Below are positions 1-63,865 of a stretch of DNA of 63,865 bases, in pieces. The stretch's first letter is position 1, and the number at the start of each line of letters is the position of its first letter. The DNA comes from Aplysia californica (lineage: Eukaryota). The translations under genes were made by a program, and so were the position numbers. The notes under the pieces were generated by a model, which made no database searches, had not been told where the DNA came from, and saw only the letters and a list, made by a program, of their open reading frames with translations. Location: positions 2,744 to 66,608 of the forward strand of contig NW_004797343.1 in the NCBI RefSeq assembly GCF_000002075.1, given 5' to 3'.

Positions 1-379
1 TTATACGATGACTTCACCCCGTCAGACACGCGCTTTTCACCTGCTTTAAGTTCAAAGTTCAAATTCAAAGCTGATGTCATCGATGTTCTTTTTCCCCACC
101 CAACAAGATTTTCAACTCGTCGTGTCGGGAGATGGTTGTGCCGTTCACATTTCGTGGACTCCATATTGGTATTTTATGCCTTTGATCCACTTCTGAGCTC
201 GGAACTCCCATCCTCTCGTGTCCTTTCGTCTCCCTCCGTCCCTCTTGAATACAAATGAATAAATATGTGCACGCACCTATTAGAACCTACTCGTTCTCTC
301 GCTGTTCCCCCTTTGAAATTGGAGCTCCCTCCTTGTTGTTCCCCGTGTACACGGCAGCTTGCCTGTTTTCTTTTTCCTC

Positions 380-860
380 CCTCTCGCTCCCTCCCGACGA
401 CCGCTTTTCTAGCAAGTTTCAATAGAAGCTTCTCCTTGTACCGGAGCCCGCCTCGGTCCCCCTTCATACAACACAACACACACGGGCCCGGCCGCCCGCC
501 CGACACCTAGCAGCCAGCTAGCTCCTCGCCTCAGTTCGTTCGCTACCGCGCTCTATAGATCGGTATTCGTCTGCTGCAGTGTCAGCGCTGCCGCCATCTT
601 GAATTGTTCGCCCGCCAGCCGATTCGATAGCAAAACTGGGGGGAGCATGTAGGCCGAGAGAGTGTTGTGCTGTGATCGAGGCTACAGGGATTCAGGCATG
701 GTGGAAACTGTTTTGGTTTTAAGTCGTACTTCATACGGACATTATACCGTGACAACTTTACCTACAAACGTGCACAAAATTGTGATCATCTTGTGATTTC
801 TTTGATTTTTCAAACGGATTATTGTTCCTGACTTTATTGGGTCGATCGGAGGTAAATTGT
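380..860 (+). promoter_or_regulatory. CpG-rich promoter-like island with YY1 motif; possible non-coding first exon
   Basis: High GC/CpG; GCCGCCATCTTG at 590-601; GC-box-like ccgcccgcccg; possible donor GAG|GTAAAT at 851/852. Confidence 0.5.
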
Positions 861-1003
861 GTGACTGTTTTGTTGGGTGGGTTTGGGAATGCTTGGCGCT
901 GGCAGTGAGTGAAAGAAGAAACAAGGTCGACACTGTTTCATGCTTCGGCCGGTGTTCAGGGCACACTGTTTCGTAGTGTCAGTGTTGTGCTTTGTGTGCT
1001 ACA

Positions 1004-1077
1004 TCTAGATCTAGATATAGATATAGATCTAGATATCTAGATCTAGATATAGATATCTAGATTTAGATTAGATCTAA
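1004..1077. repeat. (TCTAGA/TATAGA)n self-complementary simple repeat (also 1246-1298, 2424-2685)
   Basis: Direct reading. Confidence 0.9.
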
Positions 1078-2198
1078 TAACCTTCCCTCAAAGTGTTTAA
1101 ACTCTGCTCAAACAACAAAAGGCAAATCTGCCAGGCCTATTACTAAACTATTACTATTCAATGATTCAATGTATTTTGTTCAGTTCACTTTTAAAGCAGT
1201 TCAGCAATCCTGTTGTGCTGTTTTGTTCGGCTAAGATTTTGATGATAGATCTAGACTAGTCTAGATTTTCTAGATCTAGATCTAGATCTAGATTCTAGAG
1301 GTGATCTTGTAAGTTTCGTTCGTGCAATGTAGGCACTTGGATATCGGCCCGCGCGGCCCGAGATTTTCGTTCACCTGCGGCCGCCGCGTTTTGTNNNNNN
1401 NNNNNNNNNNNNNNNNNNNNNNNNNNNNNNNNNNNNNNNNNNNNNNNNNNNNNNNNNNNNNNNNNNNNNNNNNNNNNNNNNNNNNNNNNNNNNNNNNNNN
1501 NNNNNNNNNNNNNNNNNNNNNNNNNNNNNNNNNNNNNNNNNNNNNNNNNNNNNNNNNNNNNNNNNNNNNNNNNNNNNNNNNNNNNNNNNNNNNNNNNNNN
1601 NNNNNNNNNNNNNNNNNNNNNNNNNNNNNNNNNNNNNNNNNNNNNNNNNNNNNNNNNNNNNNNNNNNNNNNNNNNNNNNNNNNNNNNNNNNNNNNNNNNN
1701 NNNNNNNNNNNNNNNNNNNNNNNNNNNNNNNNNNNNNNNNNNNNNNNNNNNNNNNNNNNNNNNNNNNNNNNNNNNNNNNNNNNNNNNNNNNNNNNNNNNN
1801 NNNNNNNNNNNNNNNNNNNNNNNNNNNNNNNNNNNNNNNNNNNNNNNNNNNNNNNNNNNNNNNNNNNNNNNNNNNNNNNNNNNNNNNNNNNNNNNNNNNN
1901 NNNNNNNNNNNNNNNNNNNNNNNNNNNNNNNNNNNNNNNNNNNNNNNNNNNNNNNNNNNNNNNNNNNNNNNNNNNNNNNNNNNNNNNNNNNNNNNNNNNN
2001 NNNNNNNNNNNNNNNNNNNNNNNNNNNNNNNNNNNNNNNNNNNNNNNNNNNNNNNNNNNNNNNNNNNNNNNNNNNNNNNNNNNNNNNNNNNNNNNNNNNN
2101 NNNNNNNNNNNNNNNNNNNNNNNNNNNNNNNNNNNNNNNNNNNNNNNNNNNNNNNNNNNNNNNNNNNNNNNNNNNNNNNCCATCATCATCATATTGGA

Positions 2199-2353
2199 AG
2201 GACTTCGGTAACGAACGACCACCCAATCAAACACAATAAAGAGGCTTAGACCTAGATATCTAGACCTAACCCTAACCCTACCCCTACCCCTACCCCTACC
2301 CCAAGCCCTCAATTCTGCTCTGTCTCATAGTGGTCGCTCGTTACGGAAGTCCT
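2199..2353. mobile_element. MITE-like element with 24-bp TIRs and internal (CCCTAA/CCCCTA)n tract
   Basis: aggacttcggtaacgaacgaccac (2199-2222) and gtggtcgctcgttacggaagtcct (2330-2353) are inverted with 2 mismatches. Confidence 0.7.
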
Positions 2354-4064
2354 CCCTTTTTACCAAGCCCACTGAAACCTCCCTACTGTTGACTTTAACG
2401 AACGAAACTACAAAATCGCTGATGATATCTAGATAGATCTATAGAAATCTGTAGATAGATCTATAGAGATCTTATATCTCTAGTGTTTTGTAGCGTGCGT
2501 CTACACCTGTGCTAGATCTAGGTCTAGCCTAGAGAATCTAGATCTAGATCTAGATATCTAGATCTCTATAGCCCCTAGAGGCTAGGCCTAGCGTGGCGTA
2601 TGTAGATTCCCTTTCAGTTTCAGAATTATATTCTAGATCTAGAATAGATCTAGATCTAGATCTATATATTCTAAACCTAGATCTACCTGGGTCTATTCCA
2701 GTTATTTTAGTTTTCCTCTCTTCTGGTAAATTTTTACATTCTCTCCCGCACACAGAATGTGACAGATGTACTGCTTCGGAGGGTCAAAATGCAGTGTATT
2801 GTTTGCTGCAGATCACTCATTATAAGCCACACTTAAACTGTGCAAGAAAATTTCAAACTCATCTGTAAAATATCAAATTATGGGTTAAAACGGGGACAGG
2901 GGAACTCCTCTCGATTGGTCCAAAGCACACAAATTACTACTATGCGGTTAGGCATAGATCTAGATCTAGATACAGCTCGATTAAAAGAGCAATCAGATTT
3001 CAAAAACTATTAATTTGCGACAGAAATGAATTTATAGGCTATTCATCGTGTTTGGGGCATCAATATAAAATTTAGTAGAAAATGGACAACTGGTAGAGCT
3101 AAGTGTTAGACGAAGGGAAAGTAAACTGAATACCTCCACTCTAGAAAGGGTAGAAAGCTAGATCTAGGGTAGATCAAGATTTCTAGATCTTGGTTATTAT
3201 TAATTGTGTATGGTAGGCCTATGTCACGCCATCTTTATTGTTTACTCTTTTATTGTAAAACAAGCCTTGTTTGTTGATGTTGGGTTGAGTCTGGACTCGG
3301 TCACTCATTCACATCATGATAATCATTTGTATTGTAACCTATAATAATTCATTTTGTTTGGCATTCATTGAGACGTTATATGCGTGTGGTATATTACGTT
3401 GTTAACTGTTGTATTTAGGTGTTGTTTTTGCACCTAGATCTTGTTCGTCAGAGAATGTACCACACCAACTTGTTGATGTTGACAGGAGTTTCAAGTCGAT
3501 GTAGTGAATTTCTTAACTCCGGAATTATTTTCCATGTTTTCGCGGCATTGTTTACAGGTCTCATGAAACAATGTAACGGGGGATCACGCAAAGTATACAT
3601 GAAGTGACTAAAATGTTTTCAAAGTGAAAGATGAAGTAGTTATCTTACATTTCCGAGTCAAAATTAATCTGTAGTTTCGTAAGAAGATTGTTAGTAAAAT
3701 GCGTTTATCATTTTCATGCGCCCTGTGATCTAATGAGACTCTGGGACTGTCCAGTGGAAGACCTGACGAGTTTTATTGTCCGGTGCTCTCATTGTCCACT
3801 GAGGGTTTTAGAGTTTTAATTCAAGAGGATACAATTTAAGTTCTTTAGTTAGACCTTGGTTTCTTTTCTGGGAAAAGGATGAGAGCACTAGTTAGAATTT
3901 ATCTAGGTAACACTAGGTTCCAGGGTTTTTAGAGTAAGTTTTGGTTTGCCTCTGTACTGCAGTATTCATAAAAAGAATATGTGCACAATCACACAGTGTG
4001 AATCTATCAAAGCTTATTTTCCTGACTAAGAGTAGAGTAAATGAAAAACTGGTCAACCCAAGTA

Positions 4065-6030
4065 TAGGGTAATCCAAAAAAAGTCCAGTACAGCTTTTTT
4101 TGTGAATGTTTTCTCCACGCTGAAGTTTTGCTTTTCAAATTTGGACACAACATTTGGAAGTCAAAAGGAATTTGTCTGTATGGATTTTAAATGAGTCCAC
4201 AGAATGGTTTTGTTCTATATTGCGCTTAAAAAAACCAACCCATTTTCAGCTATGTCCCAATTTTTGTAGCTTGACGCACTAGTTCGCATTAGGCCTACTT
4301 CTAAAAATAAAGAACAATTGCGCCATATTGCAAACAACGTAGTCTAACAGGCCAACAGAAGTTTGCAGGTAGTTTTTCTCAAGTTTCCTTTGCCTGCTGA
4401 GATCATGGTTAAGATTAGTATTAAAGAGCAGAGAGCTTTTTGTATTGACTACTTCCTTACCAGCAACTCATTTTTTATGTTTCGCACATGGTAGGGGAAT
4501 AATGTTTAAGTGCCCTCAAGGTCTTCTATGATATCAAGGGTGGAAATGGTCCGTTTGTTAGGACCTGTAGAAAATTAGAACTAAAAACCCCTAGACAAAA
4601 CGACCACCCGTTCTCCACGCTGAAGTTTTGCTTTTCAAATTTGGACACAACATTTGGAAGTCAAAAGGAATTTGTCTGTATGGATTTTAAATGAGTCCAC
4701 AGAATGGTTTTGTTCTATATTGCGCTTAAAAAAACCAACCCATTTTCAGCTATGTCCCAATTTTTGTAGCTTGACGCACTAGTTCGCATTAGGCCTACTT
4801 CTAAAAATAAAGAACGATTGCGCCATATTGCAAACAACGTAGTCTAACAGGCCAACAGAAGTTTGCAGGTAGTTTTTCTCAAGTTTCCTTTGCCTGCTGA
4901 GATCATGGTTAAGATTAGTATTAAAGAGCAGAGAGCTTTTTGTATTGACTACTTCCTTACCAGCAACTCATTTTTTATGTTTCGCACATGGTAGGGGAAT
5001 AATGTTTAAGTGCCCTCAAGGTCTTCTATGATATCAAGGGTGGAAATGGTCCGTTTGTTAGGACCTGTAGAAAATTAGAACTAAAAACCCCTAGACAAAA
5101 CGACCACCCGTAGACGATGTCTGCAGCAATGACTCTCTTTCTTACATCTCAAAGGTCCACATTCTCAAGGTAGATCATCATCTATGACTACCATTTTCCT
5201 GTTCGCAGAGCTCAGAGGATAGCAATGCCTTCAAGATTTCTTGATCGTCTTGAAAATCGTGACATTTGGTTCCTTGGCAAACCCCACATTAACCTTTCAG
5301 GTTATGTCAACTCCACAAATGCTGTNNNNNNNNNNNNNNNNNNNNNNNNNNNNNNNNNNNNNNNNNNNNNNNNNNNNNNNNNNNNNNNNNNNNNNNNNNN
5401 NNNNNNNNNNNNNNNNNNNNNNNNNNNNNNNNNNNNNNNNNNNNNNNNNNNNNNNNNNNNNNNNNNNNNNNNNNNNNNNNNNNNNNNNNNNNNNNNNNNN
5501 NNNNNNNNNNNNNNNNNNNNNNNNNNNNNNNNNNCTCCATACTGTAAGGTATACAGTGTGTGTGGCTTTGAGTACTCATGGTTCAGTGGGTCCTTGTGTT
5601 TGGCCACCACTGAACATTACGAACAACGCTTTAAAATGTCGTGACCAAAGGAGGACATATAGACCATTGGACGATTGGTTCCCGGAATTTCAGAATAAAA
5701 AAATATTTTTTAACTCTGTAGGAGAAAAATATTGTTTATGTTTAAAGGTTACAGGGATGGAAAGATTAGATTTTAAAAATAGAAAGGAAACAAACCAATA
5801 ATTTCATGACTTTCCTTACAAGATCTTTTAAATTGGTGCATTTTGCGATTTATATGTGTGGATTTTTAAAATGAAAAGCCATTTCCGTTTTCAAAAATTA
5901 AGTTTCTTCTTTGTGAATTCTATGTCAAACAAATTCTTTTTAAATGAATTATATCAGTTCTAAATTACAGCATTCTAGTACAAATTTAGTACTATTTAGA
6001 AAGAAGAACTGGGTTTTTTTTATCACCCTG
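4065..6030 (+). mobile_element. Decayed Tc1/mariner (maT/DD37D-like) DNA transposon
   Basis: TA-flanked imperfect TIRs (TA-tagggtaatccaaaaaaagtccag ... ctgggttttttttatcaccctg-TA); relic peptides IWFLGKPHINLSGYVN and HTVRYTVCVALSTHGSVGP resemble IWFSDEAHFHLSGYVN and H..KVTVWCAIS..GIIGP. Confidence 0.7.
4111..5110. repeat. Exact 500-bp tandem duplication (4111-4610 / 4611-5110)
   Basis: Copies identical except one visible substitution (agaacaattg vs agaacgattg). Confidence 0.95.
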
Positions 6031-6558
6031 TATTGAGTCCTTAGTGCATACATAGAACCTTTCATGTGATTTACTCTTTTTTACTTTTTCCTTTGAGCGT
6101 TAGTTATTATTGCCTCTATCTAACGTCTTGGCAATGTGTAGACCTAGCTGTCGTTTGGCAGACTCATAAAATAATCACTCAACATGGTCTAATTTAATAA
6201 TGTTTTATTAGAAATTAAACTCGTTTTTGATTTTTTAAAACTCGTGGAGTTTGCCCTCTTGCTATGTCTGGAACTCAATGTTACTCAATGTATCTTTCTA
6301 ATGGGTTTGCCCTCCATAACACTTTTGCCTTTTTGAGAAAGTTACTCTCAGGTTTTGTTTCTTGAAATTGATTCATTTTGAAATTTTTTTGGTTCTATCT
6401 TGACTATTCTTCAAATCTCTCCCCTTCGCCTTTTGTAGTGAAAATCAACGTGAAGGCATCTTTCCTAGATGCTCAGGAAAACTCGCTGTTTATCAAAATG
6501 AAAAGCATCTTGGAAGCTACATCCACCTTTGACCATTGACAAAGAGAAAACACTGCAA

Positions 6559-6856
6559 GTGGTTGGTGGGTGCTCTGGTGTGGTTTGCTCTTTTTCTATC
6601 GAACATCCATCATCCTCATCTCTCTTCCTTATTTTCTGTGTTTGTTACTCTCTTATAACACCTCTTATCTTCTGTGGGTAGTTAGCGGATGCTCTGGTGT
6701 GGTTTGCTTTTTCTTTCCTATCAAACAGCTATCGTCCTTATTAAATCTCCCTTTCTTCTTTTTTATGTTTGTTACTCTCTTGTAACACCTCTAATCTTCT
6801 GGCGCTCATATGACCTTATTATGCCGTTGCGAGTGCCGTAATACCTCTACTAAAAT
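6559..6856 (+). mobile_element. Family B retroposon, dimeric (internal duplication of the 5' part)
   Basis: Two GGTGG/AGTT(G/A)G..TGCTCTGGTGTGGTTTGC starts followed by a single tail. Confidence 0.75.
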
Positions 6857-6871
6857 TAGCTCTTATCTGTT

Positions 6872-7385
6872 GGGTGGGGGTTGGCCTAGAGGTTAAGATG
6901 TTTGCCTCTCATTCAACAGGTCCCGGGTTCAAATTCGGTTAGCGACGGATTTCTCTAAAAAAATTTCTCCTTTCACATCCTTTCCTGCTGTCTAACAATG
7001 TTTTGTCGTCTGCTTTCATTTTCACTTTCTGTTCTTGTCCCCTCATCAGGGCTCAGGACTCTTTCTGCAGCCTTAAGTAAGGACTCCTCTGCTCTTTCTT
7101 ACCGCTGTCTTTCAGCCACACACCTGATCTTATGGTAGGTAAGATCTACATCTAGCCTTCTCGGACATAGGCGAAGAATTTATGAGGTCCTGTGTGCAAG
7201 TTAAGCATGTTAAAGATCCCTTGGTGGTCCAAAATCGATAAGAGTAGGCTTCAGCCGCCACCCAGGCAAAATTCAAAATTCAAAATTCAAAATTTCCTAC
7301 CAACTGAAAATTGAAAATGTTTGGTGTGTCACGCCGCTCGTATGACCTTTCTGCAGTGGCGAGCGCTGTAAAACACCCCGAAATC
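6872..7385 (+). mobile_element. tRNA-derived SINE with Deu/Nin-like central domain
   Basis: A box TGGCCTAGAGG, B box GGTTCAAATTC; central ccttctcgga..gaggtcctgtgtg..gttaaagatccc; tail ATGACC..GCGAGCGC..TAAAAC. Confidence 0.8.
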
Positions 7386-7707
7386 TTTTTAAGCTTTTAA
7401 TATTACCTTATAGATCTTGTGTTGCAGGTGCTGTAAAACTCTTTACTAAAAGTAAAGAGGAAACAACCTGTCTGCCTATGAGAGTAACAGAGACAGTGAA
7501 GAGCTTCCTCCAATCTTTTTTATTTTCAGTCTGTGATGTTTCAGGTGTACATGAAGAAATCAGAAGAAAAATAATTTCAGAAACATAGATTAGCAGTCTC
7601 TTCAAACAGTTTCCCAAATGCCATTTTAAACCTGTTTGTCATGCCGGAAAGCTGTAGATTAAAATATTAAAATAGACTGCCTATTGCAGGACTCGAACAC
7701 ACGTCTA

Positions 7708-8228
7708 TTTTTTTTTGTAAAGTGTTTTACGGCGCTCGCAACTGCATAGGTCATATGAGCGCGCGGGACACTCCTAATATTTTCAGTTGGTAGGAAATTT
7801 TGAATTTTGCCTGGGTGGCGGCCGAAGCCTACTCTTATCAATTTTAGACCACCAAGGGATCTTTAACGTGCGCAACTTGCACACGGGCCCTCCGAGATTT
7901 TTCGCCCTTGTCCGAGAAGGCTAGGTGTAGATCTTTCCTACCGGAAGACCAGGGGTGTGGCAGAAAGACAGCAGTAAGGAGGAGCCAAGGAGTAGCAGTA
8001 GAAAGGCTGCAGAAAGAGTCAGGAGCCCAGAGGAGGGGGCAAAGGAGGTGAGGGGGTGGGGGCAGAAAGTGGAAATGAAAGCAGACAACAGAACATTGCT
8101 AGAGAGCAGGAAAGGAGGTGAAAGGAGACAATTTTAGAGAAGAAAATTTTTCGGTCACTACCCGGATTCGAACCCGGGACCTTTGAATGAGAGGCCAACA
8201 CCTTAACCTCTAGGCCAGGAGAGCCCCC
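7708..8228 (-). mobile_element. Second copy of the same tRNA-derived SINE, inverted
   Basis: Reverse complement reads gggggctctcctggcctagaggttaagg..ctctca..ggttcgaatccggg (tRNA-Glu(CTC)-like loop), with the same body and tail as 6872-7385. Confidence 0.85.
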
Positions 8229-8709
8229 TCACACACTTCTATAATGTATTGTTGCATGCGCTGATGCACGCCCCCCAAATTTTTTTTTATTTTTTTTTAA
8301 ACTCTGACCGTTTCACTCGTTTCAGATTTCAGTGCAATTTATATTGAATTCTTGTATTCTATCTTCATTTGTTGACGAAATCGTGAATTAAGACTGAACT
8401 CAGAAGTTATTTTGATTGACAAGTCAGGTTGTCCACAGCCAACCTTCTGTTTTTAATTTTGAAAGGTTAACTTAAAGAGTTGCAGATTAATTTTAAAGTA
8501 TGGTGTTATGGGTAGGCATGTGGGATTCCTACTAATTGAAATGAAATCAAAGGTTTAATCTGAAAATGCAGTGGCATCGACTATAGAACCCTACTATGAA
8601 ATCCACGCGGTCCAGAGTACCATGCAGGTATAATTTGCGAGCTTTCCTTTGTCTAGATATTGCTTTTGTCACCACCAACCTCTGCATTCCGTCATGACTT
8701 CGTTCTCAC

Positions 8710-8723
8710 GTGCCACCTAGTGG
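8710..8723. promoter_or_regulatory. CTCF core motif match
   Basis: GTGCCACCTAGTGG is the reverse complement of CCACTAGGTGGCAC, which fits CCASYAGRKGGCRS. Confidence 0.35.
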
Positions 8724-9918
8724 TGGTGTCTGTGATTGCACAAAATATGACTTTATAATATTACAATTTACACAAGAACATTTTAAGAACTTTTTAATCT
8801 TGTAACTTGTATTACATATTATAAAGGTTTGGAGTCGACGTCAAGATTTGTTTGTTTTTTATAGATGTCAAACTTGTTAAGTTGGATCGAGGGCGCTGCT
8901 GGTAGGTCCTACTTCTTTCTTTTTTCCTTCGTTGTTTTCTGTCTATCTTGCCTTTTTCTTGCATTACATGTTTGTTGTGTACGTTTCCTTTCTCTTAATT
9001 TTGTTATTTTTGCCGACTGATCGATTCAACTTGTGAATTATAGGTTTGTACGACTGTTACTGTGGTATTCCTTATTCTACCGAGTGTCATCATAGTCGTA
9101 GAACTGATTGTGAGGCTGATGAACCAGGAGATAGACATGGTGAACTGAGATAAAGACAGTGTCATCTAAGATTAGTTGTGCATAGGTAAGGTATATTATT
9201 CTATCACAAACGGGCTCTCGATGTCATCCGGCTATCGGCTAGTGTGGGAAATTATCTGCGATCGAACAAAGCTGTGAATTGTAAAGTGGCTTTTCACTGC
9301 ATCGCGTGGAGAGGTGTTGCTGATAGCTGATAGTCCCCACATCCTATCACGGGTCTTTTTTGCGGGNNNNNNNNNNNNNNNNNNNNNNNNNNNNNNNNNN
9401 NNNNNNNNNNNNNNNNNNNNNNNNNNNNNNNNNNNNNNNNNNNNNNNNNNNNNNNNNNNNNNNNNNNNNNNNNNNNNNNNNNNNNNNNNNNNNNNNNNNN
9501 NNNNNNNNNNNNNNNNNNNNNNNNNNNNNNNNNNNNNNNNNNNNNNNNNNNNNNNNNNNNNNNNNNNNNNNNNNNNNNNNNNNNNNNNNNNNNNNNNNNN
9601 NNNNNNNNNNNNNNNNNNNNNNNNNNNNNNNNNNNNNNNNNNNNNNNNNNNNNNNNNNNNNNNNNNNNNNNNNNNNNNNNNNNNNNNNNNNNNNNNNNNN
9701 NNNNNNNNNNNNNNNNNNNNNNNNNNNNNNNNNNNNNNNNNNNNNNNNNNNNNNNNNNNNNNNNNNNNNNNNNNNNNNNNNNNNNNNNNNNNNNNNNNNN
9801 NNNNNNGGGTCCACTTGTTTTCAACATTGCCTTCAATTTATTGTCATTTTGTCATTTTTAAAATATGTTCCTGTGTTAATTTATTTTTACTTGTGCTTGT
9901 TTGTAAAGGCAAACGCCG

Positions 9919-10099
9919 TGGGTGGTTGGCGGGTGCTCTGGTGTGGTTTGCTTCTTCTTTCCTATCAAACGTCTATCGTCCTTACCTCCATTTCTTCTTT
10001 TTTATGTTTGTTACTCTCTTGTAACACCTCTAATCTCCTGGCGCTCATATGACCTTATGCAGTTGCGAGCGCCTTAAAACCTCTACTAAAACGAAACAA
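9919..10099 (+). mobile_element. Short retroposon (family B), intact with 14-bp TSD
   Basis: aaaggcaaacgccg at 9905-9918 and 10100-10113; A-rich tail; homologues elsewhere in the window. Confidence 0.85.
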
Positions 10100-34848: not shown

Positions 34849-36577
34849 CCCCTTCCTCTGCTGTACTAACCACCATATTTTTCTATTGTTGAAAGATAAC
34901 GGGCACAGCGCACTGGAAGTGGAATTTTAGTTGCCACTGGGGGGTTCCCCGCCGAGCACCTTATCACGTCAGGGTCACGGGGGTCAGCTCCCTGTCGCCA
35001 TTCTGTCTGGGCTGACTTAATTTTTGTGGCACTTTTTAACGTACAGTTTTAGGTGTATCCTTGTATTTATGATAATTATCATTTAATGCACCCAAAGCAC
35101 GCATTTCTGCTCTTGAGACTCAAAAAAGAACGGACATTGTAACTTGTCTGGTTATTTCGCTAGATGCGCTGAAATCGGCAATGCTAAATTGTATTTAAAA
35201 AATTGACAAATGTGAATGGAAAAGAAAATCAATATTAAAAAAAGGCACGACAAAAACTCAAAACTTTTGGAACATGAACGACATAACATTGGTGCAGATA
35301 CTCAGAAAAGATAGTATCTGTGCATATAATAAAAAGCTGTAATTTTGCAACTATATCCATCTGGCACACAGTTTGCTGTGAAGTAATTCTTCTAAGTACA
35401 ACTTTATGTGTCTAATAAAATCGTGAATGTTCACATATTTTCTCAAAAGTTTATAAAAATTACCCTGTAGTCTCTCTATGAAGTAATACAAATCGATTTT
35501 AGTGCCAGAATATATATATATATATCTCTACAATGCAATACACGAACAGTATCTCCAGAAATTCCTTACTTTTCTTAAAACGCTAAGTCTAGGTTTTGTA
35601 AGTTGACTGAATAACAGGGATGACTTCTCGTAATGAGTTATAAGAATAATTTCTAGCTTTCCTGTGACACTGAATCAGCACCAGACTTTTCCTGCCTTTA
35701 TTTTCGTTTCTATGTCCATTTGCAATAACAGACAATGTTCTGATTTCTTTACTCATAAGTGTCCGCGCATAATTCCAACACAAACACTAAGAATGAATGT
35801 GTTGGCTGTCATTATTTTTATTCCATACAAGAAGTTCATCTGTACCCACATATTTACACAGTTTTGTGTTTTTTAAAAATCGCACATGTGACAATAACTT
35901 TCTTAATTGTATGCAGGCTGCCGCAGATACAGCATGATTCATGAATAACTTTCTCTTGTTTAATGGTAAAACAAGAGCTAACGCTGAATGTCCTTAGTTT
36001 AAAATATGCAGATGTGCATATTTCTTCTCTTATAACTTGACTATTACTACTTGTGCAGATTTAAGATTTCTCATGGTAAAAGACATGATATTTGTAACAC
36101 AGATTTTGGAGAGATCTGTCGGGCTGTTTTTAAATAAACAATCATTTATTCACAAATATGTAACTAAAATAGGACAAATTGGGTACCCTACATACACTTT
36201 TCTAGAACAAAAACTAAGGTTCTAGAAAGTAACCATTCTAACACAGAATAAATCTCAAGACATTGAGCTTTTAGTACATCATTGTAATGGTTTGCTGTGT
36301 GGGATGGGGAAGAAGTTATATCGTTTCAAACTTGGACAAAAATGCGAACTTTTTAAACGACACCAGCAAGGTAGCTTCAGGGCTCATTAACCGCGTGACC
36401 CTGAGCCCTGGAGCTCCGGCGGGCTGCTGAGTCACGCTAACTTAAAGTAACAGAATCTGTCGAAAAGTGACGCCATGCGGGATAAGACATCATTCTGTTG
36501 TCCTTTGGAAAGATACTGTACCATATTTACCTGTGCTGACCCAGCTAGAAATGGATGCTTTTTAGAGAGGAAATATG
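34849..36577. mobile_element. Probable degraded TTAA-flanked (piggyBac-like) element
   Basis: TTAA-ccccttcctct ... agaggaaatatg-TTAA imperfect TIRs; AT-rich core with GC-rich subtermini. Confidence 0.45.
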
Positions 36578-37265
36578 TTAATTACAGTAGTGTGCAAATA
36601 ACAGAGCTACACATCCTCCTGGGGACGGATTGTAGTGATGGTAAATAATCATGTAACTTTTTAACCCTTTTCTGGAAGGTTTTGTCACTTATTTTTAGTA
36701 ATTACACTGTGCCCTCCTTCAGTATAACCCCTCATGTCTGAGTCCATCACAACAATAGCATCCTGTTGTTTCATTTTCTTGTGCAAACACAGGACTGCCC
36801 ATCATTACAAATTTGGTAGAATCCTTTTAGTAAAAACATTAATTGCGCCAAAGCCAGAGTAAGACAAACAATAATATTTGACACGATGTTGAAAAATTCC
36901 TGTGATTGGGGTTGTGAGTGACCACCAAGGCCACTGAGAGAAACACCTCTCCCCCCCCCCAAAAAAAAAACAAACAACCAAAACAACAAACAAACAAAAT
37001 AAAAAAGTAAAAGAGTGGATAATTGTTGAAATAATAATAATTAACTGAAGTATGTGGCAGATTATAGTGATGCACAGTCAGGATCAAATATTTGTATAGC
37101 TTCTTGCTGGATTCTTTTTTTTTCCCCCCAAGAGCTAAACTAACAGCCAATAAGTTCCCCCTCAAATTACTATGTCTGAAAGTACAACGGGCACCATTGG
37201 ATGCCACTAGAATCGGTAGTATGTGCTGCTTTTTATTCTAATTTTTTTTTCTTCTCCCCAACCAG

Positions 37266-37488
37266 AAACGAGTGGAAACTCCGCCACGTGCCACCTCTGT
37301 GTCAGAGGGACAAAAGTCGTCGTCATCCAGCAGCGGCAGCAGTAGCAATCTCCCCAGCAGTAGTGGTGGTGCCGGCCCTCCTCACAACATCAGCAGCAGT
37401 GCCTATGCTGAGCGACATACACCGCGGCCATTTGCCGACACTCCAGCTCTTAGACAGCTGCATGAGTATGCACGCCCTCATGTGCTGG
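37266..37488 (+). CDS. RERE: Atrophin exon with Atro box (DTPALRQLHEYARPHVL)
   Basis: Pyrimidine tract + cag, G|GTAAGA; ALxxLxxY motif. Confidence 0.95.
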
Positions 37489-37587
37489 GTAAGATATCAC
37501 GTGTGTGTGCGAATGGCATGTAGAGGGGGCGTGGGTTTATGGTGTAATGACAGGACATGGTCTCAAGTGACATGTCATCCCCTCTCA

Positions 37588-37742
37588 CTCGGCTGGTTGA
37601 CGGTTGCTCATCTCTTATCAAACAACTATCATCTCTATCTCTCTTTTTATGTGTTTGTTATTCTCCTGTGACACCTCGATTCTTCGGCACTTATATGACC
37701 TAGTTGTGTTGCAAGTGCCGTAAAACGCTTACTAAAACAATA
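37588..37742 (+). mobile_element. Family B retroposon with probable 8-bp TSD ccctctca
   Basis: Homology to 9919-10099; ccctctca at 37580-37587 and 37743-37750. Confidence 0.65.
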
Positions 37743-38464
37743 CCCTCTCATGCTCATGCTTTTTATTTTCCCATTTGTACATCGAGTGTTTCTACATCAG
37801 GGATTTTTTGTTGTGGTTTGCTCCTTCTGCATCTTTTTGTGTTGTTTTTGTTTGTCATAGTCTATTCCTAGAGAAATATGATGGTTTTCACACTGATTCA
37901 TTAAACATGTTCTGTTGCTGGGTTTGTGTTGATGTTCTTGCTTCAAATTTTCTACGCAAAATGTCTTGATATTTTTTGTTATTTAACTCTCATCAGTTGG
38001 ATCTAGTATTAATTTAAATGATTTCCCTGAACTTCCAGAATGAAATCTGTGCTGCCATTCGAAATTTTTTGTAAGTTTCTGTATCGCTGACAAATTTGGA
38101 TCTAGATCTATTGGCAACATTGTCAAGGCGGATAGTGCGATTGAGAAGGAGGTGTGTTGTAGAAGGATTTGAATGCAGCACTCTTGACTGGAAAGTGACT
38201 CAGATTTTACATCTAAAATCGTCGGGGATACAATTCACTGCCACTAGGGGGGGAAAAAGTTGAATTTTGAATTCTCTCAAAGTCTATTATTAGCTTGATC
38301 AGTTTTATAAATATGGATATGGAAGACTAGACAGAAATGTGTATTTAATTATAGCCGAGGTGAAAAGGATATGCTAAAGTAGTAGTGATGTTGTAAGGAA
38401 GTGACTGTACTACATCCTGAAAGTTTTATTTCAACACAAAATGTCTTGGTGCCCAACCACACAG

Positions 38465-38716
38465 GCCAGGATATCCCCCGTGGACCCTACACTTTGGCAG
38501 GCTTGCCCCACCACCCGCAGATGGACCCCTTGATGAGCTACCGTCTGGGCATGTACCCACCGGGCTCCCGCGAGCGTCTGGAGATGGAGCTGGAGCGGGA
38601 TAAACGAGAGCGAGATGCCCGTGAGAGAGACATGAGAGAGAGAGAACTAAGGGAGTTGGAGCTACGGGAGAAAATGAAGGCCGACTTTGAGCTCAAACCC
38701 GGTATGATGAAGCCAG
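38465..38716 (+). CDS. RERE: Atrophin RE-repeat exon (RERLEMELERDKRERDARERDMRERELRELELREKMK); donor after 38701 or 38716
   Basis: acag acceptor, phase 1; two in-phase donors, G|GTATGA and CAG|GTGAGA. Confidence 0.9.
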
Positions 38717-39629
38717 GTGAGAAGTAAAAGTTTTCTTTTCTTTGTAAAAAATTGTTTTTTGTCTGCTTCCACTACAAAGTAGATTACTGAACCCCACAAG
38801 TGTGTGGTATCTCGTAGTTGTTGCAAGAAAAATAATGGGGGGGGGGGGGGGGGGGGCTTGTTACTCCTTTATCTCTGAACTAAATGGCAAGACTACCAAA
38901 GTGTAGAAAGTATATATTCATGGTGAAAACAGTTTGGTTTCTTTCTCTTTTTATTTCTCTACTCCAAATTGAATAGTGATGTAGTGGGTTGTATGCAGTT
39001 GAACCTGTCAAAGACAATCACCTGTACAAACAGCCTCTTTCCACTTCACTTTTGCTTTATTTCGATATTGAAATGACTCTGTCAAAGATGTTCACCTAAG
39101 ACAGCTTTCCCCTAGCTGGATGGTCTTTTTGAATAATTTTGGCCGTATATTGTCGCTGTTGCAAGAAGGATTAGTTGTTTTTTAAATTTTGTGTCATGTT
39201 AAGTAAAAGTATAGTGCACATCTTTCCTGTTTCGAACAAATTGAGTTACACTTGCTTTAGAGAGTGACCAAAAGTAACCTTCATCAGGTTATTATGATCT
39301 GTTGTTTGAGTCAGTTTGCTGATGCTGGAAGTGGTGTTGATCTCTCCAACCACTGTTGATGAAGTAGTCTCTTTTTTTGCCCTGCATGCTCAAAACAGAA
39401 GTTCAGTCCCATATGAGGAAAACATTTATTAAAAATCTCATTCAAGATAGGACATGCAAGTTCAAAGCAGCCCACCTCATGAACAAATTAATGGTGTAGA
39501 TAGAGACATAACTCACTTACAATATTGATATTGGGGATGGAAGCAGCCCACCTCCTAATTGATTTGACTTGTGGCCATATTAGTGTAAAACTGACAATGT
39601 TTGGGTTTTTCCCCCTCTGCGCTCCCCAG

Positions 39630-39851
39630 GTCTAGAGCGCCTCCTGCCCCCTGGAGCAGCCACACAGCTGACAGACCCGAGCTGGCTGGATATCCAGAGA
39701 CGCATGGGCTTCCCTCCCACGGCCGGCGGCCCCCTAGTGCCTGGTGGGCCCTCTGTCAGTGCCGCGGGCTCCCACTTGCCGGGTGTGTATCCTCCTGTCA
39801 GCTTAGCTAGCGATCTGGTCGCCAGGGAGAGAGAAAAACTGGAGAGATATG
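39630..39851 (+). CDS. RERE: Atrophin exon (GLERLLPPG...SLASDLVAREREKLERY)
   Basis: ccccag acceptor, G|GTGAGG, 222 nt, phase 1-1, open. Confidence 0.9.
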
Positions 39852-41076
39852 GTGAGGAGCAAGCCCTTCCTTTCTTGCCCTCTCTTGCCTCCCTCCATGT
39901 CTGTGTGAGAGGGTGGGGTGGTGTTGATGTTTCTCTCACTTACTGTCGGTGCGCGCATGCATGAGTGTGTGCGTTAGGGGGCAGACTTATTTTTCTCTTG
40001 CCTCCTGTGTGTGTGTCTGTGTGTTTTAGGTGGTGGCTTTATTTCTCTTTTGCCTCCTATATGTATGTGAGGGAGTGTGTCGGTGTTTGTGAGTGAGACT
40101 GATACTGGTCTTGTTTCTCTCTTGCTGCTCCTGCTATGAACTCACCTCCATTACTGATCTGGGAAAACCAAGTACATTCCGTCATTGTTAGGCTTCTTCA
40201 AATGGTTGTGCAAATATTGCCCTTTTATATTCAACATGCAATAGTGTTGTTCCTATCGTAGGTTAGATACTGCAAAGAGCATGAATGAAGTAAACACTCC
40301 GAAGCAGGCAAATGTTTTCATGGATATTTTGGGCAAAGTTGCTTATGCAAAATTATTAACTACTTTGAATTTAAAAGTTGCGAAAATCAGCTTTCAAACC
40401 AATCGAAATATGGGGGGGGGTTAAATGGAACTTTAAAACTTTTCATGAGACGTTAAGGATATTCGGTCTAAAACTTGTAGTGTTCCCATCTGTCTGTTGA
40501 CAGGGCTATTATCTGTGTTTGCAGTAAGATCTGTTGTAGTGAGAGAGTGTGGGTGGGTGGGTGTGGTTGTGTATGCACTATGTGTGGTTGCTTGAAAGGG
40601 CCAGCTCTTACGTATCTGCTGTGTTGCTGTTGTTGTAGCTATGTGTTTGTTGTCACACTGACTCACTGTTTACAAGAGTCAATGGCCTGTGGTCTCCAGC
40701 ATTACGATGCTATAGTGTGACTCCTGTTAACCGCACTATCTAATAAATGTACTCTTATGCTGATAGACTCGCTCTTGTTCTTCTCTCTCTCTTTATCCTA
40801 AATCTTGGGAATGTTGCAAGGTTTGTGAATTTGACTTCCAAAACCCTGCACATATGCTTTTCACTACAGTGGTTGGAGGGTGCCAGTGCCACTGGTAGGT
40901 CTCACTTCTTTTCTTTCCATTTTTAAAATTCTGTCTACCTTGCTTTTTTCCCCAGTGCTAAATGGCCGTTATTGTATTTATGTGCTGTTCCTTACTTCAA
41001 CTCAAACTAAACTTTCCACTACACGAGGTCTGCAAGTCTTTTCCAACTCCTTCAACTATACTTTCCCCTACACTAG

Positions 41077-41457
41077 GTTTGGCAGCCAGCTTTCCCCAAC
41101 TAGCGGCCGACATGTCGTATGCCAGCGCCGTTGAGCGTCTATCAGCGGAGCGCCAGGCAGCAGAGAGGCATGCGGCGGAGCGAGAGCGGGATCGGGATCG
41201 TTTGGCCGCCCTGGCTAACGACCCGGTGGCCAGGCTACAGCTGGCCGGGGCAGCGGCGGCAGCCACGCAGCACGCACACACACACACACACGCACACTCG
41301 CACACACACCTACACCTACACCAGCAGGAGGTGGCCCATGCCCAAGCTGTAGCCCACGCCCAGGCCCACGGCCTGGCCCCGCCGGCCTTCCCCCACCCAC
41401 TGGCCGCCCACGCTCAGCACCTGTACCCTCACCACCCTCTGGCTGCGGGCGGACCAG
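41077..41457 (+). CDS. RERE: Atrophin exon with [15 protein letters not shown] and HX repeat ([19 protein letters not shown])
   Basis: ctag acceptor, CAG|GTATAG; matches RERE ERLAAER..DPLARLQM..HSHIHSHLHLHQQ. Confidence 0.95.
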
Positions 41458-42693
41458 GTATAGTAGGGCGAATCCACTTACACTGCAGTGCCGTCTGCTG
41501 GTGTGATGTCTCACAGGAGAAACGTGGAGTGTGGACTGCGAAATAAGAGCAGGCAACCAAACGTATATTCCGGTACTTATAAATGACCTTGTAGGTTGAG
41601 GAAGTCTACATTCAAACAGCCCCCTTCCCAGATCTGACAAATTCAGAGAAGAAACAACACGTGCAGATCTCGACAATTGTATGTTTTCAATTAGAGAGTG
41701 CATAGAAGTTGTCCTCTCGCTGTAAGTACAGCGCGTGTACACTTACTTTTGACGACAAAACTTGGGGTTGGATTATTGAAATTGTTGTGCACCAGCTGAC
41801 TTTGTTTTTTGCAGCTCTACTTTTCTTTGCAAGGTGATGATGGTTTTCTTTCTTGGAATGGTCAGAAGAACTGAGTTGTACATTTTTGTGAGAAGTCTTG
41901 AGCAGTTATCAGTTTCTTTCTGCATGTCGTCTTTTGGGTGAAATTTGGTAAAGTTTCTGGTTTGTTTCTGGCCTGTGTAGGTTGAGATCATGAGCTGTTG
42001 GAAGATTCTGAAAGGTTTTAGAGATGCTTAGCTTTCAAGTAACTAGGTGGCTCCAATGTGTCTTTGAGTGTTGAGGGCTACTATGGTTGGTCTGGCCATT
42101 TTCTGTCTTCTCTCGACCATCTCTGGATGTAATGTCTATGATGATGATGTTGATTTCTTGTTTCTTTCTTGAAGTACACGTGAGGCTTTCAGACATATGG
42201 CTTGTGACCCTGATTTGTGCAGAATACGTGTTTTTGTTTCCAAGTGGTCATCTTTTGGTTATGGACATGGAAGTCTTTGACTACAATTATCAATTCTGTT
42301 GGTTAAGGAGGGTAATAGTTTCGCCAAATTCCTGTTGTAGGTCCTGCGTCCCTCCCTCCATCCTTTTCATTTGTTCCCTCCCTCCTCCCCCTCCCATGGT
42401 GTGCTGGCCCTGTGTGTTGCTTTGACTACTGTGTCATCTTTTACGCTGACTCATGCCCTCACTGCTCCTCTCACATTACTTCACGGGTGGTAGCTGGAGG
42501 GCACCTCTAGTAGGTCTTACTCCTTGTCTTTCCTCTCTCTGTTGTTTGTGTGTGTGTGTGTGTGTGTGATGTCTGGCTTTTCCTCCTGCCCTCCCTGCAG
42601 TACAGGGTGGTCCTGGTGTGTCCATGTGCCTCTCCCTCCCCCTCGTGTGTGAACTCAAAGACTGAACCCAAACCCCCCACCTTGTCATTGCAG

Positions 42694-42909
42694 ATGGTGG
42701 TGCAGCGCCCGGGGCTGGGAGCGCCCCTGCTGGCAGTAGCCTGGGCTCTGAGCACCTGACCAGCCGACTGGTCTACCAATATTACTCTCAACGCCTCTCT
42801 AGCGAACAGCATATATTTATGCAGAGAGTCGTCAACGAGTGCTACCTCCGCACAAAACCGGAGACTCGGCCAATCATAGATCCCAACCATTTGATCTATC
42901 AGTTCTCTC
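42694..42909 (+). CDS. Candidate alternative cassette (or alternative terminal) exon of Atrophin
   Basis: ttgcag acceptor, C|GTAAGT donor, 216 nt, phase 1-1, stop-free in the required frame. Confidence 0.6.
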
Positions 42910-45449
42910 GTAAGTGAAGAACTTGCTATCACAATTCCAAAATGGCTGTGTCCGTTCTCTCCCTCTCCCACCCCCCTCCCCCCACCAATGCTCGCTGTTT
43001 GTGCGACCCTCATTAGATTTCTCCCCTCTTCCCGACAGATGTATCTGATTCGTATCCACTTGCGTCAGTTTGTGTGAAATTCTGTTCATTTTTGTTTTTT
43101 TCTTTTGCTGCTTCTGATTTCAGTTTCAAGTCCTGCTTTTTTGTAACTGAGTTTCTTGAATGACTAGAAGTGTAGCCCTATTGCTGTGTTGTGGATTTCG
43201 TTGTATCACTTTTTGTTTTTTCGTAGATATTTAGTGCTTTGTATTGTTCCAAAAATTGCTTTGATATCCTTTTCTTCATTTTGCACTGACCTTGCCTTAT
43301 TTAATTCTGTCTGCACCAATTCTTAGACATGATTCACTCACACTCAGACCTGGCTCACTCACTTTCCTCTCTTTTTTTGTTGCAAAAGCTTCCTTTTTTA
43401 TGTTCTGCATTTATTTGTATATTCCTAAAGGGTCATCAAAATTGATTTTAGTTTCCCTTTTCTTTTTCCTTGGACATCTAAGACAAGTGTTCTGGTGTGG
43501 TCTGCCTATTCTACTTCTTTCCAGTTTTGCGATTGTTCTGATCTGTTCCTGGTGAAATGTGGTTTTTATTGAGCCAAAAGTTAAGGTTAGTTTCTACTAC
43601 GATCAATAGGTGGAAATCTGTGAAAAATATATGTACATAGCTGAGGAAAAGGTTTAAGGAGGAAGACGTCTTTCACATTGATGTGATGATTGGAATGACT
43701 GTGGTAGCAGTTTGTTAAAGTCTGTGTTAAGTCCTTTATGAGTGGATTCTCCTGTGCTATCCAAGTCCTATTTACACTGAGTGCCCATAGATCTGTTGGT
43801 TTTGTGCTGGATGTTAATGCGGTTGTCCTGTGTTCAAGTCGGTTTGGTAGCTTTTTTTAACTTGTGGTGTTGGGAAGTTTCCATTACTCTCCATCACTCA
43901 GATCAGTTTTCTAGGAGATAGAACTTCCTGCCTCTTGAATTACCTTGAAAGAGGCATTGAGACTACACCATACTGTACATTCTTGTTTTTATCTTTGTCA
44001 CTTCGCAGTACTTTGGGAGATATTTATCATCCAACTGTGAGATGGAGGAGGGACTTCTACCTTCCTCCATGGTATCTGCATGTGAGTTTGTGGCCTTATA
44101 ATATGCCATGCCTGATTCATGTGTGGTTACCAGTGTGTAGTCACTGCTGTTTTCCATACAGAAGCGTTGAGAGAAATAGAGGTGCAAATACATTTGTACA
44201 CACAAGATGCAGACTTTTAAAAGCGGAAGTTGTCTGGTTGGAAACTTAAACATTCTCTTCTATTCCTGTTATTTGTAGAGGGAATGAATGGCGACAGTTC
44301 TGAAGTCATGGGCTGATAACCTCAAATTGAAGCTTGAGGAAGGGACTGAATTAATGTTTATCCGAACTGGGGGAAACCAATACTTGCTGATTGCAAAATT
44401 TATAGTTAAATTTTTCTTGCCATTTTCCATAGTGAGATGATGGATTCCCATTGGTTGGGAAGTGTACTGTTGCCCCACACACTCCACGGTTCTCTGTGAT
44501 TTGATGTTGTGCTTATGGTTTTGTTTTGGATTTCATTTTTAAAAAAAAAATTTATGCATACCATTTATGAAAATCATTATACCCGGAAGAGGGGAAGGAT
44601 TACATTGTTCCTGTTGTGAGAAAAATAAGCAGCTCAAATGGTTTTTACCCACCTTGTAAAGCAGGCTCCAATGGAGTTACATTTTAGTCTTGCTCCAGTG
44701 ATATGTGAGGCATCAGGCGCTTGTCAAAATAATGAAATTGTAGAAACGGGCATTTTCAGTCAGTTTAGCAATTTTTATTGAAATTTTGTTTTTTGGCTCA
44801 ACTCCTTTTATGTTCTTAGAAAAACACATTTCTGTGTGAATGTTACTGAAAAATGTTGATAAATGGCACAAAATATGTAATTTTTAAGTCTTCACGGACT
44901 CTCAAGCTATTGCAGTTACCAAACTTTGCGGCCATTTTCTCATTAATTTTACCTCTTACACCTGATGACCCCACCTCTTTCAATTGCAGACTTCTGTTTG
45001 AGATAGATGGGTATTTTTTTCATTGAAAGCAAGGCAAATGAATTATTCAGATGATATCATTAACTCCACTTGCCCAAAAATTGACGAGTGCCTGATTCCA
45101 TCGCGTCGTGACACATGAGCTGTGTGACCTTTGTCAAAGATGTGAATTTTTTGGTGAAATCGACAAACATTTCTATAAATGTTGTGTTGGACCACAGCCA
45201 TGATTAGAATTGATGCATTGTTGTTATTTTTCATACTATTGCAATAGTTGTCTGGATTTCTCTTTTTCAGTTGAAAAGAATCTGAAGCCATACTGAATTA
45301 TCATGTTATTTGCAACTTTTTGAATCCCAAAATTATCTTGGTAGTTTGGAAATGAAAATTTCCAGTGAAAAGTTTCAAATAGGTGCATAGTGCGAGTAGG
45401 GTTGATGTGTTAACAGAGAGCGATAAAATCCCCTGACCATCTATTACTG

Positions 45450-45634
45450 CAGGCTTGCCAACTGTCCCAAATTTACCGCGACTGTCGCGGGTTTGGCAGT
45501 CAGGAATTTGAGAGCCTTGTCCCATGCACTACACCAAAATCTGTCCCACTTGATGTAACTTTGTTCAGTTTTACATCATCTGATGTTATAACGTTTGCTT
45601 CCCTGATTGGGTTTTGAAGAAGTTGGCAAGCCTG
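45450..45634. mobile_element. hAT-like MITE
   Basis: 14-bp TIR CAGGCTTGCCAACT...AGTTGGCAAGCCTG; TSD not preserved. Confidence 0.7.
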
Positions 45635-46074
45635 ATGTTGTCGATAAACTCAAGTGTGTGATTTTGTGTGTGTGTGTGTGTTTGGGGGGGCAATTTAAAG
45701 CATGGTTTTTTCTGTTCTGATTGTTGTGAGAGGAGTGAGATTTTTTTATTTCTCACATGCTTTTGGTCTGCAGATGTAGAAGGTAAAGCTAGGTTCAGAT
45801 CACCGATCTACACCTTTGGTTAAATAAACTTGAATTGTTAATGTTAACCCCCCTTATTTCCTTCTCATGGCAGTTAAAATTGGTTCTTACACAGAATGAA
45901 AGAGATAATAGGACAGGGCTATAAAGTAACATTTGAGTATTTTAAACCACACTCTTTTTTTTTTTCTCTTTGATGACCTCACATGTCAGGAACAAGAGTA
46001 TAATAACACTACATGACACTGATGTTTTAGTGTTTGTGTGTATTGGGAAGGGGGTGGGGGTGCTATTTTATTAA

Positions 46075-46281
46075 CCCTATTTGTACGCCTGGAGTCATTT
46101 TGTACCCTAGGGGTTGTATTCTACACATTTTAGAATACTTCTAGTGCGAAGATCTCTTTGAAACTTTCAGTATTTCTCAAAAAATCATTTTGACAGACTG
46201 GTATGCAAAGCGTACAGATCGAATTTATGAGTACATTTTTTTTGTATGGATAGGATAGTAAAACACGACGTACAGATAGGG
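46075..46281. mobile_element. piggyBac-like MITE
   Basis: TTAA-CCCTATTTGTACG...CGTACAGATAGGG-TTAA. Confidence 0.8.
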
Positions 46282-46957
46282 TTAATTAATTACTTTAAGG
46301 GAATAGAAATAGTGACTGAAAGAAAAGTGTGTGAGAACAGGCAGTAGGGCTACAGTGTTTTGTCATGTTCAGCTTTTATAGCTGTGTCCTTTCAGTGACT
46401 GAACAGCTCCTTTACACATGGCTTCATGTTCGGCTTCAGGTCCTTTTCAGTACTTTGTTTAAAATACTAAAATGTGGCTTTATAGCCCTGTACTATCTCA
46501 AGGTGAATGGTAGTTGGATAGTAATATTGTCAGGTAATGGATACAAAGCTTTGATTGGTGGGTGCATTTTCAGGAATTTGTTCAAAATTATATGTCTACA
46601 TGTTATTACTTTGGAAGCATGTAATTTTGTTTTTTTAATGCTATGGGTGTTGAAAGATGCCTATGGATGGCACTGCACTTTTAGATCTGTCTTTTCTGAC
46701 TATATGATGGTTGGTGGTTGCCTTAGTGTGATTTCCTCCTTTATTGTTCCTGTTTTCTTAATCTTATTGTCAACTGGTAATTTGCTGTGCGTCTCTATGA
46801 CTGCGACTTAGGGTGGTCTTAAGGTGCTTCTCATAGTTTTTACTTCATCTCTTTCCATCTATTGTTGCTGTCTATCAGTGTTACTTTTTCCCAGGGTTTA
46901 GTGACTGTTATAGTGTAGGTGTATTTTTTTTTACCCAAATGGAGAAACAAATCTTGA

Positions 46958-47130
46958 GTGGGTTGTTGGTGGGTGCTCTTTCTTGCTTTTTTTTTTTTTC
47001 TCTTTCTTTCCTTACTTAATGTGTATCGTCTTTTCTTTGTGTGTTGCTCTGTAGTAACGTCTCGACACTTACATTACATATTTGTGTTGCAAGTGCCGTA
47101 AAACTCTAACAAAAACAAAACAAAACAAAT
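46958..47130 (+). mobile_element. Family B retroposon, ending ~40 nt upstream of exon 47169
   Basis: gtgggttgttggtgggtgctc start; gttgcaagtgccgtaaaac(aaaac)n tail. Confidence 0.6.
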
Positions 47131-47168
47131 GTGAGGGCCCCTCAAAAGCTGTAAACCTCCATCCCCAG

Positions 47169-47356
47169 GAGCTGACCCTCTAGCCGCAGGTCCCGGAGCC
47201 TCTGTCCCAGTGTCCTCCACCAACCCTCTGTCTGTGCTGCCGCCTGGTGTGGCCCACCACCCTCTGCTGGCCGCCGGTGGCGGGAGGGAGGAGCTCTTGT
47301 CCAGAGACCTCTACCAGAGAGGTGGGCCCTTCTTGGACCCAGCGCTGGCTCATCAG
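47169..47356 (+). CDS. RERE: Atrophin penultimate coding exon (GADPLAAGPG...DLYQRGGPFLDPALAHQ)
   Basis: ccccag acceptor, CAG|GTTGGT; DPLAAGP resembles RERE DPLTAGP. Confidence 0.88.
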
Positions 47357-48091
47357 GTTGGTGGATAGTCCAAGCTTTAGTGAAGGAGATAAGATTAAGA
47401 ACAAAATTTTGACTGAGAAAAAAATGTGCATGTTTATATAAAATATATGTTTGTTTTATGTCCCTAAAAAAACAACCCCCCTCCCCGGGGCAGTGCCACT
47501 GATTGAAGTGTCTTTAGGCCATTCCCAAAGGGGGGGACATATCTCGTTCAAGCATAGTAGAATTGTAATGGGCTGATTCATGTCACGCTCATAACTGTGC
47601 CTGATCTACAACAGGGAACTGCTGCTTTTTCTTTCCTGATCCTTTCTATTGTCATTTTCCTCTACTTCTTTTGTATGTTTGTCACTCCCTTGTGACCTGC
47701 TATTTTGGGGTGCCTTGATAGTCGAAGCAGACCTTGTGCTGTTGAAGCTAGAGTGGTGAAGTCTAAGTCTGATTCCCTATAAAGACTTCAATGTTGACAC
47801 CCACCCCTTGGCACTCATATGACCTTATGCAGTTGGAGCGCCGTAAAACCATCTACTTTTTTTTTTTAATGAAAAAACAACCCAGATTTTAGACGTTTTT
47901 GTAAAAATTTGATAGCTAATAATTTCCAAGCTTCCACTTTGTTTACTTCTCTGTATCAGAAGTTAAAAGGTTTTTTTGAAATTCTATATTAAAAGAAAAC
48001 AGTTTGGTAATCGTGCATCCTTCTGTTGACTTCTCTGACCGTGATGCTTGTGTGAGTGTGTGTCTCACTCTTGTTCTCCATGTGTCCTCAG

Positions 48092-48184
48092 CTGTCTGCC
48101 CAGGCAGCCGCCCATGAGGCTCTTCAGAGACATTTTGCCATGGAACGAGAACGCTTTGGCTCCGCCGGACACCTGCCCCACTAG
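48092..48184 (+). CDS. RERE: Atrophin last coding exon (LSAQAAAHEALQRHFAMERERFGSAGHLPH*)
   Basis: cctcag acceptor, phase 0, TAG at 48182-48184; resembles RERE [21 protein letters not shown]. Confidence 0.88.
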   Translation: MSAQAAAHEALQRHFAMERERFGSAGHLPH

Positions 48185-51100
48185 CCTAGTAGGGTGTACT
48201 GCTCAACAACACCTCGCTACCACGACTAACTCCCAAAGGAGGTGGGATGGGGAGTTACTCGTTGAACTCAGGAGAGTGCAAATCTTGTGACTTTGTGTGA
48301 AAAGAGTGGATAGGTTTGACCTGCAAATCACCATCAGGTTTCATTTGAAACCAGAATTTTCTCTTTATGACCAGATTCTGACTTCACCGAGTCTCTTCAT
48401 GTGCATGTGTTCACCCTTCGGACACTCTCTGACCTGTGCCATGTGACCAAGCTCCGAACCCTAAACCTTCCTGGACAATGGTAGAGTGAGCTTGGTGTTC
48501 TTTATTGTGTGTGTATGATATGTTGAACGAAATTGATATTTGAATTGAGCAGAAAGTTGCTCAGAAAATGGCAGTATAAACTTGCTGCAGATTGTTGGAT
48601 GATGTGAGGCCGTTTTTTTGGTTGTTTTTTTTTCTTCTTGCCTGCTAGTGGAAGCAGCTGAGACAAATAGTGTTGTAATAGATTGTTCAAGGTGTGTACA
48701 ATGTTACTATATATAGCTCCCTTGATCAAGCTGTTATGTGGTGTTTACCTTGTTCCCACACCCCAACATAGTTGTCCTCTGAATCATGAATGTTAAAAAG
48801 AAATAGTTTTGCTTTGAACCCTACCTTGTTGTTTTGGTTTGCAAGGCCCAGGAAATAGTCATTGTCACCTGAACCTCAGAAAAATCCCAGACTGTTTTAA
48901 CTATTGTATTCTCCCCTTATTTTTTCCCCCATCTCCTCTCTCTCTCTCTCCTCCCATATCCTGACGTCCCTTGCGTGACTGAGCTAACTGAAGCCCATGT
49001 CGCTGAGAGACAATTTCCAAGTGGTGCTGTTTCAATGGAGAAAAATCACTTGATTTTCTTTGTTCATGTGTGGTTCAAACTCACACCTCGGGCATCTCTT
49101 ATGGCGCATAATGGCCCTGGAGTGTGGCAGACATTATTGGTGTTCACTGTACATTTTTATGCACATCTCCAAGGATTCTGGTGTTTGTAATTTGGCCCGG
49201 TTTGTTGATGAATGGATTGATATGTTCCCCACTGCACTGGGTGAACCAGTGTGGGTTGTTTGCAAAACTCATACGCAAAAGCAGTTATTCATAAATGTAC
49301 AGGAGTCCTTCTATTTTTGTTGTCATATATGGAATATAATAATTTATACTGAGCCTGTTTTGAAAGCATGTACAGATTTGTCAATTTTATGGTGCAGTTG
49401 TTCTTTGTTTGTTTTCTTTTCGCCCTTTCTATGCTTTCTACAACTGATCTATACAATCAATGTTCTTGTGTTGGTGAAAAGGACTTAACGCTGTGAGTTA
49501 TTTTTCCCTCAAGTTGAACAATGTAGGTGATTCATAATGGGAGCTTCAGAGTTCAGTGGAATTTGAAGGGAGATGAACAGTGGTGGACAGGACACATATA
49601 GAAATAATGTAGTGCAAGTGATACTGAAATATTTACATAACTGAAAGCTGTTGCATGAAACATGTAGTCTGTATTTTTTAGTTGGACAATTACGTTTCAG
49701 CAGTTATGAATGTTACTTGCGTAGAATAAAAAACAATGAAAGATGCTATATTTTCTAATATTTTTTGTTAACTGTTTTATGTTGGGTGGGAACTGAGTCA
49801 ATGATTATAATTTTGGATGCAGGCAGAAAAACTTCAGTTTTGTCCCGCAGTGAGAGAAGTGTAGAGAAAGTGGTGGTGGTAATAAGTCTCTGTGGAGGAA
49901 GGAGCCAGGCAGGGGTCAGTTGTACAGTCGTGCGGTGGGCTGGTTGCTACTGTATATATATAAGACTCATCATATTTCTGTTCCTTATGGAAGTTGTCAC
50001 AGTCCTCAAAGTGTTTGTGTTCATGGAAGAAATGGCACATTTTGTACACTTCAGTCTAACGGAAGAGACTGTGCTGGGTATAAATAATTGAGGATACTGT
50101 CAAGAACAACATTTGGCAGCCTAAAATGGAGGAACTTGTGTGCAAAGATGGGTGCTGTTGGTAATTTCTGCTACCATGTGAGCTGGCGTGCTTTTCCCTA
50201 TCTACTGGGCCAGAGAGGTGTGTCAGTGGAAACAAGGTACTACCTGGTTGTACAACACCCGTTTTGTTAATTGTCCATCACATCCTGAACTTCTGGCCTC
50301 ATCTCTATAGTTATGTAACTTGTGTTGTCTGTGTGTATAGTGATGAAACAACCATGATAAATTGACAGAATGATGGGACAGGTGTATGTTCAGATATTTT
50401 TTGGGTGCAAACATTGTAGATAAGAGTTGAGATGAGGTAACAGGTGGTGAGGGACGTCACTGTCTAGAGTGTCTAGAGTATGTTGTTGTACAGTCTGAGG
50501 GCGTTTGTTTTCTTCACCGCTTGTTTTGTTGTCAGTAATGTATGCTTATATGAAATGAAATGTATTATACTCCAGAATGCATAATTGTTTGATGGTTACA
50601 CCGATTCTGTTTGTGTCTGAACATCAAAGATTTCTTTGACGTGTACTTCCTCCCCTACAGTTTTTCTTGCCCTGTCCTGTCTGCGTTGCTCTTCCCTGTT
50701 ATTGGTGGCTGTGTACAGCTACAGCTTGTCAAGCGGCCAGCCTAAGTGAGGCACAAGTTGGAGAGAATGGCTCTCTCAACTCATCAACAACGACACTCAC
50801 AATCTCAGATTTTGGGTGTTTCAGTATTGGTGTCTTTATAGCATGAGTTTGACCAGATGAAAAATGAAATGACCACCCTGTGTTGGGATAATGCAATGAT
50901 GGGGGGGAAATGTACTATACTGATAGTTCTAACAACAGTTTGAAGGGGGTCACTCACTCAGCTCTGGGCAACTTGTGTTTTCTTTAGACTGGCTGCAAGT
51001 ATTTCTGTGTATTTTTTAAAATTTTAATAGCTTATATTTCTTGAACCTGGCTTGCAAATGTCCCATATTTAATGTTGTCTTTACTCAGACTGTTCCTGAT

Positions 51101-51851
51101 AATCACATGTTCATGTAATTGTCTGTAATGCAACTTTGTGGGCTGTATGGACTCTGTGGTGCTGGGCAGTCAAATATAAGTTTCTATCTGTGGAGCGTAA
51201 CTTGTGATGGCTGCTATTTTGGACCCTAAAGACCAGTTTTATGCACATCTCCCTGTTGATGGCTGGAAGAAGCTGCTACAGTCCGGCCTCATGTGTTGTT
51301 TTGTACAGAACCCTCATATTTTTCCCCCTGCTTTTTCTGGCTCCTGGAAGCCTTATGTAATGTAGTTATACATATCTCAATGTAATGTCAGGGTTGATCC
51401 GCAGACAGACGCTGACTTTATCTAAAGGAAGAATCCTGAGTTTCTTTGTACTCTTTGTCTGCTGCTGCACAATTCTGTGTGTGTGTGTATGATAGTGTAT
51501 GCATGGCATCAACTCTGCCCATTTCCTCTCCTGTCTTTGGCCATTTGTTTGGTACAGCCTCATGCTGAATGCAGGCCAATGATGAGCCTATAGTGTGCGC
51601 TGCCTGGCGTTTGCCTCGTTCAGTGACACTGAGTTCATGTCTACTCACCCTCACTCAGTTTCTTTGCTCTTCTGAAGCCAGTGTCTGGTTTCACTTTTTG
51701 ACTCTGCTGTATATACAGAAAATAAGAATTAGATTTCAGTGTAGGGAAGATGTTTTATTTAGTACAGATTTCTTCTTACTTTTGGAATATCCTTGCGTGG
51801 TTTGACCTCAACTGGCAGGGACAGAGCTGCCTGCTTGCTAAATTGTGTTAA

Positions 51852-52352
51852 CCCCTTTGCTGCCTTATAGTGCGTCAGGAAAGGGCATCATTTTTAGCTT
51901 TGTGCCATACCATGGACGACACAGAAGTTAGCAAAAATTTGCCATTCCTGGTTGCATAAATGACATGACATGTACGTACGGCTAACCATCTGGCTCGAAT
52001 TCTTCTGTATGGAGATATAGCCACAAGCACAGCACAGATTTGTATTCAGGAATAAAAAATATGCATATCAGTGCCAATTTTGCTAGTGCTAAACTTGCAG
52101 TCAGTAAACACAAGTGTAGTCTTGGAATAATGCATGTATTCTCAAAATGTAAACTTCAAAAGGACTGAAAAAAAGGGCAGCAAATTTCAATTTGGAACTT
52201 AGTTTTTCTCAATTATGGGCAAGATGGGGATTACAGGGAACCAGGAAAGCGACACAATCTGACAGTTAGTCCATATCTGCTGTCCTGATAAAAGAGCTTA
52301 GCTGAAAATGAGCGCTGGCAGTAGGAACGCACACCAGCTGGCAGGGAAGGGG
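51852..52352. mobile_element. piggyBac-like MITE inside the putative Atrophin 3'UTR
   Basis: TTAA-CCCCTTTGCTGCC...GGCAGGGAAGGGG-TTAA. Confidence 0.75.
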
Positions 52353-53700
52353 TTAACCGTTGTGTATTTGATGAGCCACTTATATATTCTGTTTGCCCTG
52401 CGGTCTCCGCTTACCATCTTGGATTCAGTATGACAGTAGTAACTGTTACAGAACCTTTCCCCTTCTTCCTCTCTCTCCCTCCCTTCATCGTTCCCTCAAC
52501 CTGTGTGAGCGCAAGGAGCTCCCCAGTCTCCCCTTTGTATAAATGGCCTGCTGGTACAATAATTTTAGCACTTTGTTTTTTGCTTCAGTTCGCTTTGTAT
52601 GTACAGGCAAATGGCAACCTCTGATAGGTCCGTCTTCTCAGACCTCTGACTTGGCCAGCGCCGATATGTTGATGGACAAGATGGGGATTACAGGGAATCA
52701 GGAAAGTGACACAATCTGACTAGTGAGTCCATAACTGCTGTCCTGATAAAAGAACGAGATACAACGGTTTTGTGTGGTGCTCTGTATGGTCAGTTTGTTT
52801 TGAAGATGAGTTTGGAAGATAAGAAAAAACACTCAAACATTTTAATGTTTCAAACTCAACAATGTTTTGGGATTGTTGTTTTTTCCCTCTGCATTAAGCT
52901 CACTTTGAGGAGAGGACAATGTAGAGGCGGGGGAGATTATTCACAGTTCATGTGTTGATTTCTACTTGTTTCCTATCCTGCCTTTCTGTTTCTCCCATAC
53001 CTTCTTTCTATCCTTCCTATCCTAACCTTGGCTTACGAGAAGGCTGATGTGGTCTGCTCCTTCTCATTGTTTCAATTGTGTCCGTTTGTTCAAAGTGGGC
53101 GTTGCTTATTATTGTGTAAACTTGACTACAACTTCACAGCCACCTCTACCCCTCTCACTGTCTCATCTTTTGTCTGAGCATGGTGTGTGCAAATGGCCAA
53201 CTTCTAGTGTGCATTTCCTTTCAGTTCAGCTTTGATATAACATTTTTTCTTAATTTTTATAAAGTTTTAGGATCGGAGAGAAAGGCTTTGTTATTCCATA
53301 TACTGTACTGTTGTGCTTATGGGTGCCTCTTGTTTGATTTTTATCCAACCCGACTCCCCTGCCCTCCCTTTTTGGCACATGGCCACAGAATATGGTCTCT
53401 TGTTTTCACGAGGATAAATGTACTGTAAGTGATTGAGAAAGCCTGGGAAGACTGCCTGTACCATACGCTGATCCACTCCTGTTTTTGACACCCCCTTCTC
53501 TGTAATCATAATTTAATTTACTTGAACTGGATATGATATTTATATCTCTATAGTGCGTTTTTATTACAAAAGCAAAAGGTATGAAAACCGCAAAGCTTAC
53601 AATTTTGTTTACGCATAGATACAATTATTCTCTAGCTCCATATGTATTTTGTTTTGTTTCTTTTTTTTTTTTCCTTTTTTTTTTTTTGGTGATTTTGTAA

Positions 53701-53706
53701 AATAAA
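53701..53706 (+). terminator. Candidate polyadenylation signal of Atrophin (implies ~5.5-kb 3'UTR)
   Basis: AATAAA with upstream U-rich tract and TGTA, and downstream GT-rich sequence; a repeat-dense zone follows. Confidence 0.45.
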
Positions 53707-54135
53707 ATCTACACAATCTATTGCTTTGCCAGTGTTGTTCTAATGTTTTGTGCAATATTTTTATAAAACTATTAGCTTGTATGGTTTTTACACCTCTTTC
53801 ACCTGAAGGGTTCTCAGAGTGCCACATAAACCTTATACAGAAGTCTTCGCTCAAACACAGGCTATCGTCATATATGGCGTGTTTTTTACTTAATTAATTT
53901 CAACGTACAAACGCACAGTCACTTCTTCTAAATGCATGCTTCGATCCTCGAATCACGCTGATGGGTAAAGCTTGACAAAGAGAAATATTGACTGCAGCCT
54001 ATAAAATAAAAATTAGTCAAGTGATCAGCTGCATTTGAAAAATTTATAAACGCACTCAACTGAATCATTAGACAGAGAGGTCTCTCAAAATGGCTGATGT
54101 TATCCATGCGTTTACCGAGTTGCAATAGATGACAG

Positions 54136-54295
54136 TTTAGTTTTAGTAGAGGTTTTATGGCGCTCGCAACTGCATAAGGTCATATGAGTGCCAGAAGATT
54201 AAAGGTGTTACAAGAGAGTAACAAACAAAAAAGAAGAAGGGAGAGAAAAGGACGATAGACGTTTGATAGGAAAGAAGAAGCACACCACACCAGAG
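54136..54295 (-). mobile_element. Family B retroposon, reverse strand
   Basis: Near-exact reverse complement of 9938-10095. Confidence 0.8.
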
Positions 54296-54348
54296 GCAGT
54301 CGGGAGTGATCACTGAAGCTCCTGAGCTTTTAGGCGGAGACTAGATGT

Positions 54349-57072
54349 ATACAATGGAACTCGAAGTCTTCGAAAGTTCGGATTCAACAAATGGAATTGG
54401 AATCCGGGGGGTATTCATAAAAATCAATCAAAATAACTCGGATTCAACGAAGCTGTTCACAGGGTGAACAGTCCCTTCTTACGTGGCTTCCCTCATATTT
54501 CTCTAAACGAATCTTGTCTATTCTTAAAAGCCATCCATGGCACCTGCATCGTGAACCATTATTCGCTTAGTTGTATCTTATGCAATAAATCAGCGGTTTT
54601 CTTTCATACCACCACACTCGTTGTTAGCACACATGTCGTAGCGTGTGTTGGGGTGGTCAGCACACATGTGATTTGTGTATGGAGGGGCACAAGAGGCGCG
54701 GACGTGGAACGCTAGAAGTCTATACAAACACGCCACAGTTATGCCCCCCCCCGGCTACTGATCTATATTATAATGATAAGCTAGCCATGACATAGATCTA
54801 CAAAATGAATTGCGCGCTGGACTGTGGAATCAAACCTTGCTGAAAGCCAGGCTCTGCACAGCTACATATCCTGTTCGGAAAACAATACGTATTACAGTGG
54901 TACTCGGATTCAACGAGAACTCGGATTCAACGAGAGGAGATGGACTCCCCCGTTTTTCTTCTTTAAAATCAATCAAAATAACCCGGATTCAACGAGCACT
55001 TAAATCAGCAATCTGGTAGTCTAGCTTATTTAATGTATGTTTTGCCACTTTTCTCGAATATAATATTTAAATGATGGATCGCACAAAGTTCTTTAGTGAG
55101 TATTGATTATTTTTATACATTTGAAGAGAAATAAATGATTGTTCAATTCTTATTTTACAATTTAAAGTGCCCTATTCAAATTTGGGAACCTATTCCTAAG
55201 CTGAATTAACACAATGTAATTACAGGGCAAATTTACAGGACTCTCTATTTTTGCATTGGTTATTTTAATTATTAAATGTGTTTGTCCCGTTTACGGTTTT
55301 GTTCTGTCCGCAGTAATAAATATATAGAGAAAAATGCTCTCAATCATATCAACATTAATTTGCCGATTCAAACTGTCTTACGGTGACATATTTTCAGTGA
55401 AACGAGTGAGATCGATTGATGCAGGGAGAATAGTAAAGAAAACAGGTTCCTTGTAAACCTAAAGTTAGTTTAGTCAAAGTCTGCTGAAGTTATTAATGTT
55501 CTTATATATCTATTACCTTTCCATGGCAACCTCGATCTGTTCAATTAGTACTGTGGAATCTCGTTGAATCCGTGTTCGTTATAGCAAACACAAAGTTTTG
55601 TGTAGATCTAGATAATTGTAGGCACTGAGCAAGTAATGTACAAGAGAAGTCACACGTAGTGCCTGAAAGGCGTGCACATTTTGAGCTGTGTAAATAAAAA
55701 GACTGATTTGTTCAAATACACACGCCTATGTCTTCTCAAATTTTTGTTTACCAAAAAGTTATGTTGCTGTGTAGAGCCTAGCATACGGCAACTTTTGATT
55801 CCATAGACCAGCGCACAATTCATTACGTAGATCTAGCTTATTATTGTAATAATGATCAGTTGCCGAGGGGAAAAAAGACTGACTTTGACTCGTTTGTATG
55901 TGCGACGTTCATCGCCCAGACCGCTAGTGCCCCCCCCCCTCCCCGACACATGTGCAGGCCGCCCATCCGACCCCGACACACGCCAGAGTAGACACGTGCG
56001 CGTGCCAACAACACATGTGTTGGTATTTTAAAAGGCCGCTGATTGGTTGCATGCAATCGGCTAAGTGAATAATGGTTCACGATGCAGGTGCAATGGATGG
56101 TTTCCATTCTGGGAGAAAAATTAGCGAAGCCACGTCTGCGGGGACTGTTCACCTTGGAAGCGACCTAGCTGAATCCGAGCTCACTGATTTAAGTGCTCAT
56201 TGAATCCGGGTTACTTTTATTTTTATTGATTTATAAGAAGAAAAAAAAACGGGGAATCTGTCTCATCTCTTTGAATCCGAGCTTGTTAAATCCGAGCTTG
56301 TTAAATCCGAGTGGAACTCGGATTTAACGAGGTCGGCGCGCCTGACCTAAAATCTCTTTGAATCCGAGTGTTCGTTATAGCAAACATGAAGTTTTGTAAA
56401 CATAATTACAGGCACTGAGCCAGTAATGTATAAAGAGAGGTAACAAGTGGTGCCTGAATGCCTGCATATTAATTATTATGAGCTGCGCAAAAGAAAAAGA
56501 CCGATTTGTTCAAATGCACTCCTGTTTCATCTCGATTATTTGCCAAAAAGTTGAAAAAGTTGGGTTGCTGTGTTGAGCCCAGCATACCGCAACTTTTGAT
56601 TCCATAGACCAGCACATAATTCATCACGTAGATCAATGTCAAGACTAGCGTATCATTGTAATAATGATCAGTAGCCGGGGAAAAAAAAGACTGTCACGCG
56701 TTTGTATCTGCGATGTTCCACACCCGGACTGCTGGTACCCCCTGACAAGCACACACAGTCACACATGTGCAGGCCGCCCATCCGACCCCAACAACGCATG
56801 AGTTGGTATGAAAGAAGGCCGCTGATCGATCACATGCAATCGGGCAAGTTAATAATGGTTCACGAAGCAGGTGCAGGGGATGGTTTCCGGGAAAGGATAA
56901 AGTTCATTGTGAGAGAAAAATAAGGGAAGCCTCGTTTGAAGGGGCTGTTCGCTCTGGAAGCAACCTCGTTGAATCCGAGCTTACTGACTGAAGTGCTTGT
57001 TGAATCCGGGTTATTTTTATATAATGATTTTATAGAAGAAAAAAAACGGGGAATCCATCTCCTCTCGTTGAA
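54349..57072. mobile_element. Cluster of pogo/Tigger-like MITE copies in both orientations (partial copy also at 58974-59095)
   Basis: TA-CAGTGGAACTCGGATTCAACG-type ends; many CTCGGATTCAACGA / TTGAATCCGAG subrepeats; 54460-54880 is homologous to the reverse complement of 55760-56160 and 56560-56960. Confidence 0.75.
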
Positions 57073-57420
57073 NNNNNNNNNNNNNNNNNNNNNNNNNNNN
57101 NNNNNNNNNNNNNNNNNNNNNNNNNNNNNNNNNNNNNNNNNNNNNNNNNNNNNNNNNNNNNNNNNNNNNNNNNNNNNNNNNNNNNNNNNNNNNNNNNNNN
57201 NNNNNNNNNNNNNNNNNNNNNNNNNNNNNNNNNNNNNNNNNNNNNNNNNNNNNNNNNNNNNNNNNNNNNNNNNNNNNNNNNNNNNNNNNNNNNNNNNNNN
57301 NNNNNNNNNNNNNNNNNNNNNNNNNNNNNNNNNNNNNNNNNNNNNNNNNNNNNNNNNNNNNNNNNNNNNNNNNNCCCGTTTACATTACACTTATCCTATA
57401 ACCCCTGTCTTTGACACCCA

Positions 57421-57543
57421 ACCCCAGACTCACCCCTGGAAAAGAGACTGTCTATGGTCACACCCCAGACCCACCCCTGGAAAAGAGACTGTCTATGGTC
57501 ACACCCCAGACCCACCCCTGGAAAAGAGACTGTCTATGGTCAC
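57421..57543. repeat. 41-bp minisatellite x3
   Basis: ggaaaagagactg recurs at 57438, 57479 and 57520. Confidence 0.95.
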
Positions 57544-57865
57544 GTCACAATTTTTATCTTGTATTTCTCTTCATTTCTACTTCCAAAGTCTGACATCCTA
57601 AAAAACTTTTAATTAAAACTTACTTTGAAAATTTGCACAATCCGGGAGGAAACCTGGGAAAAAAAGCCAGGAAATGTTTTCCCTTTGGTGAGTGGGAACC
57701 CTGAACTCAGTTGGCGGATGGTGGTGTAAAGTGCAAAGACACTGTGTTTAGGCAAACGTGGGCAAAATGGGTGGGGAGTGCAGTATAATGAGGTTTGACT
57801 GTATAATTAACACTTCCAAACCTCTCGGGCATTAAGATGAAGTTTTGCTCAATACAAGTGTAACC

Positions 57866-57871
57866 TTTATT
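57866..57871 (-). terminator. Candidate SRPRB polyadenylation signal
   Basis: TTTATT on + (AATAAA on -), ~840 nt downstream of the stop; another AATAAA at 58680-58685. Confidence 0.4.
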
Positions 57872-58712
57872 GTCTCAATATCTTCATCTTGCATGGTTTA
57901 CAATTTCTGGATGAAGTCCCACAACTTTCAATCTCAGCAGAATTGACCGATTTACTTAGAACCTGGTGTGAACAAATTTATCCTGAACTTTCATGCACAG
58001 TAGGGCCTACATAACTTGTAATTTCAAAATGGGTACGGCTAAAAACAAAACTACTTTACACTATGAAAAGCTACCAGGAGCAAACAAGTGGTAGTGGTAT
58101 ACCTCCCAGTGTCTCATACAGTGTCCTACATTCTGTACGTATGTCTGCAAGACATTGTGAGGAACATTACCATTGTTTGCTTGCTTTCACTTGCATTTTT
58201 TTTAGCGAAAAGCACTATCTCTATTTTCAGCATCATGGCCACTAATGAGAAAGACGAAAAAAATAAACCCTTCATTGAAACCAGGACAAGGTAGTAAACA
58301 CGTACAATAAATTGTAACAGTGAGTCTTTAAAAAAGACAGGAAGAGCATGAAAAGAAAAACAGGGAGAAAAAAATAAGGGATGCGCTTAAATATCGCTTA
58401 AAGTTGGTAAGAAACGGAACACCAAAGATGATATATAGATCCCTATTTTAATAAATCCATAACACCTCCAAAAGCAAAAACACATGTTACAGAGAAACGT
58501 ACAACCACTTACTGGCAATATTCATAGCATGCTCATAGCAATATAATGCAAAGCTTGTTGCTAAATATACATAGAATCACAAACATCATTCACAAACACA
58601 CATCCACTGCGCTGAAACAAAGACCATACTTTTTCAATTCAAGTGCCACTAATTTCAGTCAACCAACACTTTTACACTGTTTATTGCAGAGCCGCCATAC
58701 TATTTCTTCATA

Positions 58713-58929
58713 TCAAGCAATGTTAGAGATCCAGCTATAAAAGTCGTCCATCTGAGGGTTGTCAGTGCTCTTGCCCTCTCCAAGGGCACTGCACTCTGCA
58801 AAGTCAACTTTGAGTGGCTTCAGGTCAGCAAAATCAAAGTCCTTGTCACGTTTGCCCAAGTATGCATTGTTGTTGGCAGTGTCACCTACACCTTGCAAAG
58901 CTGCAGCTCTTGTGATTCGAAGAGTATTC
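58713..58929 (-). CDS. SRPRB: Signal recognition particle receptor beta, last coding exon (NTLRITRAAALQG...LGKRDKDFDFADL..VDFAECSA...WISNIA*)
   Basis: cctgtag acceptor on -, TGA at 58715-58713; matches recalled SRPRB C-terminus NTLRVTRS..LGKKGKEFEFSQL..VEFLECSA..WLAKIA. Confidence 0.93.
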
Positions 58930-59399
58930 CTACAGGAAAAACATCAACATATAGACCTATTAATATATATATATACAGTGGAACTTGGATTCAACGAAGT
59001 CGTCGGGCCTTGCATTCAATTTCTTTAAATCCAAGTGTTCGCAAACATGAGATTTTTTGTGTGGATAATTAGAGGCACTGAGCAAGTAATGTGTATTTGA
59101 CTTTCTCAATCAAAAGTAGTTTGGTTTCAAATCGTCGCCTATCACACGAAAGGGCGTATTCCAGATTTTGGCAGTTTTGAGTTGTTACTACTAGTAGATC
59201 TCAGATCTATGTTCACACGAAACGGCGTATCCCTAGCTTTAAAATTACAGTACTAGCAGTAAAAAATCCCAAAGGGCGTACGCTAACACTCAGCGCCGCC
59301 GAATCAGACGAAACGGCGTACACAGAGTACACGCACTGTGTTGCAGCGAATCCTGCTTGTGCAAGAGTGAAAATGAGGCGGTCCTTATTGTGTTGTTAG

Positions 59400-59522
59400 A
59401 CGGGGTGCCCACTACGGCTGGATCGGGTCGATCGCCCGACTCAATCGCCTGAAACTGAAAACAAACATGTTTGTTTTTGAGGCGATCGAGTCGGGCGATC
59501 CCATCCGTAGTGGGCACCCCGT
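59400..59522. mobile_element. Palindromic hairpin MITE within a larger Harbinger-like element (~59136-59774)
   Basis: acggggtgcccactacgg...ccgtagtgggcaccccgt with a paired interior; outer gcctatcacacg / cgtgtaataggc. Confidence 0.65.
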
Positions 59523-60559
59523 ATTATTTTTTATCTGATCTACGACATGATTTTCTATAATTTTTTAAATTACTTCAGTAGTCCCCGGCGCAGCAAACTT
59601 CAAAAGCCGGATGGCCGGACGTCAAATTCACAGGCAGCGGCTGTGGGGTTTTTTCATCCGGCCGGCCATTTGCCGGATGTTCGCCTACGGTTTGGGCCGC
59701 ATTTTTTATTACATGTTACGATTGGCCGTACGGCCCAGAAACCTGACCGGTCGGCCTGTACGTGTAATAGGCCCTTTAGGCATCTTTAGTCAAGGTTACA
59801 CTGTAGTTTAATTGTTGTGTAAATTATATTGATGTACGACAACTTTTTCTTTTCTCCAGTTTTCATTTAAACGATTTTAAAGTGATAAAATGCATAACAT
59901 AACACATAATGCACACTGAAACAGCAGTGTTTGCTCTTTCGAATGTTGGTGGACTTAAAGAGTATTAGACTGCTGAGTTGATACTGCAAATATCCCTTGC
60001 CTTTGAAGAAGCCATGGTAGAAAAATGGCCAAGTAAAAAGACTAACAGATGCGTGTTCTTTCACACGTTACCATACATTCTGAATGCAATAAAATTAAAA
60101 TTCAAACCCATTTTAAAAGCGAATGATTAGCATTTTTCTAAAGTGCAATTGTTGGATTTTACTATCATCCAGAATTAAATAAGACTAGCTAGCATTTGTT
60201 TAAGGGGGGGGGGGGGGGGGAGGGGAGGGGGGATATGATTATGATTATGATTAAAATCAATCAAATTCGACATGATCTAGTTACTCTCGGTTGCTGGCAG
60301 GCTGGTTCGGACTATCTAAAAAAAAAATCAGAAGAGGAGCCAACTGGCTATGAAGAAAATCCTGACCCTTTCAGACCCTGTGGAAATGTGTGCACAAGGA
60401 CTCAAAATTTACGGAAAATATTGCCTGAAAATCCAGACCATTTTAGACATTTGGATTTCCGGATTTATCGGCAAAATCAGCACCTCTGAATAAGACAATG
60501 AGACACGGGTCACAAAAAATAAATGTATCCAAAGACAAACTGAGAAAGACCAGGCTTAC

Positions 60560-60691
60560 ATTTCTTTTTCCAGCTGCTTGCGGATGACCTTTGCCCCCTT
60601 GGACAGCGTGAGATCTTGTTTGTTACACAGAATGAGAATGGGTGGAGCATTGCTGGACACAGTTCTGTCACTTAATAACATGTACAAGTAC
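60560..60691 (-). CDS. SRPRB: SRPRB penultimate coding exon (YLYMLLSD...ILILCNKQDLTLSKGAKVIRKQLEKE), GTPase G4 NKxD motif
   Basis: tttcaccag acceptor, AT|GTAAGC donor, 132 nt, phase 2-2; matches FLIACNKQDIAMAKSAKLIQQQLEKE. Confidence 0.93.
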
Positions 60692-63260
60692 CTGGTGAAA
60701 AAATAAACTCAGGTTACAGACCTTCAAGAAGAAAGGATACAACTTTTATTTCTACTGCTCCTACTCCTATCAAATACTTTATCCAAAAACAGTGGAACCA
60801 GCTTAGAGCAAAGGGCTTTGAAAATGAATCGACTTCTAAAAACAAAACAAAAAAAACTCTGAAAAAGAATTTTTGCCAGTCATGCATGTATAGGAAATTA
60901 GCTTGTTCACTTTCATCTGTCCTAGGTTAAAACAATAAAAACAAATCACTCTAACTTTCTCAAGTCTTTGCATGTGGGTCTAAAAGCTGGACAATCAACA
61001 AAATCTAAAAGCCCATTACTGTAGATCACAGCAAAACTAAGGTACATGCGGACAGATGAAAGTGAACAAACTATACGTGATGTATTTTCACTCCAAGTAA
61101 GTTCACAAGGAAGTGCCCATTCCTAAAATGTACATGGGGTGTTATTTAGGACAAAACACAACCCATACAAACAGTACTTGTTAATTTCACTAGTCAATAA
61201 CCCATTTTATCCCCTCTGTATAAATCTCCTACAGATGACATTGTAATGTCAAACTACATTATGTACACCCCTTCCAGATCCCATTTTTCCAGGAGTCAAA
61301 TAGCTTTTTAAGAGGTAACACAACTACTTTTGCTGACTCCTAGAGACCCAAAGGAATCCCTCTATCTGGAACTTGCTCCCACATTTGATAAACGAAGCCC
61401 GTGGCAAAATTTTTAAAAAATTAAAAATTTAATATTCGATTCATACACAAAATGCTTTAGATTAGAAAGACAAGTTTAGTGCTTTGACTGGCCCTTTGTC
61501 AGTAAATTAATTAACCCTGGTTACTGGGAGGTGTGGGTTCAATCTTTGTTACCTGTCAATTCATGATGGAAATTTTAATCAATTTAATTTAACATCCTAG
61601 CTTCTCTCTCGCCTAGTATTTTACATTAGGTGACCAGTACTAGGAAAAGTACTTCATGAGAAGCTTACTTGATAGTTAGTCCTTTTTAGTCACAGTGCTC
61701 TTTTGTTTTTAATGTGATTTATGAACAGTTTGACGATAAAACACGACAATCACCATTTTCAAAGTCTGGCAAAAAACTAGAACTGTTGTATCTCTCGGAA
61801 GGTGAGGCACATTCCAGGGTCAACTTTTTAATATATTTTCTGCGCACCAATCAAGTTCTTTCTTCGAGTCTCATGACTTTCTTGTGGTCAAAGAAAGTTT
61901 GTCTGAGGTTCTTTCCCTTCCTTATTATTGTCATGAGCCATGCCCTATGCGTTTTGTCAAAAATGTGCGGAGATTTCATCAATTAAAGGATTACAACCGA
62001 ACATAGATTTCATCATACAACAAATATCAACCAAGCCTTACAACAAAATGCTCATGATTATTCAGTAAGAAAATGGTTGAAAAATGGAAATCATTTATCT
62101 CTAAATCAGAAAAATGGAATATGCATGCTTTGTCGCAAACCTGTTCACCATCAATTGTGCTGTGCTGATATGAATGTCTACTTATGTGTAAGCATTTTTT
62201 TAAAACGCCTATGCACATTCATGCACATGTATTTTCTGTTGAGATGAATTGTAAGGCACCCAGAGCTGTATTTTTATGGGAATGAAAGCTATAGAAATTA
62301 TCTACAGCATTATTATCATTATTACTAAAGGATATGTTCTTTACGATCAAATTAATTTAAATTTATACTATTTTGAAAGACTGCTGTTTCATAAGGTACA
62401 CTAAGTACTGCCAGAGTGAACATTTTTGTTGATGCTCTTACTTTAAAATGTATTTTGTCATTCTCAATAACCAATAATGGTCAAAAAATAGAAACATACC
62501 ATCTATGTATGATTTCATTCACAAATTAAAATATTTTTTAAAATGAAACAATATACACGCAAATTCTGTGCAGAGATTGTGAAACAGATTGAATCGATAC
62601 AGTTTTGATATTTTCTCACAGTATTTTTGAAAATATGACCTGCAACTTACTAATGATTTATTTCCCTAAACCATTTTTTTTTTTTTTTGCACCTGCCCTT
62701 TTAGTGTCATGAATGATGCCCAGGAACAAAAATTGATCAAATACTTTCAAATCTTTTCACACTGATAAAAAACTGATCATACTATCACAATAATCTCTTA
62801 GTTGCAGACATACCATTTAGAAACATTCATGCAAAGTGAGATGGAGTTGCGAATTGTACTTTCAGAAACATCTCTGCACAGGTGAGCCACCCACTTAACA
62901 AAATCAGTTTTGAGAAAATTGAAAAAAAAACCCAACTATTTTGAACTGCTCTATTCCAACACAAAAATGTACTTTTTATGCAATTTTTTTTTAGTATCTT
63001 ATATTTTAGGCAATTGCAATTGTTTCTGATCCAGAAAGTAGATGTTTTTGGACTAAAGAGCCCAAAATATAATGGACATCAAAACTGACCTCTTCTGGGC
63101 TGTGCCTTGTGTATATTTTAAAAAAAATCAGACTTGGGTACGCAAAGGAAAGAAAGCCAAATGCATTACAATTTACACTAAGGTTTTTAAAAACCCTAAA
63201 GACTTGAGCGTCAGGGAAGACCGGTAGAAAAGAGCCCCCATCATTAACATCATCACTCAC

Positions 63261-63320
63261 TCTGCAACTTCCTTGACTTCCTTCTGCAACGTTCCACTGT
63301 CTACCACAAACACGATACCT
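63261..63320 (-). CDS. SRPRB: SRPRB internal exon (GIVFVVDSGTLQKEVKEVAE)
   Basis: ttacag acceptor, GA|GTGAGT donor, 60 nt, phase 2-2; matches AIVFVVDSAAFQREVKDVAE; gene continues beyond the window. Confidence 0.92.
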
Positions 63321-63865
63321 CTGTAACACGTAGAAGGAATGTACAGGTGGAGTAATCATTTTGTACACCAAAAAACAAACATCAACGAACCTGAAGGAAA
63401 GATTTTTTTCAAACAACATATCGTCCATGAGATTCACAAACCGGCTACATGCAGAAAGGCAAATTTTACAGGAGGGACAAAAAAACTGATTATTGTTAAA
63501 ACGCGCAGCACAATCTTTCATATTTTTATACAAAAGGTTAAGTTATAAGTGTTGGGACCTAATACTACTTGATTTTTCTTAAATACCACAACTGATAGTT
63601 TTATTTTGCATGTAGCCGGTTATGGAATTAAAAAATATGCAGCACAAAGCAGGTGGACAGTTCTCTGCAGGTGGCCGGTTCGCGCAGGACGCTTCCCCGC
63701 ACAGCCGTGACACGAGGCGGCATGTAGCCGGTTCGTCGCAGCTGTGTGCCACTGTTCGCCGTCATAATAAGTAAAGGTCGAGATCTACATGGACGACGGC
63801 GAGTTATAGGATTTGAACTAATAGATTTATCTTAATGAAAGCTGACTGGTTCAAACTGGGTTTGA

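Follow-up and report, generated by a model that had tools for sequence, protein, structure and literature searches.

Two Atrophin exons spliced in each other's place

A 216-nucleotide exon in the 3' region of an Atrophin gene of Aplysia californica (exon B) is spliced in place of the adjacent exon that encodes the histidine (HX) repeat (exon A), and we judge it probable, at roughly 0.8, that the two are mutually exclusive, with a predicted two-helix module taking the place of the histidine-repeat segment in a swap that would alter the set of cofactors recruited. The best reading of the evidence is of an old mutually exclusive pair of apparently non-homologous exons, which, we infer, seldom if ever occur together in one transcript. 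The window (by which we mean the whole 63,865-nt stretch of contig NW_004797343.1 that was analyzed) contains the following features in this region.

39630..39851, + strand: exon U, 222 nt, phase 1-1, ending at donor D2 (after 39851)
39783..39851, + strand: exon U tail, 69 nt, dropped upon splicing from the internal donor D1 (after 39782, GTGTGT)
41077..41457, + strand: exon A, 381 nt, phase 1-1, with ERLSAER repeats and the HX repeat
41271..41321, + strand: codons of the HX histidine repeat, 17 residues, a CA-rich tract within exon A
42543..42591, + strand: intronic (TG)11 tract and its flank, 100-150 nt upstream of exon B
42694..42909, + strand: exon B, 216 nt, phase 1-1
47169..47356, + strand: exon C, the downstream exon common to both forms
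48092..48184, + strand: exon D, the coding part of the last exon, ending in TAG

By its PF03154 domain, RE dipeptide repeats, and HX repeat, the gene is a member of the Atrophin/RERE family: exon A matches the Pfam Atrophin-1 family (PF03154) with an E value of 3.2e-8 (32.7 bits against a cut-off of 29.9), and the RE dipeptides are visible in the translation at 38580-38670. Its relatives are named RERE-like and have BAH, ELM2, SANT, and GATA domains toward their N termini. Exon B itself is laid out as the first-pass annotation had described it, with a TTGCAG acceptor ending at 42693, an exon of 216 nt in phase 1-1, and a read-through past the donor that adds RK before reaching a TGA at 42915-42917. 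The donor, which the same annotation called perfect, earns that description in its intronic half only (GTAAGT at 42910), since the exonic side reads CTC. Exon B is single copy in its own genome, a second match there having been dismissed as noise (E value of 0.32, with two stops).

Exon B in Aplysia transcripts

We examined 7 of 24 public runs, four of them as contigs (X11, X12, X13, and X16, from four studies) and three as raw reads (X21 to X23). The RNA label of X11 to X13 is a guess and X16 is unlabeled; that they derive from RNA is implied by their exon-exon joins at GT-AG ends. In each of the four contig runs, a contig covers 42693-42910 with no other letters and departs from the genome at both splice sites, establishing that exon B is real, represented exactly, and spliced at both ends. 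The letters following it are in all four cases those of exon C, such that the junction 42909->47169 anticipated by the first-pass annotation is in use, and the letters preceding it are in all four those of exon U, leaving the companion prediction, a junction from exon A to exon B (41457->42694), unsupported.

The donor joined to exon B is D1 in X11, X12, and X13 and D2 in X16; i.e., the shorter exon U precedes exon B in three of the four contig runs. Removal of the exon U tail is in frame and costs 23 residues, including a conserved VYPP motif. The shorter form is absent from the stored proteins of relatives, and a bivalve locus (L005; see below) has no GT at the position of D1; use of this donor may be lineage-specific and coupled to exon B.

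Run X12 contains a record that ends at 39782 (record 1; depth, 18.6), a record that starts at 47169 (depth, 17.3), an exon B record of 276 nt with about 30 letters on either side of the exon (depth, 10.8), and an exon A record of 510 nt (record 2) in which the exon is preceded by 98 letters and followed by 34 (depth, 10.6). From these lengths and depths we derive two alternative paths, one through the exon U tail plus exon A and the other through exon B, and the two middle records fit alternative paths at equal depth, in which the adjacent exons A and B are each spliced alone between the same flanks (those of exon A being deduced from lengths). By the same length arithmetic, D2 is joined to exon A in X12, and the longer exon U occurs in this run solely with exon A. 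Among the joints listed, the exon A form is observed in X12 only, and contigs of exon A are absent from the matches listed for every contig run, even X12. The joint from exon C to exon D (47356->48092) is present in X12, whose record 5 (5,686 nt) starts at exon C and implies that the 3' UTR (from 48185) is about 5.4 kb long. The raw-read runs, which lack coverage of A and B and have almost no depth on the exons of the gene, are swamped by intronic repeats and uninformative.

The A-for-B swap across molluscs

A search with the C terminus of the Biomphalaria protein as the query returned 21 proteins, to which cluster look-ups added isoforms; the full collection numbers 123 proteins, 78 of which span the A/B region. 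Scoring of these 78 yielded 41 with A, 30 with B, 7 with both, and none with neither. Among the proteins designated "isoform Xn" (45 from 11 species, chosen by name and excluding one partial record that does not include the region), 31 have only A, 14 have only B, and none has both. In all 10 species for which both forms are available (two gigas-group oysters, C. virginica, Mizuhopecten, Mercenaria, Ruditapes, Mya, Sinanodonta, Potamilus, and Patella vulgata), A and B interchange between identical flanks and only the middle differs. Logan open reading frames running across the region (n = 10) partition in the same manner, with seven containing B, three containing A, and none containing both.

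Exon A is followed by all or part of exon B in eight gene models from four species (P0007, P0015, P0081, P0066, P0068, P0072, P0104, and P0114), one of which, P0068, was scored as A yet holds part of B. The one nemertean protein found contains only A, which says nothing on the absence of B from that group. A tree built from the flanking regions sets several B-form Atrophins (P0027 and P0038 to P0042) apart from the named gastropods and from the two clades of bivalves, at a position that it does not resolve; they may come from a third class of molluscs or from a different lophotrochozoan. The type of splicing is well known, and exon B, indeed both isoforms, is already present, unremarked, in the automated annotation of several other molluscs.

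These counts bear most directly on the possibility that A and B are independent in-frame cassettes, in which case some transcripts would carry both exons or neither, the either/or pattern being no more than the commonest outcome. All seven exon combinations that we tried keep the frame to the normal stop, eight gene models do contain A plus B, the A-B intron of the window (1,236 nt, with a longest AG-free zone before B of 33 nt) poses no steric block, and contigs drop rare variants, so rare forms with both exons or neither could go unseen. Independence of the two exons is nonetheless improbable, given that no named isoform and no Logan reading frame has both and none of the 78 proteins has neither, that the records with both exons are labeled "hypothetical" or "low quality" or stem from a single model, and in part have ragged joins (although two of them are RefSeq XP records), and that the A-B intron of one bivalve locus (L003) is only 52 nt long. 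Far less probable still is that exon B serves as an alternative last exon ending at the TGA at 42915-42917, which the first-pass annotation had also entertained. That stop stands two codons beyond the donor, and in the bin at 42821-43131 all three raw-read runs have a minus-strand depth of about 1, but the contigs of all four contig runs continue into 47169 and none extends past 42910. Moreover, neither AATAAA nor ATTAAA occurs within 42910-44700, read ends do not pile up, and the RK or SK of the read-through is merely the GTAAG donor in translation, with a read-through length that varies widely in relatives. Splicing of A or B, one in place of the other, is the reading that we retain.

Conservation and origin of exon B

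As a coding sequence, exon B has been kept in both gastropods and bivalves, lineages whose split dates to the Cambrian, more than 500 million years ago. Conservation amounts to 53-67% of aligned residues across these groups and about 80% in the nearest snails (the nearest named relatives being Biomphalaria glabrata and Candidula unifasciata): the peptide of the window is identical to those of two snails at 51-53 of 66 aligned residues and to those of a limpet and bivalves at 29-37 of 54-56, a degree of identity close to that of the constitutive exons. A HMMER search of 1.84 billion proteins recovered 17 relatives of peptide B at E values of ≤0.001, and the named matches of the protein-library searches with B include no non-molluscs. 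Over 43 codons, two bivalve loci have 23 differences that are synonymous and 4 that are non-synonymous (dN of 0.038, with synonymous sites saturated); judged from such sequence comparisons, exon B is under purifying selection.

The encoded peptide begins with a variable lead-in of Gly, Ser, and Ala, followed by a conserved core of about 55 residues and a conserved DP..HL.YQF tail, and 11 columns, several of them aromatic, are invariant in 14 sequences. Several clam-type sequences (P0016, P0017, P0101, P0107, P0034, and P0036) carry a 15-20 residue insertion of Gly, Ser, and Pro in exon B, which sits directly after the second predicted helix and demarcates the hairpin from the conserved tail.

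The first-pass annotation had suggested an old internal duplication as the source of exon B on the basis of short motifs that it seemed to share with neighboring exons. This proposal fails to find support: a B profile (compared without the shared last exons that two of its rows contained) gives non-significant results against exon A, against the last exons, and against the upstream exon, and the echo between B and DPALAHQ in exon C is no better than chance, being equaled in 82 of 200 shuffles. Derivation of B as a diverged tandem duplicate, whether of exon A or the last exons, concerns origin only and is compatible with mutual exclusion; it is possible, but the odds are against it. The two exons share a phase and a position, their best ungapped match (QRLTNEQ against ERLSAER) has a p value of 0.04 on one shuffle test, and 23 of 300 single pairs exceed a z score of 3 against A. 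However, the p value on the other shuffle test is 0.195, reversed B scores nearly as well against A as does true B (15.3 versus 16.0, ungapped), 24 of 200 shuffles equal the gapped score, 16 of 420 pairs exceed the same z score against unrelated last exons, and hhalign assigns the B-A relationship a probability of 0.1-0.2%. Exon A passes the Pfam Atrophin-1 model and B misses it. With no significant similarity between A and B and with unequal lengths (381 versus 216 nt), a non-homologous exon pair is, on these alignments, the default reading.

Predicted structure and possible role of the exon B module

The suggestion at first pass that exon B supplies an alternative module unlike known ones is borne out insofar as the peptide has no Pfam match at E values of ≤1. 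AlphaFold2, applied to 14 sequences, places helices at residues 2-17 and 22-39 of a 57-residue core (mean pLDDT of 70), followed by a low-confidence tail, and the core is predicted to form a helical hairpin (helix-turn-helix). The fold has no Foldseek match at E values of ≤0.001, its best VIA-align matches are to generic helical hairpins (Z score of 5.2), and neither a sequence match in the PDB nor a candidate in a search of near-length proteins with the B core was obtained. Atlas features of the B segment of a relative point to RERE fragments (0.92 and 0.90), which may reflect the whole protein, and the predicted self-association score of B is 0.01, a value that is uninformative either way.

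The B form would keep the Atro-box and the RE repeats (labels that we assume for the retained segments), lose the HX motif, and offer a different protein-binding surface. By analogy with other HX proteins, the B form may be a cofactor switch with altered partner recruitment, a role for which we see the chances as evenly balanced. We assign a much smaller likelihood, below that of independent cassettes, to the B form being a loss-of-function or damping isoform that merely removes HX, with peptide B as a spacer. Such a spacer would account for B having no family, solved relative, or specific fold, and some bivalves do tolerate the insertion of 15-20 residues in B. But skipping of A alone would drop HX in frame, no such form was found, and a constrained replacement has been kept instead, from which we argue that B itself binds something; in addition, B matches the constitutive exons in its conservation and has the invariant columns noted above.

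How the either/or choice may be enforced

Because double inclusion and double skipping are both in frame, exclusion must be imposed on the pre-mRNA and not by the decay of frameshifted messages. For comparison with the window, we used three loci (L003, L004, and L005) that are assigned to bivalves by their likeness to clam proteins; L004 and L005 overlap, so two species are represented. Another candidate, L006, was rejected as an exon B locus, as it shares with peptide B only a chance 10-residue word located in a prokaryote-type methylase; this metagenome contig encodes, at 270-1703, a 477-residue fusion of ParB-N and N6/N4 DNA methylase.

The A-B intron measures 88 nt in L004 and L005, compared with the 52 nt of L003 and the 1,236 nt of the window, where an AG lies at -35 from exon B. 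The intron of L003 is so short as to point to a steric form of exclusion like that in PMC4165533, and in these two bivalve species an A-B intron of 52 or 88 nt would hinder splicing from A to B. The U-A intron of the bivalve loci contains, in addition, a conserved element, as follows.

L003, 373-567: conserved bivalve element in the U-A intron, with a 14-bp outer stem
L004, 174-388: the same element

Alignment of this element scores 74, compared with at most 30 in 30 shuffles, and its 14-bp stem encloses a 17-nt stretch that is complementary to the acceptor of exon A, with pairing energies of -26.7 and -28.6 kcal/mol that are better than those of 25 of 25 shuffled sites in each case. The element would mask the exon A acceptor by base pairing. 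The acceptor-pairing arms contain no compensatory changes between the two species, a conserved partner for the exon B acceptor was not found in the bivalve loci, and the element has no match in the introns of the window. Rfam has no match in L003 to L005 and three in 38000-49000 of the window, all far below the gathering score.

In the window, the CA-rich HX codons of exon A and the TG tract before exon B would form a helix that silences A, or else splicing factors would control the choice. The segment at 42543-42591 can base-pair with 41248-41296, which lies within exon A (-69.9 kcal/mol), and the flanks of the TG tract pair better than all but 39 of 2,000 random and 70 of 2,000 shuffled sequences (p values of 0.02 to 0.035 in a post hoc test). 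The (TG)11 is the longest (TG)n on the + strand of the window, which has four tracts of at least six repeats in 64 kb. As a means of choice, this helix is a tentative and rather doubtful candidate, a hint drawn from a common microsatellite and a post hoc test. Two further pairings that emerged from duplex scans of the four splice sites were set aside as low complexity: that of a GU-rich stretch at about 40528-40570 with both acceptors and that of 39898-39933 with the B acceptor (-36.2, versus -35.5 for the best of 12 shuffles). The motif TGCATG occurs once in each of three introns of the window and is not conserved in the bivalve loci, except for one copy in L003. Since the length of the A-B intron is specific to each lineage, enforcement appears to have changed between lineages while the pair was kept.

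Relationship to known systems

The mollusc exons belong to the same family as the C termini of ATN1 and RERE (PF03154), with exon A sharing both the Atrophin-1 match and the HX repeat; the difference is that, in molluscs, the HX exon can give way to a second, conserved exon. The HX repeat is a hot spot of the human disorders of ATN1, RERE, and AUTS2, and its variants cause CHEDDA (ATN1) and a CHARGE-like disorder (RERE); PMC9747544 describes the mechanism of these variants as unknown and the action of HX in Atrophins as open. A natural isoform without HX receives no mention in the available text of the cited HX literature. A natural pair differing solely in HX versus a replacement module offers a clean comparison for finding HX partners, and exon B contributes a conserved module that is new and about 55 residues long.

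According to two preprints, mutations in the HX repeat of AUTS2 disrupt p300 binding and activation (bioRxiv 10.1101/2021.03.30.437620), and FBRSL1, which has nearly the same HX repeat, represses and recruits CoREST/CTBP (bioRxiv 10.64898/2026.10.20.760506). The likeness to the mollusc gene is that related HX-containing regions set transcriptional output; however, the AUTS2/FBRSL1 switch is between paralogues that both keep HX, whereas the mollusc switch would be by splicing within one gene and would remove it. Because FBRSL1 represses with the same repeat, the direction of the effect cannot be predicted from the absence of HX. One could go further and suppose that a switch predating the split of snails and clams, between an HX form and a form with a new folded module, provides within a single gene the activator/repressor choice that vertebrates divide between AUTS2 and FBRSL1, and that in this snail the HX codons double as an RNA arm silencing their own exon. 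We consider this combined scenario unlikely, and more so than the helix by itself.

There are precedents for both kinds of enforcement. Exon 10 of Drosophila Atrophin (Grunge) is spliced at about 1:1 through a stem that masks an acceptor (PMC2724269), a case that is also tabulated in PMC6027157. This stem resembles the acceptor-masking element of the bivalve loci, but the fly event is a choice of alternative acceptors that adds 22 residues and is not an exon swap. In Caenorhabditis elegans, 7 of 29 mutually exclusive clusters are non-homologous, and steric exclusion through short introns is a known mechanism (PMC4165533). The mollusc pair is like those non-homologous pairs in having unequal lengths, no clear homology, a preserved frame, and, in one bivalve, a very short intron; it differs in that this short intron is lineage-specific. 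The molluscs provide an example of an either/or pair that is old and seemingly non-homologous, with enforcement that differs between lineages. No description of the A/B swap was found in the Atrophin/RERE splicing literature, with subscription journals, supplements, and the isoform tables of genome papers lying outside the scope of that survey.

Repeats in the neighboring introns

The B-C and C-D introns of the window contain multi-copy repeats (44690-45310, 45930-46290, 47070-47120, and 47480-47860) that attract thousands of reads at 90-99% identity. Two 40-nt inverted arms, at 45908-45947 and 46457-46496, are 90% complementary and are presumably MITE-like.
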